Virus record (IMG/VR): IMGVR_UViG_3300033692_000022
DNA: 64,000 nucleotides
Strand: one strand, 5' to 3'
Origin: a virus
Taxonomy: Duplodnaviria; Heunggongvirae; Uroviricota; Caudoviricetes
In this document: positions 1-64,000 of the stretch, piece by piece
How positions within the stretch are numbered: position 1 is the stretch's first letter
Layout of the letters: each line of letters starts with the position of its first letter
Position numbers and translations under genes: made by a program
Notes under the pieces: generated by a model
Databases searched by the model: none
Told to the model about the DNA's origin: nothing
Seen by the model: the letters and a program-made list of their open reading frames with translations, nothing else

Positions 1-368
1 AAGATAGACTTATGATGTTCAACAGTGAATACATAATCGTAACTTTCTAAGTCTTCAAAGACTCTTTCTTGATATCTATCAAGTTCGTTCTGTTCGATAT
101 CTATCTTGATAGTATTATCAACACTATCACCCTTAACGTCCAGTTTCTCAAGGTGGACATGGAAACTATCTTCAGTCTCAACTACGACGGCATCGCAGAT
201 GGCCTCATCATCAAACAGCATTGTAAGCAGTGGAGCTGTATTTAGACTTGCATAAGCTCCCAGCATGTTATCTCCCATTTCCTTAGTAGCGATACCATCC
301 TCTATTGCCTGCTTAGTCTGACCATTCCAGCTTTCTAAAAACTTCTTAATCTTAATTTTCTTTCTCAT
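1..368 (-). CDS. hypothetical phage protein, runs off the window start
   Basis: Translated by hand: ATG at 368 (MRKKIKIKKFLESWNGQTK...) is open to position 1 and overlaps the stop of 368..712. Confidence 0.7.
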   Translation of the reverse strand, partial: MRKKIKIKKFLESWNGQTKQAIEDGIATKEMGDNMLGAYASLNTAPLLTMLFDDEAICDAVVVETEDSFHVHLEKLDVKGDSVDNTIKIDIEQNELDRYQERVFEDLESYDYVFTVEHHKSI

Positions 369-712
369 TAATTAACACTCTCCTCATGTTTTTTATATTG
401 TCTATCTCTTTCCTTAATAGCTTTATCAGTTAAAACATGTACCGGCGCCATCACAAATCCCGAGGTTAAAAACCTTATAGGTTCTTCCTCTATTATGCCA
501 GCCTCTATTAATGCGTCTACCATTCCTTCATTTTCTGACCAATCCTTAATAGCCACCTGATTCTGTGGTAAGTCTATTAAATTGACTGATGCAGTGGCGA
601 AAGGGAAACCATCTTCATCTCTAAGAGCTATTGCCAAGTTATCATTGTCTGTATAATAGCTGAAGACAACCTCACAAGATGCTCCGTGATAATCCATTGT
701 AATCTTTGACAT
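368..712 (-). CDS. hypothetical protein, DUF4313-like
   Basis: AGGAGG RBS upstream; NLAIAL..DG.PFATASVNL...IKDWSENEGM pattern resembles a small Firmicute mobile-element family. Confidence 0.55.
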   Translation of the reverse strand: MSKITMDYHGASCEVVFSYYTDNDNLAIALRDEDGFPFATASVNLIDLPQNQVAIKDWSENEGMVDALIEAGIIEEEPIRFLTSGFVMAPVHVLTDKAIKERDRQYKKHEESVN

Positions 713-738
713 CTGCTAAAACCTCCTAATTATAATTA

Positions 739-751
739 TTTAATGAATCTA
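739..751 (-). promoter_or_regulatory. 13-bp motif TAGATTCATTAAA, copy 1
   Basis: Exact second copy at 5392-5404; both lie just upstream of leftward genes. Confidence 0.5.
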
Positions 752-755
752 ACCT

Positions 756-803
756 AAACACATCCTCGAAAGGAGCAAGCCGTCAAACGTTCTTCTTGAC
801 GGC
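756..803 (-). promoter_or_regulatory. bipartite element AAACACATCC-N15-CGTCAA(N9)TTGACG, copy 1
   Basis: Second copy at 3720-3766 with identical spacing and 19/21 identity in the palindromic part. Confidence 0.65.
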
Positions 804-828
804 GCAGTCTCCTTCGAAGGATAAAATA

Positions 829-1572
829 CTATGCGACTTCATGAGCGCGTTCACTTGCATCGCCGAAGGCGCCTTTAGGAACCCTGGGTTGGATTTCTCC
901 GTCCTTGTAGACTCCAAAAGTACCGAGCGGAAAGTCAAACACGGGATACTGCTCGTCATCGTATTCTGCCAGCGTCCACGCACCATCTTCTAAGAAATAC
1001 ATGATGCGCTTACCGTGGTCTTCATTAAAATCGAACTCAAATCTTCCTATATGCGGCACAACATCATCTTCTGGTGGCCACTGATCATAGGACTCCAGTA
1101 ACTTACCCATATACTCTCCAACTTCCAGAAGGTCGAAGTCTAAATTCTCACTGACCTTCATATCGTGTGTATGAGGGCCAAACTCAAAAAACTGCGGCGG
1201 CTTCCAGCTATTATAACCCACATCATATACATGTATGTCTTTACCATTACACTCCATAGCGTAACGAGCATATAAACTAGCATTGCCGGTTAGTGTATGA
1301 GATAGGTTACAGACAAAGATAACTAAGTCTGCCTCGTCTATGATATCCAGCATTAACCTATCTTCCCTTTCAATAAAGTCACTTGCCTGCTGGCCCTCAA
1401 ATCCTTGATAGATATCATCCAAGAAACCAACATTAAGATCTGGTATGATTATCTCCTTGTCTTCCTGTCCATTAATTGTACTTAAGATACTTTTGGAGCT
1501 ATTTACTACATTACTCGTAGCTCCTAACGGTATCAATATCGTCTTTTTCAACGCTAAAACCTCCTTAAACAT
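829..1572 (-). CDS. hypothetical protein (247 aa)
   Basis: Long ORF on the coding strand of the left region; no diagnostic motif recognised. Confidence 0.7.
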   Translation of the reverse strand: MFKEVLALKKTILIPLGATSNVVNSSKSILSTINGQEDKEIIIPDLNVGFLDDIYQGFEGQQASDFIEREDRLMLDIIDEADLVIFVCNLSHTLTGNASLYARYAMECNGKDIHVYDVGYNSWKPPQFFEFGPHTHDMKVSENLDFDLLEVGEYMGKLLESYDQWPPEDDVVPHIGRFEFDFNEDHGKRIMYFLEDGAWTLAEYDDEQYPVFDFPLGTFGVYKDGEIQPRVPKGAFGDASERAHEVA

Positions 1573-1652
1573 AATAATCTTACTGTTTTGTTTTCTAGCT
1601 TCTATATACTAACTTTTATATGCCGTGAGTAACTTTATTATGGATTTAGTGG

Positions 1653-1690
1653 CAAAAAGGCCCTTTTTAGAGGTATTATATATATAGAAG
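1653..1690 (+). promoter_or_regulatory. 38-bp putative phage promoter motif, copy 1 (antisense to the left-hand genes)
   Basis: CAAAAAGGCCC-N8-GGTATTATATATATAGAAG; copies with the same spacing at 11817 and 13841. Confidence 0.6.
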
Positions 1691-2077
1691 GTGATACTCG
1701 CTGACCGCGCTTCGTAACTCGTTCCTAAAGTTAACACCATTCGTCTTCTTGATTTGTACGACCTGGATATAAAAACAAGCGGCGCAAGACAAGCGGGATT
1801 CAAATCTATAACACATTAACTTACATAAAATACAGTAAGTACAAACCAAACTGAAACATCATCTTCTAACACTTATTGTAACATAGTTGCGTTTCAGATA
1901 CAAGACACAGAGATGAAACACATACCATATTATCTGTCACGGTTAACTATGTCTACCTACTATGACTTAAATAAGTGGCGGCGCAACAAGGAACACTACC
2001 AATGAGTAGACTCTCCCAATAGATAGACAAAGGACTCTAATAGTATAAAGACTCTATCCACTATAGGACATAGTAAC

Positions 2078-2308
2078 TTAAGCAACTCTGTTAACATTAC
2101 TATTACCTACTTCCCTTACTCCTGTAATCAATGACTCTGTACCATCATCTACATCAATGATTACATGCTTACCAGGTTCCAGTTCCTTTACAGCAACAAC
2201 ATCATAGTCTCCTCGTGCCTTGTTATAGACATCAACTAACTCTTCACCTTCACTTACAAACTGACTGATCCCTCTAAATCCAAGTGACTCACAATTAACT
2301 ACATACAT
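2078..2308 (-). CDS. hypothetical protein
   Basis: ORF with a GGAGGAG RBS. Confidence 0.65.
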   Translation of the reverse strand: MYVVNCESLGFRGISQFVSEGEELVDVYNKARGDYDVVAVKELEPGKHVIIDVDDGTESLITGVREVGNSNVNRVA

Positions 2309-2606
2309 GATTATATCTCCTCCTGTTTGTCTCTATTTGCCTTCACAAAACTAATGTCTTTACCACAATAAGGACATTCTTTCTTATACATAACTAATCA
2401 CACCTCACCAGTAACTACTCTAAGACCCTTTAGGGGAGAATTAGACCTCTCTATGTGCTAACTAATGCTTCCAACGAGTCTAGGCAATATAACGGTAAAG
2501 AGACCTGCTCCCTCCCTACCGCGGGGAAAAAGGATGCCGAAAAGCTATACGACAAGCGTCATATAAGGCACAGGAGCAGGTTTTATCGTCTCAAAGGTAG
2601 ATTGAC

Positions 2607-3086
2607 CTACCTAGTCTTTTTGCCCTCCCGTAAGAGGCGTTTACGGACATGACACAGTATTGTTCCCATTATAGCCTCTGACTCGTAATTGGTACGTGGG
2701 ACTAGTTCTGAGCCGTTGTAATCGATGTAGAAGTTAAAGCGTCTGGTTTGGCCACCAGCCGAAATATCACCTTCCACGTATGACAGGGATGAGGCAGGGT
2801 CGCCCCCTAGAGCGTTGCCAAGTTTATTAGGGTTGATTTTCACTCTAAGACGTGTTATATTCATACTGGACAAGTCGTTAGCCTGGTAATTGAGATACCA
2901 GGGGCTGTCCGAGCTGTCGATAGGGTTGATTTCCTCTAGGAAGACCCGTAAAGTCTTACCTTGAGGAGTAGAGACGGGGATTACTTGTTTGCCGAAGGTT
3001 GTGTGGAAGAAACTATCACCGGCTATCTTGTATTCCCCGGCCCAACCCTTAACTTTAACAGTGTCACCTTTAGTTACATATGCCAT
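2607..3086 (-). CDS. hypothetical protein
   Basis: Start moved to ATG 3086 (MAYVTKG...), which follows a GGAGG RBS. Confidence 0.7.
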   Translation of the reverse strand: MAYVTKGDTVKVKGWAGEYKIAGDSFFHTTFGKQVIPVSTPQGKTLRVFLEEINPIDSSDSPWYLNYQANDLSSMNITRLRVKINPNKLGNALGGDPASSLSYVEGDISAGGQTRRFNFYIDYNGSELVPRTNYESEAIMGTILCHVRKRLLREGKKTR

Positions 3087-3087
3087 G

Positions 3088-3327
3088 TTACTTAGCCTCC
3101 TTTCTAGGAAGCTCTTCTTCTTCAGTACCTTTACCCTTGTTGTAACCAGCTTTGAAATCATCTATTACTGATTCCTTGGCTGCGCTGACCTTACTGCCAG
3201 CACTGGATGACTTCTCGGCTATCTTCTCGATGCCGGCGCCACCCAACTCGTCCAATTTCTTAATGCCTGAAACTGTCTTACCAACTAAACTGCCAGCACC
3301 TCTGATAATCTTTTTACTTAATCTCAT
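3088..3327 (-). CDS. small Lys/Ala/Gly-rich protein with FKAGYNKG motif
   Basis: ATG 3327 after an AAGGAG RBS; shares the FK[AD]GYNKG motif with 7997..8491. Confidence 0.6.
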   Translation of the reverse strand: MRLSKKIIRGAGSLVGKTVSGIKKLDELGGAGIEKIAEKSSSAGSKVSAAKESVIDDFKAGYNKGKGTEEEELPRKEAK

Positions 3328-3649
3328 TAATACCACTTCTCCTTTCTGCTTTCGCAGGGTCATAGTTATTAATTGCCTCTCTAACCATCTCGATAAACAT
3401 CTTCTCATAATCTAAGTCGCAGTCAGCATAAATCTCTCTGACCATGAACTTTGCCTCGGTAAAAGCAAGGCGCGCAGAGTCCCCAGAAACCTCTAACCAG
3501 ATAGAACCATTGTCTCTAACAACTATATAGCCATCGTTATCTAGTAACGGTAGGCCCTTGTGCTGCCCTGACTCCATTACCTTCCAGAAACCCTCTTCTC
3601 TTACGTCAGCAATAAATGCGTGACGCTTACTGTTTAACCCTCTAGGCAT
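3314..3649 (-). CDS. hypothetical protein
   Basis: ORF with a GGAG RBS, downstream of copy 2 of the bipartite element. Confidence 0.7.
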   Translation of the reverse strand: MPRGLNSKRHAFIADVREEGFWKVMESGQHKGLPLLDNDGYIVVRDNGSIWLEVSGDSARLAFTEAKFMVREIYADCDLDYEKMFIEMVREAINNYDPAKAERRSGINEIK

Positions 3650-3719
3650 TTATACCACTCCTTAGTTGTAATATCTTACTTAGACTATAAAAACAAAAAG
3701 AACAAAACTAACTTACCCA

Positions 3720-3766
3720 AAACACATCCATGGCTGCCGCAGCGCGTCAAATGGTCTTCTTGACGC
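3720..3766 (-). promoter_or_regulatory. bipartite element, copy 2
   Basis: AAACACATCC-N15-CGTCAAATGGTCTTCTTGACG. Confidence 0.65.
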
Positions 3767-3877
3767 AGTGAGGACAGACATGATAGTCTCTTAGTAGGAC
3801 GATAAGACCACATCTAACCTAACCATCAGGACAATAGCTTATCTTAAAGGCCAGCAGAACGAACCGAGTGTACAAGC

Positions 3878-3960
3878 ACCCGGCCCGAAGGGCCTTTACT
3901 GTAAAGAGATGGCCCGGACGGTGAGCTGATAACTACCCACCTACCCGGGCCCGAAGGGCT
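3878..3960. repeat. two GC-rich C-GAA-G triloop hairpins in direct repeat
   Basis: GGCCC-GAA-GGGCC at 3882-3894 and GCCC-GAA-GGGC at 3949-3959, each preceded by ACCCGG. Confidence 0.6.
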
Positions 3961-5351
3961 TACTTAGTATATCCGTAAGCCTCTCTTACTTGATCAGTTA
4001 AGAACTGAGCAGTGTATTTATTGTTTAAGTGGTTCTCGCCGTCCTTATTGAAGAACTGGAGTGATCCGTTGTAGTACACAGCCGCGAACTGTGCTTTCTT
4101 ACCATTAACGGCCTCCAGTTCTAATTCTGCCACTAAGGTACCATTATTGATACCCTTTAAAGTATCTCTGGTCTTGCTGATGGCCCAGTCATTCAGGCCA
4201 TGACGAATATCGGTACTGGTACTAGTTTTAGTACTGGTACTCTTCTTAGTTTCTTTTGGAGTACTCTTCTTAGTATCATAAGTCTTATCCGCGAAATAAT
4301 CTGCGGCAGGAACAGGTTTCATCTGTCTACGGCCATTAATCTTGACTACCATACCATCAACTACTTCTACTACCTCCTTATCTCCCTCTGTCTTTTTGAT
4401 AGGGTTGATCCCTTCTGTTTGAACCTCATTTACATTAGGATCTTTCTCTTCTTTCTTCTTAATGGTGGAACCAGGATTCTCAAACTCTTCAAGCTCTCTC
4501 TGCTTCTGCTTGAACTCAGCTTCAGCTTTCTTGTATTCACGTCTGAGGTCATCTAGCAGCTTCTTCTTAATACTGTCTGGCACCTCATCGGTTGTGACCT
4601 TGGTAAGTGCATCCTCAAAGTTGAACTCAATCTTTCCGTTATAGAAGACCGCATCACCATAAATACTGCTACCATCTGTTCTAGTTAGTGCAACTGTACC
4701 AACTAAATCTTTATCTGTTAGCTCCTCGTGATAGTTAGAATCGATCACATAGTAATCAGCAATACCAGATTCTACTGCTTCCTGCAGCTGTTCTCCTGAG
4801 ATTAAGATCTCTTCATCTCCTTCCTCTATTAATGCAAGCTCGTTCTTATAGGCTCTTAACAGCCCGGCTTTAACATTAGCCCAGACTGCAGAGTTTAATC
4901 TACGACCATCTGTTTCCTGGATTAGTCCTCCGTCCTTCATTGAGACCTGGATGTGCCTGTCTGCTCCAACAGACTGCTTGACTGTGATATCAGCAACATA
5001 TGTCTTACCATCTAGGGTTACAGACTCGTCACCTAAATAGAAAGCGTTAACTCTCGCCTCCTCTACGATACCAGAGTCTTTTAAGATCACTCTATTATCG
5101 TTTTTAGTTTCTTCCACTTCTTCCCCCTCCTTTTCTTTTGTTGTTGTTTCTTCCTCTTCCTGGGTCAGTTCGTCTTCAAGAGCATCTAAGATATTAGCAG
5201 CACGCTTTTCTCCCACACCTTTGATAGATAAAAGGCCGCCACGAGAAAGCTCTACTTCCTCGATACCTTCCTCTGCAGCATTCTTATACATATTAGCAGT
5301 GATTAAGTCCAGGTCAGCAAGTCTCTCAACAGTAATTGTAGTAGTTTTCAT
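3960..5351 (-). CDS. acidic protein with N-terminal helix-hairpin-helix DNA-binding motif
   Basis: LLSIKGVGEKRAANI fits the HhH consensus; start moved to ATG 5351 after GGAGG; contains an S/T-rich stretch encoded by a GTAC array. Confidence 0.65.
   Translation of the reverse strand: MKTTTITVERLADLDLITANMYKNAAEEGIEEVELSRGGLLSIKGVGEKRAANILDALEDELTQEEEETTTKEKEGEEVEETKNDNRVILKDSGIVEEARVNAFYLGDESVTLDGKTYVADITVKQSVGADRHIQVSMKDGGLIQETDGRRLNSAVWANVKAGLLRAYKNELALIEEGDEEILISGEQLQEAVESGIADYYVIDSNYHEELTDKDLVGTVALTRTDGSSIYGDAVFYNGKIEFNFEDALTKVTTDEVPDSIKKKLLDDLRREYKKAEAEFKQKQRELEEFENPGSTIKKKEEKDPNVNEVQTEGINPIKKTEGDKEVVEVVDGMVVKINGRRQMKPVPAADYFADKTYDTKKSTPKETKKSTSTKTSTSTDIRHGLNDWAISKTRDTLKGINNGTLVAELELEAVNGKKAQFAAVYYNGSLQFFNKDGENHLNNKYTAQFLTDQVREAYGYTK
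4211..4276. repeat. 6-bp periodic GTAC array inside a CDS
   Basis: cggtac tggtac tagttt tagtac tggtac ... gagtac; units match the array upstream of parA. Confidence 0.55.
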
Positions 5352-5391
5352 AATTATCCTCCTGGCTGATTGAGGAGCCACCCTATATTAT

Positions 5392-5404
5392 TTTAATGAA
5401 TCTA
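5392..5404 (-). promoter_or_regulatory. 13-bp motif TAGATTCATTAAA, copy 2
   Basis: Identical to 739-751; upstream of the HhH protein gene. Confidence 0.5.
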
Positions 5405-5463
5405 TTAATAGATAAAAAAGAGCCAGATACTTATTGTGCGCCTCTGAGCCGGGCGCAGTGAGT

Positions 5464-6414
5464 TTACTTAAAGTTAACAGCCACACCTGCCAGATAGACT
5501 CTGGTCAGATGCTGATTCCATCTACCGCGCTCAGGTAAAACAATACGCGGCGAATAAAAGGGGCAATCATCAGCATGGTATTCAAAGTCACCATCTCTGA
5601 TCTCAGACATGTTGGTATGCTTTCCTCCAGTTTCCACTGAAAAGTAAGCATTATCTGAGTAAGTCCCTGATCCCTTAATGCGTTTCTCACCGTTAAGGAA
5701 CATATGGCCTTTCATGCCGTGCAGGAGTCCATGGTCTTTCTCTGCTGCCCAGTTTCCAATAGCAGCGGCGCCATCATCCAGGTTTTCACCTGTCATGGCA
5801 CACTTATACTTAGACTTTTCTGCATCACCAGAGACAGGGCCAGCTGGAGGTTCTACATACTCTTTATTGATACACTTCTTGCATGTAGGAAACTCCTCAT
5901 CACTATCTTGGTGATAGAATCTGTTATCCACATCATCATGCTTCTGAGTTAATATCAAACCTAACTTACGCCACATAGCAACCTTAGCGGCACCCTTCAG
6001 CTTCTTGCGGATATAACGCAGTCCACTATCAGAATCAATCTTGCCGGCGACAGTCCCCTTAATATCAGAGACACTCTTAACGACAGACACTTTCTTATCC
6101 GCCTTCAGGACGCCAGGCTTTTCTAAACCAGAAGCAACAGGAACAACAGTTAGCTGCTCCTGCTTGATGTCGCTGAAGTTCTTGTAAGTCTTAATGTCTA
6201 AGACTATCTTAACCAATGGCTCATCATACCATTCACCATCGATTTCGAGTCTATTATGGACTCTTAAGATAACCTCCCCAAGAAATGATCGCTTCCAGGT
6301 TTTATACTGGTCACCACCATTTCCCGTATTCTTATTAACAATCCTAACCGTCTCAACAGTGACCTCGAGTCTATCGAGGCCAAATTTACTTAAATAAACT
6401 GACATTAATATCAC
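5464..6414 (-). CDS. hypothetical protein with Cys/His motifs
   Basis: 316-aa ORF with CKKC and HxxxC motifs; GGAG RBS. Confidence 0.7.
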   Translation of the reverse strand: MILMSVYLSKFGLDRLEVTVETVRIVNKNTGNGGDQYKTWKRSFLGEVILRVHNRLEIDGEWYDEPLVKIVLDIKTYKNFSDIKQEQLTVVPVASGLEKPGVLKADKKVSVVKSVSDIKGTVAGKIDSDSGLRYIRKKLKGAAKVAMWRKLGLILTQKHDDVDNRFYHQDSDEEFPTCKKCINKEYVEPPAGPVSGDAEKSKYKCAMTGENLDDGAAAIGNWAAEKDHGLLHGMKGHMFLNGEKRIKGSGTYSDNAYFSVETGGKHTNMSEIRDGDFEYHADDCPFYSPRIVLPERGRWNQHLTRVYLAGVAVNFK

Positions 6415-6428
6415 TCCTTTCTAAGTGA

Positions 6429-6599
6429 CTAAAATGGGATTTCTACGTCTTCTACATCATTGTCTTGAGAATCAGGTCTAAAAACATGGATGCGGCCATT
6501 ACCGCGCTTTTCATTAAGGGCCAGATCTGCAAGCCTCTTATCTTCTTCATCTAAGACTTGCTCACCGCCCTCTATCCATGTATAATCAAATAGAGCCAT
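6429..6599 (-). CDS. 56-aa protein ending in an SSB-like acidic tail (DNDVEDVEIPF)
   Basis: Translated by hand (below the ORF-track cutoff); GGAGGTG RBS; fills the gap between neighbouring genes. Confidence 0.7.
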   Translation of the reverse strand: MALFDYTWIEGGEQVLDEEDKRLADLALNEKRGNGRIHVFRPDSQDNDVEDVEIPF

Positions 6600-6632
6600 G
6601 GGTTATCACCTCCTTTCGTTGAGGATTGTGGA

Positions 6633-6818
6633 TTATGCAAATAAGGACATCTGAACAAAGTCGTCTTGAACTTTCGGGCGCATAGGCCAACCCTTTTTAG
6701 CAGCATCGCGTGCTATCGCATAACGCTGCTTATAGGGCATATCCTGCCAACGGTCCATATTATAGCCGTTAGCACTCCACCAGCCTTTGCCCTTAGAGAC
6801 TAAGGACTGTTCGTGCAT
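6633..6818 (-). CDS. hypothetical protein
   Basis: ATG 6818 after GGAGGTG; overlaps the upstream stop codon. Confidence 0.6.
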   Translation of the reverse strand: MHEQSLVSKGKGWWSANGYNMDRWQDMPYKQRYAIARDAAKKGWPMRPKVQDDFVQMSLFA

Positions 6819-7234
6819 TATTCCACCTCCAATCCGAGAGCGGGACGAATAACACTTGGCCAACCATGTTCTCTCACTGTGGCCATGAGGTCAGAATCGT
6901 AGCCACTAGTGAACTTGTAAGCGGTCTTGGGCCCTTGTGCGCTCCAACGCACCTCTAGCTCAAGGCCGTATTCTCTATAAACAGCCTCTTTTATCTCCTC
7001 TATGGTATGAGGGATATCGGCGGTACCAACATATTCACGGTACCACTTCTTCTGGTCCTCGTCTCTAGTACGAGCCCGCTTTCTACGGTCTCTTTTACTA
7101 GAGAGGTCTACCTTAGAGGACTTCTGTTTAAACTGGGCCTTACTATAATACCCCCTTCTACTGTCATGCCCCCTCTTCTCAGCGCTTATCATACAGTTAA
7201 CTACATCACGATCATGCTTCTCATTAAATAACAT
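6818..7234 (-). CDS. hypothetical basic protein
   Basis: ORF in a tightly packed leftward operon. Confidence 0.65.
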   Translation of the reverse strand: MLFNEKHDRDVVNCMISAEKRGHDSRRGYYSKAQFKQKSSKVDLSSKRDRRKRARTRDEDQKKWYREYVGTADIPHTIEEIKEAVYREYGLELEVRWSAQGPKTAYKFTSGYDSDLMATVREHGWPSVIRPALGLEVE

Positions 7235-7499
7235 TATTAATAACCTCCTCTAGTTTTGTTTTGTCAATATCATAGGCAGAATTAGCCCTATCTACTAGGT
7301 CTTTAACTCTGTCTCTTGCTATCTCTGAACCAGAATCTAGTAATATTAGATCATAGCAGTGAGAACGCCTGTTATATTCAGTATCAATTGAGTATCTATC
7401 GTCTATTATTTGCTGATTTAAGTCGTGATAACTATCAAATTTCCCCACAAGATCCTCCATCTGCCATATCAGATTAATCAAATAAAAGTTCTCCTTCAT
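7224..7499 (-). CDS. hypothetical protein
   Basis: ORF coupled to both neighbours; AGGAG RBS. Confidence 0.65.
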   Translation of the reverse strand: MKENFYLINLIWQMEDLVGKFDSYHDLNQQIIDDRYSIDTEYNRRSHCYDLILLDSGSEIARDRVKDLVDRANSAYDIDKTKLEEVINNVI

Positions 7500-7783
7500 T
7501 ATTTATCACTCCTTTCTTTTAATACCGGTACTCTAACAGTCTCACCAACAGCCAACATGAGTGAATCAGACCCACCATTCTCCTGCTTAAACAAATAAAC
7601 TAACTCATTAGTATTACAGGAGCTATCATTGTACTCCTGGACTATATTCCACACACGCTCCCCATTGCCCACCTTGTGCATGACAACAGAGTAATCATCA
7701 GTCTCTCCTACACCCATAACACCAACAACAACAAAAGACCCCAGCATGATAGCCAGGGCCATAATAGCAATAATCTTCTTCAT
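7499..7783 (-). CDS. membrane-anchored LysM protein, YneA-like
   Basis: N-terminal hydrophobic helix (MKKIIAIMALAIMLGSFVVVG) followed by a LysM pattern (HKVGNGERVWNIV...LAVGETVRVP). Confidence 0.7.
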   Translation of the reverse strand: MKKIIAIMALAIMLGSFVVVGVMGVGETDDYSVVMHKVGNGERVWNIVQEYNDSSCNTNELVYLFKQENGGSDSLMLAVGETVRVPVLKERSDK

Positions 7784-7800
7784 TTGTATTCCCCCTTCTA

Positions 7801-7995
7801 TTAGTGCACACCAAATAACTGGCGCGCGTCCTCACCCAACACAACAACTGGATAGCCCTCCACAGAGCCGTCTTTACGTACCCTGTAGAGCGCATCCCCT
7901 ATTAACTCATAGTGGTCAAAGCACCCTAAGCAGGGCACCTTGCCACCAGTACGCCCTATGATAGAGCGCACCTCATACTGTTGTAGTCTTCTCAC
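7801..7995 (-). CDS. hypothetical protein
   Basis: Small ORF filling the gap in the operon. Confidence 0.5.
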   Translation of the reverse strand: MRRLQQYEVRSIIGRTGGKVPCLGCFDHYELIGDALYRVRKDGSVEGYPVVVLGEDARQLFGVH

Positions 7996-7996
7996 C

Positions 7997-8491
7997 TTAT
8001 TTCACCCCCTTGTTATATCCATCTTTAAATGCTCCTACTAGAGACCCAAAGAACCCAACAGAGCCTTTAGCCCCACTGGTGACAGCCTTCTTAGCTCCAC
8101 CCACTGCCTTACCAGCAAGGCGGGTAGTGCCTGTAGCAGTCTTACTAACTAACTTGGCAGTACCACTAACTGCACTGCCACTCTTCTCAGCCACTGTCTT
8201 AGCGGCCTTCTCAGTTTTAACTAAAGCCTTAGCCCCATTCTCCCCTAGCCTCTGAGAGAAAGGCTTCTTCACCTGGTCAATAGCCCTCTTTGCTTGCCTT
8301 GCTGTGTCTGCATAGTTAGTAGTCTTATCCATAGTCTTCTCCTCCTTATCTTCTTTAACTGCCTCTTCTTCAGCTGCCATGAACTCATCAAACTGCTTAT
8401 AACTGTCAGTAGGCACATCTTCTAGCTTTGTTACCTTCTTAGTCTCTTTCTTCTTAGCCTCTGCAAAATAGATACCGTTTACTTCAATCAT
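7997..8491 (-). CDS. Lys/Ala-rich amphipathic protein with FKDGYNKG motif
   Basis: First gene of the leftward operon; strong AGGAGG RBS. Confidence 0.7.
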   Translation of the reverse strand: MIEVNGIYFAEAKKKETKKVTKLEDVPTDSYKQFDEFMAAEEEAVKEDKEEKTMDKTTNYADTARQAKRAIDQVKKPFSQRLGENGAKALVKTEKAAKTVAEKSGSAVSGTAKLVSKTATGTTRLAGKAVGGAKKAVTSGAKGSVGFFGSLVGAFKDGYNKGVK

Positions 8492-8912
8492 TGTTATTCC
8501 TCCTTTGCTTTGACACCTAAGCTAACTTGATCCTCCCTTGCGGTGAGGCATAGTCTTAAGTAACGCTCCCACTAAAAGGGGTGGGGCGTCGAACGTCAAA
8601 GCTCATACCCATATAGGTACGTGGTACCCATCCAGATTTTTCCCCCAATTTTTACTTTCCATAATGGAATTTCTATTCTTCCAAAAGGGGGTGGGGTCTA
8701 TATATGGCCCGGGAGTAAAAGAATAAAAGAAGGGGGTGCTCAAAATATTTCAGTATATTTTTTTGAGGCTTAATGCAGGAATTCGGGCGGCGAAGTAGAA
8801 TAGTAATTAATAAGTTCAGTACCGAGTTCGAAACCAAAAAGGTATAGTACTAAAAAAGTACCGATTTTGAAGTCATTAAAATCACTTGATATTACTGAAT
8901 CCTCTTAGACTT

Positions 8913-9008
8913 CAATACTAGTACTGATATTAATATCGTACTAATACTAGTACTGACACTAGTACTAACTTTAATACTAATACTGGTACTGACACTAATA
9001 CTAATACC
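8913..9008. repeat. iteron-like array of about 16 T[AG][AG]TAC-type hexamers, putative centromere/operator
   Basis: caatac tagtac tgatat taatat cgtac taatac tagtac tgacac tagtac taactt taatac taatac tggtac tgacac taatac taatac; ends at the parA RBS. Confidence 0.75.
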
Positions 9009-9024
9009 AAGGAGATGTTTACTT

Positions 9025-9795
9025 ATGCCTGCAAAAAAGATTGCGGTAATGAACAACAAAGGAGGGGTCGGAAAATCCACTACTTCAGTAAACTGCGCTC
9101 ACGGGTTGACCAAGTTAGACTACAAGGTCTTAATAGTCGACATGGATGATCAAAATAACGGCAGCAGTTTTTTAGGCTTTCACCAAAAGGATTATGAAAA
9201 AACTCTTTATGACATGATCAAAAGAGATGACAATCCAAGCCCAGCAAGGTTCGAAGAAGTAGTAATTAATGCTAGGGAAGACTTAGACCTACTTCCTAAC
9301 TCAAAGATGAAGTTTTTGGAAGGGTATCTTACCAATTACAGAAGAATCGACATTGCAATTAAGATGATCTTAGGAGATGAGATAGAAGAGGCTTACGATT
9401 TTATAATATTCGACTGCGGACCAAAGAGATCAATGGTAAATGATGCAGTTTTATTATATGTTGATTCCATAATCATGCCGGTCCAGACTGAAGGAGCAGC
9501 TGTAGAATCAGTCGGTAACATGTATGAATATCTAGGAGACTTAGAACTAAGCGGAGATATGATTAAGATAGTAGTTCCAACAATGTATGATCAGAGAACA
9601 AATGAATCCAAAGAGAAGTATGAGGTGCTTAAGGAGATATTCAAGGACGAAGAGGACATCTTGACTAAGCCAGTTCACAGGCGAACTAAGATAACTGAAT
9701 CTACATCTATCGGAAAGACAGTCTTTGAATACGATAAAGAAGCGGCGAACCAATACTTTAAAGTTTTAGAAAAGGTGGTGGAGAGAATTGTCTGA
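9025..9795 (+). CDS. parA: ParA/Soj-family partition ATPase
   Basis: Deviant Walker A NNKGGVGKSTT, VLIVDMDDQ, YDFIIFDC; short type Ib form with no N-terminal HTH. Confidence 0.92.
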   Translation: MPAKKIAVMNNKGGVGKSTTSVNCAHGLTKLDYKVLIVDMDDQNNGSSFLGFHQKDYEKTLYDMIKRDDNPSPARFEEVVINAREDLDLLPNSKMKFLEGYLTNYRRIDIAIKMILGDEIEEAYDFIIFDCGPKRSMVNDAVLLYVDSIIMPVQTEGAAVESVGNMYEYLGDLELSGDMIKIVVPTMYDQRTNESKEKYEVLKEIFKDEEDILTKPVHRRTKITESTSIGKTVFEYDKEAANQYFKVLEKVVERIV

Positions 9796-10174
9796 TAAAG
9801 GATTTGATGATCTAAAAAAGAAGAGGGATGCTAAAAAGAGTAAGGAAAACACAGAAGACGAGAAGAAGAAGGCTAATGAGAACCTGGCCAATATAGTTTC
9901 TAGTAAGAAGAACAAGGCCAATACCAAAAAGAGTACCAGTACTAAAGTTAGTACTAATACTAAAACTAATACTAGTACCAGTACTAAAGTTGACCCTAAA
10001 ACACTACTAAAAAGAAACAACGATCCCAGCCCAAAGCAGCATTCGGTATACTTTCTGCCAAAACATGACCGAAGGATAAAGGCCATGCAGGAATACGCTG
10101 GAGAAACAAAGTCTGCCGTTGTTCAAAAAGCAGTAGACTTCTTATATGAGCATTTAAGAGAGGAACTAGAATGA
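9788..10174 (+). CDS. centromere-binding adaptor with C-terminal ribbon-helix-helix-like domain
   Basis: Overlaps the parA stop; charged disordered N-terminus, then QHSVYF strand and two helices (KSAVVQKAVDFL), as in type Ib ParG/omega-type proteins. Confidence 0.7.
   Translation: MSDKGFDDLKKKRDAKKSKENTEDEKKKANENLANIVSSKKNKANTKKSTSTKVSTNTKTNTSTSTKVDPKTLLKRNNDPSPKQHSVYFLPKHDRRIKAMQEYAGETKSAVVQKAVDFLYEHLREELE
9919..9990. repeat. 6-bp periodic GTAC/ATAC array inside the adaptor gene
   Basis: gagtac cagtac taaagt tagtac taatac taaaac taatac tagtac cagtac. Confidence 0.65.
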
Positions 10175-10557
10175 AAAAGAAATATAAGGATATGCTAAAA
10201 AAAATTAAGGAAAGAGAGCCGGACAGGGCTTTATTAGAAGAACTCAAGCAAGAGATTGGCGTTTTAAATAGAGATATGTTATTGGATTTCGAAGAGACAC
10301 AGGAATTAGATGTACAAACACAGATAAATTTAATTTATATCTACGCCAACCATGACGGCGAGTATACAATAGCAAAGTTATTTAGGCACCTTATAACTAC
10401 TATGGCTAATATGGAGGTAACAATTGGGATGAACGCTATGGAGGTTTTAGATAGTGATGATCCTAGACTTATGGATGAAGCCTTTGATAAAGCTCAGAAT
10501 CTAACTAATTACGAGAGAAGAAAGAGAAAAAGAGAGGAAGAAGACAATGACAGGTAA
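10171..10557 (+). CDS. hypothetical protein
   Basis: Coupled ORF in the par operon. Confidence 0.7.
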   Translation: MKKKYKDMLKKIKEREPDRALLEELKQEIGVLNRDMLLDFEETQELDVQTQINLIYIYANHDGEYTIAKLFRHLITTMANMEVTIGMNAMEVLDSDDPRLMDEAFDKAQNLTNYERRKRKREEEDNDR

Positions 10558-10897
10558 AGAAGAAGTCTGGGAAGATAAATTAAAATTACTCAAAGAAAGA
10601 CTGAGTTTACACAATGCCATGGATTTTGAATATGGTATGGATAAAATAGGTGTAAGTCCAGGGTTACAGTGTGCCATCTTAGAAAATTGGATAGATAAAT
10701 ATCAGGCCGATGATAATAGCAGAACTATAGGAGGTTATATGTATTTCCTATTGCAGTTGTTTGCTAATGTGGAAGCTCTATGGCCATTCACCTATAAAGA
10801 CATGATATTAGCAGAAGATTTAGATCTGCAAGATAAAATAAACGTATTAAAAGCAACGAGTATCATAACAGATATGGAATTTTATGAATTTAAGTAA
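10547..10897 (+). CDS. hypothetical protein
   Basis: Coupled ORF in the par operon. Confidence 0.7.
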   Translation: MTGKEEVWEDKLKLLKERLSLHNAMDFEYGMDKIGVSPGLQCAILENWIDKYQADDNSRTIGGYMYFLLQLFANVEALWPFTYKDMILAEDLDLQDKINVLKATSIITDMEFYEFK

Positions 10898-11141
10898 TGA
10901 ATCCCAATGAAGATTGGTCCTGACAGCAATAAATCCCCTGAGAAGTACAGAGAGGCTAATCTAGGCGTTTCTGATGATAAGACGTACAAATACCCTTCTG
11001 GTCTAATGGTCATACCATAAAAGGTCACATAAACAAAAAAAGAGCTACGAGGTTACATCCTATAATAAGATGCAGCCCCGCAGCTCTAAATATAGTAGTG
11101 CGGAAAAAATTATTTTTTAATAAACCGTACAATCGATTGCG

Positions 11142-11173
11142 CTGGCCCTAAAAAAAATGGGCCAGTCTTTTTT
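11142..11173 (+). terminator. intrinsic terminator
   Basis: CTGGCCC/GGGCCAG stem followed by TCTTTTTT, between convergent genes. Confidence 0.65.
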
Positions 11174-11176
11174 ATG

Positions 11177-11593
11177 TTAGCTTATAAGGTCTTTTACTTT
11201 CATAACCTCAAGGCATTCTTTACATACATACTTATCTTTTATCGAGATCAAACCTCTGGTGTTAGATTCTTCTTTTTCGCACAGAATGCAGGTATTTTCT
11301 TTAAAGTCTACTAAGTACTTATTTTCTCCTATCCTGGACACGCTATATCTCTGACCTTCTTTGAGGTTTAGAAAGTTAACTATGTCCTTTGGAATCACTA
11401 CTTCATTATATTCAATTTTTTGTTTAAACTTGCCACTACAATCTTTACATACTTCTCTACTCCCACATTCTCTTCTTATAAGTTCTAGTTCACTAAAACT
11501 CCTTATATCAATACATACTTCTGCTCCATCAAGACAGTTTTCTTCGTTATCCTCGCCTACTTTTACTACTGGTCTACTACCTAGTTGGTTCAA
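11177..11593 (-). CDS. AbrB/SpoVT-family regulator with C-terminal Zn-binding domain
   Basis: VVIPKDIVNFLNLKEG (AbrB swapped-hairpin core) plus CILC...YVCKECL as in clostridial AbrB; has an N-terminal extension. Confidence 0.75.
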   Translation of the reverse strand: MNQLGSRPVVKVGEDNEENCLDGAEVCIDIRSFSELELIRRECGSREVCKDCSGKFKQKIEYNEVVIPKDIVNFLNLKEGQRYSVSRIGENKYLVDFKENTCILCEKEESNTRGLISIKDKYVCKECLEVMKVKDLIS

Positions 11594-11816
11594 TTACACT
11601 CAGCTCCTTGTATATTATTGTGTAGGTGGCTGACATACCCGGGTGGTGTATTGAGATGGTATATATACTGTCTGTAATATTTAGAGATCATGCGCTAAAA
11701 TGATTTAGATACGCCAACGTTTTATATAATATCACAAAGAATTTAATACGTAAAGTCGAACAAGTGTTTTTTTATTGAATAAATGCAAATTATTAATAAA
11801 ATACTAAAATAGGTAG

Positions 11817-11854
11817 CAAAAAAGGGCTAAAAACGGGTATTACATATATAGAAG
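11817..11854 (+). promoter_or_regulatory. 38-bp putative phage promoter motif, copy 2 (upstream of radical SAM operon)
   Basis: CAAAAAAGGGC-N8-GGTATTACATATATAGAAG. Confidence 0.65.
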
Positions 11855-11937
11855 TATAAAATAGTGATGATTAATCTTTGTAATTTTTATCTTAGAAAAA
11901 TATAAAATATTTCAAATCAAAAAGGGGTTTTATGTAA

Positions 11938-13110
11938 ATGCTATTAATTAAGCCAGTACTAAAATGCGACCTAAATTGCGATTACTGTTATGAACATCAG
12001 GAGGGACTTTTAGATTCTGATAAGTCTAATGTTAAAACCGACATAGAAAAGATGAAAGAATCCATAGATAAATGGCACGAATATTTCGGCAACAAAGACT
12101 CAATAACAATCCACGGCGGTGAGCCGCTGCTTTTACCTATAGACGATTTAGAAGAGCTTTTTAGATATTCAAATCAAAAGCTAAAAGAAAATAATTTAGA
12201 TAAACATGTAGGTCTGCAGACAAACGGTAATTTAATAACTGATGAACACATAGATCTATTCGAAAAGTATGATGTTGGGGTTGGAATATCACTTGATGGA
12301 TTTGGGGAACTAAACGACATGAGAGGTTACCCAGACTTAGATCGCACAAGACAATATACAGAAGAGCTTGAAGAGACCATCAAAAAGATTAGAGACAGAG
12401 GTATAGGAATAGGTTTTATATCAGTATTACACCAGGGCAATGTTGGAACTGATGAAAAACTAGATAAGTTTGTAGAATTTTTAGGTAAGCTGGAAAATGA
12501 ATACGACATAAAAGGAGGCAGATTAAATCTTGCCTATATTGATGGGAACACTCCAGAAATAGAACTTAGCCGAGAAAGAGCTTCTGAAGTATATCAAAGA
12601 CTTGCAGAGTATGTACTGAGCAGCCCGATGGGGTATGGAGTAGGATGCTGCACGCAGACCAAATGCGAGCCATTTAGAACACCTGCTGGAAGAGTAGTTT
12701 TACCAGATGGAGAACTATCTACCTGCGTTAAGCATGTAGACGACGAAGGTAACCCCTTGCCCTATGATGAGGATAGCTTTACTGGAAGACATGAATATTT
12801 GTTACAGACAGGCTGTAAGGGATGTAGATTCTGGAAGGTATGTTACGGTGGCTGCCCGGGTAGAGGAAGAAATGAAGATTACATGCAAAAAGACCATTTC
12901 TGCAAAGCAATCTTTGAGACTTATGCTTTTATTACAGATAAAATGCACGGCTTATTTCCACATCTTGACTTTGCTGTAGACGAACCTATAAGAGCAGAAA
13001 GAGAACACATAGACTATAAAAGAAGATCGGGCAGACAAAGTAAGCATAACCCATTTAAAAGAATGCACCGTCAGAGATCTCTTTATGATAGTCATTTTAA
13101 AAACAGATAG
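11938..13110 (+). CDS. radical SAM enzyme with C-terminal SPASM-like Cys cluster, probable peptide maturase
   Basis: CDLNCDYC (CxxxCxxC), HGGEPLL, QTNG, ISLDG; C-terminal GCC..CEPF..C..CKGCRFWKVCYGGCP..C. Confidence 0.9.
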   Translation: MLLIKPVLKCDLNCDYCYEHQEGLLDSDKSNVKTDIEKMKESIDKWHEYFGNKDSITIHGGEPLLLPIDDLEELFRYSNQKLKENNLDKHVGLQTNGNLITDEHIDLFEKYDVGVGISLDGFGELNDMRGYPDLDRTRQYTEELEETIKKIRDRGIGIGFISVLHQGNVGTDEKLDKFVEFLGKLENEYDIKGGRLNLAYIDGNTPEIELSRERASEVYQRLAEYVLSSPMGYGVGCCTQTKCEPFRTPAGRVVLPDGELSTCVKHVDDEGNPLPYDEDSFTGRHEYLLQTGCKGCRFWKVCYGGCPGRGRNEDYMQKDHFCKAIFETYAFITDKMHGLFPHLDFAVDEPIRAEREHIDYKRRSGRQSKHNPFKRMHRQRSLYDSHFKNR

Positions 13111-13119
13111 GAGGTTTTT

Positions 13120-13425
13120 ATGGGAGGACATACTGACTCAGCACATGAAAATTGGGGAGTTGATTCTGACAGACCACATGGTGGCGAGATAAAAGACGCC
13201 AGAGACATTAGAGATAATTCATCCAATAAGAATGGTAATAAAATATCAAATAATACTCGAAAAGGAAAGCCCATACCAGAATCAGATGATAAAGCTCGCT
13301 GGACCCACTTAGATCATAGCGATTATACTGACACTCACGAAAACACGCCCTATGATGTTCACAGCGATACTGGACATAATGACCATACAAATACCGGTCA
13401 CGATACTCATACAGATATAGGATAA
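13120..13425 (+). CDS. His-x-Asp repeat peptide 1, putative radical SAM substrate
   Basis: AGGAGG RBS; HTD, HLD, HSD, HSD, HND, HTD plus HEN x2, HTN and YTD; directly after the radical SAM gene. Confidence 0.75.
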   Translation: MGGHTDSAHENWGVDSDRPHGGEIKDARDIRDNSSNKNGNKISNNTRKGKPIPESDDKARWTHLDHSDYTDTHENTPYDVHSDTGHNDHTNTGHDTHTDIG

Positions 13426-13457
13426 TAATTTAAAGAAGAAAAAGAGAGGTGATAATT

Positions 13458-13793
13458 ATGTCTGATGTAGATGATGCTCATGATGATAATTCTGGTGGTG
13501 GATATACGGACAGCCATGTAGACGGCTATGGAGACCACGGAGATGCAGGATACGATGCCGGTAGTAGTTATGATGCCCACTCAGACCATGGCGCTTATGA
13601 CGATGCCGGTTATGGTGACTCAGGTCACGACAATGATAGCCACGATACTCACAGTGACCACGATACCCATACAAACTCGGGTCATGATACTCACAGTGAT
13701 TATGGCCACGATAATCATTCCGATGGAATATACAACGATCATATGGATCAGGCCCGAGATAACAGTCATAGCGACACTCCAGACGTCTGGTAA
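13458..13793 (+). CDS. His-x-Asp / Tyr-x-Asp repeat peptide 2, putative radical SAM substrate
   Basis: ATG 13458 after GAGGTG; 9 HxD and 5 YxD triplets; HD[TN]H[ST][DN] occurs 4 times. Confidence 0.8.
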   Translation: MSDVDDAHDDNSGGGYTDSHVDGYGDHGDAGYDAGSSYDAHSDHGAYDDAGYGDSGHDNDSHDTHSDHDTHTNSGHDTHSDYGHDNHSDGIYNDHMDQARDNSHSDTPDVW

Positions 13794-13840
13794 CTTTTAG
13801 TATAAAAATGAACTTTATTAGCAAAATTCAAAATCACTGT

Positions 13841-13878
13841 CAAAAAGGCCCTTTAAATAGGTATTATATATATAGAAG
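13841..13878 (+). promoter_or_regulatory. 38-bp putative phage promoter motif, copy 3 (upstream of packaging/tRNA region)
   Basis: CAAAAAGGCCC-N8-GGTATTATATATATAGAAG. Confidence 0.65.
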
Positions 13879-13920
13879 CACTTATTTTAAAACGCAGTGC
13901 TATTTTTAGGAGTGACAGAA

Positions 13921-14058
13921 ATGAAATGCGACAAATGCCACAATCATGTTCAAAAAATACTTTTAGATAAAAAACAGAAGCCCAGTCTGTATGCTTATTA
14001 CTGCAGCAACTGCGGAAACTTCTGGGTAGAGTTAGGAAAAAGCAAAAAAGGCAGTTAA
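13921..14058 (+). CDS. 45-aa zinc-ribbon protein
   Basis: Translated by hand: MKCDKC...CSNCGNFWV; AGGAG RBS. Confidence 0.6.
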   Translation: MKCDKCHNHVQKILLDKKQKPSLYAYYCSNCGNFWVELGKSKKGS

Positions 14059-14126
14059 GGCAGGGAAAACTCTAAAATCAGCCTGGAGCCTGGCTGCCTT
14101 TATATAAAATTTAAAGGGGTATAGAT

Positions 14127-14792
14127 ATGAGCGAATCAGAAGAGATTATTGAAAGCACAGCTGAAGAGAATTATCCATCAGAATGGAATTTATCTGAAGA
14201 AGGAAAGCGCAACATAGCCCATGCTAAAACCGAACAGAAGTTAGAGCACGGACTGTATGCTGGAATTCCTATGATATGCCTCAATGAAAAGTGTCCGTAT
14301 AAAGAGACATGCGGGTACTACAAAAACGATAACGCACCAGAAGGGGAGCGCTGTCCTAAAGAAATTGCTAAAGTATTAAATCTTTACGAAAAGTATAAGA
14401 AACAACTTAAACTAACAGAAGATGATATGGTACAGCTGTCACTACTTAAAGAGGTAATAGACCTCGATATAAAAATAGATAGAGCTGACAGAAAGCAGGC
14501 GGCGGATCCAGACCTTATTAAAGAAGTCCCTGTTGCTGTAAGTGACTCTGGAAGAGTAATAAGAAAACCCGAAGTAGATAAGGTTGCAGAACTTAAGGAT
14601 AGACTATTAGACAGGAGACATAAGATATTAAGTTATCTGAATGCAACTCCAAAAGATAAGTCATCTAAGAAGCTGGAGATTTCTCAGGACCCGAGCACAT
14701 ATGCAGCACAGCTTTTAAAGAAGAAAAAGGAAATTGAAGAATCCAAAACTGTAGAAATAGAGGCTGAAGACAATGGAGAAACAGAGGATTAA
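14127..14792 (+). CDS. probable terminase small subunit
   Basis: Position at the head of the rightward virion region, helical composition and Cys cluster (IC..EKCPY..C..RCP); no definitive motif. Confidence 0.5.
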   Translation: MSESEEIIESTAEENYPSEWNLSEEGKRNIAHAKTEQKLEHGLYAGIPMICLNEKCPYKETCGYYKNDNAPEGERCPKEIAKVLNLYEKYKKQLKLTEDDMVQLSLLKEVIDLDIKIDRADRKQAADPDLIKEVPVAVSDSGRVIRKPEVDKVAELKDRLLDRRHKILSYLNATPKDKSSKKLEISQDPSTYAAQLLKKKKEIEESKTVEIEAEDNGETED

Positions 14793-14928
14793 ATGTGGAG
14801 CTAAAAACTGCTTATTTAATAATGGATCTCTATACTATAAGCCAAATGTAGAAATTAAGTTTATAAGTAAAATTAAGGATGGCAGTCTGGCACAAACTTT
14901 TGAATGTGCCGACTACTATCCCAGATAA
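14773..14928 (+). CDS. 51-aa Cys-containing protein
   Basis: Translated by hand: MEKQRIKCGAKNCLFN...ECADYYPR; overlaps the upstream stop. Confidence 0.45.
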   Translation: MEKQRIKCGAKNCLFNNGSLYYKPNVEIKFISKIKDGSLAQTFECADYYPR

Positions 14929-15001
14929 ATCCCCTCATGTATATTTCCCTCCACTAGAGGTGTCACCATGATGGCGCCTCTAAACACTACTTCAAGGAGG
15001 T

Positions 15002-15187
15002 ATGATAATGAGTAAAACTTTAAATCAAAATAGACTTGTTGATGTTTATGTTCATAACCGACTTGATGAGGTAACAATTTCAAGGCGCAACACTCAACAG
15101 GAAATAAATAATAGAACTAAGAGTTTGGCAATGGAAAGACTAAAAAAGAATAACAAGATGCAACACAATCCAAAACAGCCCTTATAA
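15002..15187 (+). CDS. hypothetical protein
   Basis: AGGAGGT RBS. Confidence 0.55.
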   Translation: MIMSKTLNQNRLVDVYVHNRLDEVTISRRNTQQEINNRTKSLAMERLKKNNKMQHNPKQPL

Positions 15188-15484
15188 CATTATAATAAGA
15201 CAAGGAGAGGGTATAAATGATAGGAAGAATAAAAGAATTTTTGATGACAGGCAGAGACTACAATGACAGACTGGAAAGAGTAAAGGAAGAAAACTTCCAG
15301 AAAGTTTTTAAGCACGGTAACTTCCAATAAGATTATAAGACTATAAGAGGAGTGATAACTATGAAAAAGATTACCTGTGAAGATTGCGGATATGAAAATA
15401 GAATGTCAATAGATCACTACTGCAGTAAATGCAGCAACGAATTAATGTAAAATAATATGGGGCCTGCAAACGGCCCCGTTAATA

Positions 15485-15559
15485 TGCAGGGAGGATGCTG
15501 GCTTCCACGCAGGGCTCATGCCCCTGTCAACGCGAGTTCAATTCTCGCCCCTGCTTCCA
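15485..15559 (+). tRNA. tRNA-fMet(CAU), initiator type
   Basis: Anticodon arm CAGGG-CTCATGC-CCCTG with three consecutive G-C pairs; unpaired position 1:72; GTTCAATT T-loop; encoded CCA. Confidence 0.8.
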
Positions 15560-15560
15560 A

Positions 15561-15605
15561 CTGACTGTAGCCGAGTTTGGTAAGGCACTCCGTTTGGGAC
15601 GGAGA
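15561..15605 (+). tRNA. tRNA-Pro(UGG), 5' part (interrupted gene)
   Basis: Acceptor strand CTGACTG, D arm, anticodon arm CTCCG-TTTGGGA-CGGAG; no T arm follows. Confidence 0.8.
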
Positions 15606-15619
15606 AAGGATAGTTTAAC

Positions 15620-16261
15620 ATGAACTTAAATACTGCATTTAAAGAAATAACTAAAGTCAATAAAGATAATTATAAATGTCCAATTTGCGATGAAATTTTT
15701 TCAAAGTACGGAATAAAAAATCATATAAGATTAAAACATACTGAAGACGGTCAGATTAATTATCGTAACAATATGAAAAAAATTAAAGAAATTGGATGTA
15801 AATATTGCGGGAAAAAAGTAAAATCAAACGGTATTAAAAATCATGAAAGATATTGTTACCTCAATCCAAGCAACTATAAAGAATGCCCAGTTTGTGGTAA
15901 ACCTATAAAAAATTATTCTAATAATATAACTTGTTCACACTCTTGCGCAAATACCTATTCTCGAAGTGGAACAGACAATGGTAACTGGAGTAATGATAGT
16001 TACAGAACAACTTGTTTTATGTTTCATAAAAAAGAATGTGTAGTTTGTGGGGAAGATATATTAGTAGAGGTCCATCACTTAGATGAGAATAAAAGTAATA
16101 ATAACCCCTCAAATCTAATACCTCTTTGTCCTACACATCATAAATACTGGCACAGCAGACATAAGCACTTAATACATGAATGTGTTATAGATTATGTATA
16201 TAAATTTAAAGAACAAAATAAAGAAGAGTTAAAAAAATACAAGAATGACTTCATTGATTAA
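15620..16261 (+). mobile_element. HNH homing endonuclease with N-terminal zinc fingers, inserted in tRNA-Pro
   Basis: CPIC..HIRLKH, CKYC..HERYC, CPVC..CSHSC and CVVC..EVHHLDENKSNNNPSNLIPLCPTHH (HNH motif). Confidence 0.88.
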
Positions 16262-16273
16262 TATGTTTTATTT

Positions 16274-16304
16274 ATCGTAGGTTCAAATCCTACCACTTAG
16301 ACCA
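16274..16304 (+). tRNA. tRNA-Pro(UGG), 3' part (interrupted gene)
   Basis: ATC-GTAGG-TTCAAAT-CCTAC-CACTTAG-A-CCA; CACTTAG pairs with CTGACTG at 6 of 7 positions (one G-U, one C-C mismatch). Confidence 0.75.
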
Positions 16305-16308
16305 ATAT

Positions 16309-16385
16309 GAGGCTATGGTGGAATTAGTTAACACATCGGACTTTCACTCCGAAGACTCTCGGTGCGAATCCGGGTAGCCTCACCA
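16309..16385 (+). tRNA. tRNA-Glu(UUC)
   Basis: GAGGCTA/TAGCCTC acceptor; TCGGA-CTTTCAC-TCCGA anticodon arm; CCA. Confidence 0.88.
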
Positions 16386-16389
16386 ATAA

Positions 16390-16464
16390 TGTCCTGTAGC
16401 TCAGTGGTAGAGCAGCTCACTGTTAATGAGAAGGTCGCTAGTTCGAATCTAGCCGGGACAGCCA
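16390..16464 (+). tRNA. tRNA-Asn(GUU)
   Basis: TGTCCTG/CGGGACA acceptor; CTGTTAA loop; GTTCGAATC T-loop; GCCA end. Confidence 0.9.
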
Positions 16465-16468
16465 ATAT

Positions 16469-16544
16469 GGAAAGATAGCTCAGTAGGTAGAGCGGGGGTG
16501 TGAAGTACCCCAAGTCAAAGGTTCGATTCCTTTTCTTTCCGCCA
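16469..16544 (+). tRNA. tRNA-Phe(GAA), atypical anticodon loop
   Basis: GGAAAGA/TCTTTCC acceptor; GGGGT-GTGAAGT-ACCCC anticodon arm; CCA. Confidence 0.8.
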
Positions 16545-16547
16545 TAT

Positions 16548-16623
16548 GCTGATGTAGCTCAACTGGCAGAGCACCTGTTTTGTAATCAGGAGGTTGGAGG
16601 TTCAAGTCCTCTTATCAGCTCCA
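16548..16623 (+). tRNA. tRNA-Thr(UGU)
   Basis: GCTGATG/TATCAGC acceptor; TTTGTAA loop; CCA. Confidence 0.9.
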
Positions 16624-16640
16624 AAATTATACAAGCGGCT

Positions 16641-16791
16641 TATAGGGAATAAAGGAAGAAGTAATAACTGAAGTTTTATACTCGTAAGATATGATCAGTC
16701 TTATAGGTATGAAATGAGAGTTTAAAGATTAGATGCGGTCCGCGGAAACGCACTAATTAATTCGTGAGTTCGAATCTCACCCCTATAGCCA
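16641..16791 (+). ncRNA. tRNA-like RNA with canonical 3' end and non-canonical body
   Basis: GTGAG-TTCGAAT-CTCAC-CCCTATA-G-CCA at 16764-16791; TATAGGG at 16641 is the perfect acceptor partner; no standard anticodon arm found. Confidence 0.45.
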
Positions 16792-16911
16792 AACAAGTTT
16801 ATGCCCGAAGATGACGGACATGTAAAATAGAGAATATCATCTACACGTATGTTTGGATAATCATACACATTATGGTTAATAACTTATACCACACCACTAA
16901 TCACCTCAATT

Positions 16912-17021
16912 GCAGTAGAGGACGGAACAGGCATCTGTCGCGCCCCTAAGTGGGTTAGGATTAATATTCGGTCAATAAAGGACCGTCTAAAGAGATGTGG
17001 GATACGCCGCCCCACCTACTG
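16912..17021 (+). ncRNA. candidate structured small RNA
   Basis: GCAGTAG/CTACTGC closing stem, GTGGG/CCCAC arm next to it and three internal hairpins. Confidence 0.4.
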
Positions 17022-17030
17022 CTTATGCTA

Positions 17031-17119
17031 TGCAAGGATGGCCGAGTGGATGAAGGCGCCAGACTGTAAATCTGGTACACGCAGACCCAACGGAGGTTTA
17101 AATCCTCCTCCTTGCACCA
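17031..17119 (+). tRNA. tRNA-Tyr(GUA)
   Basis: GCAAGGA/TCCTTGC acceptor; CCAGA-CTGTAAA-TCTGG anticodon arm; long variable region; CCA. Confidence 0.88.
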
Positions 17120-17120
17120 T

Positions 17121-17196
17121 GGACCCGTAGCTCAACTGGCAGAGTCGCCGGCTCATAACCGGCTTGTTGTAGGTTCGAAACCTGCCGGGTCCACCA
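17121..17196 (+). tRNA. tRNA(CAU), probably Ile2 (lysidine type)
   Basis: GGACCCG/CGGGTCC acceptor and CGG-CTCATAA-CCG resemble Firmicute tRNA-Ile2; CCA. Confidence 0.8.
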
Positions 17197-17372
17197 AATA
17201 TTAACTATGTAAAAAGGGGAGTTAAATATGTTTAAACTATTTCTAAAGACTTTCGGAGTTTATAAAGGAGAAACAATAATTAGGCACGGATCACTATCTG
17301 GAGTCTATGAAGTTTATGAGTTCTTCGGTAAAAACTTCGAGGTTAAAAAATAAAAACCAGGAGTGATTTGCC

Positions 17373-17606
17373 TTGTGTGACAAATTCATTAAGTATATAT
17401 CTAGGACAAATAGCACAGAAAAACTACTTAAAGAATTTACGATAATAAATAATATAATAAAAAACGAATTGAAAAGACGATATATAGATTTAGACTTGTT
17501 AAGAGAAATGTCTTTAGACTTGTTAAGAGAAATGTCACACAAATTAGCAATCGTATCCGACAAGATAATAAAAGACAAAACAGAGAGTGATGATAATGGA
17601 ACTTAA
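17373..17606 (+). CDS. hypothetical protein with 24-bp tandem duplication
   Basis: LDLLREMS occurs twice (DNA repeat 17489-17536). Confidence 0.55.
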   Translation: MCDKFIKYISRTNSTEKLLKEFTIINNIIKNELKRRYIDLDLLREMSLDLLREMSHKLAIVSDKIIKDKTESDDNGT

Positions 17607-18183
17607 AATAAACCCCGATTTACACCCCCCTCAAAACGAATCTTCTACTCACTATCTTCTCAAGCTGGTCGCGAGCAAATACCTCAAAGATAAAAAGAAC
17701 TGTAAATTCATCGCGACCGAGGTATATGTAGGAGAAGAAAAAAATCCCTATTTAAAATCAAATTATAAAACAACAAAACAAATAACCGATGTAGTCGGAA
17801 TGACAGTAAGAGGAAGGCAAAAGAAAAGAACCGCATTCAATATAGAAGTTAAAGTATCCAAAGAAGATTTCAAGGCAGGTTTTACTCTTGCAGGAGACTA
17901 CAATTATATTATGGCCCCTAAAGGAGTATTAAGCAGAGAAGATATGCCTCCGAAGGTGGGCCTTGTTGAGGTTGACCTGGATGAATTAAACTTCGACCTT
18001 GATGGAGTACAGTCTGTTAAGAATGCAAGTAAGATGCACAGTGAGGTAGTTAAGTTTAGAAGTAACTATTACAGGCAGAGCTATTACAACTTTCTAGAAA
18101 GTCAGATAGTTGCAAGCCTCACCAATGAGGTAATATACAACAACCCGTGGTTTTATCAAAATATAACTATAGAGGATGAATAA
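17587..18183 (+). CDS. PD-(D/E)XK nuclease-like protein, MmcB-like
   Basis: ATEV...TDVVG...IEVKVSKEDF. Confidence 0.65.
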   Translation: MMIMELKINPDLHPPQNESSTHYLLKLVASKYLKDKKNCKFIATEVYVGEEKNPYLKSNYKTTKQITDVVGMTVRGRQKKRTAFNIEVKVSKEDFKAGFTLAGDYNYIMAPKGVLSREDMPPKVGLVEVDLDELNFDLDGVQSVKNASKMHSEVVKFRSNYYRQSYYNFLESQIVASLTNEVIYNNPWFYQNITIEDE

Positions 18184-18388
18184 TATGGAAGAATCATTAA
18201 AGCAAGCCATAAGAGCAAGAATAGCTGAAGAAAGCCCAGAACATCTTGGAGGTTTCGATGAAGGATGGCTTGAAATAAGAGAAACTCGATTCAAGGTTGA
18301 AGAAAACGACCTTGGTAGAGGAGATGTGGTACAGGTTTTTAGTAACGAGAATGGATTTAAAAAATTAGTAACAACATTAATAACTTAA
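18176..18388 (+). CDS. hypothetical protein
   Basis: Coupled ORF. Confidence 0.6.
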   Translation: MNNMEESLKQAIRARIAEESPEHLGGFDEGWLEIRETRFKVEENDLGRGDVVQVFSNENGFKKLVTTLIT

Positions 18389-18407
18389 AAGAAAGAGGTG
18401 TTTTTTA

Positions 18408-18818
18408 ATGGCCACAGTAAAACAATTTGCTCAGGAGGTTCTTGGAGGATTAAAGAGTGTTGGCAAGATGGCCTCTAATGAAGCAGTAGAAAGTTCAAAA
18501 TCATTCTGGACTAAGCACGGAGCGAAAGCAGCTAAAGGTGCCGCTATTGGTGCCGGAGGTGGAGCAGTAATTGGTGGAGCTACAAATGCAGCCCAGGGTG
18601 AAAGTATAGTTGGCGGAGCACTCGGAGGAGCTGTTGCAGGAGCAGGAGTTGGTGCTGGAGCAGGGACAATGTCTTCTATGGGAGTAAATGACGTAATAAA
18701 AGGATCCTACAGAAAAGGAAGAAATAGAGTCGCCGGCACAAGAGCAAGAGATACCCTCTCTAAATATAGTGGAAATATTGATAGAGTATCAAATCCACTC
18801 AGTAATCCACTTTCTTAA
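18408..18818 (+). CDS. Gly/Ala-rich protein, candidate internal virion/ejection protein
   Basis: Glycine-zipper-like GAAIGAGGGAVIGG and GGALGGAVAGAGVGAG; GAGGTG RBS. Confidence 0.55.
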   Translation: MATVKQFAQEVLGGLKSVGKMASNEAVESSKSFWTKHGAKAAKGAAIGAGGGAVIGGATNAAQGESIVGGALGGAVAGAGVGAGAGTMSSMGVNDVIKGSYRKGRNRVAGTRARDTLSKYSGNIDRVSNPLSNPLS

Positions 18819-18855
18819 TATAAAATAATACTAACTTTTAGGTTGTGATTCAAAT

Positions 18856-19437
18856 ATGAATATCTATAGAAAAGCTCTTGATGGTGTTTTCACTGGATTG
18901 CTTAAGGGCGCTAAAAATTTAGCTTATGCTCCACTTGCTGGTATTGCTTCTGGCTCGGTACTAAAAGAATTACCAGAAGGATTTGCTAAGGCTACCGGCA
19001 TAAATAAAGGGCTTGGTGGCGCAATATATAAAGGCACTAATGCAGCCGCTCAGGGAGTTTCAAGAGCAGGAATAGCCGGAGTATCAATGGCCCCTAAAGG
19101 GATAGCTGAGTTAGGAAAAGGAGCTTATCATGCAGCAAAGTCTGCAATACCCGGTTTAAAAAGAGGCGCAAGTAAGACCTGGAAAGCCGTGACGAGAGAA
19201 TCTATGGATGGGCCAATGTCTCGTGAGTTGCGCCCAGTTGTTCAACATACTATAGCAGGAGCGGGAATAGCTGGTGGAGCTTATGCTGGTGTTCAAGGGT
19301 ACCAGGCCTCTAAAGAAAGAAGGCCTGGCAATATACAAAATGAAGTGCCTGCAACCTCTTACGACGGTAGGCCAAATAAAATGAGAGATATAGAAAATAC
19401 CACCGGTCTTGTTCAGGCCTTAAATGACTTAAGATAG
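18856..19437 (+). CDS. Gly/Ala-rich protein, candidate internal virion/ejection protein
   Basis: Hydrophobic IAGAGIAGGAYAG segment; position before terL. Confidence 0.55.
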   Translation: MNIYRKALDGVFTGLLKGAKNLAYAPLAGIASGSVLKELPEGFAKATGINKGLGGAIYKGTNAAAQGVSRAGIAGVSMAPKGIAELGKGAYHAAKSAIPGLKRGASKTWKAVTRESMDGPMSRELRPVVQHTIAGAGIAGGAYAGVQGYQASKERRPGNIQNEVPATSYDGRPNKMRDIENTTGLVQALNDLR

Positions 19438-19445
19438 GTGATTAT

Positions 19446-19859
19446 ATGGAAAAAACAAGTGCAGGAAAATGGCTAAAAAAACATGGGGACTTCGCCAAAG
19501 GAGTCGGAGCGGGTGCCGCTTTAGATATAGGTATGGAGCTTGCTATGGGGAACGGACTCGGAGATGGCATTAAAAATGCTGCCCTTGAAGGTTTAATGTT
19601 TGAAATGTTTCCAACTATCGGTTTTACAAGGATGCTCCTTTTACCGGCAGCTCAAGCTGGCGCACAGCTTGGTATGGCACACTATAATAATGATAAATCC
19701 CAATACGAAGATGTGTTTGATGATAAAATGGGCGGCGACTACCAGGACAGCAAAGCTGCCTACACAATGAGACAGCGCGGAATGCAGGCTATTCAAAATA
19801 GTAGAATGAATGCAAGATCCGCTTTAGGAAATACAGCCAAAATGATGCACAGATTGTAA
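19446..19859 (+). CDS. Gly/Ala-rich protein, candidate internal virion/ejection protein
   Basis: GVGAGAALDIG segment; position before terL. Confidence 0.55.
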   Translation: MEKTSAGKWLKKHGDFAKGVGAGAALDIGMELAMGNGLGDGIKNAALEGLMFEMFPTIGFTRMLLLPAAQAGAQLGMAHYNNDKSQYEDVFDDKMGGDYQDSKAAYTMRQRGMQAIQNSRMNARSALGNTAKMMHRL

Positions 19860-19863
19860 AGGA

Positions 19864-20472
19864 GTGAAGACATTGGCTAATTTCGCAGGTAAAGCAAGAA
19901 AGATATTACAAAATGCGGCCGAAGATGTAGGCCAAAAGGCAACTAAAACAGCCTCTAATTTAAAAAATAGTACTGTGGATGCTATAAATAGAACCGGTAA
20001 GAGAATAGATAATAAAATGGATGATATTTTAGATGCTCAAAGAGGTAAAGTTATTAATGACGAAGCATTTGACGCCACTAAGAGCAGAATGGGTAAGACA
20101 TATGACCTTAATACTTCAGATTATACTGTTGACGGTAGAGGAAGGGCAAGATCAACAAGAGGTACTACCAAGATGCCTAACTCAAGGCAGATAGAAAGTA
20201 ATGACCCTCTTCTAATACCAGAAGACACAACAAAGAAATATAATCGCAAAACAGCACCCAATCCTGACGGACAGGCCGCGAAAGCGACCCCAACAGAAGG
20301 GGCTAAATCAGGAAGCAATGAGGCCTCTAAAGGCAGGAGTGGCTTATTGTCGAGCGCCAAAAGACATCCAGTAGTGGCCGGTACATTGGCGGCAGGTGGA
20401 GTTGCAGGAACAACTTACATGCTCGGTAAAAGCAGAGGTAAAAGAAGCAATAGCGATTTATATAGAAGGTAG
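19864..20472 (+). CDS. protein with C-terminal hydrophobic Gly/Ala segment, candidate ejection protein
   Basis: VVAGTLAAGGVAGTTY followed by a basic tail. Confidence 0.55.
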   Translation: MKTLANFAGKARKILQNAAEDVGQKATKTASNLKNSTVDAINRTGKRIDNKMDDILDAQRGKVINDEAFDATKSRMGKTYDLNTSDYTVDGRGRARSTRGTTKMPNSRQIESNDPLLIPEDTTKKYNRKTAPNPDGQAAKATPTEGAKSGSNEASKGRSGLLSSAKRHPVVAGTLAAGGVAGTTYMLGKSRGKRSNSDLYRR

Positions 20473-20473
20473 G

Positions 20474-20490
20474 TTGTCGATTACTACAAT
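20474..20490 (+). promoter_or_regulatory. putative late promoter motif TTGTCGATTAC, upstream of terL
   Basis: Exact 11-mer also at 30595 and 44770, all intergenic. Confidence 0.65.
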
Positions 20491-20508
20491 AGATAGATAG
20501 GTGAGATT

Positions 20509-22107
20509 ATGGCTCCAGAATTAACAGAACAAGAACTTAATATGATAGAGATACTTGAGGATCCTGTTAAATTTGCATCTGCAGAACTCGACTGGCACGC
20601 CAGAGAATATCAGGAAGAGATGCTGGGGTCAGATAAAAACAGAGTAGTAATCAGAGCCGGTCGTCGTATTGGTAAGACTGACCAGGCTGTTATTAAGATG
20701 TTACACGCGGCATATACAAAAGAAGATTTTAGAGTATTAGTAGTTACTCCCTTTGAGTCACAGATTAAGCACATATTCCAGAGACTTAGAGCTCTAATCA
20801 GAAAAAGCGATATGGTTAAACAGAGTGTTACCAGAGATATCAGATCCCCCAACAGAATAGAATTTGGTAACGGCTCATATATTGTAGGTTTTACCGCTGG
20901 AACTACCGGCGGAGGCGGCGCAGCAAGCGTTCGTGGACAGGGCGCGGATTTTATTTATCTTGATGAGGCAGATTATTTAGGCGATGACGATATAGATACA
21001 ATCATATCTGTTGCTTATGAGGATGCTGAAAATGTAAGAATCTGGGCAACATCTACTCCAACAGGACGCCGAGGGCGTTTCTGGCAGTGGTGTACCAAAA
21101 AGGAATTGGGATGGCACGAATTTCATTATACATCTCATGTTAACCCTACCTGGTCTGAAGTTGCCGAACGAGATGCACGCAATAACCTTACAGAGCTTGG
21201 TTATGTACACGAGATTCTAGCAGAGTTTGGGGATATGGCAGAAGGGGTATTCCAGCGTAAGTTTGTCGAGAAGGCAGCAGAGGCTGGAAGAGAATTAAAC
21301 TTAGAGTTAGTAGACGATATAGACTATCAAGCTATTAGAACAATCGGTATCGACTGGGACAAGGCTGGGGCGGCAACACAGATTGTTGTAACAGAATATG
21401 ACCCAGAAATAGACAAGTTTTATCCTATCCACAGAGCAGAGATTCCATCTGGAGAGTTCACTTATTCAAATGCTATAGATACAATAGTGGCCTTGAACGA
21501 AGAATTTAATCCAGAATTTATTTATGCAGATCGTGGACACGGAGAATATCAGATAGAGTCACTTCATAAATATGGAATGGCTCATCCTGAGACCGGTCTT
21601 GGAGACAAGGTAAAAGGTATAAGTTTCTCAGATAAGATTAAGATTCCTGATCCACATACAAAAGAGATCGGGAAAAAGCACATCAAACCGTTTATGGTAA
21701 ATACATCGGTTCTACTGTGTGAGAATGAGAGACTGGCCCTGCCATCAAATGATGATCTGATAAAAGAGCAGATGCTCGATTATTATATTGAAAGAGTAAC
21801 TCCAACAGGAAGACCTGTTTATAATAGCGATAATGAGCACGCATTAGATGCTTTCATGCTCAGTCTACTGGCAATGCAGTTAGAGTTTACAGATATAGCA
21901 AAATCAAACTTCTCAAGCAGTGTGGCCACAGCGCCTCGCCTCGACTATGCAAAGCATAGAGAAAAGAAGCAGAAAGAGAAAAAGAAGAGCGAAAAAGCCA
22001 AAGTAGCCTTCTTAAATGCAGGTAAGTCAAGAGGAGTTAATGCTATAAGATCAAGTTTCAGCAGAAACAGAACTTTGAAGAAACCTCCAAAACGGAGTAG
22101 TTTCTAG
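20509..22107 (+). CDS. terL: terminase large subunit
   Basis: Walker A RAGRRIGKT, Walker B IYLDEAD, coupling motif TSTP, RNase H-like nuclease IGIDW...HALDA. Confidence 0.95.
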   Translation: MAPELTEQELNMIEILEDPVKFASAELDWHAREYQEEMLGSDKNRVVIRAGRRIGKTDQAVIKMLHAAYTKEDFRVLVVTPFESQIKHIFQRLRALIRKSDMVKQSVTRDIRSPNRIEFGNGSYIVGFTAGTTGGGGAASVRGQGADFIYLDEADYLGDDDIDTIISVAYEDAENVRIWATSTPTGRRGRFWQWCTKKELGWHEFHYTSHVNPTWSEVAERDARNNLTELGYVHEILAEFGDMAEGVFQRKFVEKAAEAGRELNLELVDDIDYQAIRTIGIDWDKAGAATQIVVTEYDPEIDKFYPIHRAEIPSGEFTYSNAIDTIVALNEEFNPEFIYADRGHGEYQIESLHKYGMAHPETGLGDKVKGISFSDKIKIPDPHTKEIGKKHIKPFMVNTSVLLCENERLALPSNDDLIKEQMLDYYIERVTPTGRPVYNSDNEHALDAFMLSLLAMQLEFTDIAKSNFSSSVATAPRLDYAKHREKKQKEKKKSEKAKVAFLNAGKSRGVNAIRSSFSRNRTLKKPPKRSSF

Positions 22108-22161
22108 GTTCTTTTCTAAACACCACGGGGTGCGTTTTTCCAACCCCCTTTTTCGCGCCCT

Positions 22162-23052
22162 GTGATGTTTATAAAAATAAAAGCAAAGGGTGAGTTTGTG
22201 AAGATAATAGAAGAATGGACCACACAGCAGAATGTTCAGTCGTTTTATGATAATGGCTATCTCATACCTGACAATGACTACATGGAAAATCAGTTTATTA
22301 TATTTAAGATATCAGACGGACAGGGGCACATACTGACCAGATATAAGAATGGGAAGTGTTACCCGGTACCAGAAAATATCGCATATGATGGGACAAAGCA
22401 CAAAAACCTTGAACAGCAGCTTGCAATGGATATCTTGTTCGATAAAAGCGTAGAACTATCTATTGTTACAGGAGTAGCTGGTTGTGGTAAGACATTTTTA
22501 GCCTGGGCCACCGGACTTGAACTTTTAAGAAGAGGAGAATACGAGTATTTAATTATTGGTCGGCCAATGCAGGAATTAGATGAAACACTCGGGATATTAC
22601 CGGGAGATGAAAAGGATAAATACCTACCGTATCTTGCCCCGTTTTGGGACCAGATGTCCTCACTTACAGGCAGGGATTACGGAGACTCACAGATGACAGT
22701 AATGATGCAGAAAGGAGAATTAGAACTCCTTCCTTTATCACTTATAAAAGGGAGAAACTTAGATAAGGCCTTTATCATATTGGATGAAGCTGAAGATATG
22801 ACTATCGGCCAAATACAGCAGGCGATAACAAGAATACACAACCCAGAAGGAGAGCCGCCTAGAACAAAGCTCGTACTTACTGGAGATTTAGGACAGATTG
22901 ATAGAAAAGAAAATAAGAGGGGCAGGTCCCCACTTGAATATACTATAGATTACTTTTCCGATACCGACCTTTTCGGGCATGTCAACTTAGAGCATTCCCA
23001 GAGAGGTAGACTCGCTCAATTAGGAGCAGAGATGGGGAGGGATTACGATTAA
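22162..23052 (+). CDS. phoH: PhoH-family ATPase
   Basis: GVAGCGKTFLA, LGILPGDEKDK, IKGRNLDKAFIILDEA, TGDLGQID. Confidence 0.9.
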   Translation: MMFIKIKAKGEFVKIIEEWTTQQNVQSFYDNGYLIPDNDYMENQFIIFKISDGQGHILTRYKNGKCYPVPENIAYDGTKHKNLEQQLAMDILFDKSVELSIVTGVAGCGKTFLAWATGLELLRRGEYEYLIIGRPMQELDETLGILPGDEKDKYLPYLAPFWDQMSSLTGRDYGDSQMTVMMQKGELELLPLSLIKGRNLDKAFIILDEAEDMTIGQIQQAITRIHNPEGEPPRTKLVLTGDLGQIDRKENKRGRSPLEYTIDYFSDTDLFGHVNLEHSQRGRLAQLGAEMGRDYD

Positions 23053-23095
23053 GAAAATACTTGTTGTTTCTACAAACCATAGAAGAGCAAAGCTC

Positions 23096-23338
23096 ATGGC
23101 AGAAAAGATAGCAGAAGATAGGCATGAGGATATACTTGGCTCAAAAGATTCAAATGCCTTTAATACTACAGGTGCTGAGTATACATTCATTGATGCCGGA
23201 TCGCTTGTATATCAGAGAGGCAGAAACCTTGATGAGATACTGGTTGATATGGAGTTAGATTTAAAATACGGAGAACAGTCCACTCTAGAAGGCATGATCC
23301 TAAAAAGTGACAAAAACTTTCCTATAAAACTTATTTGA
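23096..23338 (+). CDS. hypothetical protein
   Basis: ORF in the virion operon. Confidence 0.6.
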   Translation: MAEKIAEDRHEDILGSKDSNAFNTTGAEYTFIDAGSLVYQRGRNLDEILVDMELDLKYGEQSTLEGMILKSDKNFPIKLI

Positions 23339-23348
23339 GGTGTTTTAA

Positions 23349-24722
23349 GTGGCTAGAGGTATAGATACCAATATAGAAAGAAACTCAGTAGAATACCGTC
23401 CCAACCTTGAGTATATACCAAAAGAGGTATATGTAGAAAATGAGTACGAGGAAAGAACGACTTATGAGGTACCCGAAGAGTTAAACTTGGTAAGTGATAT
23501 TAAGGTAACAGATACTTACGAGTTAGTGGATGATAACTTAAAAAAGGTAAATAAGTTAATAAATGAGCTGGAGTCTGAAGTTAAAGATTACACTTCCACC
23601 ATAGACGATGAAAGCGTTGATTTTTCCAGATATAAAGAACTGAAACTTAAGGACACCCACACAGCTGGAGAAATAGATATCATAGACCAGTTCGAAGATG
23701 ATCATAGGAGCATAGAAGAAGATATTAAACTTGAAATACTTGATATGGCTTATGATCTAAAAGATGAGATACTTACTTCTCTTGGTTTTGTTAAGTCAGA
23801 CTTGCTTGAGGTTCCAGATAATTTCGACCTCGCAAAGCAGAGGGAAGAAGAGATAAAGCTATTAAATGAATGGCTTGAGACTGACATTAAGAAAAAAGAA
23901 CTCGAAAAAGAGTATAAAGAAATGAAAGACCCTACAGAGACAGAGTTAAATACCTGGCGGCGGGAATACCAGGAAGTTAATGATAAATTAGATAAACTTT
24001 CTGCTTATGGCCCAAAAGGTCGTATAGGTAGGGCACTCTATGATAGGGCAACTAAAACTGCTGAAGTTTTAGATAAGTGGGAATCACTTAAAAATAATAC
24101 AGTAGCTGATATGTTTGACGGTTATCTAGGCTGTGTTGTCAACAACTTTCTATCAAATAATAAGATAGGTTTTAATACTATCTCTATTATAAAGAGACTT
24201 AAGAAAGTGCAGGCATTACTTGAGTTTGCACATGGAAGCCTAAACGGTGACTTCCTTGATTTAAAGAAACAGATTAAAAGTATCAAGTCACTGCCACAGA
24301 GATTTGCAATGGAAGCAGGAGCCGCAGCTATTGGAGTATTCACCAAAAGAATAGGAAGATCCGTAGCTGAGTTTATAAGATACTCTACAACCGATTCAGG
24401 CTGTAAGCCATTTGAAGAGATAGGACAGGAATTAATAGATGTAACAAGAGCTTTAGATATAGAATATCAGGAATTACTTGATGACTACTATAGAACAAAC
24501 AATATAGAGTACTCACATTATAAGGATATCAACAGTAAACTTGAAGATAAGAAAAGGAAACAGGGACTTTTTAAATTGTTAGATATGCTAATTAGCTCAC
24601 TATCAACACTTGAAAAGTCAGTAAGAGAAAGGCCTCTTGATGAATGGGTAGATGACTTTCTTGAAAACAACAACCTAAATACTACTTACAATAAAGAGAC
24701 CAACCAAATCGAGAGAATATAA
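23349..24722 (+). CDS. hypothetical helical protein, probably virion-associated
   Basis: 457-aa ORF with GAGGTG RBS. Confidence 0.7.
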   Translation: MARGIDTNIERNSVEYRPNLEYIPKEVYVENEYEERTTYEVPEELNLVSDIKVTDTYELVDDNLKKVNKLINELESEVKDYTSTIDDESVDFSRYKELKLKDTHTAGEIDIIDQFEDDHRSIEEDIKLEILDMAYDLKDEILTSLGFVKSDLLEVPDNFDLAKQREEEIKLLNEWLETDIKKKELEKEYKEMKDPTETELNTWRREYQEVNDKLDKLSAYGPKGRIGRALYDRATKTAEVLDKWESLKNNTVADMFDGYLGCVVNNFLSNNKIGFNTISIIKRLKKVQALLEFAHGSLNGDFLDLKKQIKSIKSLPQRFAMEAGAAAIGVFTKRIGRSVAEFIRYSTTDSGCKPFEEIGQELIDVTRALDIEYQELLDDYYRTNNIEYSHYKDINSKLEDKKRKQGLFKLLDMLISSLSTLEKSVRERPLDEWVDDFLENNNLNTTYNKETNQIERI

Positions 24723-24739
24723 GATAAAGGGGCGTAAAA

Positions 24740-25648
24740 ATGAGTAAAGAAGACTTAGAGAGCAAAGTTAGGGAGTTCATGAAAGAACTTGAGATGGACC
24801 CCGACAAAGAGATAAGTAAAGCTGGACAGGAAAACAGCACTAAGATATTTGACAGGCTCAATGAGCAGTCAGAAGCCCAGATGCAGGAAAAGGTAGTTCA
24901 CACTTTTGATTTAGATCCAGACGGGGATAGGATACAGATTGTTCCTATTTCAGATATCCATCTTGGATCGATAAATGCTAATATTCCAAAGCTAAGAGAT
25001 TTCATTAGTTATATAGAAGAAACTCCAGATACTTACACGGTATTAACTGGAGACCTGGGGGAAAACGCCACTAAGACCTCAATCGGTCTTGGGATTTACG
25101 AACAGCGTTATGACCCGCAAACTCAAATAGAGATTTTAGAAGAAGAACTAAAACCTCTTGCAGATAAGGGTAAGATACTCGGTATTCAGCCGGGTAACCA
25201 CGAAAGAAGAATTATGCGTTCAACATCTATTGACCCTATGCGCATACTGGCCAGAAGTCTTGATGTACCTTATCTTGGTTACCAGGGTTATTTTGTAATC
25301 AATGTAGGAGACGAAAGATATGAGGCTATGACCTTCCACGGCAGATCAGGCGCCAGAACCCATGGCGGTAAAATCAATGCAGCCCACAAGATGAACAGAG
25401 TTGCCAATGTAGATTTATACATCTCAGGACACACCCACATCCTTGATTCTTCACATGACATCATAATGGAGATAGATAAAGATACAGATGAAATAACTTA
25501 TAGAAGAAGGTACTACGTAATTGCAGGTTCATTCTTAAGTTACTGGGGCGGCTATCCAGAAATGAAAGCATATTCTGTTGCTGACCAGGGTGCGATGCGT
25601 ATTGACCTATTTAAAGATAGAAAGAAAATAAAAGTACACAAGCCGTAA
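24740..25648 (+). CDS. calcineurin-like metallophosphoesterase
   Basis: SDIHLG, TGDLGE, GNHE, TFHG, SGHTH. Confidence 0.9.
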   Translation: MSKEDLESKVREFMKELEMDPDKEISKAGQENSTKIFDRLNEQSEAQMQEKVVHTFDLDPDGDRIQIVPISDIHLGSINANIPKLRDFISYIEETPDTYTVLTGDLGENATKTSIGLGIYEQRYDPQTQIEILEEELKPLADKGKILGIQPGNHERRIMRSTSIDPMRILARSLDVPYLGYQGYFVINVGDERYEAMTFHGRSGARTHGGKINAAHKMNRVANVDLYISGHTHILDSSHDIIMEIDKDTDEITYRRRYYVIAGSFLSYWGGYPEMKAYSVADQGAMRIDLFKDRKKIKVHKP

Positions 25649-25672
25649 GGCATTATAAAAGGGGAATAAAAT

Positions 25673-26080
25673 ATGCTCAGAAAAAAGATCTACCTAGCTG
25701 GCCCGGTTACAGGTAAGGATTTAAACGAGGCCAAAGAGCACAGAAGTGAGATAGAAGAAAGTTTAAAGATAAGAGGAATGCTTGCTATCTCTCCGATCAG
25801 AGGTAAAAAAGACGGGGAGCAATATGAAGCAAATGAGATAGTAGATAGAGACTTAATGGATATTAGAAATTCTGACGCTATCTTGTGTGATTATACAGAT
25901 GAAGATCACAGCTATATAGGAACAAGCATGGAAATCATGTATGCAGCAGAAAGAGAAATACCTGTATTTGTGGTGACAGAAAGTGAAAGAATTAAAAATC
26001 ACTATTGGATACAAAAATATGCAACTAAGATATTTAGTAATTTCAGAGAAGCTGCAATATACATGGAAAAGTTCTTTTAA
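25673..26080 (+). CDS. nucleoside 2-deoxyribosyltransferase-like protein
   Basis: IYLAGP, DLMDIRNSDAIL, GTSMEIMYA. Confidence 0.85.
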   Translation: MLRKKIYLAGPVTGKDLNEAKEHRSEIEESLKIRGMLAISPIRGKKDGEQYEANEIVDRDLMDIRNSDAILCDYTDEDHSYIGTSMEIMYAAEREIPVFVVTESERIKNHYWIQKYATKIFSNFREAAIYMEKFF

Positions 26081-26103
26081 TAGAGAAATAAGGAGACTGA
26101 TTA

Positions 26104-28188
26104 TTGATGAAGATACTCCAGAAAATCGGAAACTTCTTCAATCGTGTGATAAACGTCAGGAACGCATCTCCTCAAGATTATAATCCCAAGAATGTAAGAA
26201 TTAAAAAGGTTGGGCGGGCAACGCTCACTAGTGGTGGAGGTGGAGACACTTTCGAACCACCAGAATGGGACTTTAATCAGATAGATGATGCCTATTCTAC
26301 ATCGTCTTATACAAGACAGGCAATCGACAAATACATCGAGCTGATGTTCAAGGAATCATACGATTTTGTGGGGCCAACTCCAGATACAATCGAATATATA
26401 AGAAAAAGATTTAAGATGATGGCTATTGCTACAGGTAAACCTGTTAAACAGTTCTTTACTGAGATGGCAGAAGACTTAGTTAAATACTCAAATGTATTTA
26501 TAGTAAAAGCCAGACAGAAAAACTCCAAAGGTCTGCAAATGCAGGGCAAGAGTCTTACAGGAGTTACAGGAAATCAGCCAATAGCTGGTTACTTTCTATT
26601 AAGTCCCACAACCGTAAGTATTCTTCGAGATGAACACGGAACTATAAAGAAGTACGAACAGGAAGTGCCCGGTAATGGAGATCCGATAGAGTTTAAACCA
26701 GAAGATGTAATACATATCTACTATAAAAAGGACAGAGGTAAGGCATTTGGACAACCATTTATCCTGCCGGTTCTTGATGATATAAGAGCTTTAAGAGAGG
26801 CAGAAGAGAGCGTTTTAAGACTTTTATACAGACATCTCTTCCCATTATATCAGTATAAAGTAGGTATTGCAGAGCCTGGATTCGAGGCTGATGATAAAGA
26901 GATTGAAAATGTAAGACAGCAGATAGAGAACATGCCGGCAGACGGCGGTATAGTCACACCAGAGAGGCATGATATAAAAGTTATCGGTGCTGACGGTGAG
27001 GCGATAGACGCTAAAGATTATCTTGAGCATTTCGAAAAGAGGGTCTTTACTGGTCTTGGGGTTTCATCTACAGTAATGGGACGCGGCGATACAGCCAACC
27101 GTTCAACGGCTGATAACATGACAAAGGAAATGCACGACAGAATAAAAGCCTTCCAGGAAGTAATGTCAACATTCGTAAATGAATTTGTAATCCAGGAGAT
27201 GCTTTTAGAAGCCGGGTATGATCCTATAGAAAATCCAGATGACGCAGTAGAATTCCAGTTTAGAGAAATAGATACTGAACTTAAGATAAAGAAAGAAAAC
27301 CATGCAGTCTACAAGTATGAACACAATGCAATAACTGAAGATGAAATGAGAAAAGAGTTAGGCTTAGATCCTATTCAAGATAGAGCCTTAATGCACGTTA
27401 ATTTAGTTGGCGGCGCAAACCAGGATGGAGATAGTGAAGGTTCTTCTGCTGAGACAGATAACAAAAACAAACCAGAAAACCAGAGCGGCTCCAGGGACGC
27501 ACCAAAGACTAAAGAGATGGCAGAGGCAATGACCTCAAGTGCATTCACTAAGGAGCTTGACTATAAGGTCCATGAAGAAAAACTCTTAAAATATTATGAT
27601 AATGCTAAAAAAGACATACTTGATTTAACAGAGAAATTCTTCGAGGATGAAAAGAAAAAATATCCTAATAATACTCAGAATATAAAAGCCACTCTAAAAT
27701 CACTTTCCAGAACATCACTTTCTGCAAGCGAAGATAAGTTTAATACAGCCTTCCATTCAGGAGTAATTGAAGCGATGGGAGACTTAAAGGCTAAATCACT
27801 TCCTGATATATCCTACCAGACAGCGAGTATGAAGTTAGAAAGAACCCACGATAAATACTTTAATAAGCTCGCAGACGAACTTGCAGATCTAATCTCAGAA
27901 GCCATAAAAGAAAATGAAAAAGACAGAGCTAAAAGTAAAGTCAAAAACCTACTCAATGCTCATGAATATAGAATAAGATTTATTGCATTTACAGAGCTCA
28001 TGCACTCATTTAACTATGGGTATGCACTGACTGCTAAAGAACTTGGAGAAAAGGAAATAACAGTAAAGCACGAAGAAGATGCTTGTGATTTATGTGCAGA
28101 AAAAACTGCCATTGATTTAACAGTTGACAACCTGTATGAAGCGGTCCCACCGTTCCATACAAAATGTAGCTGCACTTTATATAAATAA
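26104..28188 (+). CDS. portal protein with C-terminal MuF/gp7-like head-morphogenesis domain
   Basis: Portal-like core (PEDVIHIYY...GQPFILPV) between terL and the protease; C-terminus RFIAFTELMHSFNYG...CDLC...PPFHTKCSC. Confidence 0.85.
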   Translation: MMKILQKIGNFFNRVINVRNASPQDYNPKNVRIKKVGRATLTSGGGGDTFEPPEWDFNQIDDAYSTSSYTRQAIDKYIELMFKESYDFVGPTPDTIEYIRKRFKMMAIATGKPVKQFFTEMAEDLVKYSNVFIVKARQKNSKGLQMQGKSLTGVTGNQPIAGYFLLSPTTVSILRDEHGTIKKYEQEVPGNGDPIEFKPEDVIHIYYKKDRGKAFGQPFILPVLDDIRALREAEESVLRLLYRHLFPLYQYKVGIAEPGFEADDKEIENVRQQIENMPADGGIVTPERHDIKVIGADGEAIDAKDYLEHFEKRVFTGLGVSSTVMGRGDTANRSTADNMTKEMHDRIKAFQEVMSTFVNEFVIQEMLLEAGYDPIENPDDAVEFQFREIDTELKIKKENHAVYKYEHNAITEDEMRKELGLDPIQDRALMHVNLVGGANQDGDSEGSSAETDNKNKPENQSGSRDAPKTKEMAEAMTSSAFTKELDYKVHEEKLLKYYDNAKKDILDLTEKFFEDEKKKYPNNTQNIKATLKSLSRTSLSASEDKFNTAFHSGVIEAMGDLKAKSLPDISYQTASMKLERTHDKYFNKLADELADLISEAIKENEKDRAKSKVKNLLNAHEYRIRFIAFTELMHSFNYGYALTAKELGEKEITVKHEEDACDLCAEKTAIDLTVDNLYEAVPPFHTKCSCTLYK

Positions 28189-28221
28189 ATCAACCACCAC
28201 AATGGGGGAGGAGGTGTTAGA

Positions 28222-29499
28222 TTGAAAAGATTACGTTTAAACGAGTCATATACCCTTGAGGTAGATCAGGAAAGTAAAGATAAAATGCTTTCCACTAAGG
28301 AGTCTACAGATGGGGCGACAGGCTCAGTCATTGCGAATCTTGCCGCAATTCACGCCGGCACAACCAAGAATAATACAGTTTATGGTGCTGATAAGTTAAG
28401 GGGTAGTGAAGAGGATAAGACGGGAGTAGCCTCCTGGACACATCCTTATAACAAGCCTGTACTTACTCACCACAACAAACATGCCGACCCAATCGGAAGA
28501 GTCCAAGAGGCTCACTATATGACAGCTGGTAGTAGACCATTTATTAAGTTAAAGGTTAAGATATCAGATGAGGCAGCAGCCGAAAAGGTATTGGATGGAA
28601 GATATGATACTGTATCCATTGGATCAGAGACTGATTCTGCAGTATGTAGTATTTGTGGAACAGATATAGTAAAAGAAGGTTTTTGTGGCCACTGGCGTGG
28701 AGAAACCTATGAAGGAGAAACTGCAAAGTGGATTCTAGGAGACCTCTGGTTTAATGAGGTAAGTTATGTTAACGTACCCGCCGATCAACAGGCCGGGACG
28801 CTGACTAAGACCAGAGAACAGTTGCAGGAGAGTGCTGATTACACGATTGATTCAGTAGAAGACCTAGGAAACGATGGTACCGCACTCCTCATTGTGGCAA
28901 ACGAAGAACAAGAAACTAAAAATAAAGTAAAACATACATTTGAGGAAGAGGAAGGAGAGACCAAATTGGCTGATACTAAAGACGAAAAAACAGTAGAAGA
29001 GTTACAGGAAGAGTTAGACTCCCTTCAGGAAGATTACGATAAATTAGAAGAGGAGAATGAAGAGCTGGAGGGTACAGTTAAAACCCTTAAAGAAGAAAAG
29101 CAAGGCTTAGAGGAAGAAAAGAATGGACTGCTTGAGGATGTAGACGAGAAGACAGATAAGCTACATCAGGCATTATCCGAAAGAATTGTTGATATGAGAA
29201 CAGTTCTGGGTAAGCCGCTGGAAGAAGAAAGAGATGACGAGGTGGCCAAGTATGCTGAGAGAAGTTTTGAATCTCTTAATGATACTATGAGCGATCTTGT
29301 TTTAGAGTATAAAGAAGCACTTCCTGGCCTGAGAGATCAGATCGAGAAAGTAACAAACCCTGGCGCGGCTATCGAAGATGGCAAAGAACCAGGCTCACAA
29401 AACAAGGAAAGTGATGATGACGACAAGGAGTTTGACGAAGAAGAAATTGACATTAAGTTAGAAGAAGTATTCCAAAATTTATTTGGCGGCACAAAATAA
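28222..29499 (+). CDS. prohead protease with C-terminal scaffold
   Basis: KPVLTHHN, PIGRV, TVSIG, EVSYVNVPAD; acidic coiled-coil C-terminus. Confidence 0.85.
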   Translation: MKRLRLNESYTLEVDQESKDKMLSTKESTDGATGSVIANLAAIHAGTTKNNTVYGADKLRGSEEDKTGVASWTHPYNKPVLTHHNKHADPIGRVQEAHYMTAGSRPFIKLKVKISDEAAAEKVLDGRYDTVSIGSETDSAVCSICGTDIVKEGFCGHWRGETYEGETAKWILGDLWFNEVSYVNVPADQQAGTLTKTREQLQESADYTIDSVEDLGNDGTALLIVANEEQETKNKVKHTFEEEEGETKLADTKDEKTVEELQEELDSLQEDYDKLEEENEELEGTVKTLKEEKQGLEEEKNGLLEDVDEKTDKLHQALSERIVDMRTVLGKPLEEERDDEVAKYAERSFESLNDTMSDLVLEYKEALPGLRDQIEKVTNPGAAIEDGKEPGSQNKESDDDDKEFDEEEIDIKLEEVFQNLFGGTK

Positions 29500-29528
29500 T
29501 AATAAAAACCCAAGGAGGTAATTTATAG

Positions 29529-30578
29529 ATGCCACTTTTTGAACAATTCAAAGCAGTTCCAGATAGTCGTTCTAACACTAAGTTAGTAGTTTCTGGCGGA
29601 GACTCTCCCGCAGAAGAGTTTATTGTTGATCCTACATTACCGGTGAAATTCAAGCACGAGTACGGCGGATGGGGCCAGCAAGAAGTAGTTATTGCAAAAG
29701 GACAGTTATGTGCGATTGGTGACCCAGTTAAAGACACAATTACAGGTGAAATGAGACCTACATTAACAATAGCTGACGGGACAAACCCGGTTATTGGTGT
29801 AGCTCCTTATAACATCTCTAAGAACACAGATGATAGATTTGACGGCAACCAGCCAAGTGTTATTACTAAAAACTACATTGAGGTTCCTTATATCCCAGAC
29901 AACAATTATGCGTCTAACGTACATTGGGGTCTTGCAACAGGAAACTTAAATCAGGGTGATTTAGTAAAAGCTAACGGCAACGGTAAATTTGTTAAGTGGG
30001 AAGAAGGTACAGATTCCATTAGACAGATCGTTGGTACATTGTGGGCTATCGAGCAGAATATTCCACCTGCAGGTTGGTTGAAATGGGCTATGCTTCCTGA
30101 CAGTGTATTAAGACAGATGGAAAACCCAGGAGAAGCTCCAGGAGAAGATGGATATCCATGGGATCCTCAGTACGGATGGCCAACAGAAGGACGTGAAGCA
30201 CAGGACGCTACAGGTATTCCTGGATTAACTGATGCTTACAACATGTCCAAAGAAGATGTAGCAGCAGAAGAATTGGGTACAGTTTCAGCAGGAGCAACAG
30301 CTGGTACTAACTTTGTATTTAAAACTGACCATACTCCATTAGTTGACGGTACATTAGTACTGAAAGCAGACGGAGCTCCTATCAATACTGATAACTTTAC
30401 AGTTAATGAGGAGAAAGGTGAGGTTACCTACACATTAGAGTCTGACGTTGGTGCAAGTGATGTAACAATTACAGCTGACTATACTCACACTGAAAGCCAG
30501 TGGGATAACGTTGGTGTACCTACAGGTTGGGACTTCCAGGGAAGTACTGGAGCAGCAAGAATCTTACTTCGCATGTAA
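29529..30578 (+). CDS. head decoration / minor capsid protein
   Basis: Position between protease and major capsid gene; beta-rich. Confidence 0.6.
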   Translation: MPLFEQFKAVPDSRSNTKLVVSGGDSPAEEFIVDPTLPVKFKHEYGGWGQQEVVIAKGQLCAIGDPVKDTITGEMRPTLTIADGTNPVIGVAPYNISKNTDDRFDGNQPSVITKNYIEVPYIPDNNYASNVHWGLATGNLNQGDLVKANGNGKFVKWEEGTDSIRQIVGTLWAIEQNIPPAGWLKWAMLPDSVLRQMENPGEAPGEDGYPWDPQYGWPTEGREAQDATGIPGLTDAYNMSKEDVAAEELGTVSAGATAGTNFVFKTDHTPLVDGTLVLKADGAPINTDNFTVNEEKGEVTYTLESDVGASDVTITADYTHTESQWDNVGVPTGWDFQGSTGAARILLRM

Positions 30579-30594
30579 GTTAACGATTAATAGA

Positions 30595-30611
30595 TTGTCG
30601 ATTACTATAAT
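30595..30611 (+). promoter_or_regulatory. putative late promoter motif TTGTCGATTAC, upstream of major capsid gene
   Basis: Exact repeat of the 11-mer. Confidence 0.65.
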
Positions 30612-30643
30612 ACTATAAAAAATATTCTAAGGAGGAAGTAATA

Positions 30644-31720
30644 GTGCCTAAAGGACTAACAGAAGCACAACAAAAAAAGCTAAACTTAATTGAAAAATAT
30701 CAAAATATGATGAACCCAGACTATAATGGACCCTCTTCTTTTAAGGAAGAGCGCGTAACCTTAAACGAAGCACTGTCGACACCAGATGCTTCAGTATTAA
30801 TTCCAAGAGTGATTGTAGGTGAATTAAGAGAGTCAGCAGAGCCTAACTATATCGCAAGTAACTTTTTCGATCAGGTGCAATTGACAGAAGGTAGAAGTAT
30901 GGTATTTCCTACCGTTTCTGCCATTCGTGCCCAAGATATAGCTGAAGGCCAGGAATATCCTCAAGATTCCCTCGACTTCAATCAGTACAAAAGTACTGAA
31001 ATTAGAGTTGGTAAGGTTGGTCTCCAGATCAGCATTACTGATGAGATGATCGAGGATTCTCAGTGGGATGTGATCGGACTTCACATTCGTCACGCTGGAC
31101 GTGCGATGGCTCGTTTCAAAGAGGAAAAGATTTACAAAGAGTTTAAAAAGCACGGTCACACAGTCTTTGACAATAGCTTAAGAGGTACCAATCCAGATGC
31201 CGGTACTACCGGCCTAGGTAAAGACGGTAACTTAAATGACACTATGTCAGTTAATGACTTTATCGACATGGTATTAGCTTTAATGGCTAACGGTTATGCT
31301 GCAACAGATATTTTAATGCACCCTCTAACTTGGTCAATGTTTGCTAAGAACAACGCTTTATCTCAGTTAGACCTTGCTGCTTTGGGTGGAGAAGGAAACG
31401 ACGTTACCCTATCACCTGGAATGGTACAGGGTCGTATCCCAATGAACTTAAATGTTAACTTAACTCCATTTATGCCTATCGATAGAAAGAACAAGAAGTT
31501 TGATATGTATGTTCTGGACCGTAATAACGTAGGTGTAATGCTGGTTAAAGATCCACTATCTACAGAGCGTTTCGATAACCCTCGTAGAGATATCCAGTCA
31601 ATTAAAGTTAAGGAAAGATATGGCATTGGTTTACTAGATGAGGGAAAAGCGGTAATTTCTGCCAAAAATATTGCTCTTGATGAAACATATCCTGAGCCAC
31701 AGCTGGTTAGAAATATATAA
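30644..31720 (+). CDS. major capsid protein (HK97 fold)
   Basis: EGQEYP, KVGLQISITDEMIEDSQWDVI, ERYGIG patterns; size and synteny. Confidence 0.9.
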   Translation: MPKGLTEAQQKKLNLIEKYQNMMNPDYNGPSSFKEERVTLNEALSTPDASVLIPRVIVGELRESAEPNYIASNFFDQVQLTEGRSMVFPTVSAIRAQDIAEGQEYPQDSLDFNQYKSTEIRVGKVGLQISITDEMIEDSQWDVIGLHIRHAGRAMARFKEEKIYKEFKKHGHTVFDNSLRGTNPDAGTTGLGKDGNLNDTMSVNDFIDMVLALMANGYAATDILMHPLTWSMFAKNNALSQLDLAALGGEGNDVTLSPGMVQGRIPMNLNVNLTPFMPIDRKNKKFDMYVLDRNNVGVMLVKDPLSTERFDNPRRDIQSIKVKERYGIGLLDEGKAVISAKNIALDETYPEPQLVRNI

Positions 31721-31748
31721 TAAGCAAATAAACTAGGAGGAGATTATA

Positions 31749-32171
31749 TTGGCTAAAGTAAAAGTCAAGCTCGCTCCTGGTCGCATTGCTTTCTTTCATC
31801 AAGAAACAGGTATCCATTTAGATTTAGAGTCCCCGGTTGCGGAAGTTCCCGGGGATGCTGATCTAACTGGAATTAAGACAGCCTTAAAGGTTGGCACCTT
31901 AGTTTTAGTAGAGGGAAGCATTGAAGACCTAGAGCAGGATGACACTAAAGAAGATACAGCCAATGATTCCGAAAAAAAGGCGGTCAAGGAAGACCAGCCC
32001 AGTAAAGAAGAGGATAAAGTCAAGGACGACACATCCGATGAAAACTTTACTGAGGAAGAATTGGAAGAGTTAACAGTAAAAGAACTTAAAGACCTTGCAA
32101 GAGACATGGACCTGAGCGGTTACTCAAGTATGGTTAAGGATGACTTAATCGAACTTATCTTAGGTGAATAA
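31749..32171 (+). CDS. virion protein with C-terminal Rho-N/HeH-like domain
   Basis: LEELTVKELKDLARDMDLSGYSSMVKDDLIELI. Confidence 0.7.
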   Translation: MAKVKVKLAPGRIAFFHQETGIHLDLESPVAEVPGDADLTGIKTALKVGTLVLVEGSIEDLEQDDTKEDTANDSEKKAVKEDQPSKEEDKVKDDTSDENFTEEELEELTVKELKDLARDMDLSGYSSMVKDDLIELILGE

Positions 32172-32181
32172 TGACATAATC

Positions 32182-32200
32182 GGCGGGGCCAGTCCCCGCC
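32182..32200 (+). terminator. GC-rich hairpin after the capsid genes
   Basis: GGCGGGG-CCAGT-CCCCGCC followed by TTAT (short U-tract). Confidence 0.45.
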
Positions 32201-32226
32201 TTATATAAGAATTAGGAGGATTTTTA

Positions 32227-33210
32227 ATGGCACTCAGACCAATAAGTTCCAAAATGATACTTTCTATAGAGCCTAGAAAGATAGACACAAATGTCCCACT
32301 TGATAAGAAAATTAAGGTTACATTCCAGAGAGATATGAATGTTAATACCTTAAATACTAGTACTTTTCAGCTTGAAAAAAACAATGGTGAAAATGTAGAG
32401 GGTTCAGTTGAGTATAAAGACAAAATAGCATATTTCACACCCGATACTCCTCTTGAGCCTGATACCACTTATCAGGTGACTCTTGTTGGTGACAGTGAGG
32501 TCGAAGATGGTGAGGGCGAGGGAATCCAGGATATATTAGATAACAGCCTCTATGGGAATTATACCTGGACTTTTACTACTGCGAAATCCGAAACTATAAA
32601 GGCACCTCAACTTGAAGAACCCTATAATGAAAGTTATCTGGAATCAAACCCAATAGAGTTTAGCTGGGAAAGACCAGAAGGTGCAGTAAGATTCGAGCTG
32701 CAGATAGCAAGAGACAGAAACTTTAGAACTATTGTCTGGCCAGAGGATCAATCCTATATCTCAGAAGAATACATAACACCAGATATAGAGTTTAAAGACG
32801 GACAGTATTACTGGCGAGTAAGAGCTATCGATTCAAGAGAAAGACCGAGTAAGTGGAGTCCTATCTGGACTTTTTCTATAAATACGCTAAAAAAGGGCAA
32901 GGTAACAAATGAAGACCCAGAAGAACCAGAGGTAATAGATTCTGGTTATGCTGCCCCAAGAGAACTTGCTGAAATGTTTCCCGATAATCATGATAGTAAT
33001 ATCGACCTTAATTTGGGAGCGATAGTAATCAAGGTCTTAGGCGAGGTAGACCCAGACGAGGTTAATGAGAATAACTTTAAGATAACAGGTAAAGCATTAG
33101 GATATGCCGATAATGATGAATCACACGGAGATGTAGAGGGAACAATATCAGTTTTTTATAAAGACGGGTTAAGCCATATAGTATTTCAACCAGAACCCGT
33201 GAGCGAATAA
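32227..33210 (+). CDS. Ig-like plus fibronectin type III domain virion protein
   Basis: IKVTFQRDMN...FTPDTPLEPDTTYQVTL (bacterial Ig); FSWERP...YYWRVRA (FN3). Confidence 0.75.
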   Translation: MALRPISSKMILSIEPRKIDTNVPLDKKIKVTFQRDMNVNTLNTSTFQLEKNNGENVEGSVEYKDKIAYFTPDTPLEPDTTYQVTLVGDSEVEDGEGEGIQDILDNSLYGNYTWTFTTAKSETIKAPQLEEPYNESYLESNPIEFSWERPEGAVRFELQIARDRNFRTIVWPEDQSYISEEYITPDIEFKDGQYYWRVRAIDSRERPSKWSPIWTFSINTLKKGKVTNEDPEEPEVIDSGYAAPRELAEMFPDNHDSNIDLNLGAIVIKVLGEVDPDEVNENNFKITGKALGYADNDESHGDVEGTISVFYKDGLSHIVFQPEPVSE

Positions 33211-33222
33211 AGGAGGATCTAA

Positions 33223-36200
33223 ATGGCAATTAACATACAGGGCGGCACAGAAGATCCAAAAAAGGTATTATTAGAATTTAAGGGCAGACAGGCCGAAGTA
33301 ACTGAAGATGGGGCTATAAAGGTAGATAGCACCCATACTATTCAGACAGTAGAAGGCACAGTCGATATCGGCTCACCGATAGATATAAACCAGCCCATAG
33401 AAACTAAAGAATTAAATACAGTAAGAAGTATAGAATCAATGCCTCCAGTCAAAATAGACCCGGGGCAGAACACGGTTAAAGCTGAGATAGATCAGCCAAT
33501 AACAGTAAGCCAGAATGATACCGTACTCTCAAGAATAGTTAACTCTTCTATTAATGTAGAAGGAGAGGTGGCAGTAAGCAACATACCAGTACCATTAAAT
33601 GACGCTGGTGATAGTGTCAATGTTGACGGTAGTGTAAGTATAGAAAACCTTCCTCAAGTGCAGGAAGTAGATGGTACTGTAACAATCAAACAGGCTGCTG
33701 GAGACAGACTAAAAGTGGATGCCAATATAGGTAATATACCACTTCCAGTATCAACAGGAGAAAACAGTCTTAATATAGACGGAGAAGTAGGAATTAAGCC
33801 TGGAGATAATTTAATCGGTAGTGTAAATATAAACGGCAGACCAGAAGTTAGCTTGCCAGATATCGCAAAAGATACTGCAGGTCATCTGCAGGTAGATGTA
33901 TTATCACAGCCCACACTTACTTTTGACGAGGTTAAGATAAACCCAGAGTGGAATGATGTAACAGTAACTAACTGGCCGGATGTGCAGACTGTAAACCTTG
34001 CTGAAAATACAGTTAGACTGCCTACTAAGATACAGGAAAATCTAAAGAGCGTATCAGCAGAGGTAACAAATACAGTAACAGTTAATGACATTTCAGATAA
34101 TAAGCATGTAGTAGTAAATAACTGGCCGGCGGTACAGGATATAAGAGGGGAAGTAACACTACCAAGTGATACGGTAGATGACTTAAAAGTAGTACAGGTA
34201 GATAACTTCCCTGCAGTTCAACCAGTATCCTTACCTAATGTTGATGTTGATAGCTTAGGTCGTTTCACCGTTAAGGTAGATAAGCTACCTAACATGATTC
34301 AAATAGATGACTCAACACCAATTAAGGTTGATACTGAGCTTACTGTAGAAAATGCTCAGATCAATTTAGACAATCTTAAGAGTGTTGATGTAATAGATAC
34401 ACTTACTTCTATTACAAACCCGGTACCAATAGATGATACAGAACCGATCAAAGTAGATGTAATCGGTATCGACCAGGTAACATTTACAAACAGCTATTTA
34501 GATACACATGAGCAGAACGCCTATGATGATACAAATGATAGATTCAAGGTAACAGTAGAAGAAGACCTTACAGGATTAAGAGATGTAAATGTAGTCAACC
34601 AAGAACTGCCCGTACATGTAAATAACATACCGGCAGTACAGGAAGTATCAGCAACAGATTTAGATATTAGAACCTTAACTGCGACACATGATCATGTAAG
34701 TGCTCAGATACTTAATGATTCATTAACAGTTAATGACGGCGGACAGGCCCTTACTGTTGATGGAATGGTTGACATAAATAACTTCCCAAATGTATATCCT
34801 ATAACAAATGACGGAGCACCTTTAAGCATAGAGGGTACTGTAGATTCTAAGATAGTCAGCTCAATAACTTTAGATGTTGCTCCAGATTTAACTAAAGACT
34901 CCTTCCCGGTAGTCGGAACAGATTTTGACATTAGACAGCTTACAACAGAAGATATTGTAAGTATTGAGGGTGGGAATGTAACACCTGTAAATATAGAAGG
35001 TAATGTAACAGTAGACAACCTTCCTGAAAATCAGGACGTAACAGTTACCAACATCTCGCTGGACACTGAAAACCATGTCCAAGCGGACTTATTGTCGCTG
35101 CCGGCTGTAGAACTACATGCTGACACGCTGGCAGCCTTAGAAAATACAACAGTAACAGTAGATAATATACCAGAAAACCAAGATGTTACTGTGACCAATA
35201 TAAACTTAGACGAACTCGGTAACCAGCAAGTAGATATAGTAGATATGCCTAGCGTCCCCCAGGGAGATAACATCATAGGGAGGACAAAAACATTAGGTTC
35301 AAACTATGATGAGCTGTCTCCTTCTCAAAACGAGATTAGAGTTAATGCCTCTGGAGAACAGTTTGCACATATAGTAAATCTACCAGAAGTGCAAAAGGTT
35401 GATCTAAACAATGTAAGTCAGGATACAGAGCAGAGATTAAATGTGAATATAGATAATCAGCCTACTGTAAAAATTGATGACACTACTCCTATTAGAGTAG
35501 ATACCGAATTAACAGTAGAGAATGCTGAAATTACGTTAGATAACCTAAAAAGCGTAGATACGATAGATACCTTGACTTCAATCACAAATCCTGTGCCTAT
35601 TGATGATACAGACCCAATAAGGGTCTTATGACGCAACAAATGATAGATTTAAAGTTTCAATAGAAAATGAGCCAGCGGTAAGAGACGTAAATGTAACAAA
35701 TACTGTATTACCAGTAGACGGAACAGTAGAGGTTACAAATATTCCTACAGTACAGACTGTTGAAGCTACCAACTTAGATATAAGAGCTCTGACAGCTGCA
35801 ACCGATTCAATTACTGCAACAATAGATAATTCAAGTATTGATGTTAATCTCACAAACGGAATCTTACAGGACGCTTCTGGTCATGGGCAGGTTGATGTTT
35901 TAAGCCTACCAGAGATAAGCGGCAATGTAATAGTTGATAACCTTCCAGTAAATCAAGATGTAACTATCACAAATACAGAAGCAAGAGATGCAGATGGCCA
36001 CTCACAGGTCGACATAGTCAATACCCCTACTGTTAATGTAGAGAATTTAGATTTAATAACTTCAGAAACAGACCATTCTACAAGTAGTGTACAAATATAT
36101 GGTAATGATGGAGTATCAAACCAGCCGGTTGCAACAGATGATGAAGGCCGCTTAAGAACAGGAGAAGAGTGGGTATTAGAAACACTCGGTTATTCTTTTG

Positions 36201-36448
36201 TGCCAGAGCACAGAGACTGGCACAATATGCACAAGGATTATGGAATAGAGATAGAAATGATTTGGGACCCAGATGGAGTAGATGAAACCTTTAGAAGACT
36301 GTCTGGAAATAGTTATGTACCAGAAGTGAATTTAAGAAAATCATTTGTAGGAGATGGAAACAAAAAAATACGAGTAATAATCAGGAACAGAAGTCATGAC
36401 GACGATGACCTAATAGTTTCATCCTGGTTCTTAGGGTACACTCAATAA
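33223..36448 (+). CDS. long repetitive beta-rich fibre/decoration protein, broken by a frameshift at about 35626
   Basis: 33223..35631 stops mid-repeat; the +1 frame is open from 35621, resumes the same repeat (YDATNDRFKV) and is continuous with ORF 36200..36448. Confidence 0.7.
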
Positions 36449-36464
36449 GGGGTGATGATAATAG

Positions 36465-37040
36465 ATGTTAGATAATCAAGTAATAGACATGGGATACTGG
36501 AAGTTCAAAGAATTAAAAGAAGAAAGAGACTACCCTATATGCTATATAGAAGGTAGCAAAACGTTCACCCTCATGATGTATGAAAGACATAGAGGTTATA
36601 GGTGTCAGATAATCAAAGATGGCTTCAAGGATAGTTTTATGACGGACCTAACCAACCAGCAGATAATTGATATAGAAACAGATTTTAAGAGTACTGGCGG
36701 ACTCAAAGAAGAAGCTAAACTCGTAGAAGATCTAATGAATGAAGCTGCACTTGGTATTAATATCAGTTCATATAAATATAAAGCAAGTTTTGATGAAACC
36801 CATAGGATAGACGACAAAGTAACAGAAAATATCATGTTTGAAGGAAAATGTAAATCTATCTGGTTTAAATCAGATAAAGACATCAACTTTCAAATAAATA
36901 ATGGTGATGTAATTTATGTGCATCACGGAACAGAGTATCAGTTAGAATTTGATTATAAACTAGTCAACCCTACCTTCAATATAACATCTCAAAATGGAGA
37001 TGGATGGGTAGATTACTTCATTGATGGCGAGGTGTTATAA
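36465..37040 (+). CDS. hypothetical virion-module protein
   Basis: ORF with GGGGTG RBS. Confidence 0.65.
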   Translation: MLDNQVIDMGYWKFKELKEERDYPICYIEGSKTFTLMMYERHRGYRCQIIKDGFKDSFMTDLTNQQIIDIETDFKSTGGLKEEAKLVEDLMNEAALGINISSYKYKASFDETHRIDDKVTENIMFEGKCKSIWFKSDKDINFQINNGDVIYVHHGTEYQLEFDYKLVNPTFNITSQNGDGWVDYFIDGEVL

Positions 37041-37529
37041 ATGCCAATTAGAAAGACTAATAAAGAAGTAAATATATCGGGTCAATATATAGACGGGCAG
37101 ACGCGGAAGGCCCACATCGACCCCCATGGTGCCCTTAAGGTAGTTACTTTGAATTATAAGCCAGGGCGTAATTTATTAATGAAAGGTCATAAGTTTACTG
37201 CAGAGGCAGCATTTGGCCCAGATAGCCCTAGAACAACAGAGCATGTCTGGGAGCTGCCTTATGGTATCAATCTTCTTGGTGGAATGTTTAAGATGAAAAA
37301 TGCTAAAGACGGAGACAAGATAGATATCTCAGTTATTGTTTCGCAGGAAGATGGGTCAGAGTTTGAAATGAAGTTTGTTGAAGACTTATATCTATACGAG
37401 GGGGAAGAATACTCCCTTAATAACGACACAAGTTTTGAACTTGATCCTGGTACTAAACTGAAAGTTTATTATACGAATACTGAAGAATCAGCTAAGGAAA
37501 TATTTTATAGTTACACACTTTATAGATAG
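37041..37529 (+). CDS. hypothetical virion-module protein
   Basis: Directly abuts the upstream gene; GAGGTG RBS. Confidence 0.65.
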   Translation: MPIRKTNKEVNISGQYIDGQTRKAHIDPHGALKVVTLNYKPGRNLLMKGHKFTAEAAFGPDSPRTTEHVWELPYGINLLGGMFKMKNAKDGDKIDISVIVSQEDGSEFEMKFVEDLYLYEGEEYSLNNDTSFELDPGTKLKVYYTNTEESAKEIFYSYTLYR

Positions 37530-37543
37530 TAAGGAGTGGAAAA

Positions 37544-38311
37544 ATGAAAGCATTGGTATTATCTGGAGGAGCTTTTAGAGGAGCTATGCACATCGGGGCC
37601 CTAAAGGCCTTAGAAGAAAGCGGATATAAGCCCGACTTGATTGTCGGAACCAGTATGGGCTCTATTGTCGGAGGAGCCTATGCTTATGGATACACTCCTG
37701 ATGAAATTCAAGAACTACTCAAAGAAACAAACTGGTTTAAGATGATCGACCCAGACATTAAAGGATTTCTGTCATCTATACTCCCTTTTTATGACCATGA
37801 ATTTGATGGAGTATTAAAAGGAGATAAGATACTTGAAAGACTACATGATGTGTTTCACGGCAAGGAAGAAAAGATTCCATTCTATGCCATGGCCACAGAT
37901 ATTATAAACGGAGATTCTGTTGCATTAAGGACAGGAAAGCCGGCAGAAGAAATAAGAGCCAGTATGTCGCTTCCTATTAACAATAACTTTGCAATTAATG
38001 TTGCCCTAGAAAAAGGAGCAGACTCAGTAGTCGCTGTTAACGCGGTAGACAGCAAGTTTGACTGGGATAAACCACCTCGCAATGTATTTGAGACTCTTGA
38101 AAGATTCATAGCAATCAGAGGAGAAGAGGTATCAGCCAGACAGAAGGCACATGCGAGAAATGAATTAAAAGATAAATTCACACTTATAGAGCCCGACCTG
38201 AAACCGGGCGACGGAACAGACCCCTCTTTAATAGATACCTATATAGAACAGGGTTACACGAAAGCAGTTACTGAAATCGGAAGGAAGGTGAAACAGGGTG
38301 GAAGGATATAA
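37544..38311 (+). CDS. patatin-like phospholipase lacking the DGG motif
   Basis: LSGGAFRGAMHIG oxyanion loop and GTSMG nucleophile elbow present; no DG[G/A] after ASMSLP. Confidence 0.8.
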   Translation: MKALVLSGGAFRGAMHIGALKALEESGYKPDLIVGTSMGSIVGGAYAYGYTPDEIQELLKETNWFKMIDPDIKGFLSSILPFYDHEFDGVLKGDKILERLHDVFHGKEEKIPFYAMATDIINGDSVALRTGKPAEEIRASMSLPINNNFAINVALEKGADSVVAVNAVDSKFDWDKPPRNVFETLERFIAIRGEEVSARQKAHARNELKDKFTLIEPDLKPGDGTDPSLIDTYIEQGYTKAVTEIGRKVKQGGRI

Positions 38312-39113
38312 CAGAGGTTCGACCTATATTTTATACACAAACTTTACTGACCAAAACGGAACCCCGATAGATCCTTCTTCTGTTGACGCTTCTATTCATT
38401 ATGTAAACGAAACTGTAAACTACCCGGTAATTGAAGGCCTTGAGCTAAATCAGCTACAAACTGGTCTTTATTACGGAAAGTATCAGATTCCAGAAGATGC
38501 TAAATATGGGACCTATCTTTCTATAGTAGAATGCGAAATAGAAGGAATAGTTTCAAGAGGTACTGAAACATTTGTTGTTGGAGACCCTAGCGGCAGTGTC
38601 GGAGGAAATTTAATATCTGTTGTTGGTATTCTGCAGGATGATGATAATGTACCGCTTGATAAAGCAGATGTGAGCGCAACCCAGGGAAATGAAGAGGTTG
38701 CTCGCACTCAAAGTGATAATGACGGCAAGTGGGGGCTGAGACTGGCCCCAGGAGAGTATAATCTCCATATAAGCAGAAACGGATACCTTGCCCGCATGCT
38801 TGAGATAGTAGTACCAAATAATCAGTCATGGTACAACTTAGACATTATAGAGCTTAAGACCAAAACAGCAACAATAGGCCAGGGCGACGGCAGTCGCAAG
38901 GTTACAGATAAAGTCTTCTATAATAATGAAGAGCCACTTGTAAATGTGAGAGTCAGGGCTTACTTAAAAGATAACCCCGAAGAAATAGTAGCTCAGGATT
39001 ACACCGATGAAGAAGGTAGATGGGTACTTTATTTAGACCCGGGTATGTATAACATTAAATTCTATAAATATGGATATCAGGTACCAGACCCACAAACATT
39101 CGAAGTAAATTAA
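38298..39113 (+). CDS. virion protein with prealbumin/carboxypeptidase-regulatory-like repeats
   Basis: Repeated TxSDNDGKW..LAPGEYNL and TDEEGRW..LDPGMYNI. Confidence 0.65.
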   Translation: MEGYNRGSTYILYTNFTDQNGTPIDPSSVDASIHYVNETVNYPVIEGLELNQLQTGLYYGKYQIPEDAKYGTYLSIVECEIEGIVSRGTETFVVGDPSGSVGGNLISVVGILQDDDNVPLDKADVSATQGNEEVARTQSDNDGKWGLRLAPGEYNLHISRNGYLARMLEIVVPNNQSWYNLDIIELKTKTATIGQGDGSRKVTDKVFYNNEEPLVNVRVRAYLKDNPEEIVAQDYTDEEGRWVLYLDPGMYNIKFYKYGYQVPDPQTFEVN

Positions 39114-39126
39114 GGAGATGATTTAG

Positions 39127-39723
39127 ATGCCAACAACAATGAATACTATAAGCTACAACGAATACGGCACCGAAGATACTCTCCTTAATAACAATAAATA
39201 CAGTGTGTTCCTTGAGCTTGATGACCTTACAGTAAGATTCAGTTTTACATCCAAATACAGCCCACTGTATGCAAGTGTTGACATCATAGATGGAGACATC
39301 GGTCCGTTTATAGAAGGATTTACAGAGGAAGAAATAAACAGGCAGATTCACGCTGTCAGTATAGAAGCCCAGAAGATGGCCTATAATGACACGACTTTTT
39401 CTGATGAGGCATTCGATTATGAAAACCCGCCTTATTTTGTAAGACAATATGTAAGATATAAGACAGAATACAATCTGGCCAAAAAGCAGTATGTTAAGAT
39501 GGCCCGGGCGAGTGGTAATGATAAGACACTCGGAGATTTTTCAGTCAGCAAAGACTTTTCACTTTCTGACCTTAAAGAACTTCTTGGTATGTTAAAAGAT
39601 GATCTGAAACCATGGGCCGATGAGCTTACAGGCAGAACAGGCAGGGGGCAAGCAGGAATGCTCTACTTTACTAAGTCAGGAAACAATCCTTCACCTCTTA
39701 CTAATGAGAGGACTGGTTTTTAA
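39127..39723 (+). CDS. probable head-tail adaptor (neck)
   Basis: Synteny and size. Confidence 0.5.
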   Translation: MPTTMNTISYNEYGTEDTLLNNNKYSVFLELDDLTVRFSFTSKYSPLYASVDIIDGDIGPFIEGFTEEEINRQIHAVSIEAQKMAYNDTTFSDEAFDYENPPYFVRQYVRYKTEYNLAKKQYVKMARASGNDKTLGDFSVSKDFSLSDLKELLGMLKDDLKPWADELTGRTGRGQAGMLYFTKSGNNPSPLTNERTGF

Positions 39724-40244
39724 TGAGTATAGACCTAAGAGAAGAAATGAGTGAGATATTAAAAGAAAGCGGCCACCCGGTACTTTTACAGAGGGACAGC
39801 AGAAAAATGCACTGCAGATGCTGGAATCCAGACACTAACGAAGCTAAACCCAGATGTCCATACTGCAACGGCAGCGGCTGGGTAAACAGAATGGAAAGAC
39901 ATGTAGTTAGAAGAGACAGAGGAACAATGCCTATCTCATGGTCGAATAGAGATAAAGATACAGAGATAGGAAAGCAGTTGCAGGACGCTGACGTATACTA
40001 CTTTTCCTATAACTCCTTTCCTAAAGTCGGAGACATACTTTATGAGGTAGGGTGGAATGAGAGAGGAAGACCAACCCATGTAATAAAGGCTTCTAAGATA
40101 AGTTATGTATTCGAACACAGAGCAGATAACGGCAGGATAGAATATTTCCAGGCCAGCTGCTCAAATGAAGTAATGGATAAATCATTCAAGACCATACAAG
40201 TTAGAAAACTTGGTAATATAAAAAATTATGAACCGATCAAATAA
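39723..40244 (+). CDS. probable head closure/neck protein with Zn motif
   Basis: HCRCW...CPYCNGSGW; coupled to the upstream gene. Confidence 0.5.
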   Translation: MSIDLREEMSEILKESGHPVLLQRDSRKMHCRCWNPDTNEAKPRCPYCNGSGWVNRMERHVVRRDRGTMPISWSNRDKDTEIGKQLQDADVYYFSYNSFPKVGDILYEVGWNERGRPTHVIKASKISYVFEHRADNGRIEYFQASCSNEVMDKSFKTIQVRKLGNIKNYEPIK

Positions 40245-40261
40245 GAAGGTAGGGTGTTTTT

Positions 40262-41830
40262 ATGGCAATATCAAACATAGAATATGATTTTAAAAAATAT
40301 AGAAATACCGTACCAGATAATATAGATTCTACTGGGAGAATGGTGATACTTGGTAAGGCTTCTGATGGCCCGGTAATGTCACCAGTGCCAGTAAGAGACC
40401 CGATGAATATCAGCTCCATTTTCGGGAACGAGGATGAAAGCAGGCTTACTAAAGCAGGTAAGATAGTATTCTTAAATGGAGTAGAAGAAGTAATATTAAT
40501 GAGAATCAGCGGGAAAGAGGCTGAGGGTAGACTATTCGGTCTCGATAGAAACCTAAATGTTGTTGATGGTCTAAAGTTAAAATCAATCTTCGGCGGCGAA
40601 AAATACAACGAGATAAAGATAAACTTAAATGATGACTCGATAGTATTTGAATATGAAGATTTTGAGAGAGAATATAAATACGATGAATACCCGACACTCG
40701 GGACCTTAAGTTATGCAATAAACAACGACGCCAATGAAGGCTTAAATTATATATATACTCATACTAATGATAACAACGTAAAATCAAGCTCCTTAAGTGT
40801 GGTAAATGATAGAGAGGTAACGCTTAATGGAGGAGATGATGGACTTGATTTAGATAAAAACGATTTATATATACAACTTGAAAACGCCTACAGCATATTA
40901 TCAGATTACCCGGCTGAGATATTCCTACCGATAGATGCCTATATAGACGATACCTACCCTTATTCCTATTATAATGTAACTCCATTTAATAGCGGATGGT
41001 ATGCAAACCCTAAAGATTTAAGCGAAGACAGATGGCTTACTTTAGTTGAAAAAAACGGCAACCCGTGCAACTTTGGCAAACAGCTCGTAAGGTTCTGTAA
41101 AAAAAGACAGGACGTAGGCTTAAGAGGGGTAGGAGTAATAGGAACAAAGCCTTTTTACAATGACAACTCTTCACTAAGAGATGGAGAATTCTCACACATT
41201 TCAAAGAAACTTTCCAATCCGATCATGAAAAATTCCTTCCGCGGCATAGCAGACAATCTAGTCTTAAACAACCTTTATCTATTAAATGTAGTAGGATCAG
41301 ACAGCAAGACAACATATGGTACCTACTCATTTGAAGAAAACGGAGCCTTAAACTATGCCTCATTATTATCCAAACTTTCAACAGATGTATCACCAACAAA
41401 TAAAAGACTTGAAAACACAGAGTTAGCTTTTGAATATCAGGATCAAGAGATAGAAGAATTAGATGATATGTCATATGTAATCTTTAGGGACTCAATTAGA
41501 AAAGGAGTAGTCCCGGTTAATGGAATTACAATGGCTTCCGCAGAAAGCGGCTTACATTATCTAACCTCTGTCAGAACATTACAGGGTATATTAAGCAGAA
41601 TAGAGAGTTTTACTGATCCAATGATAGGAGAGCCGATAAGGACAAACAATAACTTTGAAACTATAGATGAAGAAATTGATGAAATACTTGCTGAAGATAC
41701 AAATGTTAAAGATTACAACTATGACTTAACGGTCAACGACGTAGATGGGTATATAGAAATAAGATTAGAATTATCCCTCTACTATGAAATAAATAAGATA
41801 AAGACCAATGTTAGATTCAATATAAGCTAG
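40262..41830 (+). CDS. tail sheath-like protein (paralog 1)
   Basis: ILGKASDGPVMSPV, MRISGKEAEG, GGDDG and SPTNK each align with the main sheath 42424..44763. Confidence 0.7.
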   Translation: MAISNIEYDFKKYRNTVPDNIDSTGRMVILGKASDGPVMSPVPVRDPMNISSIFGNEDESRLTKAGKIVFLNGVEEVILMRISGKEAEGRLFGLDRNLNVVDGLKLKSIFGGEKYNEIKINLNDDSIVFEYEDFEREYKYDEYPTLGTLSYAINNDANEGLNYIYTHTNDNNVKSSSLSVVNDREVTLNGGDDGLDLDKNDLYIQLENAYSILSDYPAEIFLPIDAYIDDTYPYSYYNVTPFNSGWYANPKDLSEDRWLTLVEKNGNPCNFGKQLVRFCKKRQDVGLRGVGVIGTKPFYNDNSSLRDGEFSHISKKLSNPIMKNSFRGIADNLVLNNLYLLNVVGSDSKTTYGTYSFEENGALNYASLLSKLSTDVSPTNKRLENTELAFEYQDQEIEELDDMSYVIFRDSIRKGVVPVNGITMASAESGLHYLTSVRTLQGILSRIESFTDPMIGEPIRTNNNFETIDEEIDEILAEDTNVKDYNYDLTVNDVDGYIEIRLELSLYYEINKIKTNVRFNIS

Positions 41831-41841
41831 GAGGCTAAAAA

Positions 41842-42408
41842 ATGGGGGAATATTTACAGGCAGATTCATTTGCTGATATCTACGACTTTACTTCACTTTT
41901 AAATGACATCACCAAAAAAGCATGGGGAGATGACTGGGGACAGATGAGGCCTCATTTTTCCTCTACAGAAGATGCAGAAGATATCCCCTTACCCATTATT
42001 ACTTATGAGGTTGTAGATAGAAAACCAACACCAGAAAGGGGTGAAATAAAACCTAGGATAAGGAATAAAGTTCAAGACCCATACACAGGTGAAACAATCA
42101 ATCTCTATGGACAGTGGTTTGATTATATACTGCAGTTTAATGTATGGGATAAATCAGTCCAGAATGTAATAGACCTTCTGGGGGACCTAGAAAAACTGAT
42201 ACTAACCTATACAGGCTATTTTAAGCAGCAGGGCGTATCTGAATTACTGTTTGAGGAACAGCTTAGAGATGACAAACTGACTAAATGGGATGAATCTTTA
42301 AACGTCAGGTCCATAAGGTACAAGGTAAGAATAGAGGTCCTACAAGTTATAGCCACTGGTGTTTTAGAAGATATTGATATAGAAAAAGAACTTACAGCAA
42401 AACTTTAA
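41842..42408 (+). CDS. probable tail terminator/completion protein
   Basis: Position between the sheath genes; size. Confidence 0.5.
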   Translation: MGEYLQADSFADIYDFTSLLNDITKKAWGDDWGQMRPHFSSTEDAEDIPLPIITYEVVDRKPTPERGEIKPRIRNKVQDPYTGETINLYGQWFDYILQFNVWDKSVQNVIDLLGDLEKLILTYTGYFKQQGVSELLFEEQLRDDKLTKWDESLNVRSIRYKVRIEVLQVIATGVLEDIDIEKELTAKL

Positions 42409-42423
42409 AGGAGGAATAGATAA

Positions 42424-44763
42424 ATGCCAGCACTTACAAACAATTTACCGGGCTTTAAGACAGAGCTCAAAGATGGTGGACTAAGCATTTCAAATAACAC
42501 TAATGCTTCCACAAACAGCATTTTACTGCTTGGTACTGCAGTAGACGGCCCAGTTAAGGTTCCAGTACCTGTTTCCAGATTAGAAGATGGAAAAACAATT
42601 TTTGGCAAAATAAGCGAATATGGAGTTAGTAATGGTGCAACACTTTTAAGAGGACTTCATGAGGCTTGGAATGCAGGTGCACGTGATGTTAGATTGATGC
42701 GTGTTACAGGTTCTGAGGCTGAAGGAGAAATCAACGCTGATACTATTACTACAAATATCCGCCGCGAAAAGCACGAAAATCTTGGACTGGCAAGCGGTAA
42801 CTTAGAGTTTACATTCACTTTAGCAAACGCTCCAGTTTATGATAAGGATAGAATGACAGTATATGCCAACGGGTATGAGATAAGCCCTGATGACATAACT
42901 GTTGATACTGCAACTGGTGAAGTTACTGTTGCCAAAAACGCAGTAGATAGTGACGCTGAAATTAGCATTCAGTACACATATCCAAATGAGACAGTGCATT
43001 CTGTAACTGGCGAGAACATGGTTTCAAACGACCAGTTAGATTACATTTCTCAGAACGGATATATTAACTTCGTAGGCGGCAGTGAGATCGTGTATGTTAA
43101 CGGTACAGAACAGACAGAGGGAACAGACTACACAGTAGATGAAACCTCTGGTACTATCACATTCATGAGTGCTCTTGCAGAGTCAGACGAAGTTACAGCT
43201 GACTTCGACTACACAGAAACTGAAGATATCACTACATCTGAAAGTACAGATGGTGCCGGTGATAAATGGGTAGCTGCAGGATCAGCACAGGTTATGGACG
43301 TTGAGTATAAAGCTATAGCAACATCAGTTAATCTTTATGCTGACGGTCAGCCAGTAGCAGACGATGGATTTAGTGTTAACTCCGACCAGAAGAAAGTTAT
43401 CTTAAATAGTGGATATGCTCCAGTAAATGCTTCACTTACTGTATCTTATGTCTACAGAACAACAAAGACAGAAACTCCATCTATTGAGTTAACTTCTATC
43501 TATGGAGGTAGCCTATATAACAACATCACAGCAGCCGTTGAAGATATGGTAGATGAAAATGGTACTGTAATAGGTAAGAAAGTTGTTATTACTAAGCCTG
43601 CAGAAAAGAAGGCTGAGATGGACGAGGAACCTCTGGAGTACTCTTCAGTAGAATACCCTCGCTTTAATGCACTTGTTAAAGCTATTAATGATGACCCACG
43701 TAACAACATCGTTAATGCTTCAACAGATTACGGTGCAACTCAGACTGTAGACTTACAGCTTGTTCCAGCTAATCCGCTTAAGGGTGGAGACGATGGAATG
43801 GCATTTGGTAAGGACGAGTTATATGAGGTTCTTGCCGGTAAGTATGATGAGGACGGAGAAAAAGTAGAGGAAGGTATCTACGATCTCTTAAGAAACTACA
43901 ATGTAGACATGATTGTCTTACTTGATGGTTTCGCAGACGACGTATTAGCTTCCGACTTGAATGACTTCGCTTATCAGCTTGCAGAGCACTGTGCGACTGT
44001 TAGTGCTCAAAACAATGAGACATTCGGTCTGATCGGAACAAAGTCTATAGCAGATGCGAATCTTGCTGGAGTAAACGACTTTGTTAACAGATTGACTGAA
44101 GACGGTAAAAACGAGTTCGAGCTGAGAAACAAGAATGGAGCCCTAATTATGGATGATGACGGTAACCCTATCGATATTGGAAACAATATTGGTGTTGTTG
44201 CTGGACCTGACTTCGTATTCGAGCATCCAGAACTTGGAAACTACTACGCAAATGGTGCAGCTGCTATTGCAGGATTAATTTCAACACTGTCACCAGAAAG
44301 TGCTCCTACAAACAAGAAGGTTAAGGGCGTTAAAGGATTAAGATATACACTTTCCCCTAGCCAGCTTGGAAGGCTTTCTGATAAGCAGTACCTGACAGCA
44401 AGAAGTAAGTACGGTAAAGGTGTTGTAATAACTGACGGCCTAACAGCCGCCCAGCCTACAAGTGATTACGCTAGAATTTCAACAATGCGTATTACTAATG
44501 CTGCCGTATCTACCGTAAGAGAAGAGTCTGATCCTTTCGTTGGTGAACCTAACGAGCTGGAGTACAGAAATGCTCTTGCAACTGCAATCCAGAGCGGTCT
44601 TGACAGAATGAAGGAAAGAGGAGCCTTAAGAGACTTCGAGTTTGCGATTCACTCAAGTCTTCAGGACCAGGTACTTGGAAAAGCCTTAATTGAGCTTACT
44701 TTAGTTCCTGCCTTCGAAATGAGAGAGATCACAACAGTAGTTTCTCTTAAGCCTGAACTGTAA
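42424..44763 (+). CDS. major contractile tail sheath protein
   Basis: LLGTAVDGPV, SAPTNK, GVVITDGLT and ELTLVPAFEMREI sheath patterns; followed by tail tube gene. Confidence 0.9.
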   Translation: MPALTNNLPGFKTELKDGGLSISNNTNASTNSILLLGTAVDGPVKVPVPVSRLEDGKTIFGKISEYGVSNGATLLRGLHEAWNAGARDVRLMRVTGSEAEGEINADTITTNIRREKHENLGLASGNLEFTFTLANAPVYDKDRMTVYANGYEISPDDITVDTATGEVTVAKNAVDSDAEISIQYTYPNETVHSVTGENMVSNDQLDYISQNGYINFVGGSEIVYVNGTEQTEGTDYTVDETSGTITFMSALAESDEVTADFDYTETEDITTSESTDGAGDKWVAAGSAQVMDVEYKAIATSVNLYADGQPVADDGFSVNSDQKKVILNSGYAPVNASLTVSYVYRTTKTETPSIELTSIYGGSLYNNITAAVEDMVDENGTVIGKKVVITKPAEKKAEMDEEPLEYSSVEYPRFNALVKAINDDPRNNIVNASTDYGATQTVDLQLVPANPLKGGDDGMAFGKDELYEVLAGKYDEDGEKVEEGIYDLLRNYNVDMIVLLDGFADDVLASDLNDFAYQLAEHCATVSAQNNETFGLIGTKSIADANLAGVNDFVNRLTEDGKNEFELRNKNGALIMDDDGNPIDIGNNIGVVAGPDFVFEHPELGNYYANGAAAIAGLISTLSPESAPTNKKVKGVKGLRYTLSPSQLGRLSDKQYLTARSKYGKGVVITDGLTAAQPTSDYARISTMRITNAAVSTVREESDPFVGEPNELEYRNALATAIQSGLDRMKERGALRDFEFAIHSSLQDQVLGKALIELTLVPAFEMREITTVVSLKPEL

Positions 44764-44769
44764 AATAGA

Positions 44770-44786
44770 TTGTCGATTACAACAAC
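44770..44786 (+). promoter_or_regulatory. putative late promoter motif TTGTCGATTAC, upstream of tail tube gene
   Basis: Exact repeat of the 11-mer. Confidence 0.65.
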
Positions 44787-44841
44787 CAAGTCCCGGGCAA
44801 GCCGCCCGGGCATAATATAAAACTTACAAGGAGGCACAAAA

Positions 44842-45543
44842 ATGGCTAACACTAAAACTGGAAACAACCTGGTTGACCAGTATAGAAAGACTTTCACATC
44901 CTTTAGTGGAGCTGATATTGTTGCTACATTTGCCGGTAAAGTTATCGGAGAATTACAGCAGATCAGTTACAGCGTAAGCAGAGAAAAGGCTCCTATATAT
45001 ACATTAGGTAGCTCTAATCCTCGCAGTTTCTCAAGAGGTAAAAGAGGTGTTGCAGGTAACTTAGTATTTGCGGTATTCAATAGAGATGCTCTTGTTGAGA
45101 CTCTGAAAGAAGAATTAGGAGACAGCTTAGGATATACAGCTGGAGGTAATACTTCTAAAGGTCTCGAACAGATCAGTAAGGGAAGAAATGATATCTTAAG
45201 AAAGAATAAAATTCTGGCTTCCACAATGGAAGACTGGAATGCTGCCACAGAGTCATTCCTAGATGAAGATAACGGTGGTTTCGTGCAGATGGACGACGTT
45301 CATCACGCAGATCAGCTACCCCCCTTCAACATAGGCGTGAACTTTGCTAATGAATACGGGCAGCAGGCACACTTTGAGCTTTACGGTGTTGAAATCCTAA
45401 ACGAAGGTGCAGGAATGTCTATTGATGATGTAGTTACAGAAAAAGCAGTTAGTTTCGTTGCTCGTAATGTAACTCCTATCACATCTGGACCTAAAAACAG
45501 TGGTGGATCAATCAGCGAACGTGAAGGTAATATAGGTGGATAA
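44842..45543 (+). CDS. tail tube protein
   Basis: TSFSGADIVA..GELQQISYSVSREKAPIYTLG..RGKRGVAGNLVF; follows the sheath gene. Confidence 0.85.
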   Translation: MANTKTGNNLVDQYRKTFTSFSGADIVATFAGKVIGELQQISYSVSREKAPIYTLGSSNPRSFSRGKRGVAGNLVFAVFNRDALVETLKEELGDSLGYTAGGNTSKGLEQISKGRNDILRKNKILASTMEDWNAATESFLDEDNGGFVQMDDVHHADQLPPFNIGVNFANEYGQQAHFELYGVEILNEGAGMSIDDVVTEKAVSFVARNVTPITSGPKNSGGSISEREGNIGG

Positions 45544-45579
45544 TACAAACATGCGCGGGGGAGACCCCGCGTTAAGGGG

Positions 45580-46830
45580 GTGAAAAACATGGGTAAACTA
45601 GAAAAGCAATTATTAGATACATATCAATCTTATTCTGGAGTTGATATTGTAGCAACGGTAAATATTCCAGGACATGGAGCAATAACAATAGGAGAATTAC
45701 AGACAGTAAGTTATTCTACACACAGGGAGAAGTGGCCAGTAAGAGCAATAGGGCACACTAAGACTAAAGGATATACCTACGGTCCTCGTACCGTTGCCGG
45801 TAATTTAATATTTACAGTTTTCGACAACCATGTTTTTTACAGATTATTAGACAAACAAGGTATTGAAAATAAGAGGATACTATCAGATGAACTCCCTCCG
45901 TTTGATATTATCATAACTTTCGGCAGCGAATACAGCAAAAAATCAAAGATGGTAATCAAAGATGTGACAATAGTAGATGAAGGTCAGGTAATGAGTATCA
46001 ACAATATGATTACCGAAAACCAGATGTCTTTTGTCGCTAGAGATGTTGATTTGATGAAGCCGACAACAGAGATTCACCATTCAAGAACAGAAAAAAGAGA
46101 AGTAAGCAATATATCAAAAAGCAATTTCGAAACAGAGATAAAGCCGGTGCAAAATGCTGGGGAAAGAGTACCCAATATAGACTATCCAGTAGGAGATATA
46201 ACAGGAAATATAACCACAGAGGAAGGTCCGCTTACAGATACCAGAGTAAAGGCTAAGTCCTCAGCTCACGGAGATATTGCCGAGGTATTCACTAATGATA
46301 ATGGAGACTTTAAGTTTATTGATATGAAGGTCGGCGAATGGGACCTAATGGTAGATAAAGAAGGTTTTGAGGAATACGAGAAGGTAGTCGATGTAAAACC
46401 AGACAGCCAGACTAAACTGAATGAAATCTTTTTAAAGTTTAAAACTCAAAACATTCAGCGTATAGAACCAGCATACAATATAGTACCAGATAAAGAATTA
46501 GTCGCCTGTAAAAATGAGACAAGAGAACTTGGATGTATTGCAATAGCAAAGACCGGTTCTTCAATCACTGCAACACTTATCGAGTGGAATGTAAAAGTAT
46601 TTACAGATAATGAAGATCTTAAAAGTATATACGGTAATGACTGGATGATGCACGACCTAAACAAGCTAGATAATAATAATGTATCAGAGGCTGAGTTTAC
46701 AATACCAGAGGGCATGAAGCCCGGGGATAGAGTGCTTGTTAGAGCAAGAGCTCTTGGAGAAGAGAATGTAAACTTAAAGCCACTTATATTCAGTATAGAC
46801 GTGGTAGAAGGTGAGACTATTGGAAATTAA
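45580..46830 (+). CDS. tail-tube paralog with C-terminal carboxypeptidase-regulatory-like domain
   Basis: QSYSGVDIVA..GELQTVSYSTHREKWPV..GPRTVAGNLIF aligns with the tube protein. Confidence 0.75.
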   Translation: MKNMGKLEKQLLDTYQSYSGVDIVATVNIPGHGAITIGELQTVSYSTHREKWPVRAIGHTKTKGYTYGPRTVAGNLIFTVFDNHVFYRLLDKQGIENKRILSDELPPFDIIITFGSEYSKKSKMVIKDVTIVDEGQVMSINNMITENQMSFVARDVDLMKPTTEIHHSRTEKREVSNISKSNFETEIKPVQNAGERVPNIDYPVGDITGNITTEEGPLTDTRVKAKSSAHGDIAEVFTNDNGDFKFIDMKVGEWDLMVDKEGFEEYEKVVDVKPDSQTKLNEIFLKFKTQNIQRIEPAYNIVPDKELVACKNETRELGCIAIAKTGSSITATLIEWNVKVFTDNEDLKSIYGNDWMMHDLNKLDNNNVSEAEFTIPEGMKPGDRVLVRARALGEENVNLKPLIFSIDVVEGETIGN

Positions 46831-47521
46831 AAGAACAGATTATCCAGCAGAATATTTCTCATCAGCAGATGTTTCAATATTTATAGGTAATCAATTAATA
46901 GATGAAATAAACACACTTTCTTTTCAGCTGCAGGAAAATGTAATGCCGATCAGCGGCTATGCAACAAGAACATTTGACGAAGTGGCCAGAGGTAAAAGGC
47001 AGATAAGAGGAAGTTTTTCCATAAACTTTAAAAGCAATAATTATCTTAACGATATCTTTCAGGAATATACAGAAAAGAAAACACCAACTAAAAAACAGAA
47101 AGCCTCCACCCTGCTCAGAGAAGAATATACCTCACCGGGTTTTAATGACCCGATAGAGGAGATGGTTAAAAAGAGCAGGAACGAGGCAGAGTTTAATGCA
47201 GAAGTAGAAAGACTCAAAGAAAAATTCTGGGGAGCAGAAAAAGCCGAGTCAAGTCGTGTAAGAAATAATGAACCTTACTTCTTTGAAAATGGAGAGGTAG
47301 ATGATGCACAGTCACTTGAAGAGTATGAGAACCTAAGAAAGAAGGGTTTCACCATAGAGATACAATATGGTGATGGTTTTAGAAGAGATGGAATGCAGAA
47401 TAATGAAGCCATCAGAAAACTATATGGAGTGCAGCTTACAGGTTTTGGCCAGAGAATAACCTTAGAGGGCCAACCGGTAAGAGAAATCTATTCATTCATG
47501 GCCAAAGATTTAAGCAGATAG
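46811..47521 (+). CDS. tail-tube paralog 3 / tube initiator
   Basis: YFSSADVSI..LSFQLQENVMPISGY..RGKRQIRGSF. Confidence 0.65.
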   Translation: MRLLEIKRTDYPAEYFSSADVSIFIGNQLIDEINTLSFQLQENVMPISGYATRTFDEVARGKRQIRGSFSINFKSNNYLNDIFQEYTEKKTPTKKQKASTLLREEYTSPGFNDPIEEMVKKSRNEAEFNAEVERLKEKFWGAEKAESSRVRNNEPYFFENGEVDDAQSLEEYENLRKKGFTIEIQYGDGFRRDGMQNNEAIRKLYGVQLTGFGQRITLEGQPVREIYSFMAKDLSR

Positions 47522-47556
47522 TAGTACAATATATTAAATAAAAGGAGAGGTTAAAT

Positions 47557-47901
47557 ATGAGTGATAAAAACAAAGAAAAGATTTTTCCAGGTGGACCTAC
47601 AAAGGATCAGTTAGCAGGATGGAAAACAGAACACAACAATAAGGTATACATGAGTGAATTTGAGGACCAGGCATTTATCTGGCGACCTCTTACAAGGTTT
47701 GAATATAAATCGATACTAAAACTACAGAATGCAGATGCACTATTTAGAGAAGAAAGAATATGTGAGACCTGTATTTTATGGCCAGAAAACTACAACTATG
47801 ATTACATGGCAGAAGGTGAAGCTGGTATTCCTAGCTTACTTGCTGAACAGATTATGGATGCTTCTGGCTTCACGTCCAGTGGTGCGGCAAAAAAGCTCTA
47901 A
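47557..47901 (+). CDS. tail assembly chaperone (gpG-like)
   Basis: FIWRPLTRFEY; ends on an A AAA AAG slippery site just upstream of the tape measure gene. Confidence 0.85.
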   Translation: MSDKNKEKIFPGGPTKDQLAGWKTEHNNKVYMSEFEDQAFIWRPLTRFEYKSILKLQNADALFREERICETCILWPENYNYDYMAEGEAGIPSLLAEQIMDASGFTSSGAAKKL

Positions 47902-48236
47902 ACTACTATCGCAAAGAGGTTCAAAACTTTGCGGCTCAGGCAGAATGTCTGATAGTAGAGGCTTTCCCCAACTTATCATTTGATGATATGGATGACTGGA
48001 CACAGGACGAGTTTATGAAGCACCTAGCAAGAGCAGAGTGGATACTACAAAACTTAAGAGGTGTTAACTTAGAGGAAGAAGAGGCTGATAATAATCAGCA
48101 GGATGAAGACAAAGAAAAACTGGCAAGAAAGCTCGTCAAAAAAGGAAGAGATCCGATGATGGAGCTTTATAATCCAGATAAAACAAATAATAATGAACCA
48201 GATATCCAAGGGATTGATTGGCGAGGAGAACTTTAA
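47889..48236 (+). CDS. -1 frameshift extension of the tail assembly chaperone (gpGT-like)
   Basis: A_AAA_AAG at 47889-47895; the -1 frame is open and runs into ORF 47988..48236. Confidence 0.85.
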   Translation, partial: KKALNYYRKEVQNFAAQAECLIVEAFPNLSFDDMDDWTQDEFMKHLARAEWILQNLRGVNLEEEEADNNQQDEDKEKLARKLVKKGRDPMMELYNPDKTNNNEPDIQGIDWRGEL

Positions 48237-48257
48237 GAAAGGGGTTATGAAATACAG

Positions 48258-51200
48258 ATGCCAGCATATGAAGATAATACAAGGCAGTATTTAAACGATG
48301 ACTCTAATTATATAAGTTCTTCTGACACCAGAGATAGGCTGCAGCAGAAAGAGGGAAGTATTTTAACTCCGCTCCTTAAATTAGGGGCGGCTGCTGCAGG
48401 AGCCTATGGTGCGTACCGATCAGGGCTTTTAAAAGCTCCCCTTGGATTTCTTACTAAAGGGGCAGGCCAGTACAGGTCCAGATATGTAGAAGGACCAGTA
48501 TCTGGTATAAAAAGATGGGTTAATAATTTCGGAGCGAAAAACAACAAGACCTTAAAAGAAGAAATCTCCGATGAGATGACACGCCTTGCTGAAAAACAGA
48601 GTGACGAATTGCACGGTAAGGCAAGTGAATTTGAAAGTCTCTTACTGGAGAAGGAAAGAACCTTAAGGCAGGTAGAAGAAACTGCTAAGACAGAGTTAAG
48701 ATATAACGAAACAATGGCTTATCTCAGAGAAGAGATGAGTGAGGACGGCATAGGCCAGCTCGAAGAGGAATTAAGAACCGGGCCATCTGGAATGCGTCAG
48801 CTATTAAACGATGCAGAGCTCGACCAGAGACTCAATGAAAAACTTGGCCAGTCGGATTATGATGCTTTTCTAAATAGGCCTGATTATTCAAGCGGAACAA
48901 GTGAGCTTGAGCAGGAGATAATAGATAAAAACAGACGCTTTATCGAAGAACAGTATGAGAAAGAATTAAATGAGAAGTTTTTAAGTACAACAAATAAAAC
49001 AGAACAGACTACAGGTTTAAATAAACTTACAGTAAGAGATATATATGAAAGAAGGCTGGCGCAAAATCAGGGCCAGATAGAAACAAAAAGAGGTATGGAA
49101 GAGTTCAATGTCTACGACGAGATAGAAAGACTCGCCGCTAAGAACGAAGATGTCTGGGAGATGTCAGCAGGTAAGGGGCTATTAAAAGATAGTTCTGATG
49201 GCATAGTAGACTTAAGAGATATCGGACAGACTGCAGGTAAGGTAATGAACTCTCTTACCTATGATTTTAAGATTCCATTTGTAAACTTCAATCCTCTGCA
49301 GATGCTTCACCTGCAGGATATATCAATGAAGAGAAATGCCCCTTCTTTTTCTATATTATCAGCGGGGCAAAAGCAACCAATAGTATCGAGTGAGGCCTTA
49401 AATGAATCACTAGTCTATGCTGGAGGCTCAGTACAGAGAATACTTTCTCCAGACAGCGGCCCTATAGCAACTGATACTTATCTAACATCTAATAGATTCG
49501 GTATGATGTCTAGGATAACTAACGAGCTTGCTGGTGATTCAATAGTAGAGAGACCGAAAAGAAACGGTCTCAAAGGATTTTTAGATAAGGTTAAAAACAC
49601 ATTCGATATCTTTCAGCAGGATAGAGCCAGTATATTTGGAGAATACAAATCTGTATTTTCTAAGTTTGATGATGATGACTGGATAAGAAATAAGACAGAG
49701 GCTTTAGTGAGCTCCAATGACTTCGAAAAAGCCTCCAAGTCAGTAGAAGATGTAAGGTCATTTTTAGACCAGCACGCGTCAGGATTCAGAGATGAAGTAT
49801 GGGACGCCTTAGATGAAGAAGTAAATAAGGTATTCCACGACCTTGAAGATTTCGATCTGCGTGATGATGATCAAGTAATCGATGTAATAAAAAGACTGGC
49901 GACAGATAGTAATGTTCAGGTATCTGATAAATACAGATCACGCATTAAGGCTACATGGAATAGGTATGCTAAAAACCCCGAGCAGTTTAAAAAGGGTAAA
50001 AGGATATTAAGCAACCAGTCTGCTGTTGATAGACTGCATAACACAAAAGTAATATCCAATGTAGATGACGCCAGAAAACTAATAGCAAAAGAATTTATCT
50101 ATAGAAATGGTACTAAAAGTTCAGTAGATTTAGTATCAAAATTGGACAGCCTAAAGACTGCAAAAAAGATAACAGTCGGCGGATACAGAGATGCCGTAGA
50201 AACTATAAACTCTACGGTCTTTGATGACTTAAGCCTGCCCGGCATGAACCAAACAAAACAGGACGCAATAAGGCAGACTGTAAACTTTTACCGTTCAAGT
50301 GGTAAGAGAGCTAAGATACACAGACAAAACCTAATAGATATAGTTGACAGTAAGACAAGACCATGGCAGAAGGGTCCATCTGCTAATTTCGGTAACATGC
50401 CAAGCTCTGACTGGCTGTTAATGAATAAGGCAGTATCTCCTAAGAAAGCTATTAAGTCTAAAGAGAATGCTTCTAAGTTTGTCCAGCAGTTTATTGCCGG
50501 TAGAAAGAACATGAAAGATGTAACAACTGCAACCACTGTTCCTTTTTATATGTTCGAGAGATTAAACAGTGGGCTAGCAATGTTCGGACTAGGCTTATCT
50601 GGCCGCTCTATGAGCTCGCCACAGGCCATGTACGGGAACTTAATCACTAAAAGGGTTCTACCGGTCGTTGGACTTATAGGAGCCGCTAAATACGCCTCCT
50701 ACGAGTATGAGAAGGCAACCGGTGAAGGCCTAGATGACGAGGCTGCCGACTTCGGAGCCAGAGTAAAATTAGATGTCGCAAAACTTAGAGATGCAACAGG
50801 TGCTACAAGTGTATTCCAGAGAATAGATCAGCTCACTCCAGGTAGTGAACATCTATCCGAGATACCAGGGCCCAATTTCTTCGACTTCACTAAAACTGAA
50901 GAAGAGGTCAAGGAAGATCTAATAAGAGGAAGAGACCCGGTTAGAAAGGGTAGATACTGGCCCTTTGGTAATACACCATTTACTGGTGGCAGCATAGAAT
51001 ATTACCAGCCTAACTGGTACAGAAGAACTAAGAGCGACTATAAATATACCGATGTGCAGTACGGGTCTAAGGACGAATACTGGGAGAATGCAGCAGTACC
51101 AACTCCAAGATACCCACTTGCTCCAGTAAGACATTTCGTAACAGATCCATATCACTACGAGAAAAAGCACTATGAAGATAGACCATACCCAATGACAGGT

Positions 51201-53849
51201 AAGATGGGTTATGAGATACCACTTATAGGACCTGCGGTATCTGCAACAATAGGAGAAATACTAAAACCCCAGAGGAAAATGCACGTTGAGGATATGCAGT
51301 ATTCTGAAGGTACTCAAGAAGGTACTGGTACTAATACTGTAAAAAGTACTAAAAAAGGTACTGATAAGGTTACTGGTAAATATGTTCAGAAGCCAGAAAA
51401 GAGTTCGGTACCAGAAGGTGAGGAGCTATATTATGTTCCTCCATCCAGCATGCCTACCAAAAAGAGAGTAATATCTCAGGGCGAATTGAATATAGAAGAG
51501 ATTAATAAACAGATTAAAGAAGACGCCAAGAAGAAAAACTTCATCACAATGCGGCCTAAGTTTGACGACAATGAAGTAGAAGTGGACGCGGCAGAGCCCG
51601 GCAGTAAAAACTCAGCCAAGTACATCTCTAGTGAGCTCTACTACAGAGCCTCAGAGATGGCAGGTTTTTATGGGTTTGGAATAAGTGAGTTAACAGGTCA
51701 GGGCGGAATAGAAGAGCCCGTACTTGCAACTGCAGACGATATGAACTCTTACAGAAGAGCATTCTGGGATATGAACTTAGGTGGTCTCGGTGGAGAGTTG
51801 TCTGAGATTACAAGACGTTTTATCCCCAATAGACCATATGCTCAAAAAGAAGCACAGATAAACCCAATCAGAAACAAGATGCCTAACTGGATGCCGGGAT
51901 CAGATTACTTTGTTAACTTTAAGCAGGGTGATCCATTCACTAAGGTACCAAAAGGCGAAATGAGACTACCCGGTGAAGGTTATGAAAGCATTAATGAATT
52001 ACATCCAGATAAGTACGGCGAAAAGTACGGTTCATTTGATAGATTTAAGATACTGGCAGATGTGGCTCCATACAGTCAAGAATATGAATACTATAAAGAA
52101 ATCATAGAAGAAGATGACGACCTCCCAAGCGATTTAAAAAAGAGAGCTGCACAGATAAAAAGAGAAGTAACTCAGAAGAAAAAGAAGCGAAGATTTTTCC
52201 CCTACCGCTTCAAGACTGCCAATATCAAAAAAGAAGAAGTTACAGTATCTAAATTTTTAGATTCAAATAACTTCATGACTGAAGAATATCCAGATACTCC
52301 TATTAGGCTTGCTGGTCTTTATGTCAGTACGGCAAAAGATAGCAAAAAAGCTCAGAAAGCAAAAGACTATATTAGTAAAAGAATAAAAGAAGGAAAGAAT
52401 GTAACCATAGGAATAAACGAAGATAAGTTAAACCGTGTTCGTGATGATACCTATGGAACAATGCACGCTGTAGTCTATGTTGATGGTGAAAACTTAAACA
52501 GAGAGCTTTTAGAAAGAGATCTGGCCAAGGAAAAAGATAGTGACTATTCTCCAGAGGCTGTGCACGCAAGATTTTCTGGTGCAGAAATAGCAGCAGGCAA
52601 AGCATGGGAGACATTTGCTCACATGGATACTCCTGCTCATACAAAGTTCTTACAGACCAGATCACCACTCGAATCATACAAGAGAAGAGATGTCTACGGT
52701 AAGGACTGGCAGAGTTGGTCTGATCCTGTAGAAGATTTCCTTGTTCCAACTTATGAGAGTTTTATAAATAAACATCCGGCCAAAGCCGTGGTTTCAGGAG
52801 CACTTTTAGGTTCTCTATTCGGAAGAACAAGACGCGGTAAGGTAATAGGAAGTTTAGTCGGTGCTTTAACGGTCGGAATAGGAGCTCTAACCAGAAGTAC
52901 TAAAGAGCAGTTAAGTGGAGAAAAATGGATACCAGAACGGATAGAAAAAAGAAGAGAAATAAATAAATACTTCGACATCTTAGAATATGTTAAGTATAAG
53001 GGCCTCTATGAAAAGACAGTAGATAAGGCTAAAGAAAAAAACATAGATGTCGAAAAAAGAATAAATGAGTATGCTCAAAGCTCGGAAAAACTCAAAGAAG
53101 AAAAGTCCAAATTGGTACGGGAAAAAAGAGAGCTTTATCGCAAGGGCACCTCAAAAGCTAAAGAAGAGATATCAAAGATTAATAAGCGCCTTAAAGAGCT
53201 GGCCCTTGAGAGAAAAGAAATCGTAGAACTAGATGAATATACAGCTCAGGCCTTAGAGTATAGAGAGAAATACAAGTCAACACTTCACGGTGCCGATCTT
53301 GGAGGTTCGCTGCAGAAAATATTCGGAGCGATACCAAATCCAGAGAGAAGATATTTCTCAGAGTTTTTAGAGGCACCAGAAGAAGAAAGAGACGAAATAG
53401 AAGAGCTGGTACCAGATAATGTTCGCCGCTTCCTACAGGCTCACTGGGGTAAGACTCCAGACGAAAAGGAGTCGCTCAAGTCCTACTTTAAAAAGTATAA
53501 ACTTCCAGACAAAAACTGGGAGGGCTGGGAGGCAGACACCGAGCTTGAGGACATAAAGATAAAAGTAGTCCAGAGCGAAGGCGAGGACACATTAGAATAC
53601 GGGTACTGGGATGATGATATAGAACAGGCAACACTAAGAGGAGCAGAGCCTGTTGACTATAAAGAAGATACGCCCGATGCTGATCTGACTACAAGGCTTC
53701 AGTCAGTACTTGAAGGTGAAGGAATAAATGATTTAGTTATAGAGGTCAATGGAGATAGAAGCGGCGGAGACCTCGTTCAAATAGATTTAAAAAAGGACAG
53801 ACGACAGGAAATTAAAGACAGACTAAACCAAGAAGGAATATCATTCTAA
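48258..53849 (+). CDS. tape measure protein with embedded thermonuclease (SNase)-like domain
   Basis: 1863 aa directly after the frameshifted chaperone; hydrophobic Gly/Ala segments; IRLAG...DDTYG..HAVVYVDGENLNRELL at about aa 1328-1423. Confidence 0.8.
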   Translation: MPAYEDNTRQYLNDDSNYISSSDTRDRLQQKEGSILTPLLKLGAAAAGAYGAYRSGLLKAPLGFLTKGAGQYRSRYVEGPVSGIKRWVNNFGAKNNKTLKEEISDEMTRLAEKQSDELHGKASEFESLLLEKERTLRQVEETAKTELRYNETMAYLREEMSEDGIGQLEEELRTGPSGMRQLLNDAELDQRLNEKLGQSDYDAFLNRPDYSSGTSELEQEIIDKNRRFIEEQYEKELNEKFLSTTNKTEQTTGLNKLTVRDIYERRLAQNQGQIETKRGMEEFNVYDEIERLAAKNEDVWEMSAGKGLLKDSSDGIVDLRDIGQTAGKVMNSLTYDFKIPFVNFNPLQMLHLQDISMKRNAPSFSILSAGQKQPIVSSEALNESLVYAGGSVQRILSPDSGPIATDTYLTSNRFGMMSRITNELAGDSIVERPKRNGLKGFLDKVKNTFDIFQQDRASIFGEYKSVFSKFDDDDWIRNKTEALVSSNDFEKASKSVEDVRSFLDQHASGFRDEVWDALDEEVNKVFHDLEDFDLRDDDQVIDVIKRLATDSNVQVSDKYRSRIKATWNRYAKNPEQFKKGKRILSNQSAVDRLHNTKVISNVDDARKLIAKEFIYRNGTKSSVDLVSKLDSLKTAKKITVGGYRDAVETINSTVFDDLSLPGMNQTKQDAIRQTVNFYRSSGKRAKIHRQNLIDIVDSKTRPWQKGPSANFGNMPSSDWLLMNKAVSPKKAIKSKENASKFVQQFIAGRKNMKDVTTATTVPFYMFERLNSGLAMFGLGLSGRSMSSPQAMYGNLITKRVLPVVGLIGAAKYASYEYEKATGEGLDDEAADFGARVKLDVAKLRDATGATSVFQRIDQLTPGSEHLSEIPGPNFFDFTKTEEEVKEDLIRGRDPVRKGRYWPFGNTPFTGGSIEYYQPNWYRRTKSDYKYTDVQYGSKDEYWENAAVPTPRYPLAPVRHFVTDPYHYEKKHYEDRPYPMTGKMGYEIPLIGPAVSATIGEILKPQRKMHVEDMQYSEGTQEGTGTNTVKSTKKGTDKVTGKYVQKPEKSSVPEGEELYYVPPSSMPTKKRVISQGELNIEEINKQIKEDAKKKNFITMRPKFDDNEVEVDAAEPGSKNSAKYISSELYYRASEMAGFYGFGISELTGQGGIEEPVLATADDMNSYRRAFWDMNLGGLGGELSEITRRFIPNRPYAQKEAQINPIRNKMPNWMPGSDYFVNFKQGDPFTKVPKGEMRLPGEGYESINELHPDKYGEKYGSFDRFKILADVAPYSQEYEYYKEIIEEDDDLPSDLKKRAAQIKREVTQKKKKRRFFPYRFKTANIKKEEVTVSKFLDSNNFMTEEYPDTPIRLAGLYVSTAKDSKKAQKAKDYISKRIKEGKNVTIGINEDKLNRVRDDTYGTMHAVVYVDGENLNRELLERDLAKEKDSDYSPEAVHARFSGAEIAAGKAWETFAHMDTPAHTKFLQTRSPLESYKRRDVYGKDWQSWSDPVEDFLVPTYESFINKHPAKAVVSGALLGSLFGRTRRGKVIGSLVGALTVGIGALTRSTKEQLSGEKWIPERIEKRREINKYFDILEYVKYKGLYEKTVDKAKEKNIDVEKRINEYAQSSEKLKEEKSKLVREKRELYRKGTSKAKEEISKINKRLKELALERKEIVELDEYTAQALEYREKYKSTLHGADLGGSLQKIFGAIPNPERRYFSEFLEAPEEERDEIEELVPDNVRRFLQAHWGKTPDEKESLKSYFKKYKLPDKNWEGWEADTELEDIKIKVVQSEGEDTLEYGYWDDDIEQATLRGAEPVDYKEDTPDADLTTRLQSVLEGEGINDLVIEVNGDRSGGDLVQIDLKKDRRQEIKDRLNQEGISF
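51308..51373. repeat. 6/12-bp periodic GTAC array inside the tape measure gene
   Basis: aggtac tcaaga aggtac tggtac taatac tgtaaa aagtac taaaaa aggtac. Confidence 0.5.
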
Positions 53850-53864
53850 TAAGGGGTGAATTTG

Positions 53865-56800
53865 ATGGTAGACGAGTTAGGATTCAACACAGAAAACAAA
53901 AGAGGCTCCATCTGGAATCAAATGGATCAGGAGACCAGAGAGAGTCTTAATTATAAGGGCTTCTTTAGTGGTAGTGAACTGCCAAATTCAAACCCCTTTT
54001 ATGTTCCTTTTAAAACTGTGGGTAGAAACACAAATAGTTATACGTTCAATAACGGCGATGCCTACTCACAGCTACATAGCAACTTAATAAATACTCTGCA
54101 GAATAGAAGAAATCACGATCAGGCAATACTGGATGTAAGTGAGTTTAATAACAGAATGCTTGATAGATATAGAGGAACCTCAAGGTCTGAGACAAGACAG
54201 GCCAAATTGCAGTGGATTAAAGACCAGGGTATTGAAAACTATGACAGCAATGCAAGAGACTGGAGCTGGAAGAGAATATATAAGATATACGGGCAGGATG
54301 TTGATGTAGACATCTGGCGTAATGTCAATAACATGCACGAGCGTAATAAGCCACAGCAGGCTATTGAGTCATATATTAACTACAGGTCTGGTAATCAGTC
54401 TGCGGTATTTTTTGACCTTGAAACATTCGGTAGTTTTAATCAGAACACTGGAGAGATAAACGGATTCTTTATGCCCTACCAGGCAAGTTTTAAGGAAGCA
54501 CGCTTTGTAAATGGTAGAGTACAAAAGGGCTCAACCAGAAACTTCCTTATAGACCCAAGCCAGACTAAAGCAATGCCTAAGATACAGCAGGCTATAGACA
54601 AGCTCAAAACTCAAAAAGAAACTGGAGTAACACAGGCCTTAACCGATAGCGAATACAGGGCAGTCAGAGATTTAATCAAAATAGGAGATGCTGATGTCAA
54701 AAACGGAGAGATTAAAAATCTACCTAAATGGGTTGATGATGTACTCCCAGAAGGGCAGGTGCAGGATTTAAGTGCATATCTTGATAAGGCTGAAGAGGGC
54801 CTATTAAAACTGACAGAAGAGGGTAACAGTCCAGAAGAACTTATCAAATACTGGAACGATATTTCAGAAGACAACATGGTTGCAGGACATAATGTTGCAA
54901 ATTACGACATACCAGGACTTAAATTATTTGCGACAAATGAAGGTCTTGGAATACATGACACTGATAACTATTTTGATACAATGCAGCTATTTAGATCAGT
55001 ATCTTCAAATCCAGAAGAAGATATCTACGGCGGCAAGAACCCCACAGATAGTGGAGACTTAACACTTGATGCCCTACGAAGTAGATACAACCTAGAGAGT
55101 ACTGATGCTCATACTGCCTCATATGATATAGATTCTTTAATAGATGTATTAGATGAAGGTAAAGACGACATCGACTCAAGACTCAATATAATGCTTTATA
55201 AAAATAACGAGAATACAGATGAAGTTATTGAAAGAATAAATAAGAATATATATGAATTAGAAGCAGGGCAGAAAGATTACGGCTTACACAGCTATCAAAG
55301 TCCCTACCAGGAAGAACTTGATAGAGCTTTCGAAAAAGATATAGACAAAATTAACCAGCTAAAAAGAGCAAGAACAAGTGTCGAAGATGCAGCTAAAAGA
55401 CACGACTCCTTATTTTCTATAGACAATGAATCAATAAGAACAGGAGATATACTCTTCGCCCAGCAGGGGCAGCACGCTTACCGAGAAGCTGCAGCTGATA
55501 TGGTATTAGAAAAAGACGGCGAAGATTTAATCAAAAAAGACTTCCCTAAAGTATCTGTTAGAAAGAAATCATATTACAGGGTCTCGGATTCATTTGAAGA
55601 CCAGGGAATGCACAATCTTGTACTGGAGAATCTATCAACAGAAGATGTGCATGTTATAAGCCGTGAGAACAAATCAGATCTTCAAAACTATGTACAGAAA
55701 ATGTTTAACTATGAAGGCAGAGGATTAGACGAGGACGAGCTTGCAGAAAAGGTAGCAAGAGCAAACGATAATTATCTTGACGATCTGGCCAGAACAAGAT
55801 ACAGGAAACTCTTTTCTGGTGAGGATAGATCTTTTAGAAATTTAAAGATGTTCTATGATGCTGTAGATATTGAAGATGAGTCGGCATTAAGAGAACACTT
55901 CAATTCAGAACAGCAGTTAAGAGATTTTAATAGAATGAGGGACAGACTTGAATCTGAAGCAGATGTCGTAAGACCTGCTCTGCAGGAAATAGAAAACCAA
56001 TACGGCAGAGAAAGCAGTTATTCGGATAAAGCCGTCATTCAGGTTAAAAGAAAATTAGATATGGAATTTGGCCCACATAAAGAGAATGCAAATCTTTTAG
56101 ATTTTGAAAGAAAGGGTATTGATATCCCAACCTTTGACGGCGGCAAGACAAGTCTAAACATTCCAGACTTTGAAACAGGAAGTAAAAACCTGTGGTGGAC
56201 AGTATATAACGAAACCAAAGGCCGAGACAAAAGGGCCAGAGAAATTTACATGAACGATATTCTAAATAAACTCGAAAGAGATCAGGTAATAACCAGCCAG
56301 AAAAGAGCGCGGCTGCAGGAAAAGCAGAATATTAAGTATCAGATAGAAGGCTTAATAGATGACTTAATGAGAAACGATTCGATAGATAAAGCCGAAAATG
56401 GCCTCAAAGTAGACTCACTTAAAGCAAGAGAGTCGATGCTTAAGGGTGACGAAGCCGTACAAAAAGGCAGGAAGATAGGAAGCCAGACAGTTGAGTTCAT
56501 GAATAAGACAATGTACGAGGGCGATTTCGTCCAGAGTGAACTTGACAGGATGTCTAAAGAGGCAAGTAGATATCTTCCCGAAGGATTCGATTATGACTTT
56601 AACCAGAACGTAAAAGATATATCAGCCAAACTCACAGCCCAGAATGGGGTTGGATATTCTATAAGTTTCACTGACAATGGTAATTTAATGCTTGCTGTAG
56701 CTGATGAGGGAAGCATAGAAGAAGTAGAAAGAGGATTACTCAGGGGAAGACCAAGTAAAAAGGCAGCTTATCTGGAAATACCTATGCCAGATGAAAAGGG

Positions 56801-59800
56801 CCTATTAAGACAGAAGAGTATTACCAAAACCCCACAGGGATACATCAAAAGAGACTGGAGGAACCCGGGCCAGTACCATCTGAAGACAACTTCGGATGAA
56901 ATAGTACAGAACCTAACCTATAAGAGCAGACTGGATAAAGTATCAAGATATCTGGAAGAAGGAGACATAGATAGCGTTCAGAAGGAGCTCAATAGGGCGG
57001 TAAACTCAGTACTCGAAGAACTTCCAGATACCTCAAAGGGTACAACGACCACAAGTAGTTATACTACTGTTGCAGATGCACTAAAGCAGACTCATATAAA
57101 TGCTTCTGAAATGGGTAGAGAGTTAATAACCGAAATGGGTATTGACCAGCAGGACTTTTATAGAGACCAGCTTGCAGGCATGAATAAGGGACAGCTTGAT
57201 CTGCATGATTTAAGACTTGCAGATCAGATGAAAGTAATCAAAGAAATGCCAGATTTTATCGAGCGCAAAACAGGTATTAAAGTAAACGCAGCTTCTATTA
57301 AAGGTTCACACATCTCAGATGCTAAGTTTGCGACAGAAGACGTAAGAACACTAAAACCACTCTCGCCTTATTCAGCAGCCACAAGACCTAACCCAATTCA
57401 GATGCAAAGACACTACCAGTTAGAAGATAGCGCACTGGATCTTATAAATAGAACAGATAGTCTCTCTGTTGGTCAGGATATAGTTACCGATCAGCTTAGA
57501 GCGATTGAAGATAGATACGATATGAAACCATCAAGTGTATCAATGAATGTTGCTCTTACAGATAATATAACCTTAGAACAGCTTTATCAGGATAATGAAA
57601 TAGATAAAAACTTCATAACTCAGGCCAGCACCTATGAAAACACTGCTGTTATGAGAGAGTCACAAATGGAATTATTCAATGCAAGACAAGTTAAATCAAT
57701 GAGTATGCCAGATGTCGCTCCAGAAAATATCGAATATAGCAACAAAGTAATGAGAGCACTTGATAATGGAGAAGAAGTTGCGGTAGAACCTAAAGAGATT
57801 ATCGCTAAATATATAGATGACAGCGGCCTCGAAAAAGAGATAAGATACACTGAAGAAAATAGAGGGGTAATCTCAAATGTAGACCTGACTCCAGGCAAAG
57901 AAAGACTTGAGATAGCAGTTGAACGCCCCGGTGAGACTTCAATGAAGTTAGATGTTGAAGGAGAAAAGGTAACAGTAATCCCAATGGCCGATGAAACAAT
58001 GGATAAGTTTTTTGGCAAGGATATCTCAATGGCTTATGCGAGTAATATCGAAAAGCACGAGGACTTTGGAGCTCCTATTATCGGACAGATAAACAGAATA
58101 ATGGATGATATAAATAAATATGATGGCGAAGATAGAGCAACAGAGAAAAGACAGTTCATAAGAAGATTTAATGACATATTCGGACAGGATTTAACTGAAG
58201 ATAATTTTACTGAAGTTAATGGTAGATCTGTCTTACAAATAGATGGTGACTTAGAAAAATGGAAGAAAGAAATAGACCCCACTAAAGTTCAAGATATGTT
58301 AGATGAATGGGGCATAAGTGAAGTAGAAGAAACTTCAAGTGGCCGTAAATACATCAAGCAGCGGCAGGCTGTAGGACGACAGATAGTCGATGAACACGAA
58401 AGAGTAATGTCAGCTTACGGTAGAGTCCCAAGCTGGGATGTGCAGGATGTTGGAGTTAAATTCGGACCTCGACAGACATTTGCTGTAGAAGAGTTGTGGG
58501 GCTTTAAAGAAACTGCAAAATACATCAGACAGAACGCAGGAAAAAGAAATGGAGATATAGATAGGGTCGCCCGAGGATCCTGGAATGCAATCCAGTATAT
58601 GATTGAAGGTACTCCAGAATTTGCAAACCCGGCAGAACCAGAAGAATTTAAAACAGCAGTCCGCGGGGTCAGAGGTTATACTGAAGATACATTACAGGGT
58701 ACAGTAATTAGTCCAGATGAAGGCACATCAAGGTTTATGAAGTTGCCAGAAGAGCTGACAATAGATGATGGTGCCGGCAACAGGGTAAGTATAGACAGCG
58801 TATTCATGCCAGAAAGGGATCTCGGTAAAGTAGGGGACGGTAGAGTAGAACTTGATAAGATACAGGGAGCTCAGACCAAGATACACGATCTGGCCATGGA
58901 AATGAAAGAAAGACGTAGAGTGCCTGACGGACAGGATGTGTCGAAGCTCAGATCTTTTGAAGAGATTCGAATGGACATGAAAAGGACAGTAGAAAATTAC
59001 TACTCAGAGCTTTCCGATTCTATCGCCGGTAAAGAAAGCGACATAGCAAAAGGCCTTACATCAAGAATGCCAGCATCTGGCCACGGTAAGATTAGAATAA
59101 TGAGTCCAACAGTTAAGACTGCAGAAAGTACATTTACCGAATCGGATTGGAATGAAATACTGCAGGCAGATGAAGATAAGGCTTACGATATATTCCAGGC
59201 TAAAAGAAATAAATATGAAAGAGAGCTCGGAGAAGAAATATTAGAAGAAAATACTATCTATATTTCAAAGAAGAGAGCCAAAGAACTTGCAACAGACAGA
59301 GTAAGCGGTAAAGTCAGCGATAAACTGTTAAGAGATATGTCTGAAGAAGGCGTATATGGGCTTGGTATTAGATACCCTATGTTCTTTAAAGAGGCAGCGC
59401 AGCCTGTAAAGATTAAAACACACAAAGATGTATATAAAAATGATATGTTCATGACAGCAGGTACCGCTGATATCCTAAACGCCGATAGTGATGGTGATAA
59501 GGGTGCCTTCGTCTTGATGCGTGAGTTTATAGAAGGCAGAACAGAAGACGGAGAGCAGATATTCGAAAGAACGGAAGCCTCAAGAAGATCTGAAGATGAA
59601 ATAAGGGATGTTTTCAGGTCGAAAGAACAGATCAGAAGACGCTTCGAACAGGGCCAGAATGCGGCCAGAGATTACATTAATAAGACAGCCGGCACCAATG
59701 AAGAGTTTATTCGCAACTTGGATAGTAACATAAGGAACTATAAGGCAGACGGTAACCTACAGACACTTGATAGATTAGTGCCAGATGGAGTCAGCGGATT

Positions 59801-61010
59801 CCAGGTTAAAGTAGGCGGGGAAGCAGAAAACGCTATAATGCACGCCAAGCTCGGAAAGAAAGGTATCGGTTATCTTTCTAACATCAACATGAAGATTAAA
59901 CAGTTGGCCAAGGGAGTAGAAAATAAAAACTCCAGAGTATTCAATCAGTTATTTAATGATATAGATACTGGCCCGGGCGGAGCTTTTGGTGCTTTAGAAC
60001 AGTTCGGTACCACATTAGAGCAGAACTTTATCGATGTTAAGCACGATGATTTAGATGCAGCATTCGGTAAAGATCAGGCAGCTCATATTTCAATGGATGT
60101 CGGGTCTGCTATTAATAGAGGCGACTTTGATTTCTTAAGGAGTATCAAAAGTAAACAGACTGGCGAGGCTATTTTCGATGAAACCTCATTAAATGTTGCT
60201 GAAAGATTCCACTCAGCTATGAAACAGACTGACACATGGTACGCTCCAGAGACAAAGGCCTTTCTAAGTACTCAGATGAAAGATTACGGAGGAGGAGCCG
60301 CAGGAGTTTACGAAATGCTTAAAGGAGCTCAGTCTGGAGATACAGCTATTACTCCATATCTTGAAGATATACTGGGAGCAACGGGAGTAAGTGAGTCAGT
60401 AGACAGTAAGGTAATAAACCAGCTTAAAAATATTAAACCTCAAAGTGTTGGGGATTCTGTTGCTAAGTCAGCCATCAATGCAACACCGGTCGGCGCAACA
60501 ACCAATACTATAGAGGGTAGTATAAATAAGGCAGCCAAAAGTGCAGTAGGAAGCACAAAGAAGTTACTTAAGGGAACAGGACTGGTAGCAGCCGTAGGAG
60601 CTGGTGCTTATGCTGTAAGTCACTTCTTAAGAGATGACCCAATAACTCCAGAGAGTATGCCACAGCATAATGAGGCCCCAGATGTCACAGGTAACTATGA
60701 ATCTAAAGGTTACAAAGTAGAAAGACAGAGACAGCAGGAAGAAAAAGCTCGTAGACCACAGGGCAATAAAAGAGTTAACACCGATTCCAATCAGGCCTAT
60801 GTCCAAAATAATCAGGGCAAAAACATCAAGATAAAAGGAAGCGGTAATGTAGATACAGAAAGAGTAAGCTCTCTAATCCAGCAAGAAATGGAAAGGTCCG
60901 GTCGCAGTGGAGAGATAAACCTAAACATCAATGATAATACATCAGAGATAAATAACCAGTGGATGCAGGAGAAAGTAGCAGCAGCAATGAATGACGGGTA
61001 CGTTAATTAA
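53865..61010 (+). CDS. single-chain two-barrel RNA polymerase fused to an N-terminal DEDDh exonuclease, probably virion-packaged
   Basis: FFDLET / GHNVANYD / AHTASYD (DEDDh); MQR, YEN, KLDVEGEK, DISM..(beta-like); LSDSIAGKES..SRMPASG, RYP, NADSDGD (beta'-like). ATG 53865 follows AAGGGGTG. Confidence 0.85.
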   Translation: MVDELGFNTENKRGSIWNQMDQETRESLNYKGFFSGSELPNSNPFYVPFKTVGRNTNSYTFNNGDAYSQLHSNLINTLQNRRNHDQAILDVSEFNNRMLDRYRGTSRSETRQAKLQWIKDQGIENYDSNARDWSWKRIYKIYGQDVDVDIWRNVNNMHERNKPQQAIESYINYRSGNQSAVFFDLETFGSFNQNTGEINGFFMPYQASFKEARFVNGRVQKGSTRNFLIDPSQTKAMPKIQQAIDKLKTQKETGVTQALTDSEYRAVRDLIKIGDADVKNGEIKNLPKWVDDVLPEGQVQDLSAYLDKAEEGLLKLTEEGNSPEELIKYWNDISEDNMVAGHNVANYDIPGLKLFATNEGLGIHDTDNYFDTMQLFRSVSSNPEEDIYGGKNPTDSGDLTLDALRSRYNLESTDAHTASYDIDSLIDVLDEGKDDIDSRLNIMLYKNNENTDEVIERINKNIYELEAGQKDYGLHSYQSPYQEELDRAFEKDIDKINQLKRARTSVEDAAKRHDSLFSIDNESIRTGDILFAQQGQHAYREAAADMVLEKDGEDLIKKDFPKVSVRKKSYYRVSDSFEDQGMHNLVLENLSTEDVHVISRENKSDLQNYVQKMFNYEGRGLDEDELAEKVARANDNYLDDLARTRYRKLFSGEDRSFRNLKMFYDAVDIEDESALREHFNSEQQLRDFNRMRDRLESEADVVRPALQEIENQYGRESSYSDKAVIQVKRKLDMEFGPHKENANLLDFERKGIDIPTFDGGKTSLNIPDFETGSKNLWWTVYNETKGRDKRAREIYMNDILNKLERDQVITSQKRARLQEKQNIKYQIEGLIDDLMRNDSIDKAENGLKVDSLKARESMLKGDEAVQKGRKIGSQTVEFMNKTMYEGDFVQSELDRMSKEASRYLPEGFDYDFNQNVKDISAKLTAQNGVGYSISFTDNGNLMLAVADEGSIEEVERGLLRGRPSKKAAYLEIPMPDEKGLLRQKSITKTPQGYIKRDWRNPGQYHLKTTSDEIVQNLTYKSRLDKVSRYLEEGDIDSVQKELNRAVNSVLEELPDTSKGTTTTSSYTTVADALKQTHINASEMGRELITEMGIDQQDFYRDQLAGMNKGQLDLHDLRLADQMKVIKEMPDFIERKTGIKVNAASIKGSHISDAKFATEDVRTLKPLSPYSAATRPNPIQMQRHYQLEDSALDLINRTDSLSVGQDIVTDQLRAIEDRYDMKPSSVSMNVALTDNITLEQLYQDNEIDKNFITQASTYENTAVMRESQMELFNARQVKSMSMPDVAPENIEYSNKVMRALDNGEEVAVEPKEIIAKYIDDSGLEKEIRYTEENRGVISNVDLTPGKERLEIAVERPGETSMKLDVEGEKVTVIPMADETMDKFFGKDISMAYASNIEKHEDFGAPIIGQINRIMDDINKYDGEDRATEKRQFIRRFNDIFGQDLTEDNFTEVNGRSVLQIDGDLEKWKKEIDPTKVQDMLDEWGISEVEETSSGRKYIKQRQAVGRQIVDEHERVMSAYGRVPSWDVQDVGVKFGPRQTFAVEELWGFKETAKYIRQNAGKRNGDIDRVARGSWNAIQYMIEGTPEFANPAEPEEFKTAVRGVRGYTEDTLQGTVISPDEGTSRFMKLPEELTIDDGAGNRVSIDSVFMPERDLGKVGDGRVELDKIQGAQTKIHDLAMEMKERRRVPDGQDVSKLRSFEEIRMDMKRTVENYYSELSDSIAGKESDIAKGLTSRMPASGHGKIRIMSPTVKTAESTFTESDWNEILQADEDKAYDIFQAKRNKYERELGEEILEENTIYISKKRAKELATDRVSGKVSDKLLRDMSEEGVYGLGIRYPMFFKEAAQPVKIKTHKDVYKNDMFMTAGTADILNADSDGDKGAFVLMREFIEGRTEDGEQIFERTEASRRSEDEIRDVFRSKEQIRRRFEQGQNAARDYINKTAGTNEEFIRNLDSNIRNYKADGNLQTLDRLVPDGVSGFQVKVGGEAENAIMHAKLGKKGIGYLSNINMKIKQLAKGVENKNSRVFNQLFNDIDTGPGGAFGALEQFGTTLEQNFIDVKHDDLDAAFGKDQAAHISMDVGSAINRGDFDFLRSIKSKQTGEAIFDETSLNVAERFHSAMKQTDTWYAPETKAFLSTQMKDYGGGAAGVYEMLKGAQSGDTAITPYLEDILGATGVSESVDSKVINQLKNIKPQSVGDSVAKSAINATPVGATTNTIEGSINKAAKSAVGSTKKLLKGTGLVAAVGAGAYAVSHFLRDDPITPESMPQHNEAPDVTGNYESKGYKVERQRQQEEKARRPQGNKRVNTDSNQAYVQNNQGKNIKIKGSGNVDTERVSSLIQQEMERSGRSGEINLNINDNTSEINNQWMQEKVAAAMNDGYVN

Positions 61011-61031
61011 CAAAAGTAAAGGGTGAAATAA

Positions 61032-64000
61032 ATGAGTGAAGAAGATAAGACATTTTATGGACAATCAAATATATTATCACATTCAGCAAAGTACACTATA
61101 GAGCCAGTAAATGATTTAGATGAGGTGCACGGCTCTCCAAGTAGCCCTTACTTTCTGAGGCTGGGGGACGTTCAGTTTATGATTCCCCCTACCTCTATCC
61201 GTACCGATAAGGTATCAAAGACACAAAAGAGTAAGACCTTAAGAGGTAAGGGATCTGTAAAATATGGTGGAGGCCAGAGCACAACAAGACTTACTATCGA
61301 TATTTACTTTAATAATATCAACTCAATCAATGGGTATGAGATAGGTAATCCAATGGCTGCTAGTGATGCAGTAAGGGATGAAGATAGATTCTATTATATA
61401 GACGGACTGAGAAGTTTAATAGCTCAGTTTAATAACGCACCATTTTTACCTATTGAAAACGAGTTTATCAATAATGTACTTGGAATAGATGCAGTTACCC
61501 TACAGGGACTGGAAGTAAATACAATAGAAGGATTCCCTAATACTTTAAAGTGCCAGCTTACAATGTATGAGTTTAACTACAGAACATATCTACCATGGAT
61601 AGATGAAGTAATCCAGATAGATACAATGAATATTTTCAAGCACGCATTTAACTGGCCACTATTTAGGTACTACTACCAGAAGAATATAGACGACTACAAA
61701 AAAATAGAAAAGGCGGAAATAGACGACAGTATAACTTTCAGTAAGATATCCGAACAGGCCCTCAAAGAAAGAAGAGAGGCCAGGACCAAGCTGAAAGAGG
61801 ACAAAGATAAATACAATAAGAAATTTTCAGAAATAGCAAAAGAGATGGGAAAAAAGAACTCGGAATTAGTTGAGGCCAGAGATAAATATTTCGATGCTAA
61901 AAAAGAATTCCTTCATATATATAAGACTTACGACAATATAGAATATTTAACAGCAAGAGATATGATGAGTGCTCTAGGAAATAGCATGCCCGAAAATATA
62001 CTAACAACTGGAGACGATAAGGGTGGAGCCTTAATTAAAACTCCTTCTAAAAAAGTATTAGAAACTGCTGCAGAAAATAATAGACTAAGAAGAAGAGAAT
62101 ATAACGAAATAATAATTTACTTCGAGGGTCATCCAAAACATAACGAGGATGACAAGGTTTTAATAGAACTACTGGAAAATATAGAAAGAAAAGATATAGA
62201 AGCTGAAGCACTTAAGAGAAGTAATGAGCTTCAGAACGATAAGGTAAAGTATGAAGCCCTGGCTTCTAAGGATGAGGGAGACATGGAGATGGAAGAAATA
62301 CCACTCGATGATCTATATCTTAAGAGGTTGAACATAAAGCAGGAGAATATAGTAAGTGAAATAAGACTTGATGGCCAGACAGAACCAGCACATCAATATT
62401 TCGGCTCTCAGGATGTATTAGGATACGCAGAATTTCAGGCAACAAGCAGGGAAACTGTTGCTATCTTTAAGAATATGCTTGATGAAACAAATGCTAAGAT
62501 TCAGGCCTACAGAGACGAAATAATGCCAGGTTTCCTTAAGGTAGATAATGACCTTTTAAATTTATTTGGCGTAGAAAATATTGTTATAGAGGCCTGCACT
62601 ATTTCAACCACTAACAATCCAGAAGTATTCAGTATAAATCTTACATTCTATGAATTTGATATAAATCAGAAAGATAAAGAAAGTCTTGATAAAACAAGCG
62701 GTAATACTGAAGAAACATACAAGAGACCAGATAAGGAAGATCTTGAAATAAACACAGCTGTTCAATCAATAAGAAATCAGCTTTTACTAAAGAAAAGACT
62801 GATGGAGAAATCACCGTTCCCAGATCTAAACCTTCCCACAATTAAAGAATTTAAAGATGTGCTTAATAGGCACCCTAAAAACTTAGGGACCGTACATCGT
62901 GAGATTGAGGGTAATTATGTAGATCCAGACTTCTACATTATGACCTTAGCTGACCTTAAAGATTATATTCTTAAGTCAATCAATTCAGAAGGTAAGATAC
63001 TGATGAGAGACAACTACGGTCAGCAGACCGAATACGATATTCCAAATGGTAAAAATAGTGGATCGATGTATATAGAACAAGGCAGTCAGTCAACCTATGA
63101 AAAGATAATAGAAGAAGCTCAAAAAGAAGATGAAAGCTATAAGAAATTAAATGATTTTCCTGTAACTGAAGATGACGAACACGGAACTAAGATGGTATCA
63201 CCTCTTTTTAATGGTAATACTCACTCTATAAATATAAAAGGTAAAAATATACCATCAGTAAATGATAGACTTTATGGAATGCTGCATGATCTGATGAAAT
63301 ATTCTCACCAGGGAAGACTATCGAGAGCTTTCCCCAGTTTCCACATCTCCTTTATTGAAGAAGGAGAGGAGATGGATAACTACAGATTATGGGATAACCT
63401 TTATGGAATAAACGGTATAACTTCAATAGATATAGTAAGAAGTAGAAAACAAGCTGCAGATATCTGCTACCTTGAAATCTCGAACATCTACGATAATTTA
63501 TACAGTGATACAACAGAAGATGTTGACTTAGATGCAGACGAAGAATATAGCTGGTGGAATTATTTTTCTGATGATATGTCTATTGAGATGATAGAAGATC
63601 ACATGGAAGTAAAAGATAGATTAAATATACTCCCGGGCGCAAGAATACAGGTTAGAAATGGATATGGCTCCAACCTAGAAAGTATGCCTTTAGTATTTAA
63701 CGGTACAATAGCTGAAATCAATGCTACAAGAAAAGTGCAGATAGTAGCTCAATCTGATGGGGCAGAACTTACAAATGTCATCCCTGCTGATAAAGATGAC
63801 TCAACAGGCAGGCTTGATTTTGGAGTAGAGCCACAGGATATTATAATGGAGATCCTCAAAGAAGAGCAGAGTCTAATCAAAGAGGGAATCAATAAAATAA
63901 CACTTGGTAAATTTATGGAGCAGAAACACTTAGGAATAAAGCACTTCGGTCAAAAAAGACATGTCTGGAAAGAAGCTCAAACCCAAAACTTTTTAAATAA
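61032..64000 (+). CDS. large baseplate hub-like tail protein, runs off the window end
   Basis: ATG 61032 after GGGGTG; frame still open at 64000; PGARIQVRNGYGSN..VFNGTIAEI..VQIVAQSDG hub-like pattern near the end. Confidence 0.65.
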   Translation, partial: MSEEDKTFYGQSNILSHSAKYTIEPVNDLDEVHGSPSSPYFLRLGDVQFMIPPTSIRTDKVSKTQKSKTLRGKGSVKYGGGQSTTRLTIDIYFNNINSINGYEIGNPMAASDAVRDEDRFYYIDGLRSLIAQFNNAPFLPIENEFINNVLGIDAVTLQGLEVNTIEGFPNTLKCQLTMYEFNYRTYLPWIDEVIQIDTMNIFKHAFNWPLFRYYYQKNIDDYKKIEKAEIDDSITFSKISEQALKERREARTKLKEDKDKYNKKFSEIAKEMGKKNSELVEARDKYFDAKKEFLHIYKTYDNIEYLTARDMMSALGNSMPENILTTGDDKGGALIKTPSKKVLETAAENNRLRRREYNEIIIYFEGHPKHNEDDKVLIELLENIERKDIEAEALKRSNELQNDKVKYEALASKDEGDMEMEEIPLDDLYLKRLNIKQENIVSEIRLDGQTEPAHQYFGSQDVLGYAEFQATSRETVAIFKNMLDETNAKIQAYRDEIMPGFLKVDNDLLNLFGVENIVIEACTISTTNNPEVFSINLTFYEFDINQKDKESLDKTSGNTEETYKRPDKEDLEINTAVQSIRNQLLLKKRLMEKSPFPDLNLPTIKEFKDVLNRHPKNLGTVHREIEGNYVDPDFYIMTLADLKDYILKSINSEGKILMRDNYGQQTEYDIPNGKNSGSMYIEQGSQSTYEKIIEEAQKEDESYKKLNDFPVTEDDEHGTKMVSPLFNGNTHSINIKGKNIPSVNDRLYGMLHDLMKYSHQGRLSRAFPSFHISFIEEGEEMDNYRLWDNLYGINGITSIDIVRSRKQAADICYLEISNIYDNLYSDTTEDVDLDADEEYSWWNYFSDDMSIEMIEDHMEVKDRLNILPGARIQVRNGYGSNLESMPLVFNGTIAEINATRKVQIVAQSDGAELTNVIPADKDDSTGRLDFGVEPQDIIMEILKEEQSLIKEGINKITLGKFMEQKHLGIKHFGQKRHVWKEAQTQNFLN

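Follow-up and report, generated by a model that had tools for sequence, protein, structure and literature searches.

The described systems that come closest to the phage locus analyzed here are the triceptide synthases (3-CyFE), radical SAM (rSAM) enzymes that contain a SPASM region, lack an N-terminal RRE and are encoded next to a substrate with repeated aromatic-x-x triplets. The triplets differ among the enzymes: YxdB acts on Tyr-x-Asp and joins Tyr C3 to Asp C-beta; OscB/GrrM act on Trp-x-Asn/Asp, with OscB connecting Trp to C-beta of Asn/Asp; for HaaB, YhhB and HtkB, the link runs from His C2 to C-beta in HAA, HNR and HTK, respectively; and ChlB (PDB 9gm3) acts on YDR. A three-cluster rSAM-SPASM fold without the RRE, in an enzyme of similar length, is also found in anSME (PDB 4k36-4k39), a Ser/Cys C-beta oxidase.

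The HXS system, which is bacterial and acts in phage-host conflict as an antiphage system, employs the effector HxsA, a secreted peptidoglycan-binding protein with five His-Xaa-Ser repeats that is matured by the rSAM HxsB together with HxsC (two rSAMs in all), with HxsD as an additional component; the modification reported for it is +8 Da, accompanied by processing of the N-terminus (PMC13128918). Among phages, the Thermus phages Cumys, phiMa and phiLo carry a module that consists of an rSAM, a DUF483-domain protein and an unknown protein; the preprint that noted this gene module makes no mention of repeats, ties the cyanobacterial homologues to genes for deazapurine modification of DNA and suggests a DNA-modifying role (10.1101/2024.08.14.607894).

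The locus described here comes from a giant uncultured phage with a genome of 202 kb, of which 64 kb, hereinafter the window, is the whole stretch of DNA that was analyzed. An rSAM/SPASM enzyme gene is followed by two small genes, denoted pepA and pepB, in the following setting.

11177..11593, minus strand: divergent gene of 138 aa, AbrB/antitoxin-like with a C4 zinc finger; synteny conserved
11817..11854, plus strand: promoter-like phage motif CAAAAA-GG..C-N8-GGTATTAYATATATAGAAG (extended alignment), 84 nt 5' of the enzyme ATG
11938..13110, plus strand: radical SAM/SPASM enzyme, 390 aa in the window and 404 aa in other assemblies (Pfam, phrog_1802, fold)
11965..11988, plus strand: CX3CX2C motif (C10, C14, C17) of the SAM-cleaving 4Fe-4S cluster, with hardly any variation in alignment A1
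12628..12629, plus strand: junction of an in-frame 42-nt deletion, compared with L092, L093, L094, L095 and all homologues
12646..12903, plus strand: SPASM-type auxiliary-cluster region with invariant Cys (C238, C243, C263, C293, C296, C302, C306, C322)
12961..13014, plus strand: triplets HLD (aa 342-344) and HID-Y (aa 357-360) in the C-terminal tail of the enzyme (family comparison)
13120..13425, plus strand: pepA, 101 aa, Cys-free (ORF, RBS, orthologues)
13120..13305, plus strand: N-terminal half of pepA (aa 1-62), conserved, leader-like (alignment A4, profile search)
13306..13425, plus strand: core of pepA (aa 63-101), an HLD-HSD-YTD run and then G-H-D-x-H-T-[ND] units
13458..13793, plus strand: pepB, 111 aa, Cys-free, pI 4.2, with 17 aromatic-x-Asp/Asn triplets (12 His, 5 Tyr)
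13841..13878, plus strand: promoter-like motif, second copy, at the head of the next transcription unit
13921..14058 and 14127..14792, plus strand: next transcription unit, a Zn-ribbon ORF and then a second ORF, 3' of this motif copy

As a whole, the three genes are best explained as one operon of a contractile-tailed phage of about 200 kb, the enzyme of which would modify, most likely by cross-linking, the triplets of the two small proteins; this explanation is on balance probable. The earlier note on this DNA had described an upstream motif common to the operon and the packaging region. Sharing of the motif holds, with three copies of the 19-mer core in the window (1672, 11836 and 13860) vs 0.05 expected, but the copy at 13860 precedes the next operon, and the terminase gene lies 6.6 kb further on. 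The locus is located between parA and the packaging genes (Zn-ribbon/terminase region), outside the tail module. The divergent gene, with matches to PHROG 4681 (8e-5) and Pfam zf-C4_ClpX (5e-5), is not a DUF483 partner but possibly encodes a regulator. Neither a protease nor a transporter was found among the neighboring genes, as initially stated. A contig scan of about 185,000 prokaryote genomes detected no members of the clade to which the enzyme belongs, and thus yielded neither a prophage nor a host assignment.

The small genes are dense in triplets. The [HYFW]-x-[DN] pattern occurs 10 times in pepA and 17 times in pepB, and the initial counts, 6 HxD in pepA and 9 HxD plus 5 YxD in pepB, are exact. 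Compared with 20,000 composition-preserving shuffles, Hx[DN] is overrepresented in pepA (9 observed vs 2.8 expected, P 1.5e-4) and in pepB (12 vs 5.0, P 1.5e-4), as is [HYFW]x[DN] in pepB (17 vs 7.9, P<5e-5), and there is no other HxD-rich ORF, structural ones included, in the 64-kb window. In the 8-residue units of pepA, only one of the two His belongs to a strict H-x-[DN] triplet, and the copy number of the units differs between relatives. The leader-like part is absent from pepB, which has a conserved C-terminal end and a net charge of -27. Acidic proteins rich in His and Asp could also work unmodified. No signal peptide or hydrophobic signal segment was found in either protein.

Both genes have the translation signals that had been noted for these two Cys-free ORFs: pepA starts 6 nt 3' of a GGAGG that overlaps the enzyme stop codon, and the pepB start ATG (13458) is preceded by GAGAGGTG. 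The position of these start sites suggests translational coupling. Additional frames are open across pepA and pepB only because of the skewed composition of the DNA; an antisense ORF of 122 aa (13456-13824) and a +1-frame ORF (13528-13800) were discarded as composition artifacts. The three to four frames open across 13450-13830, including the 122-aa antisense one, together with the lack of any Pfam, NCBIfam or PHROG family that matches pepA or pepB and of any match to pepB among 5.8 billion proteins, are what can be cited for the highly improbable view that pepA and pepB are not genes but merely chance open frames in low-complexity DNA. What counters this view, apart from the strong Shine-Dalgarno sites at the right spacing, is the evolution of the named frames. 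For pepA and its orthologue in contig L005, dN is 0.07 whereas dS is saturated (87% amino acid but 79% nucleotide identity), and for pepB, dN/dS is 0.07; the two small genes thus evolve under strong purifying selection. At least five divergent contigs (for pepB, L001, L005, L006, L095 and L097) contain orthologues that keep the frame, with no frameshifts or stop codons seen and with the repeat number shifting by whole 8-residue units, and the orthologues of pepA exchange His for Tyr and Asp for Asn. Tandem Repeats Finder detects no DNA-level repeat in 13000-13900, and hence the repeats in the proteins did not arise by recent duplication of DNA. For pepA, a database search retrieved only the protein itself and one relative, and a profile of the leader-like half, compared with 1.84 billion representatives, found only itself. 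Three matches to a pepA profile (P0123, P0125 and P0126) were rejected as unrelated low-complexity or eukaryotic sequences.

The association of the enzyme with triplet proteins extends far beyond this phage. In each relative of the enzyme at 63-99% identity with a sufficiently long contig, pepA is the next gene, and pepB is present wherever the contig reaches, so that the enzyme and the HxD proteins are conserved together throughout the clade. In a maximum likelihood tree, obtained by a quick rather than a careful search, this clade (support 100) lies inside a 60-row family clade (support 95). In this family, phrog_1802, nearly all of the 60-odd related loci examined have the rSAM next to a triplet-array protein and a DUF483-like partner. 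Where the rSAM of an IMG/VR or metagenome locus belongs to the family (at least 290 bits), a neighboring ORF with 10-112 Hx[DN] triplets is nearly always present; distant rSAMs (<115 bits) mostly have no such array nearby. The Thermus phage enzymes, at 28-31% identity to that of the window, are nested in the same rSAM family and, because the ‘unknown’ protein of Cumys bears 54 Hx[DN] triplets, follow the same substrate logic.

The arrays vary in sequence: those of L028 consist of PF[DS]NT, with Phe at position 1, and those of L103-L105 of W/Y/H-x-N/D. Across the family, position 1 can be any aromatic residue, and position 3 remains Asp or Asn. The repeat units have a period of 4-5, and contiguous HxDHxD, with its strict period of 3, was accordingly dropped as the defining unit.

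All the other branches of the family have the DUF483-like partner, and the array is typically carried by a large fibre-like protein of the structural module. Here, unlike in the Thermus module with its fibre-like protein upstream, there are two small stand-alone proteins (101 and 111 aa) downstream, pepA has a private leader-like half, the genes lie between parA and the packaging genes, and the search for a DUF483-like partner was negative. A profile HMM of 22 partner proteins, which scores 263-486 bits on control loci, matched neither the six-frame translated window nor the contigs L001, L002, L005, L006 and L095-L097, and no partner was found in the record of the IMG/VR relative, a search without a positive control in a record that is a palindromic assembly artifact with about 85 kb of unique sequence. 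An essential component may therefore be lacking, or its gene may lie in another part of the 202-kb genome. Recognition of N-terminal ‘PGSLWIEG..LHYID’ repeats of the substrate by the DUF483 partner was considered and dropped because small substrates without this domain adjoin partners (L024, L064 and L101). The claim of a new system is accordingly reduced to a derived branch, with no partner found, of a very large phage family in which an rSAM is combined with a DUF483-like partner and a repeat protein; it stands insofar as no characterized HxD version was found in the literature, where searches for HxDHxD or His-x-Asp repeats return only kinase, dioxygenase and coatomer motifs. The label ‘RiPP-like’ is only loosely apt since most of the substrates across the family are large proteins of the tail-fibre type rather than peptides.

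The enzyme itself is readily recognizable as an rSAM protein, with 72 bits against Pfam Radical_SAM PF04055 (cut-off 29.5; E = 6e-20) and E = 2e-25 against phrog_1802. The Cys motifs listed in the earlier note are in place: C10-x3-C14-x2-C17 at the N-terminus, accompanied by the SAM-binding GGE motif (G60-G61-E62), and C293-x2-C-x5-C-x3-C plus C238, C243, C263 and C322 in the C-terminal part. The latter agree with the 7-Cys SPASM pattern (CX9-15GX4C ... CX2CX5CX3C ... C, two auxiliary clusters), and all eight Cys of the region are invariant in an alignment of 30 family members; Pfam SPASM PF13186 does not match the enzyme despite this pattern. The C-terminal tail of the enzyme bears triplets of its own, the second of which is HID in the window and YGD in L002, and other family members have up to 12 HGD/HGDHTD units at the same position.

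The best PDB sequence match is the triceptide synthase ChlB (E = 1e-13). The model of the intact enzyme (pLDDT 81, pTM 0.85) superimposes best on ChlB (TM 0.67-0.73) and anSME (TM 0.64-0.70), both without the RRE domain; the best Foldseek E-value belongs to anSME, and the fold also matches CteB. The Pfam match, the Cys motifs and the fold all agree with the initial assignment to the peptide-maturase type of rSAM/SPASM enzymes, that is, the peptide- or protein-modifying type. The top NCBIfam scores are those of the cyclophane or cross-link formers DynA (107 bits), YhhB (93) and AmcB (87). However, the curated models XyeB, GrrM/OscB, FxsB, YhhB, AmcB and DynA score 63-107 bits (best scores 107, 93, 87, 72, 64 and 63) vs cut-offs of 310-450, which places the enzyme outside the characterized families. 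The same is true of HXS, the HxsB model of which scores 48 bits vs a cut-off of 370; the shared feature is a repeat protein of the His-x-small-polar type next to an rSAM/SPASM enzyme, with one rSAM and HxD here in place of HxS. It is true as well of anSME (TIGR03942, 87 bits vs 349): no sulfatase or C/S-x-P-x-R motif was found among the neighbors, and the conserved neighbors are aromatic-x-Asp arrays instead.

The enzyme copy in the window differs from all homologues by the deletion at 12628/12629, which was overlooked in the first sequence-only reading. It removes 14 conserved residues, among them one Leu that is invariant and one Phe that nearly is; the segment forms a strand and a helix in the intact model. 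The 404-aa enzyme without the deletion is encoded in five other assemblies, which come from this phage or from one 99% identical to it. The model of the deletion form has pLDDT 74 vs 81 for the intact form. Because these residues are absent, the copy in the window may be impaired or inactive, and this natural deletion allele offers a ready comparison to the intact enzyme.

Judging from the sequences, pepA and pepB are most likely the substrates of the enzyme, and by analogy with the triceptide synthases, its chemistry is most likely of the same cross-linking type. The enzyme would modify both proteins at the aromatic-x-Asp/Asn triplets: the 5'-deoxyadenosyl radical would take a hydrogen from C-beta of the third residue (Asp/Asn), the resulting C-beta radical would attack the aromatic ring at position 1 (at C2 of His or C3 of Tyr), and re-aromatization would leave a three-residue cyclophane, with -2 Da per triplet. 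Two disordered acidic proteins would in this manner be turned into chains of small rigid rings. The conserved N-terminal half of pepA may be recognized directly by the enzyme, replacing the missing DUF483 partner. A predicted complex of the enzyme (alignment A1) with SAM, three 4Fe-4S clusters and pepA (alignment A4) has a score of 0.00 and a partner pLDDT of 25, values that bear on binding in neither direction. Among the triceptide synthases, there is a precedent for His in the first position and, separately, for Asp/Asn in the third; the His-x-Asp combination itself is uncharacterized. Further differences from the triceptide systems, which modify short peptides, are that the putative substrates are proteins of about 100 aa with 10-17 triplets (hundreds of residues in relatives) and that the system is phage-encoded, without a protease or exporter.

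The predicted fold is equally compatible with anSME-type or other chemistry. It is conceivable, albeit unlikely, that the enzyme modifies the triplets of pepA and pepB by a different radical reaction, such as conversion of Asp to aminomalonate or a beta-oxidized residue, C-methylation, epimerization, or formation of a C-N or C-O link, with a product that, instead of being a cyclophane, would strongly chelate metal or mineral. By fold and E-values, the enzyme is as near to anSME as to ChlB, no curated cyclophane family scores above the cut-off, and DynA, the best HMM match, makes a His N to C-beta link (in dynobactin). Furthermore, L002, a member of the clade, has added a second rSAM enzyme, many partner proteins in the family carry a methyltransferase domain, and Asp-to-aminomalonate chemistry exists in RiPP pathways (PMC12186529). 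Were Asp the sole target, however, it would be hard to explain why position 1 is always aromatic yet varies in identity among His, Tyr, Trp and Phe, and Tyr-x-Asp and Trp-x-Asn/Asp are established sites of C-C cross-links. The replacement of His by Trp, Tyr or Phe in some loci also fits ring-to-C-beta cross-linking better than simple metal binding. Metal binding, which the earlier note had suggested for the products, is unsupported as the conserved purpose because the related arrays have Trp or Phe in place of His.

A quite unlikely reading is that pepA and pepB remain unmodified and serve, as acidic His-rich proteins, as a metal store or chaperone for the Fe-S enzyme or as DNA mimics against host defenses, with the rSAM enzyme acting on DNA, RNA or another target. 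The low pI and strong negative charge of pepB resemble those of DNA-mimic proteins, the usual DUF483-like partner is absent here, and DNA modification has been proposed for the related module (10.1101/2024.08.14.607894). Against this reading, the repeats accompany the enzyme in over 60 loci, at an identity of about 30%, and reside on quite different proteins; arrays of Phe and Trp cannot bind metal; the fold class of the enzyme is that of peptide-modifying SPASM proteins, not of nucleic-acid enzymes; and the tails of the enzymes themselves bear the same triplets.

As to the biological role, the promoter motif shared with the next rightward operon and the location of related arrays on tail fibres are hints that the products may function late or in association with the virion. 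Going further, it is possible, if doubtful, that this maturase has shed the DUF483 partner of its family and reads the private leader of pepA, yielding free-standing proteins with 10-17 consecutive His/Tyr-to-Asp rings, away from the tail fibre, which might be, for instance, a late-made component of the particle, or a superinfection-exclusion or counter-defense factor. In that case, the His-x-Asp cyclophane would be without precedent, and so would a RiPP-like product of this chemistry encoded by a virus. A literature search on phage tail fibres and radical SAM enzymes returned nothing relevant, and no paper was found that reports natural-product-type radical chemistry applied by phages to their own proteins.

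Although the family comprises hundreds of loci, the clade represented in the window is the one most simply studied by experiment, with one enzyme and two soluble putative substrates of about 100 residues, no partner found so far and no large fibre. The family pattern, with any aromatic residue at position 1 and Asp or Asn at position 3, makes a clear, falsifiable prediction, and enzymes able to staple numerous triplets along a single long chain might be of interest to peptide engineers. If the proposed chemistry is correct, His-x-Asp would be a new cyclophane motif, and phages would apply radical chemistry of the natural-product type to their own proteins.

Two small proteins encoded immediately downstream of a radical SAM/SPASM enzyme in the window, PepA and PepB, are well supported by sequence as substrates of this enzyme. 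The operon consists of three genes:

11938-13110 (+), radical SAM enzyme, 390 aa, with C10-x3-C14-x2-C17, a GGE motif and the full SPASM-type Cys set
13120-13425 (+), pepA, 101 aa, pI 5.5, starting ten bases past the enzyme stop codon, with GGAGG overlapping that stop codon
13458-13793 (+), pepB, 111 aa, pI 4.2, separated from pepA by 32 nt and preceded by GAGAGGTG

The CX3CX2C and GGE motifs and the Cys set bear out the radical SAM/SPASM identity proposed in an earlier note, the triplet counts of which (6 HxD in PepA; 9 HxD and 5 YxD in PepB) are exact. Both small proteins are acidic, strongly hydrophilic and devoid of Cys. PepA is two-part. A profile searched against 1.84 billion representatives turned up no match elsewhere to its conserved, leader-like residues 1–62; the repeat core after them opens with HLD-HSD-YTD, followed by G-H-D-x-H-T-[ND] units. 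In PepB the repeat character extends over the full length, and the C-terminal end is conserved.

The triplets exceed chance in composition-preserving shuffles: 9 Hx[DN] are observed in PepA vs 2.8 expected (P about 1.5e-4), and PepB contains 12 Hx[DN] vs 5.0 expected (P about 1.5e-4) and 17 [HYFW]x[DN] vs 7.9 expected (P<5e-5), with no enrichment found in any other ORF of the whole 64 kb. The low-complexity DNA under pepA and pepB leaves several frames open. PepA and its orthologue from the relative with a 95% identical enzyme (contig L005) share 87% of the protein sequence but only 79% of the DNA sequence (dN 0.07, dS saturated), and dN/dS is 0.07 for pepB and 0.02 for the enzyme; by these sequence comparisons, the selected frames are those of pepA and pepB as named, despite the other open frames. 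The number of PepA repeats varies among relatives in whole 8-residue units, and no DNA-level tandem repeat was found under the repeats of either gene.

The enzyme falls within phrog_1802, a very large family of phage proteins (about 30% identity), for which a pattern scan of IMG/VR yielded 254 confirmed relatives, 80 of which were examined. In nearly all of these loci, an ORF adjoining the family enzyme, usually just upstream, carries 10–112 Hx[DN] triplets, often as C-terminal arrays in proteins with tail-fibre-type N-termini, and the enzyme is followed by a partner of 270–490 aa that matches DUF483 weakly and often includes a methyltransferase domain. Radical SAM proteins with weak scores against the family profile (<115 bits) mostly lack both the array neighbour and the partner, and thus provide an internal control for the association. 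The C-terminal tails of the family enzymes themselves often bear HGD/HGDHTD units, up to 12. Long tails of this kind (up to 12 triplets) are found in L041:3501-5444, L062:1446-3467, L063:1812-3482 and L008:2989-4437, and the window enzyme retains two tail triplets (12961-13014); this substrate-like motif might be a target of self-modification or serve as a pseudo-substrate.

Several loci depart from the common arrangement. A conserved 118–122-aa ORF with two HADH[VY]D motifs sits between the enzyme and the partner, in addition to the upstream array protein (L016:1971-2327, L018:4830-5198, L019:4810-5178 and L057:4823-5179). A 37% identical enzyme (L003:5001-7093, also in L004) has a partner-like 298-aa neighbour, with no HxD-rich protein within 5 kb in L003, and lies among archaeal-type Cdc6/Orc1 genes, so that the family extends to archaeal elements. 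The 37.6-kb contig L090 encodes four radical SAM proteins from other families (at most 74 bits against the family profile), no DUF483-like partner that could be found on the contig, and a 1135-aa phage-like protein (10001-13408) that begins with SG[HY]DNH[ST][DN] 8-residue units resembling those of PepA; it may represent a second, independent radical SAM-and-repeat system.

A quick maximum-likelihood tree sets the window clade (support 100) within the family clade (support 95), at the end of a long stem. In 5.8 billion proteins and in metagenome and virus collections, close relatives were few, with 99%, 95%, about 76% and 63% identity to the enzyme. Wherever the contig of a relative extends far enough, the gene order is parA, small ORFs, a divergent AbrB/zinc-finger gene, the radical SAM gene, pepA, pepB, a Zn-ribbon ORF and a 221-aa ORF. 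When the window and the clade contigs are translated in all six frames, a profile of 22 partners (263–486 bits in control loci) has no match; at the sequence level, the clade is therefore read as derived within the family, with no partner found near its enzymes. The candidate substrates in this clade are small and free-standing, and the locus lies outside the tail module.

The divergent gene, which adjoins the operon in all clade members (window 11177-11593, minus strand), encodes 138 aa in which an AbrB/antitoxin-like segment is combined with a C4 zinc finger; the protein may be a dedicated regulator. The 63% identical member, L002, additionally carries a MarR-family gene and a second, unrelated radical SAM gene (4917-5927, 336 aa) between the enzyme and pepA; the product of the latter is 28–30% identical to those of two small radical SAM genes in L090, and its best NCBIfam matches, PapB and MoaA, are far under their cut-offs. 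Just upstream of the enzyme, L005 has a gene (3-359) that, by eye, we take to resemble a NeuB-type sialic-acid synthase, whereas the window has an intergenic region there, so that local gene content differs even among close relatives. The 170,948-bp IMG/VR record IMGVR_UViG_3300035034_002798 (L006/L007) is a perfect palindrome with the locus repeated at mirror coordinates, that is, an assembly artefact with ~85 kb of unique sequence, so that neither its size nor its label of 'inverted terminal repeats' is reliable.

Across the family, position 3 of the triplets is Asp or Asn, and position 1 is usually His but also Tyr, Trp or Phe. Among PepA orthologues, HSD occurs in one and YTN in another, and the enzyme-tail triplet is HID in the window vs YGD in L002. 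Beside family enzymes, L028:77-688 contains PF[DS]NT arrays, with Phe in place of His, and L103, L104 (3797-4950) and L105 contain W/Y/H-x-N/D arrays (W-x-N and Y-x-D units). To our knowledge, Phe and Trp cannot bind metals; the metal-binding role suggested in the earlier note is accordingly unlikely to be what the motif is conserved for.

The triceptide motif is defined by an aromatic residue two positions before the residue attacked at C-beta. The known links join Tyr C3 to Asp C-beta (YxdB), Trp to Asn/Asp C-beta (OscB) and His C2 to C-beta (HaaB, YhhB and HtkB). By analogy, cyclophane chemistry at aromatic-x-Asp/Asn triplets is plausible: the enzyme would modify the triplets of PepA and PepB in the triceptide manner, joining the position-1 aromatic ring to the C-beta of the position-3 Asp/Asn. 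The best curated matches of the enzyme (DynA, YhhB and AmcB) are all remote, and every curated model is far under its cut-off, so that the enzyme is assigned to no characterised family. The best PDB sequence match is ChlB, also remote, and in structural superposition the intact-enzyme model comes closest to ChlB (TM 0.67–0.73) and anSME (0.64–0.70).

This intact form has 404 residues in four other assemblies (L092, L093, L094 and L095) and in all homologues; the 390-aa window copy has an in-frame 42-nt deletion at 12628/12629 that removes 14 conserved residues, among them a Leu that is invariant in the family and a Phe that is nearly so. Across the compared stretches, the window does not differ from L092, L093 or L094; the L095 enzyme shows 99% identity. 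The junction has no evident direct repeat, and the deletion could either be genuine or have arisen in assembly. In the intact model (pLDDT 81.4, pTM 0.85), the lost segment lies, as a confident strand and helix, between barrel and SPASM domain. The model of the window form is less confident (pLDDT 73.6 overall and under 50 in that region, pTM 0.77), and this copy of the enzyme may be damaged.

The window is part of the genome of a large contractile-tailed phage, contains six tRNA genes, and is also present on a 202,621-bp ENA contig; its tail sheath is closest, among isolates, to those of Moorella phage MTATph1 and Bacillus phage 0305phi8-36 (37–40% identity). Three copies of a 38-nt motif, with GGTATTAYATATATAGAAG as its core, are present vs 0.05 expected. 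The positions are:

1653-1690, 38-nt motif copy
11817-11854, 38-nt motif copy
13841-13878, 38-nt motif copy
20509-22107, terminase
26104-28188, portal
42424-44763, tail sheath

The last two motif copies flank the operon, and the downstream one begins the next rightward unit, which runs towards the tRNAs and packaging genes; this arrangement suggests co-regulation of the operon with that unit. The earlier note had the motif shared with the packaging region; the downstream copy precedes this next unit and not the terminase gene itself, which is 6.6 kb away. The copy at 1653-1690 points rightward among genes that are all on the minus strand and falls in a gap (1573-2606) with no listed ORF of at least 110 aa; this copy may promote an antisense or small RNA transcript.

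As previously noted, no protease or exporter was found among the operon neighbours, nor is there a signal peptide on PepA or PepB, which makes a secreted antibiotic-like product unlikely. Candidate roles are that of an intracellular factor or, if the fibre arrays of the relatives are a guide, that of a component associated with the particle.

A preprint on Thermus phages (10.1101/2024.08.14.607894) describes a module of a radical SAM enzyme, a DUF483 protein and an unknown protein, with DNA modification as the guess and repeats unmentioned; the 'unknown' protein of this module in phage Cumys contains 54 Hx[DN] triplets. The bacterial HXS defence system (PMC13128918) is a looser analogue. The observation behind the 'candidate new' system of the earlier note is real, but the maturation system is of a known kind and not wholly new. 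What is new is the variant, with no partner found nearby and with small, free-standing candidate substrates.

Follow-up and report, generated by a model that had tools for sequence, protein, structure and literature searches.

In bacteria, group I introns interrupt tRNA genes within the anticodon loop, the tRNA-Leu(UAA) gene of cyanobacteria being one example. In archaea such as Nanoarchaeum and Caldivirga, the breaks in split tRNAs and in tRNAs with non-canonical bulge-helix-bulge introns fall at sites other than the anticodon loop, some of them close to the variable region, and such tRNAs need a bulge-helix-bulge, long G+C-rich complementary leaders, and a splicing endonuclease together with a ligase. 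Among phages, the HNH endonucleases F-TflI, F-TflII, and F-TflIV, encoded in the tRNA region of T5, act on the tRNA-gene DNA of relatives that lack them. Finally, SegB of phage T4 is a free-standing GIY-YIG homing endonuclease in a tRNA gene cluster that recognizes the T-psi-C stem-loop of tRNA genes and drives the inheritance of its own gene together with the neighbouring tRNA genes (PMC2330249).

The locus described here lies in a 64,000-nt stretch of DNA (hereafter, the window) from a large uncultured tailed phage, whose terminase (20509-22107) and portal (26104-28188) genes are also in the window. On the evidence of its sequence, a free-standing HNH homing-endonuclease gene is situated inside the phage's own tRNA-Pro(UGG) gene, and the split tRNA-Pro is most likely a dead gene. 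Like that of SegB, the HNH gene is a selfish element encoding an endonuclease within the tRNA cluster of a phage, and it is present in some and absent from other related phages; the target of SegB is also inside tRNA genes, at the T-psi-C stem-loop, and the flanking tRNA genes are co-inherited with it. SegB therefore provides a precedent for the T-arm region as a target. Unlike the HNH enzyme of the window, SegB belongs to the GIY-YIG type, sits between tRNA genes, and bisects none of them. Its specificity is relaxed, and many tRNA genes are cut by it, whereas the HNH family of the window tracks tRNA-Pro(UGG), its predicted cleavage target. The F-Tfl enzymes of T5, which are likened here by description only, are of the HNH type and are found among phage tRNA genes, as in the window, but they are intergenic. 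The locus shares with group I tRNA introns a tRNA gene interrupted by a sequence able to carry a homing endonuclease ORF; unlike those introns, the insert has no intron core, holds just 30 nt of non-coding sequence, and lies in the variable loop. With archaeal split tRNAs it shares a break outside the anticodon loop, but none of the required archaeal features is seen at the locus or, as regards the splicing enzymes, among ten proteins of the window's non-structural part.

The locus reads as two parts of one tRNA-Pro(UGG), all on the plus strand, with the HNH gene between them. The 5' remnant (15561..15604) comprises the acceptor strand CTGACTG (15561-15567), followed by U8 and A9, the D arm (15570-15586), and a complete, uninterrupted anticodon arm, CTCCG TTTGGGA CGGAG, with the anticodon UGG (15588-15604). 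In place of the variable loop is a junction (15605..15619) made up of a ribosome-binding site, AAAGGA (15605-15610), and a spacer up to the ATG at 15620 that opens the HNH ORF (15620-16261; 213 aa). A 15-nt spacer (16262..16276), delimited by the sequence and by alignment with the closest relative phage, runs from the HNH stop codon to the T stem. The 3' remnant (16277..16304), placed by a profile match and the same alignment, supplies the T arm GTAGG TTCAAAT CCTAC (16277-16293), the 3' acceptor strand CACTTAG (16294-16300), A73 at 16301, and CCA at 16302-16304. The break is located at the boundary of the variable loop and T stem, after an intact anticodon arm, and the ORF accounts for 642 of the 672 nt between anticodon stem and T stem. 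Directly upstream of the 5' remnant is a tRNA-Met(CAU)-like gene (15486..15559, plus strand), and downstream are intact genes for tRNA-Glu, tRNA-Asn, tRNA-Phe, and tRNA-Thr (16309..16623, plus strand; called by ARAGORN and Rfam), the first of which, tRNA-Glu, begins 4 nt past the 3' remnant.

In its native, split form the tRNA-Pro is called by neither ARAGORN nor Rfam in the window. When the halves were joined in silico, ARAGORN returned tRNA-Pro(tgg) for 370 of the 437 joins, and a profile made from 83 phage tRNA-Pro genes matched both 15561-15614 (model positions 1-55; E = 4e-7) and 16275-16302 (model positions 48-75; E = 6e-4). The original prediction of a tRNA-Pro(UGG) split in its variable loop by an HNH gene that fills nearly all of the gap, with its ribosome-binding site at the break, is borne out by these matches and coordinates. 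The halves amount to exactly one tRNA, with no stem missing or duplicated, and the joined molecule is predicted still to fold as a cloverleaf at -19 to -21 kcal/mol. No further tRNA-Pro was found in the 64-kb window by ARAGORN, Rfam, or the 83-gene profile. A hidden T arm at the start of the ORF that would complete the 5' part was also considered and rejected, as no pairing is possible there and both ARAGORN and Rfam were silent.

Several other RNA-like elements are found in and near this tRNA cluster. The tRNA-Met(CAU)-like gene at 15486-15559 has three G-C pairs at the base of its anticodon stem. Its D arm is short and odd, positions 1 and 72 are mismatched, and the gene may be that of an initiator-like tRNA; Rfam gives it a weak tmRNA-clan match (19.6 bits), and ARAGORN calls the corresponding gene of the closest relative (7324-7396), through which the window copy was aligned, as tRNA-Met but not the window copy itself. 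A tRNA-like element at 16641-16791 (plus strand) combines an oversized body, from which the anticodon loop is absent, with a T arm, acceptor strand, and CCA of textbook form (GTGAG TTCGAAT CTCAC CCCTATA G CCA). The closest relative has a similar element at about 7600-7730, with GAGAGTTTAAAGATTAG ... CTAATTAATTC plus a T arm, and because it has been kept there, the element is conserved rather than random debris. A skipping-rope RNA (RF02924) is located inside the cluster just before tRNA-Tyr (16911-17023, plus strand), scoring 61.1 bits against a gathering score of 36.7 and carrying a 31-nt insertion in one hairpin; there was no match to it in the corresponding stretch of the relative. Finally, a ParA/MinD-type ATPase (9025-9795, plus strand; Pfam AAA_31, E = 1e-36) is encoded elsewhere in the window, hinting at plasmid-like partition.

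Judged by its sequence, the HNH gene is an intact endonuclease gene. The protein matches Pfam HNH_2 (E = 1.9e-5), and also HNH_3, as well as PHROG HNH families (best E = 1.8e-12). It retains each of the 30 columns that are invariant among 38 aligned homologues, including every invariant Cys, His, Asp, and Asn, the HH..D..N..N motif, and the CxxC pairs, and its N-terminus carries C2H2-type and Zn-ribbon fingers. In all, 478 homologues were retrieved at E <= 1e-3. An identical protein is on record from two contigs, one of them 202,621 bp long; the closest relatives are 50-63% identical, and no closer one was found. Since no sigma-70-like promoter was found on the plus strand between the upstream tRNAs and the ORF, the HNH gene is probably read from the tRNA-cluster transcript and translated via the AAAGGA at the junction.

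The closest relative phage, L002 (IMG/VR contig 3300035034_002798; a 171-kb record), provides the comparison with an HNH-free allele. Its terminase and its upstream 221-aa protein are each 84% identical to those of the window. Downstream of the small Zn-ribbon gene that both phages share, L002 has an unbroken tRNA-Pro(UGG) at 7244-7320, which scores 54 bits against Rfam tRNA and is the single tRNA-Pro of the record, and no HNH homologue was found in the record. The window's 5' remnant matches this gene at 39 of 44 bases, and the anticodon stem has undergone a compensatory change (C29-G41 in the window vs. U-A in L002). On the 3' side, the T arm is identical at all 17 positions, and the last bases (TC) of the spacer at 16262..16276 match the end of the L002 variable loop. 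The junction at 15605-15619 matches L002 at 9 of 17 bases, and may represent a decayed copy of the variable loop and T stem-loop. The order of the genes is swapped, with the tRNA-Met-like gene preceding tRNA-Pro in the window and following it in L002, and this difference indicates that the tRNA cluster has been rearranged beyond a mere insertion in situ. Besides L002, the terminase relatives have no tRNAs nearby.

Two side observations concern this comparison. In the window, a G+C-rich hairpin (GGGGCC-TGCAAAC-GGCCCC; 15459-15477) directly follows the small Zn-ribbon gene and occupies the place of the intact tRNA-Pro of L002. The L002 record itself (IMGVR_UViG_3300035034_002798; 170,948 bp) is its own mirror image, with every locus appearing twice (e.g., L002/L003 and L165/L166) at coordinates that sum to about 170,949, and IMG/VR classes its ends as "inverted terminal repeats". 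This record is probably an assembly fold-back, and the true size of L002 would consequently be about half.

The features of the window gene are those expected of a homing endonuclease gene: its catalytic motif is intact, members of its family lie at or beside the putative target in many unrelated genomes, and it is absent from L002, where the putative target is uninterrupted, although the intact tRNA-Pro of L002 does not have an identical position within the cluster.

The acceptor stem is where the two remnants disagree. When joined, they give the pairs C-G, U-A, G·U, A-U, C·C, U-A, and G-C, so that the single C-C mismatch originally reported is confirmed (C5·C68) and is accompanied by a G3·U70 wobble; C1-G72 and A73 are retained. 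The 5' strand, CTGACTG, is identical to that of L002 at 7/7 positions. On the 3' side, L002 has CAGTCAT and the window CACTTAG, with 3/7 positions differing even though the adjacent 17-nt T arm is identical. CACTTAG would instead pair perfectly with CTAAGTG, the 5' strand of a tRNA-Pro from an unrelated phage (L001), and resembles that gene's own 3' strand, CGCTTAG, at 6/7 positions. Each of the two alleles has Watson-Crick pairs at 3:70 and 5:68 (G-C and C-G in L002 vs. A-T and G-C in L001), but the window has G·U and C·C at these positions. Most simply read, recombination at the HNH gene has joined remnants derived from different alleles, a mixing that is to be expected because homing co-converts the flanks. 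Whatever their origin, the acceptor strands are not co-adapted, and the stem has not been kept paired across the insert by selection. A single mismatch plus a single wobble is not in itself lethal for a tRNA, and this counts against the reading of the locus as a pseudogene.

The HNH family provides further context. About 240 loci with HNH relatives were collected from IMG/VR, metagenomes, and GTDB genomes, and approximately 100 non-redundant loci with at least 38% identity and enough flanking sequence were classified. In 99 non-redundant loci, Pro(UGG) makes up 71 of the 177 tRNAs within 160 nt of the HNH gene, vs. 15 of the 473 at distances above 300 nt. In 61 of the approximately 100 loci, the HNH gene is directly adjoined by a complete tRNA-Pro on its own strand, which is upstream in 25, downstream in 25, and on both sides in 8. 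A complete tRNA-Pro was noted on each side of the HNH gene in L025, L027, L028, L112, L110, L005, L045, L046, and L050. Where the copy is downstream, the HNH stop codon often falls at U8-A9-G10 of the tRNA-Pro. These associations mark the family, which is large and mostly phage-borne, as one specialized on tRNA-Pro(UGG). In the HNH tree the architectures are intermixed, and the window HNH stands on its own branch with no close relative.

Several of these loci retain the scars of insertion. In L014 and L102, the order is 5' remnant, HNH gene, complete tRNA-Pro, and 3' remnant; the acceptor strands of the remnants are mutually complementary (CGGAACG/CGTTCCG and CGGAGAT/ATCTCCG, respectively). 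Both are broken in the variable loop/T stem, L014 at profile positions 47/48, the same place as in the window, and L102 nearby, at positions 44 and 50. In L086-L088, a 3' remnant consisting of T arm, acceptor strand, and ACCA follows the complete copy in all three loci, and a partial 5' remnant is present in at least L086. In L030, a complete tRNA-Pro precedes the HNH gene, and the resident T arm and acceptor strand directly follow the stop codon, a 3' side much like that of the window. Likewise, 5' remnants of differing length are found in L024, L032, L035, L039, and L037. As read from these arrangements, the family usually leaves its HNH gene within a tRNA-Pro of which either the 5' or the 3' part has been duplicated, so that a complete copy survives and the broken resident gene persists as 5' and/or 3' debris.

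The window resembles these cut-and-replace cassettes (L014, L102, L086-L088, and L030) in its HNH family, its tRNA-Pro(UGG) target, the variable loop/T-stem site, and the remnants left behind. Unlike the cassettes, which bring a complete tRNA-Pro, the insert in the window consists of the HNH gene alone, and therefore the broken tRNA-Pro has not been replaced locally. Among the approximately 100 loci, the window is the only one in which a 5' fragment, HNH gene, and 3' fragment occur without a complete tRNA-Pro, and the bare split is therefore no recurrent design that is being maintained. Relative to known HNH-tRNA elements, the locus is unusual only in lacking a rescue copy. Searches for close relatives with the same split returned none: an exact 26-nt search of IMG/VR gave only the unrelated, intact tRNA-Pro of L001, a single-protein search gave one distant HNH, and a GTDB scan gave only two reasonable HNH matches, in Acidobacteriota MAGs, its other matches being distant HNH domains that come for the most part from MAGs of archaea and other organisms.

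Two further observations were made on the family. The C-terminal tails of some HNH homologues (e.g., GFEPAT, RIRTCD, and DSNLC; proteins P0005, P0007, P0030, P0056, and P0084 among them) are translated tRNA T arms, some of them antisense, indicating that gene callers run HNH ORFs into adjoining tRNA genes. In L016, a tRNA-Pro-like gene downstream of the HNH gene (about 2940-3010) carries C in place of U at position 33, its acceptor stem pairs poorly, and it is not called by ARAGORN; from its sequence, it looks like a decaying replacement copy.

Taken together, we consider it probable (roughly 80%) that a homing HNH endonuclease directed at tRNA-Pro has turned the tRNA-Pro of this locus into an insertional pseudogene. 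The gene would be dead because the HNH gene stands alone between two remnants of different alleles, with no part of the tRNA duplicated. Of the two alternatives in the original prediction, the one in which the insertion killed the tRNA is supported by the intact gene of the HNH-free relative, by a homing family that usually brings a replacement tRNA, and by acceptor strands that are not co-adapted. By analogy with SegB, the enzyme would, in a mixed infection, make its cut near the T arm of tRNA-Pro alleles that lack the HNH gene; repair from the HNH-bearing genome would then transfer the gene, along with its flanking sequence, to the target; and the split locus would be immune to its own enzyme because the target is disrupted. 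As to how the bare split arose, candidate routes are a primary insertion of the HNH gene only, deletion of a replacement copy, and recombination between an upstream-copy and a downstream-copy element. If two such elements recombined within the HNH gene, loci with a tRNA-Pro on both sides would be the reciprocal product, and such loci exist (the 8 mentioned above).

The alternative that survives best, although we regard it as unlikely, is that the halves are debris of cut-and-replace and that a complete tRNA-Pro resides elsewhere in the approximately 200-kb genome, so that tRNA-Pro has not been lost. Most family members do keep a complete copy, the clusters are rearranged by these elements, as in the swapped order of the Met-like and Pro genes relative to L002, and of the contig, which is about 202 kb long, the scanned window represents 64 kb. 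However, in all other loci with a complete copy, that copy is directly beside the HNH gene and never far away, and the L002 record has only one tRNA-Pro.

Less probable still is that the interrupted gene gives a working tRNA-Pro, either through some unknown splicing of the 670-nt insert or as a split tRNA whose two pieces, produced by a cut of the transcript within the insert, stay together. In one variant, the precursor would be processed by RNase P and at its 3' end with its acceptor and T arms paired around the 670-nt insert, which would then be cut or spliced out to leave a two-piece or rejoined tRNA. If true, no split tRNA, and none spliced other than by group I introns, would have been known before except in archaea and eukaryotes, and the range of split and spliced tRNAs would extend to phages. 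Several features are in its favor: the halves sum to one complete tRNA that ARAGORN accepts when joined, the D and anticodon arms are well formed and include the compensatory C29-G41, C1-G72 and A73 are present, and no replacement tRNA-Pro is found within 64 kb. The clean sum of the halves, however, is also seen in L014, where the remnants lie beside a replacement copy, and is therefore a property of the insertion site rather than a sign of function. Likewise, the acceptor stem, which would be the only contact between the two pieces, is the very place where C·C and G·U occur, and the arrangement is without a second example among the approximately 100 loci of the family.

The mechanisms that such a functional gene might use also fare poorly. 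Rfam gave no match to an intron or ribozyme (group I, group II, or self-cleaving) at 14800-17800 at E <= 10. A group I intron in particular was rejected: there is no Intron_gpI core match at that threshold, the ORF leaves only the 30 nt noted above, and the break is outside the anticodon loop, in agreement with the earlier view that a group I core would not fit. The flanks of the ORF had also been proposed to pair and loop it out; the duplex does exist, at -5.5 kcal/mol, but it is equalled by 17% of neighbouring windows and 18% of shuffles, and the pairing is AU-rich and at chance level. A bulge-helix-bulge is absent from the minimum-free-energy fold of a mini-precursor, where 5-bp and 6-bp AU-rich helices are seen with an internal loop between them. 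Leaders that hold the halves together were ruled out, as the fold and duplex tests were at chance. No RNA ligase or RNA endonuclease domain was found in ten proteins of the window's non-structural part, namely the products of a minus-strand block (832-8491), of two ORFs on the plus strand as far as 10554, and of the ORF on each side of the tRNA cluster, and bacteria are not known to have a splicing endonuclease. In the literature, no paper was found that joins "split tRNA", "phage", and "HNH endonuclease". The unusual excision or split-tRNA route that had been offered as the other possibility is thus left unsupported, given the lack of an intron or ribozyme match, the missing bulge-helix-bulge, the chance-level flank pairing, and the singularity of the arrangement.

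Finally, an assembly chimera in which two tRNA-Pro-bearing haplotypes were misjoined at the HNH gene would fit the acceptor strands that look like different alleles, and metagenome assemblies can join strains at repeats, but it is hardly credible given that the identical HNH protein comes from two contigs, the junctions lie in unique sequence with the ORF intact, in frame, and behind a well-placed ribosome-binding site, and natural recombination explains the allele mixing equally well.

The insertional pseudogene, as the preferred reading, offers a base-resolution view of what happens when a homing endonuclease arrives without a spare copy: the tRNA is bisected in its variable loop, and this clean bisection removes the phage's local tRNA-Pro. 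Annotators should be warned that half-tRNAs of this sort are debris rather than exotic genes. More broadly, the HNH family documented by the approximately 100 loci repeatedly splits, duplicates, and reshuffles tRNA-Pro genes, and such reshuffling helps to account for the tRNA fragments and odd gene orders of phage tRNA clusters.

Follow-up and report, generated by a model that had tools for sequence, protein, structure and literature searches.

A DEDDh exonuclease is a fixed part of a family of giant single-chain RNA polymerases found in a phage tail module

RNA polymerases of the cellular type are thought to correct themselves and to restart through their own active site only, helped by Gre or TFIIS. 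Several phage enzymes with a two-barrel core have been described. YonO, a minimal phage polymerase without intrinsic RNA cleavage (PMC5467207), and phi14:2 gp66, which comes from a crAss-like phage and is packaged in the virion within a giant protein, both fall in the QDE-1/RdRP-like clade (PMC10770324). Precedent for a virion RNA polymerase fused to a tape measure comes from gp96 of the Thermus siphovirus P23-45, in which an N-terminal polymerase precedes a true tape measure of ~3800 residues and for which no exonuclease is mentioned (PMC10770324). The nonvirion RNA polymerases of phiKZ and AR9 (8QUE, 7OGP, and 7S01) are each divided among four or five subunits; they lack an exonuclease, and their genes lie outside the tail module. 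Bacillus phage 0305phi8-36 encodes gp146, a "hypothetical tape measure protein" of 2537 aa that was found in the virion by mass spectrometry, and has a separate YonO-like polymerase, gp99 (PMC2147016). Here, we analyzed a 64,000-nucleotide stretch of the genome of an uncultured jumbo phage of the Caudoviricetes (IMG/VR record IMGVR_UViG_3300033692_000022; hereafter, the window) in which one giant gene encodes both a two-barrel RNA polymerase core and a DEDDh exonuclease domain.

The giant gene lies in an uninterrupted reading frame that runs from a GTG at 53856 to 61010 on the plus strand. Translation probably begins at the ATG at 53865, which is preceded by a ribosome-binding site and gives a product of 2381 aa; residue numbers used here count from the GTG (2384 aa). 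An identical 2381-aa protein was retrieved by database look-up from two contigs and three sources. The upstream neighbor, also a giant, is 42% identical to gp145 of 0305phi8-36 and 32% identical to gp096 of WH1, and has a weak Pfam SNase match. The downstream giant resembles the 0305phi8-36 hub protein gp147, WH1 gp094, and KLEB27-3 gp035, and matched PHROG 20474 (endolysin) with an E value of 3e-136. This order of genes, with the exonuclease-polymerase between a gp145-like giant and a baseplate hub, puts it in the slot of 0305phi8-36 gp146, and the tail-module position is kept in two metagenomic contigs as well as in KLEB27-3 and WH1, both cultured Bacillus phages. Homologs were annotated by their depositors as "structural protein" (KLEB27-3 gp034) and "virion structural protein" (WH1 gp095). 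Coordinates of all features are collected in Table 1.

Table 1. Features of the giant gene, its product, and its neighbors in the window (residues numbered from the GTG at 53856)
Feature	Residues	Position	Strand	Basis or remark
Upstream neighbor, giant gp145-like virion protein, 1863 aa		48258..53849	+	Sequence similarity
Giant exonuclease-RNA polymerase gene		53865..61010	+	Single open frame, RBS AAGGGGTGA
DEDDh (DnaQ/RNase T-type) 3'-5' exonuclease domain	~163-445	54342..55190	+	Model, profile, fold
Exo I, FFDLET (D187/E189)	185-190	54408..54425	+	D and E identical in 17/17 full-length members
Helical segment between strands 3 and 4	240-339	54573..54872	+	Confidently modeled helices
Exo II, GHNVANYD (N346/D351 invariant)	344-351	54885..54908	+	Aligns with PolC-exo HN-anFD
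YFDTM (D374), xDT strand after Exo II	372-376	54969..54983	+	Aligns with PolC-exo IDT
Exo III, AHTASYD (H419/D424)	418-424	55107..55127	+	Identical in 17/17; aligns with PolC-exo HHRALDD
Middle region, conserved in family, D643 invariant	450-1129	55203..57242	+	Family alignment
RNA polymerase beta-like half	1130-1565	57243..58550	+	Fold match
RNA polymerase beta'-like half	1800-2100	59253..60155	+	Profile, Pfam
RYP motif (R1839/P1841)		59370-59378	+	R and P identical in 17/17
NADSDGD (D1877/D1879/D1881)	1875-1881	59478-59498	+	DxDxD triad identical in 17/17
C-terminal module, Gly/Ala-rich weakly hydrophobic segment and conserved tail	2216-2384	60501..61007	+	BLASTP
Downstream neighbor, giant baseplate-hub protein, runs past window end		61032..63998	+	Similarity, PHROG

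Motifs, profiles, fold, and conservation all identify the N-terminal domain as a complete DEDDh exonuclease, which is predicted to be active. An initial annotation had assigned Exo I, II, and III motifs with catalytic residues D187/E189, D351, and H419/D424, as well as YFDTM and LTLDAL signatures; all of these were recovered, the catalytic residues exactly at the numbers it gave when counted from the GTG, and LTLDAL at 402-407. The span that it proposed (54405-55127) does encode the exonuclease, but the folded domain is wider, extending past both ends. Exo I and Exo II are separated by 164 residues, ~70 more than in usual DEDDh exonucleases (the distance is ~91 residues in E. coli epsilon). 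The helical segment between the two motifs carries a family motif, LTxxExRTLxDLxKYS, in which R268 and L273 are nearly invariant.

Assignment to this class was consistent across methods. Pfam RNase_T (PF00929) scored 23.4-23.8 bits on the window domain, against a gathering cut-off of 24, and matched four of 18 family members (best E value, 6e-8), while PHROGs 192 and 403 (DNA polymerase exonuclease subunit) matched the domain. A family profile compared with the PDB matched PolC-exo (2p1j; E value, 2e-6), a TREX-like nuclease, and ExoI. The AlphaFold model, with a core pLDDT mostly >90, matched only DEDDh structures in Foldseek and VIA searches (Foldseek probability, 1.00), with Z scores of 13-15 against RNase T, epsilon, PolC-exo, ExoI, DinG-exo, and TREX1/2. 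Individual values were 15.2 for ExoI, 13-14 for RNase T, and 14.6 for epsilon (2gui; rmsd of 2.6 Å, 169 of 176 residues). The nearest relatives by sequence and fold are mostly DNA exonucleases (PolC-exo, epsilon, ExoI, and TREX), with RNase T and ERI1 scoring nearly equal. Seven motif residues, namely, the D-E-D-H-D set together with N346 and D374, do not vary among the 17 full-length family members, and invariance of the catalytic residues at an overall identity of 14-26% argues for an activity retained under selection.

The same chain carries a single-chain two-barrel RNA polymerase core, with the beta-like half first and the beta'-like half second. For the beta-like half, the top Foldseek matches listed were all second-largest RNA polymerase subunits. 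Residues 1-435 of the model of this half aligned with the C-terminal beta subunit of the phiKZ nonvirion RNA polymerase (8que_C; Z score, 18.1) and with AR9 (7s01_C; 17.7), and Z scores of 17-18 were obtained both with bacterial beta (residues ~547-1300) and with the C-terminal halves of beta/Rpb2 across 300-390 residues. R1177 is invariant, 16 of 17 members have K1364, and K1371 or a neighboring R occurs; a sequence profile of this region gave no meaningful match in the PDB. The beta'-like half was recognized by profile: with residues 1780-2100 of the family, the 60 PDB matches listed, out of 106, were all beta'/Rpb1 chains aligned at the RxP...ADxDGD barrel, the top ones being AR9 (7s01_d; E value, 3e-5), Pol V, and phiKZ, with bacterial beta' chains also matched. 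Pfam RNA_pol_Rpb1_2 matched six of the 17 family members. The selectivity loop of the family follows the pattern RxPx(I/L)(H/N), with RYPTIH or RAPVIH in relatives; the window protein reads RYPMFF. It is of the RNA polymerase type and not the PolD type, as defined by the motifs RxPxLH and GLAPHT, respectively (PMC7708050), and the family's R is equivalent to beta' Arg425, the residue chiefly responsible for choosing ribose over deoxyribose (PMC7862312).

The remaining parts of the chain are less readily classified. Fusion of the exonuclease to an RNA polymerase, as the initial annotation had it, was borne out. The exonuclease is not directly adjacent to the polymerase core; ~680 residues lie between it and the recognizable core. 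This middle region gave no Pfam, PDB-profile, or Atlas match in the window protein, and one relative (P0003) has helix-hairpin-helix DNA-binding motifs there. The C-terminal module is conserved with KLEB27-3 gp034 as well. A single-sequence PDB search returned no match. Complex prediction of the exonuclease domain with the beta and beta' pieces gave a score of 0.00, which makes no call either way.

Co-occurrence of the two domains, for which a survey of homologs had been suggested, extends to every full-length family member. An exhaustive search identified a further 16 full-length giants of 2127-2509 aa that share 14-26% identity, and both active sites (D-E-D-H-D of the exonuclease; R, P, and D-D-D of the polymerase) are kept together in 17 of 17 full-length members. 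A DnaQ/RNase T-type exonuclease near the N-terminus is a fixed part of this giant polymerase family. The initial annotation had raised a fusion absent from relatives and created by misassembly as one case that would undo its claim; recovery of the identical protein from independent sources and of both domains in 16 relatives excludes such an artifact. We hold the architecture and the enzyme identities (exonuclease fold and catalytic pentad, beta-like fold, and beta'-type barrel) with high confidence. Word-based homolog searches returned only the window protein itself and P0022, a distant relative of 1410 aa with a beta'-type barrel and no detectable exonuclease, and a scan of IMG/VR for relatives gave no match. 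Three further candidates were set aside: P0014 (341 aa), which might be taken for a stand-alone exonuclease, is truncated by its contig edge and lies after a gene for a 2019-aa gp145-like protein; P0005, with 150 aa, does not reach the length of the complete domain and is likely a fragment; and P0011 is an unrelated repeat protein that was removed from the family set. The pairing of exonuclease and polymerase is unusual and apparently undescribed, as no account of a two-barrel RNA polymerase with a fused exonuclease was found in the literature searched, including work on P23-45, crAss, YonO, and LUCA and a jumbo-phage survey.

By analogy with the P23-45 gp96 model, the protein is likely a virion RNA polymerase delivered by injection, which would exit the tail together with the DNA and transcribe the first phage genes. 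The exonuclease would then act beside the polymerase on free 3'-OH ends, trimming the nascent RNA 3' end when it is mispaired or extruded by backtracking, and so might stand in externally for cleavage by Gre or the trigger loop in a minimal polymerase. An injected polymerase would be present in few copies and may be unable to use host Gre factors; such an editor could have evolved because a few-copy enzyme cannot afford irreversible arrest. The lack of intrinsic RNA cleavage in YonO offers a rationale for adding a nuclease to a minimal polymerase. The proposed arrangement would resemble that of coronaviruses, in which the DEDDh exonuclease ExoN serves the viral RNA polymerase. Taken as a whole, this reading, a virion-borne injected polymerase with an exonuclease that edits RNA 3' ends, falls just short of an even chance. 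Editing of nascent RNA 3' ends or rescue from backtracking is our tentative preference over DNA-end processing as the job of the exonuclease, although we give it somewhat less than even probability, and the specific form in which the domain is a dedicated external editor, removing misincorporated or backtracked RNA 3' ends as they emerge from the NTP-entry pore, is rather doubtful. Several observations count against the favored reading: the ~680-residue gap, the mostly DNA-acting nearest relatives of the exonuclease, the polymerase barrel of P0022 with no detectable exonuclease, and the selective value of proofreading short-lived early mRNAs, which is not obvious.

Alternatively, the exonuclease might act on incoming phage DNA and not on RNA, resecting 3' ends at the termini for repeat annealing and circularization or concatemer formation, or trimming the entering end so that the polymerase can load. 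Long terminal repeats are typical of 0305phi8-36-type genomes, the best sequence matches of the domain are DNA polymerase proofreading exonucleases and ExoI, and a tail-module protein would arrive where and when the DNA end does; the DNA-binding helix-hairpin-helix motifs of P0003 lie between the two enzymes. Such a role would, however, leave the fusion to a polymerase in every member unexplained, and 3'-5' digestion that starts at the entering end would remove the very strand that serves as template for inward transcription. For the same reason of strand polarity, resection that exposes single-stranded promoters, one of the roles put forward in the initial annotation, fits poorly and was down-weighted. 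We regard DNA-end processing as unlikely, and as quite unlikely a further scheme in which exonuclease and polymerase are independent passengers on an injected carrier, the exonuclease attacking, within a payload of nucleases, host nucleic acids or the nucleic-acid parts of defense systems at entry. Here, the precedent lies in the surrounding proteins, since the gp145-like neighbor weakly matches staphylococcal nuclease and such a domain is found on a relative's hub (PMC2147016). The putative nuclease domain of the neighboring giant and the one on that hub make enzymes fused to ejected tail proteins a theme of the lineage. Against independent passengers, a few injected copies of a nonprocessive DEDDh enzyme would barely affect the host chromosome, and the fact that both active sites are strictly conserved together on one chain suggests a linked function. 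DEDDh enzymes also require a free 3'-OH, so cyclic signals would not be opened.

A polymerase and a DEDDh exonuclease in one chain are otherwise the hallmark of replicative DNA polymerases, and the two-barrel core of PolD makes DNA (PMC7708050, PMC7281927). The core could on these grounds be a DNA polymerase or primase-like enzyme with a classical proofreader, a phage analog of archaeal PolD and its exonuclease subunit, but we consider this very improbable: the selectivity loop reads RxP with an invariant R and has no PolD PHT steric gate, every fold or profile match listed was an RNA polymerase subunit and none was PolD, and the tail-module position suits a starter of transcription. Even less credible is a catalytically dead exonuclease kept as a structural remnant for folding or tail packing. 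The Pfam score of the window sequence just under threshold would agree with decay, but dead domains usually lose residues such as the five catalytic ones, N346, and D374, and here all of these are unchanged throughout the 17 members.

A family with a proofreading-type exonuclease in every member challenges the picture in which cellular-type RNA polymerases rely on their own active site only. If the domain is a dedicated external editor of RNA 3' ends, it would be the first exonuclease-based proofreading or arrest rescue known for the two-barrel RNA polymerase superfamily. A contractile-tailed jumbo-phage lineage would also join the few phages that apparently deliver a transcription enzyme of their own by injection through the tail. 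In KLEB27-3 and WH1, a Pfam search of both phages found the giant gene as the only Rpb1_2-like site, and a Pfam RdRP search detected no YonO/RdRP-type gene in either. Set against the YonO-like polymerase of 0305phi8-36, the giant tail polymerase of these two phages hints at an either/or pattern, with the two as interchangeable strategies for starting infection. A search for T7-type polymerases in relatives gave no signal, but its control was silent too. These results also indicate that two enzymes can lie concealed in a gene labeled "tape measure" or "structural protein." Three cultured Bacillus phages carry the gene, which makes the family a compact test system.

Comparison with described systems places the window protein among several partial counterparts. 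It occupies the slot of 0305phi8-36 gp146, a protein of similar size whose two flanking genes are clearly homologous to those of the window giant, and the sole region similar to gp146 is the C-terminal module (BLASTP of window residues 2216-2383 with gp146 residues 2376-2534; 24% identity; E value, 2e-7). The family HMM did not match 0305phi8-36 gp145, gp146, or gp147; since the link depends on one pairwise BLAST, a relationship to gp146 is only suggestive. Unlike the window protein, gp146 lacks both the DxDxD and the exonuclease motifs; it has no Pfam match. The non-virion polymerases of phiKZ and AR9 provided the best fold matches of the beta half (Z scores of 17.7-18.1) and were among the best profile matches of the beta' half. 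With YonO (SPbeta) and phi14:2 gp66, the window protein shares the presence of both barrels in a single polypeptide; those two proteins have no exonuclease domain.

On the exonuclease side, Pol III epsilon/DnaQ, the PolC exonuclease, ExoI, RNase T, and TREX1/2 have the same fold and the same D-E-D-H-D set, and the window domain differs in being joined to an RNA polymerase rather than to a DNA polymerase or helicase. Coronavirus nsp12 with nsp14 ExoN may be a functional analog in that the RNA polymerase is served by a DEDDh exonuclease; nsp12 belongs to the palm-type RNA-dependent enzymes, and no homology is implied beyond the DEDDh fold. Archaeal PolD offers another functional analogy, pairing the two-barrel polymerase DP2 with a separate exonuclease, DP1 (PMC7281927), although DP1 is a Mre11-type phosphoesterase and PolD makes DNA. 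P23-45 gp96 was absent among the sequence and fold matches listed, where cellular-type subunits took up the places. In the window giant, we identified no long tape-like region, and its gp145-like neighbor could be the true tape measure. The window protein and gp96 are nevertheless both giant tail-module proteins in the tape-measure position with a single-chain two-barrel polymerase and DxDGD (PMC10770324), and both are presumed to exit through the tail and transcribe the first genes. Unlike gp96, the window protein belongs to a contractile-tailed jumbo phage, has its polymerase toward the C-terminus with a beta half like that of cellular, phiKZ, and AR9 enzymes, and carries an added DEDDh exonuclease.

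The window protein, with residues numbered from the GTG at 53856, carries a complete DEDDh exonuclease that is almost certainly active. The initial annotation had called this domain intact from FFDLET (D187/E189), GHNVANYD (D351), and AHTASYD (H419/D424), plus the YFDTM and LTLDAL signatures; translation of the window ORF recovered all of these with the same residue numbers and coordinates, and the family profile, modelled fold, and catalytic conservation bear the assignment out. Pfam RNase_T scored 23.8 bits, slightly below its cut-off of 24 bits; PHROGs 192 and 403 ("DNA polymerase exonuclease subunit") matched the protein, and in NCBIfam the domain aligned with the exonuclease part of PolC from Gram-positive bacteria. 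An exhaustive phmmer search of 1.84 billion representatives with residues 140-480 returned 19 proteins, 16 of which were giants of 2127-2509 aa with the domain near the N-terminus. D187, E189, N346, D351, D374, H419, and D424 were identical in 17/17 full-length members (the window protein and 16 relatives), whose identity to the window protein is 14-26% over aligned regions. Against the PDB, the family profile matched PolC-exo (2p1j, 2e-6), a TREX1 homologue, ExoI, and DnaQ, with residue-for-residue alignment at Exo II, the xDT strand, and Exo III. The exonuclease core was confident in an AlphaFold model built on the family alignment, and only DEDDh enzymes matched it by Foldseek and VIA-align: ExoI (Z 15.2), epsilon 2gui (Z 14.6, rmsd 2.6 Å, 169/176 residues), and PolC, DinG-exo, RNase T, TREX1/2, and ERI1 (Z ~13-15). 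Between Exo I and Exo II, the family has ~70 extra helical residues, confidently modelled and with their own conserved motif.

In the polymerase, a single chain, the beta-like half precedes the beta'-like one, as is usual for single-chain two-barrel enzymes. A model of residues 1130-2240 (pLDDT 72) gave at least 500 Foldseek matches at E <0.001, the best 50 of which were all second-largest RNA polymerase subunits. By VIA-align, model residues 1-435 (protein 1130-1565) superposed on the C-terminal half of beta, matching phiKZ 8que_C (Z 18.1), E. coli and Vibrio beta residues ~547-1300 (Z 17-18), and AR9 7s01_C (Z 17.7). For the second half, a profile of residues 1780-2100 returned 106 PDB sequences; all 60 listed were beta'/Rpb1 subunits, the alignment fell exactly on the NRxPTxH...NADFDGD barrel, and the best among the matches listed were the AR9 non-virion polymerase (3e-5), plant Pol V, and phiKZ. 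Pfam RNA_pol_Rpb1_2 matched 6/17 members. DxDGD lies at the matching position in all full-length relatives but P0008, a relative with DADSD, and R-x-P lies ~36 residues upstream. YonO and QDE-1 are more distant from both halves than is the clade of cellular and jumbo-phage enzymes. The fusion itself, as first proposed, recurs across the family, with the DEDDh residues and R-x-P/DxDxD present together in all full-length members.

Features of the window around the exonuclease-polymerase gene
Feature	Window coordinates	Strand	Length
Giant ORF 1 (gp145-like)	48258-53849	+	1863 aa
Weak Pfam SNase match in giant ORF 1 (residues 1365-1446)	52350-52595		
Giant ORF 2 (exonuclease-polymerase)	53856-61010	+	2384 aa
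Stretch N-terminal to exonuclease (residues 1-162)	53856-54341		
Exonuclease domain	~54342-55190 (54405-55127 in the initial annotation)		
Giant ORF 3 (hub)	61032 to beyond window end	+	>989 aa

The window covers structural genes of the phage, with portal, protease, major head, and paralogous sheath and tube genes all on the + strand; the three giant ORFs come after the head, sheath, and tube genes. Giant ORF 2 has no internal stops. Its start codon is probably the ATG at 53865, which is preceded by the RBS AAGGGGTGA, and a protein identical to the 2381-aa product of this ATG has been recorded in two contigs and three sources. The stretch before the exonuclease, modelled with low confidence, is ~80 residues longer than in most relatives.

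Among cultured phages, the gene was found only in the Bacillus phages vB_BauM_KLEB27-3 (gp034, deposited as "structural protein"), vB_BceM_WH1 (gp095, "virion structural protein"), and Edson. WH1, KLEB27-3, and two metagenomic contigs share the order tail chaperonins, gp145-like giant, exonuclease-polymerase giant, hub giant, and small baseplate genes. The window neighbours are homologous (identity up to 42%) to gp145 and the hub gp147 of phage 0305phi8-36, between which lies gp146, which is annotated "hypothetical tape measure protein" and was identified in virions by mass spectrometry. No exonuclease motifs, DxDxD, or Pfam match were found in gp146 (L004:14623-22236), nor did the family HMM search recover it; its similarity to the window protein is confined to the last ~160 residues (pairwise E 2e-7). 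Although homology persists in the genes on either side, the gene in this slot was apparently replaced or has become too divergent to recognise. In 0305phi8-36, gp99 is a YonO/RdRP-type polymerase (PMC2147016), and no Rpb1-like site was found; in KLEB27-3 and WH1 the sole Rpb1-like site is inside the giant, and their genomes gave no Pfam RdRP (YonO-like) match. Three genomes give no more than a hint that the two are alternative polymerase supplies. The staphylococcal-nuclease family Pfam SNase matched the gp145-like giant weakly (21.5 bits, cut-off 21), so two neighbouring giant tail proteins may each carry a nuclease. Over 61032-63998, PHROG 20474 ("endolysin", E 3e-136) and, weakly, DUF6046 match the hub giant, whose homologue gp147 carries cell-wall-degrading domains.

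Two relatives are atypical. P0003, a metagenomic protein (L005:10001-17167), has helix-hairpin-helix (HhH) DNA-binding motifs above Pfam cut-offs at residues 538-603, in a stretch between exonuclease and polymerase that has no other assignment. P0022 (L008:2124-6356, 1410 aa) is a distant, shorter relative with RQP...ADQDGD and the C-terminal region, in which no exonuclease was detected; a 708-aa ORF upstream did not match the family. P0022 may be an exonuclease-less form, on a short contig of low coverage.

Of four roles considered for the exonuclease, we tentatively rank highest that it serves the polymerase by editing RNA 3' ends or rescuing backtracked enzyme. This is attractive because minimal phage two-barrel enzymes such as YonO can be without intrinsic cleavage (PMC5467207), because an enzyme injected in few copies could ill afford irreversible arrest, and because the two active sites are strictly conserved together on one polypeptide. 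A role in processing the genome's 3' ends as it enters, to which the DNA-exonuclease flavour of the domain's nearest relatives and the HhH motifs of P0003 would point, seems somewhat unlikely. Resection exposing single-stranded promoters, suggested in the initial annotation, seems unlikely, since 3'-5' digestion from the entering end would degrade the strand read in inward transcription.

Independent cargo directed against host nucleic acids is a less probable role than genome-end processing, although the possible nuclease in the gp145-like giant and the nuclease on a relative's hub (PMC2147016) are consistent with it. The selectivity loop makes it highly improbable that the chain is a DNA polymerase resembling PolD with a proofreader of its own. 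Multisubunit RNA polymerases have RxPxLH where PolD has GLAPHT (PMC7708050), and Arg425, the equivalent of the loop Arg, does most of the selecting for ribose (PMC7862312). R1839 and P1841 are invariant in the family, relatives have RYPTIH or RAPVIH, and the loop is thus of the RNA polymerase type. RNA 3'-end editing or rescue remains our preferred, provisional reading.

The literature searched, which included papers on P23-45, crAss gp66, and YonO, a jumbo-phage survey, and two-barrel reviews, gave no description of a fusion between an exonuclease and a two-barrel RNA polymerase. Injected tail-linked polymerases are already known; the giant family, its occurrence in contractile-tailed jumbo phage, and the obligate exonuclease were not. 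The closest precedent is gp96 of Thermus phage P23-45, in which a two-barrel polymerase is joined to the tape measure; gp96 is found in virions and carries out pre-early transcription, probably at the entry pore (PMC10770324). Judging from gene position and homologue annotations, the window giant most likely leaves via the tail, as presumed for P23-45 gp96.
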